A stretch of 6,609 bases of DNA from a virus, in IMG/VR virus record IMGVR_UViG_3300033053_000023, positions 1 to 6,609 of that record; one strand, 5' to 3'. The notes under the pieces were generated by a model, which did no database searches, was not told the DNA's origin, and saw only the letters and a program-made list of their open reading frames with translations. The position numbers and the translations under genes were made by a program. Positions 1-6,609 of the stretch are shown here, piece after piece (positions within the stretch are counted from its first letter, which is position 1; each line of letters starts with the position of its first letter).

Positions 1-4594: not shown

Positions 4595-4774
4595 TTACTT
4601 CTTGGTCTTCGCCATCTTCTCGTAGTCTGCCGGCGTTATTTCCTCTAAACCCTTAAGAATCAACCACTTAAGCATTTCTGTTTCCTTTATCGACTTCTTT
4701 GTCTCGATGGTCGCTTTCACGGCCTCTCGCTCCACTTTTCTCCATGTTTCTTCGTCGATGTGCTTCGTCGGCAT
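4595..4774 (-). CDS. 59-aa ribbon-helix-helix-like DNA-binding protein, candidate phage repressor divergent from rep
   Basis: Reverse strand from ATG (4774-4772) to TAA (4597-4595) gives MPTKHIDEETWRKVEREAVKATIETKKSIKETEMLKWLILKGLEEITPADYEKMAKTKK. A purine-rich GGAGACCGAGAGG stretch lies just upstream. The pattern is a short N-terminal strand, helix, turn, helix, as in the Arc/CopG type. It is the only minus-strand gene and it faces rep. At one codex under 60 aa it is absent from the track. Confidence 0.6.
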   Translation of the reverse strand: MPTKHIDEETWRKVEREAVKATIETKKSIKETEMLKWLILKGLEEITPADYEKMAKTKK

Positions 4775-4805
4775 TGCCTCTCGGTCTCCGGTTAGGTCCC
4801 TGCGG

Positions 4806-4891
4806 ATTCTAGGCTTTTTTTCTTAGACTCTTGACTTTGAGAATCTTAGAAACTAATTTCTCGGCTCAATCTCATTTCTTAGAAACTAAGT
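4806..4891. promoter_or_regulatory. Divergent promoter/operator region between the RHH-like gene and rep
   Basis: A perfect 13-bp direct repeat TCTTAGAAACTAA occurs at 4844-4856 and 4877-4889, 33 bp apart, with a partial copy TCTTAGA at 4821-4827. Copy 2 forms the inverted repeat CTTAG-aaa-CTAAG (4878-4890), ending 1 nt before the rep ATG. A candidate rep promoter has -35 TTGACT (4831-4836), a 17-bp spacer and -10 TAATTT (4854-4859), and copy 1 covers the spacer and -10. On the - strand a TAGAAT -10-like hexamer lies at 4811-4806. Confidence 0.5.
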
Positions 4892-6034
4892 ATGTTTATC
4901 GACTGGCTCACGGTTTCTCAAGAACATCCATTCGACCTTCCGGTCGTTTGCGACGTGTTCACGATTACCGTTGATGCCAATACGAACGAACTGCTGAGCA
5001 CTCGTCAGCCTCGATTCAAGCATGAGGGCAGCTTCTCTAGCTCGGTGACGATCCACGTTCAGGGCCGGAAGGTCCGTGTCGAGGGCAACCCCAGCCGGAT
5101 TAACCGCTTGGACAACCTGTTCGGGTATGAGCGAATCGAACAGTGCATTGCCGTCTATAACCACTTGCTCGCCGAATATGGTCTGCCGGGTTTTACGAAG
5201 TGCACTCGTGTATTTCAGCGTCAATCGACTTCGGCGCGTGGAAAGTTTGATGAGGCGTTAGTTAGTGACGGTGCGGTTATTGAGCGTATCGATCTGACAA
5301 CTAATGTTTCGGTTGGGGAGGGAAATGTTCTTGCCTATTTACGCGGTGTTTCAAGTCAACGGATCGGCCACTCGATTGGCTTCCTTTACCCTAATGGGAG
5401 AACTGTTGCCTGGACCCCTAAAGGAAACGGCAAGGGCGGTCGCCTCCAGTATCGGAAGGCTTACGATAAAGCCTTCGAGCTTGAGCAACATTTGCTTCCT
5501 CGATTCAAGCGCATGTTTGGCGAAACTTCCCCGGAATATGCACACGCTGTAAGAGTACGCGATTACTGCCAGCAATATGGCGTGGTCCGCATGGAACAAG
5601 AACTTAAGTCCGAGTATTTGAAACGAGAGGGGCTCTGTTTTTGGGGCCTAGTCGATGAATCGCGGTTCATTGGCATACACGATGCGTTTTTGGCGATAGA
5701 TGATCGGTTGAAGGTGACGGCGATGGATATTGCGAGTATTTCCGAACAGTTAATACACGAAGGCATTGTCGATACTGTCCGTGCTGCGAATACAACGGCG
5801 ATGTATGCCATTCAATGGATGCACGGCCAAGTTTTCGACTTTAATAAGTCTCAAGTTCAAACTCACGCGGCTCGCTTAAACAAGATCGGTATCAACATTC
5901 GCAACGCCTGCGATACTTCTCGCTTTGCTCCGGTATTCGTTCGTCAAGCTCGGGAAATTGAGAAAACTACCGCTCTGCCGATTCCGTCCTGGTACAAGCG
6001 CCCAACGGGCCATCTGCAATTGGTGGCTGCATGA
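4892..6034 (+). CDS. Rolling-circle replication initiation protein, phage gene II/X (Phage_CRI-type) family, 380 aa
   Basis: The N-terminus MFIDWLTV is characteristic of this family. Other motifs are VEGNPSRINRLDNLFG (the GNPSK...N.FG-type motif of gpII-like proteins), RIDLTTNV and a Tyr-containing YRKAYDKAFELE segment. Size and position upstream of the SSB/coat module fit. Confidence 0.88.
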   Translation: MFIDWLTVSQEHPFDLPVVCDVFTITVDANTNELLSTRQPRFKHEGSFSSSVTIHVQGRKVRVEGNPSRINRLDNLFGYERIEQCIAVYNHLLAEYGLPGFTKCTRVFQRQSTSARGKFDEALVSDGAVIERIDLTTNVSVGEGNVLAYLRGVSSQRIGHSIGFLYPNGRTVAWTPKGNGKGGRLQYRKAYDKAFELEQHLLPRFKRMFGETSPEYAHAVRVRDYCQQYGVVRMEQELKSEYLKREGLCFWGLVDESRFIGIHDAFLAIDDRLKVTAMDIASISEQLIHEGIVDTVRAANTTAMYAIQWMHGQVFDFNKSQVQTHAARLNKIGINIRNACDTSRFAPVFVRQAREIEKTTALPIPSWYKRPTGHLQLVAA

Positions 6035-6113
6035 TTGCCGCCACAGTTGAACTGTTCGCCGTGCCGCTTTTGGGCGGCGTGGTGATTCATTGGCTCGGCA
6101 GGTGGGTGCGTTC

Positions 6114-6503
6114 ATGACTTTTCTTGAACCGGAACAATGTCCTGATTGTGGTCGCTTTATGCCGGCGGCTTGTCTGTTGGTTTCCTCCGTTGACTGTCCC
6201 GCTGACTGCCCTTATCCCCACGCCCTGGGCGAATGTCCGTACTGTCGTGCTCTGCTTTCTGTGCCCGCTCCTCTGGTCTCCAGCCGGGAGGAAACGGAGT
6301 TTCCGGTAGGCGTCAACGTCCTCAAACCTTCCGCCCCGGCTGTGGGATCTCTGGGCGCTGCCACGTCCGTCTCTCGCGTGTCCCGATCGGAGCGCCGCGT
6401 AGATCGAGGGCAGGTGAGTTCCGCCCCTGTGCCCGCTCCGCTGGTTCCCAGCCGGGAGGAAACGGAGTTTCCGGTAGGCGCTTCTTCGGAGTGTTGCCAA
6501 TGA
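6114..6503 (+). CDS. Hypothetical 129-aa Cys-rich (zinc-ribbon-like) protein with an internal 56-aa-period repeat
   Basis: ATG 6114 is the preferred start (the track uses TTG 6090), with AGGTGG upstream. The N-terminus MTFLEPEQCPDCGRFMPAACLLVSSVDCPADCPYPHALGECPYCRALL carries CPDC and CPYC pairs. The stop TGA 6501-6503 overlaps the next ATG (ATGA at 6500-6503). The C-terminal half is low-complexity and carries the two 52-bp repeats in frame. Confidence 0.45.
   Translation: MTFLEPEQCPDCGRFMPAACLLVSSVDCPADCPYPHALGECPYCRALLSVPAPLVSSREETEFPVGVNVLKPSAPAVGSLGAATSVSRVSRSERRVDRGQVSSAPVPAPLVPSREETEFPVGASSECCQ
6261..6312 (+). repeat. 52-bp direct repeat, copy 1 (contains hairpin GGAAAC-gga-GTTTCC at 6290-6304)
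   Basis: GTGCCCGCTCCTCTGGTCTCCAGCCGGGAGGAAACGGAGTTTCCGGTAGGCG matches 6429-6480 at 49/52 positions, offset exactly 168 bp. Confidence 0.9.
6429..6480 (+). repeat. 52-bp direct repeat, copy 2 (hairpin at 6458-6472)
   Basis: GTGCCCGCTCCGCTGGTTCCCAGCCGGGAGGAAACGGAGTTTCCGGTAGGCG has three substitutions relative to copy 1. Two are synonymous in the 6114 frame and one gives Ser to Pro. Confidence 0.9.
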
Positions 6504-6609
6504 GAACTGTGAGTTTCCAGGGTGTTCAACTAACTTCCGGCCAGCGTCGCGCTCAGGCATTCCAGCAGCAAGTTCGCTCCTCGTTTCTGTCGGCACATCT
6601 GCAACAGCA
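6500..6609 (+). CDS. 5' part of the junction-spanning 77-aa hypothetical protein (continues at nt 67-190 of the circle; 6544-6609 duplicates 1-66)
   Basis: ATG 6500-6502 overlaps the upstream stop (ATGA), and GGAG (6488-6491) lies 8 nt upstream. The frame is open to the window end and continues in phase at the window start to TAA 188-190. Confidence 0.45.
   Translation, partial: MRTVSFQGVQLTSGQRRAQAFQQQVRSSFLSAHLQQ
6544..6609. repeat. 66-nt terminal overlap, an exact copy of nt 1-66 (circular-genome linearisation overlap)
   Basis: Base-by-base comparison: GCGTCGCGCTCAGGCATTCCAGCAGCAAGTTCGCTCCTCGTTTCTGTCGGCACATCTGCAACAGCA occurs at both window ends, and an ORF reads through the junction in frame. 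Confidence 0.95.

Follow-up and report, generated by a model that had tools for sequence, protein, structure and literature searches.

The stretch of DNA analyzed here (the window, 6609 nt) carries between its rep gene and an SSB-like gene a Cys-rich open reading frame, ORF129, in whose distal part a 54-nt segment occurs twice, each time with a hairpin. Does this repeat serve the encoded protein, the DNA itself, or both? The earlier note on this locus suggested that it may serve both and considered the repeat a possible Rep-binding or origin element, or a priming site. The window represents a circular 6543-nt inovirus genome with a terminal redundancy (1-66 equals 6544-6609), and the phage belongs to a lineage of dif-integrating Pseudomonas inoviruses. 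Such phages, which lack an integrase, correspond to groups 4-7 of PMC10675462 and are frequent in clinical P. aeruginosa (PMC10675462). The lineage has conserved non-coding blocks with strong hairpins at 3556-3655, where the dif-like attP hairpin of the phage is located, and at 4200-4600. The rep product matches Pfam G2P_X_C (E 8.8e-21) and Phage_CRI (E 1.1e-7) as well as PHROG 702 (E 3.7e-107), and it is 67-78% identical to its relatives in the 90 closest loci (L002-L091), which are mostly from Pseudomonas.

The gene order is rep, ORF28, ORF129 and ORF77, with three consecutive ATGA overlaps (Table 1). The ATG of ORF28 overlaps the rep stop, its own stop overlaps the ATG of ORF129, and the ATG of ORF77 overlaps the ORF129 stop (6501-6503). 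Two extra ORFs had been counted between rep and the SSB-like gene, but there are three, and two of them, ORF28 and ORF77, are conserved in the lineage, leaving ORF129 as the only unique one. Homologues of ORF28, 28 aa long, are found in about 44 related loci (best E 2e-8), and ORF77 has tblastn matches in nearly all Rep relatives.

Table 1. Coordinates of the features discussed in the text.
Feature	Position	Strand	Basis
C-GTA-G mini-hairpin TCGCCC-GTA-GGGCGA, start of conserved non-coding block	4217..4231	+	sequence
Canonical GCGCAGC mini-hairpin ACCGGC-GCA-GCCGGT, conserved intergenic block (GCGCAGC at 4536-4542)	4532..4546	+	sequence
rep, replication initiator of the G2P/gene II family, heads the coupled chain	4892..6034	+	Pfam, PHROG
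ORF28, hydrophobic micro-ORF of 28 codons, MIAATVELFAVPLLGGVVIHWLGRWVRS	6031..6117	+	translation
ORF129, orphan chimeric ORF: Cys-rich zinc-ribbon-like head, then translated repeat tail	6114..6503	+	sequence
Zinc-ribbon-like head of ORF129	6114..6258	+	sequence
R copy 1, first 54 nt of tandem unit 1	6259..6312	+	47/54 identical to R of L108
C-GGA-G triloop mini-hairpin GGAAAC-GGA-GTTTCC, copy 1	6290..6304	+	sequence
S, remaining 114 nt of tandem unit 1	6313..6426	+	alignment to L108
R copy 2, start of tandem unit 2, cut off at 6481	6427..6480	+	repeat search
C-GGA-G triloop mini-hairpin, copy 2	6458..6472	+	sequence
ORF77 (PHROG 7248)	6500..6609, continuing across the circular junction to 190	+	PHROG, E 4.2e-34

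The place that ORF129 occupies is hypervariable. Across 89 phages whose Rep is of the same family, the distance between rep and ORF77 varies up to 705 nt, while in 40 loci the two genes overlap by ATGA, and the slot holds about 20 or more mutually unrelated clusters of cargo ORFs. Several of these ORFs encode small Cys-rich proteins of 58-71 aa, with no similarity to the ORF129 head (blastp E 0.9 or worse). Window positions 6051-6487 gave no blastn match in 103 loci, and DNA conservation with the relatives picks up again at 6488. A comparable region is found upstream of the SSB gene of Pf4-like prophages (PA0717-PA0719, PMC7549136), which is likewise short, highly variable and filled with small uncharacterized ORFs beside replication and SSB genes. 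The window phage, however, is of another lineage (dif-integrating, without integrase), its slot lies between rep and ORF77, and its cargo is ATGA-chained to rep.

ORF129 is probably translated, as the earlier note had argued. In addition to the three ATGA overlaps, an SD-like AGGTGGG sits 7 nt ahead of the ATG at 6114, and the ORF129 frame is the best of six by codon usage in the head, the tail and the spacer. The codon score itself is about zero (-0.02 bits/codon), the lowest of any ORF in the genome (core genes score 0.11-0.40). The GC content of 6200-6500 (0.66) is that of the intergenic 4200-4600 region (0.635-0.67), the genes having 0.45-0.57. Reverse-strand ORFs of 169 and 105 aa over the same region were set aside, having poor codon scores, no family matches and less synonymous substitutions.

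As a protein, ORF129 stands alone. A search of 5.8 billion proteins found only ORF129 itself, and an exhaustive HMMER search of 1.84 billion representatives returned no relative, its two extra matches being repetitive proteins. There was no match in PHROG, NCBIfam, PADLOC or PDB sequences, no homologue by tblastn against GenBank phages, and no relative in IMG/VR or in a non-exhaustive scan of JGI metagenomes, which also missed the L108 locus described below. The suggestion of a zinc-ribbon-like N-terminus holds at the level of the motif: CPDC (residues 9-12) and CPYC (41-44) are 28 residues apart, and the two CxxC pairs (C9/C12 and C41/C44) are at ribbon spacing, as in small zinc-ribbon proteins (CxxC...CxxC). 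It differs from these proteins in its extra cysteines (C20, C28 and C32, with a tandem (V/A)DCP), in Pfam zinc-ribbon matches (Zn_ribbon_9, UPF0547, DUF7837) of 14-17 bits that fall below the curated cut-offs of 28-29, and in having neither a homologue nor a confident structure. Unfortunately, the structure prediction that the earlier note had proposed for the 129-aa product turned out to be uninformative, as the single-sequence AlphaFold model has a pLDDT of 53.6 and a pTM of 0.21, with no confident fold. The head DNA contains an internal 12-nt tandem (6187-6210) and a similarity between its knuckles (6136-6152 and 6232-6248).

The near-identical repeats themselves are beyond dispute. The two 54-nt copies are identical at 51/54 positions and lie 168 nt apart start to start, both in the ORF129 frame, where they encode VPAPLV(S/P)SREETEFPVG. 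This is far beyond chance, because the next-best direct repeats in the genome are at most 28 nt long at about 75% identity. The hairpin described in each copy is there as well, and GGAAACNNNGTTTCC is found at the two positions given in Table 1 only. Two of the three differences between the copies are synonymous and one is Ser/Pro, a split that has no statistical weight at n = 3. A DGR template/variable pair was rejected, as the differences (T/G, C/T and T/C) are not confined to adenine and the ORFs scanned contain no RT domain; an integron attC or XerCD site as the identity of the repeat was ruled out on sequence. An assembly artefact was also dismissed: there are three differences between the copies, and four independent contigs from four samples have the unit in their interior.

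The flanks of the repeat had been described as unrelated and a segmental duplication denied. In fact, the repeat amounts to 1.32 copies of a 168-nt tandem unit with a truncated second copy, and the flanks look unrelated because this second copy ends at the 3' junction of the slot. R copy 2 stops where the conserved ribosome-binding region of ORF77 starts (6481).

The complete unit is seen in another inovirus locus, L108. It was retrieved via an exact 22-mer from the hairpin core, so that the identity of the core in L108 is partly by construction. Window 6256-6425 aligns with the reverse complement of L108 (498-666) at 149/170 positions (88%) with a net 1-nt gap. The homology starts and stops at the unit boundaries, and outside the unit the window and L108-type lineages have no other DNA similarity. 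The repeat is a truncated tandem DNA unit of 166-168 nt, made of R (54 nt) and S (114 nt). One or two copies of it are intergenic in an unrelated group of dif-integrating Pseudomonas inoviruses (L114-L117), from which the ORF129 head is absent, as it is from L108. L114 has 2.0 copies with a 166-nt period and 96% identity (TRF), while L115, L116 and L117 have a single copy plus a degenerate partial R, termed R'. The single-unit variants are not the same, that of L115 being U2-like and that of L116 U1-like. In the L108-group phages, the unit is directly 3' of a structured element common to many Pseudomonas inoviruses (28 pairs, 9 with compensatory changes), and the L108 intergenic region has a 71-nt piece in common with 'PA0719'. 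Otherwise the unit is very rare: exact R and S seeds found no further copies in IMG/VR, there is one match among 241 million metagenome records, a plasmid collection gave none, and phages related to the L108 group by repressor or Rep (L112, L113, L118-L123) lack the unit.

The unit is non-coding in L114-L117, because its period is not a multiple of three, a net 1-nt indel is present, and a 189-aa ORF called in L115-L117 is missing from L114. An open frame spans the unit in L115, but by chance. The unit could nevertheless have originated as protein-coding sequence, an explanation that we regard as unlikely but worth a full hearing. ORF129 would then be a real accessory protein whose SREETEFPVG motif binds a partner, the L114-L117 copies would be decaying and the hairpin incidental. 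In this scheme, a zinc-ribbon head would be followed by a disordered tail with two short linear motifs, and the partner would be one of the host or of the phage. The coupling by ATGA at either end with the SD-like site, the best-of-six frame in head, tail and spacer, the spacing of exactly 56 codons and the small Cys-rich proteins among the other cargo of the slot all fit such an origin, and the L108-type copies with their frame-breaking indels look like pseudogenes. Furthermore, the P, A, P and V codons differ at wobble sites only among five R copies. A comparison of the window with L108 in the ORF129 frame (6256-6365) gives 6 synonymous and 6 non-synonymous substitutions, whereas the other five frames have 1-3 synonymous ones; by codon position, 9 substitutions are at the third, 6 at the first and 3 at the second. 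This synonymous lean is, however, not significant (8/18), and the substitutions available do not demonstrate the proposed selection on protein and DNA. Also against a protein origin are the lack of a protein relative in any search run, the lowest codon score in the genome, the intergenic-like GC content and the AlphaFold result. In L114, a tandem duplication with a 166-nt period was tolerated or selected without a frame, and the hairpin class discussed below is strongly enriched in the L115 intergenic region even when the unit is excluded. As a side observation, 4/7 variable sites in the 5' part of R are in phase (p ~0.17 by our own binomial estimate), which is too weak for use.

That the same unit is non-coding and copy-variable elsewhere supports a separate identity of the repeat at the DNA level, although not the role in Rep binding or at the origin. 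We consider it very improbable that the repeats act as Rep-binding iterons or belong to the (+) strand origin of the adjacent rep. Such elements could well lie where the repeats do, 80-450 nt downstream of rep, and could have the form of two palindromes spaced 168 bp (~16 helical turns) apart. However, the repeat is absent from 89/89 loci of the same Rep family (67-78% identical Rep), in 40 of which rep and ORF77 overlap and there is no interval at all. Because none of these loci has it, the repeat appears not to be the origin of this Rep family. In the only other carriers of the unit, L114-L117, the Rep is of the G2P family and has no tblastx match to that of the window. In addition, the lineage has its conserved non-coding blocks ahead of rep (4200-4600), and there are just two 54-nt copies instead of several short iterons. 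The intergenic region of Ff phages (M13/f1/fd), with its gpII-binding repeats and nick site, is alike in having a G2P-family Rep and repeated DNA near rep. The Ff origin, however, is conserved, non-coding and tied to its Rep, whereas phages that share the Rep family lack the window repeat, which is part of a translated chain downstream of rep. Complementary-strand synthesis in Ff starts with RNA polymerase on long hairpins.

The hairpin of the repeat points to another kind of DNA element. Its trinucleotide loop, G-N-A closed by a C:G pair, obeys the rule of GNA mini-hairpins, but in its core, ACGGAGT, the second pair is A:T, unlike in the canonical GCGNAGC, where two G:C pairs adjoin the loop. 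GNA mini-hairpins combine unusual stability with poor binding of SSB, and they are found at the priming sites of G4, St-1 and alpha3, in RSF1010 ssiA and in N4 early promoters (PMC13037366). The known sites (RSF1010 ssiA has CCGAAGG; Kimoto & Hirao 2026, PMC13037366) resemble the present case in the loop rule, in a strand that exists as ssDNA and in clustering in a non-coding region of an ssDNA replicon; the R hairpin differs in its A:T second pair, its 6-bp stem and its location inside an ORF. Since this class is known from complementary-strand priming sites, we keep the earlier suggestion of a priming site as a candidate explanation. Nearest-neighbor folding energies are no better than those of shuffled sequences (z from -0.45 to -1.4 for the copies, -0.09 for 6240-6500), but standard nearest-neighbor parameters miss the stability of GNA mini-hairpins (PMC13037366).

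We counted the class directly, as C-GNA-G loops with a stem of at least 5 bp. The window has 4 (0.12 expected), all of them on the + strand, L114 has 7 (0.10 expected; 7 to 0 by strand) and L115 has 6 (0.09 expected). The L115 intergenic region contains 6 where dinucleotide shuffles give 0.02 and 0/2000 shuffles reach 6; with the unit left out, 5 remain against 0.02 expected, so that the class is ~300-fold enriched even without it. A single C-GNA-G hairpin in the 168-nt unit arises by chance in 9/2000 dinucleotide shuffles. In L114 and L115, the 6-7 hairpins form an intergenic cluster on the + strand with 0 on the - strand, whereas the window copies are inside a + strand ORF. L115 contains GCGGAGC twice and CCGAAGG once, and R' preserves its hairpin via a paired C/G insertion. 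Among the 90 Rep relatives, the enrichment is weak, with 28 on the + strand and 15 on the - strand (~11 expected). In the window lineage, the stem at 4217-4231 is kept in relatives, where the loop is mostly CTCG or CTTG and usually not GNA, and the site at 4532-4546 reads GCGAAGC, CCGAAGG or GCGCAGC in several relatives. The only Rfam match in the window is DicF at 4456-4495 (24 bits vs 48), with none in 6000-6609, and a tRNA scan gave nothing relevant.

Could the unit be a neutral minisatellite, junk DNA whose stable hairpins stall rolling-circle replication and promote template switching? It would then persist only where insertions are tolerated, i.e., in the intergenic region and in the cargo slot, where the copy stays open to keep ORF77 coupled. 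Both parts of this explanation seem improbable to us. It agrees well with the one or two copies and differing single-unit variants among near-identical phages, with the lack of the unit in close relatives of both carrier lineages, with its extreme rarity and with the chance open frame in L115. Phage minisatellite (VNTR) repeats are similar in having a unit comparable to this one of 166-168 nt, 1 to 2 copies among near-identical genomes and a truncated last copy. What sets the present unit apart is that otherwise unrelated genomes have it in common, held at 88% identity in two lineages without other DNA similarity, and that its hairpin is of a class that looks selected: the GNA loops are strand-specific (7 to 0 in L114) and R' has kept the hairpin through the paired insertion.

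The explanation that we prefer, with middling confidence, is that an intergenic-type ssDNA hairpin module was captured in the cargo slot and is translated as the passenger tail of ORF129. The GC-rich 166-168-nt unit would be an intergenic-type DNA module and not a conserved protein domain. It would have moved between phages by recombination, and its copy number would change via slippage or recombination between units. In the window phage, 1.32 units are fused in frame behind a small zinc-ribbon-like ORF, between rep/ORF28 and ORF77. Ribosomes most likely read through the module, because every slot ORF is chained to the next by an ATGA overlap, and produce ORF129 with a disordered tail containing two VPAPLVxSREETEFPVG copies, a tail that would be a translated passenger. 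In the viral ssDNA, the mini-hairpin would form an SSB/g5p-resistant node, with a putative role in SSB exclusion or in priming, e.g., as an auxiliary signal for the complementary strand.

Counting for the captured module are the intergenic-like GC, the variable ATGA-chained slot and an orphan ORF129 with weak codon usage. Counting against it, the unit in the window has an open frame and a length of exactly 168 nt, the synonymous lean in the ORF129 frame fits a coding history, though not significantly, and the unit is known from two independent genomic contexts only, L114-L117 being near-identical. Standard folding energies give no signal, and the C-GNA-G enrichment across the 90 Rep relatives is weak. 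A bolder version, which we find doubtful, is that R+S is a mobile, self-contained ssDNA signal that provides an SSB/g5p-free spot for priming or packaging, is swapped among unrelated Pseudomonas inoviruses, has been amplified in tandem and has a dual use in ORF129, where ribosomes would translate it as the tail while it acts in cis in the ssDNA; C-GNA-G clusters would then be an unrecognized hallmark of the intergenic control regions in these phages.

Inoviruses are not known to use GNA mini-hairpin priming sites. The carriers named in PMC13037366 are microviruses, RSF1010 and phage N4. If the mini-hairpin reading is true, filamentous phages would join microviruses and plasmids, whose priming sites have Hirao-type GNA mini-hairpins, and such hairpins would be a simple signature for unmapped complementary-strand, packaging or SSB-exclusion signals in dif-integrating Pseudomonas inoviruses. 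The locus would then also provide a clear example from nature of how a chain of translationally coupled genes takes up a cis-acting intergenic module. Because coupling to the downstream genes has to be preserved, non-coding DNA would be forced into an ORF, and protein sequence can arise de novo by such a route. If the hairpin is inert, the finding is an ordinary one, an orphan ORF with a recent tandem duplication. The slot also deserves attention by itself, as its mini-ORFs, which fall into ~20 or more unrelated clusters and include several Cys-rich ones, are candidates for accessory genes or for genes that act in host interaction.

The hairpin-bearing repeat reported in the earlier note is real and well beyond chance. 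Its two copies are identical at 51 of 54 positions and lie 168 nt apart, each holds GGAAAC-GGA-GTTTCC, found nowhere else in the window genome, and both are in the frame of the Cys-rich ORF129, where they encode VPAPLV(S/P)SREETEFPVG. A 22-mer taken from the core of the repeat had an exact match in one metagenome contig (L108) among 241 million records. Positions 498-666 of its reverse complement agree with window 6256-6425 at 149 of 170 positions with a net 1-nt gap, and no other similarity was found anywhere in the two sequences, even by tblastx. The homology therefore begins and ends at one repeat period, composed of the repeat R (54 nt) and a spacer S (114 nt). The L108 Rep is of a different G2P type, 82% identical to the Reps of Pf 42-1 and Pf 97-1.

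Complete genomes of the L108 phage from three other samples (L114-L116) were retrieved via the neighbouring 68-aa repressor-like gene. L114 carries the unit twice in tandem (TRF: 166-nt period, 2.0 copies, 96% identity), and L115, L116 and the related L117 have a single unit each, with S parts that resemble different L114 copies. A degenerate R (R') follows every array. Because the homology to L108 ends at repeat-period boundaries and L114 has tandem copies, the two window repeats with unrelated flanks are 1.32 copies of a tandem unit, the second copy being cut off at 6481, the start of the conserved approach to ORF77, the next ORF. The former argument against a segmental duplication thus fails, as the duplication is that of a truncated 168-nt unit.

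In the L108-group phages the unit is non-coding, as shown by the 166-nt period, the indels relative to the window and a 189-aa ORF that is called in L115-L117 but lost in L114. These copies bear out the proposal that the repeat DNA has an identity of its own. They lie in an intergenic region immediately 3' of a structured element of ~125 nt. In GC content, window 6200-6500 (0.66) resembles the window's own intergenic region at 4200-4600 (0.635-0.67) and differs from the genes (0.45-0.57). The unit was absent from those more distant L108-group relatives that were examined, and is therefore accessory in that group too.

The GGAAAC-GGA-GTTTCC hairpin has a G-N-A triloop closed by C:G. Such GNA/GNNA mini-hairpins are nuclease-resistant, poorly bound by SSB and of an extreme stability (GCGNAGC has a Tm of 70-76 C), and standard thermodynamic parameters fail to explain them; phages G4, St-1 and alpha3 have them at their complementary-strand priming sites, and they are also present in RSF1010 ssiA (CCGAAGG) and in N4 early promoters (Kimoto and Hirao, PMC13037366). 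Neither the repeats nor the whole of 6240-6500 fold better than shuffles under the energy model that gives the strong hairpins in the table, and these z-scores are not decisive because that model misses GNA mini-hairpins. We counted C-GNA-G loops on perfect stems of 5 bp or more (see table). Every such hairpin of L114 and L115 is inside the intergenic region. In dinucleotide-preserving shuffles of the L115 region, 0.02 were expected vs 6 observed, a number reached in 0 of 2000; with the unit removed, 5 remained vs 0.02 expected. For one hairpin in a single 168-nt unit, the chance is 9 in 2000 shuffles. Across 90 Rep relatives of the window phage the enrichment is only ~2.5-fold (28 on +, 15 on -); where 4217-4231 has its ortholog, CTCG or CTTG is the usual loop, and the site orthologous to 4532-4546 is GCGAAGC, CCGAAGG or GCGCAGC in several of them. 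By analogy with the class, the mini-hairpin of the unit may serve in SSB exclusion or complementary-strand priming.

The window ends repeat each other exactly (1-66 and 6544-6609); the genome, that of an inovirus, is hence circular and 6543 nt long. Its 90 closest Rep relatives (67-78% identity) include Pseudomonas contigs and prophages, the P. aeruginosa phages Pf 17897 and WX_Y and the metagenomic 'Phage silverpheasant213'; these phages are the integrase-less 'groups 4-7' of PMC10675462. None of the phages that share this Rep family carries the repeat, and 40 of them have no room for it; it is therefore not the origin or binding site of this Rep. The Rep-binding or origin role proposed earlier is thus highly improbable. 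The conserved non-coding DNA of these phages is elsewhere, and two blocks of it, one with two GC hairpins, are candidates for the lineage's true origin or packaging signals.

Coordinates of features, in the window unless another locus is named
Feature	Position	Remarks
R copies	6259-6312; 6427-6480
rep, G2P-family	4892-6034	family-library matches
Zot-like assembly ATPase	2700-3548	family-library matches
g5p-like SSB	222-524	family-library matches
pVI-like DUF5455 protein; major coat protein		family-library matches
ORF28	6031-6117	28-codon hydrophobic micro-ORF (MIAAT...); starts on rep stop codon
ORF129	6114-6503
ORF77	from 6500, round the circle to 190	PHROG 7248
C-GNA-G hairpins	4218 (GTA); 4533 (GCA = GCGCAGC); both R copies	4 on +, 0 on -; expected 0.12
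C-GNA-G hairpins, L114		7 on +, 0 on -; expected 0.10
C-GNA-G hairpins, L115		6 on +, 0 on -; expected 0.09
Conserved non-coding block	4201-4400	blastn, ~30 related loci; flanks not conserved
Conserved non-coding block	4501-4600	blastn, 49 related loci; flanks not conserved
Two GC hairpins	4545-4590	strong in ssDNA (z -3.7)
Near-perfect hairpin, ~100 nt	3556-3655	ssDNA z -5.6; arms start TTCGCATAATG
Perfect 18-bp GC-rich hairpin	2643-2681	z -6.4
Four GGTAC(C)-centred repeats	3656-3790	incl. 28-nt inverted repeat 3735-3790
5-3-5 palindrome CTTAGAAACTAAG, twice	4846-4858; 4877-4889	one imperfect
Rfam DicF match	4456-4495	24 bits vs gathering score 48; E 0.06
(V/A)DCP duplication, tandem, 12 nt	6187-6210	ORF129 head
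CxxC knuckles	6136-6152; 6232-6248	76% DNA identity, 32 codons apart
~125-nt element, L111 (Pf4, AY324828)	1440-1585	CDS 'PA0719'
~125-nt element, L106 (Pf 17897)	630-722
~125-nt element, L107	6610-6727
~125-nt element, L109	265-383
~125-nt element, L110	856-935
~125-nt element, L108	1724-1854	minus strand

When 103 loci were compared with the window by blastn, rep was fully covered, no match fell anywhere in 6051-6487, and conservation restarted at the ORF77 ribosome-binding site. Measured from the rep stop to the ORF77 start in 89 related loci, this interval proves to be a hypervariable slot for cargo: rep and ORF77 share an ATGA overlap in 40, and in the remaining 49 they are 79-705 nt apart. 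A filled slot holds one of ~20 or more unrelated ORF clusters, some overlapping each other in different frames. Four clusters are unrelated Cys-rich mini-proteins of 58-71 aa, ATGA-chained as in the window; in L006 and L067 the order is rep, ORF28, a 71-aa Cys-rich ORF, ORF77. ORF28 has homologues in ~44 related loci, is nearly always present in filled slots and is unannotated in GenBank relatives such as Pf 17897, WX_Y and silverpheasant213. The slot of L020/L026 has a 208-aa ORF with no Pfam match, and that of L018 an ORF (5378-5530) with a weak match to Pfam RMF (ribosome-modulation factor; E 1.7e-5, below the cut-off).

In the window, rep, ORF28, ORF129 and ORF77 are joined by three successive ATGA stop/start overlaps, with SD-like sequences 7-8 nt ahead of the ORF129 and ORF77 ATGs. 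The earlier note described two coupled extra ORFs before the SSB gene and overlooked ORF28. ORF129 is probably translated, as claimed, given the overlaps, the SD-like sites and a frame with the best codon usage of six in head, tail and spacer; the frame scores close to zero (-0.02 bits per codon) vs 0.11-0.40 for core genes. ORF129 is an orphan: no relative was found among 5.8 billion proteins, in any family library or in the PDB, and HMMER, run exhaustively on 1.84 billion representatives, gave no true one, its two extra matches being spurious. The ORF129 head contains two CxxC knuckles spaced as in zinc ribbons, with sub-threshold Pfam matches only, and the AlphaFold model is poor (pLDDT 53.6). 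The tandem (V/A)DCP duplication and the similarity of the knuckles hint that the head, too, grew by duplication. ORF129 itself is ordinary cargo.

Could R be a protein-coding motif, with the intergenic copies as its decayed fragments? Between the window and L108, synonymous change is highest in the ORF129 frame: within 6256-6365 it has 6 synonymous and 6 non-synonymous changes vs 1-3 synonymous in the other five frames. Third codon positions account for 9 substitutions, first for 6 and second for 3. In the P, A, P and V codons, five R copies differ at wobble sites only. The unit leans towards a coding history, short of significance (8 of 18 changes synonymous; in the 5' part of R, 4 of 7 variable sites in phase). 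That the 33-nt core is invariant is due in part to ascertainment, as L108 was found with a 22-mer from it. R' reads GGAAACC-GGA-GGTTTC; relative to R it has gained a C and a G that pair with each other, so that the hairpin is preserved and any frame is broken. We regard a coding origin as doubtful, and a neutral, hairpin-driven minisatellite as unlikely.

The explanation we favour, at about even odds, is that an intergenic-type mini-hairpin module was exchanged between Pseudomonas inoviruses, amplified in tandem and captured in the rep-to-ORF77 slot of the window phage, where ribosomes would read it as the tail of the chimeric orphan ORF129 because the slot is translationally chained. To our knowledge, neither mini-hairpin clusters nor a cis-type module turned into coding sequence has been described for inoviruses; both are testable points of interest.

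The ~125-nt element is common to the L108 group, Pf 17897, Pf 97-1, Pf 42-1, WX_Y and the 'PA0719' CDS of Pf4, and 9 of its 28 pairs predicted by RNAalifold have compensatory changes. It lies in the annotated PA0719 gene in Pf4-like phages, it is non-coding and intergenic in dif-integrating Pseudomonas inoviruses, and its open frames differ from phage to phage. Part or all of PA0719 may be a structured cis element rather than a protein.

Judged against the dif consensus, the ~100-nt window hairpin resembles the folded-ssDNA attP by which CTXphi-style phages use XerCD to integrate at dif; this fits the absence of an integrase. The left end of the related prophage Pf 17897, which is flanked by 12-nt direct repeats TTCGCATAATGT, has the same type of hairpin. 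The 18-bp hairpin between the pVI-like and Zot genes lacks a T-run and is therefore not a classic terminator. The DicF match is most likely due to chance. The GGTAC(C) repeats, just upstream of gene 3791-4048 (PHROG 8031), look like candidate operators, and GGTACC repeats also precede the homologous 'DNA-binding protein' gene of Pf 17897 (120-245). The CTTAGAAACTAAG palindromes, immediately upstream of the rep ATG and between rep and a divergent 59-aa ORF (4595-4774, PHROG 5219), likewise look like candidate operators.
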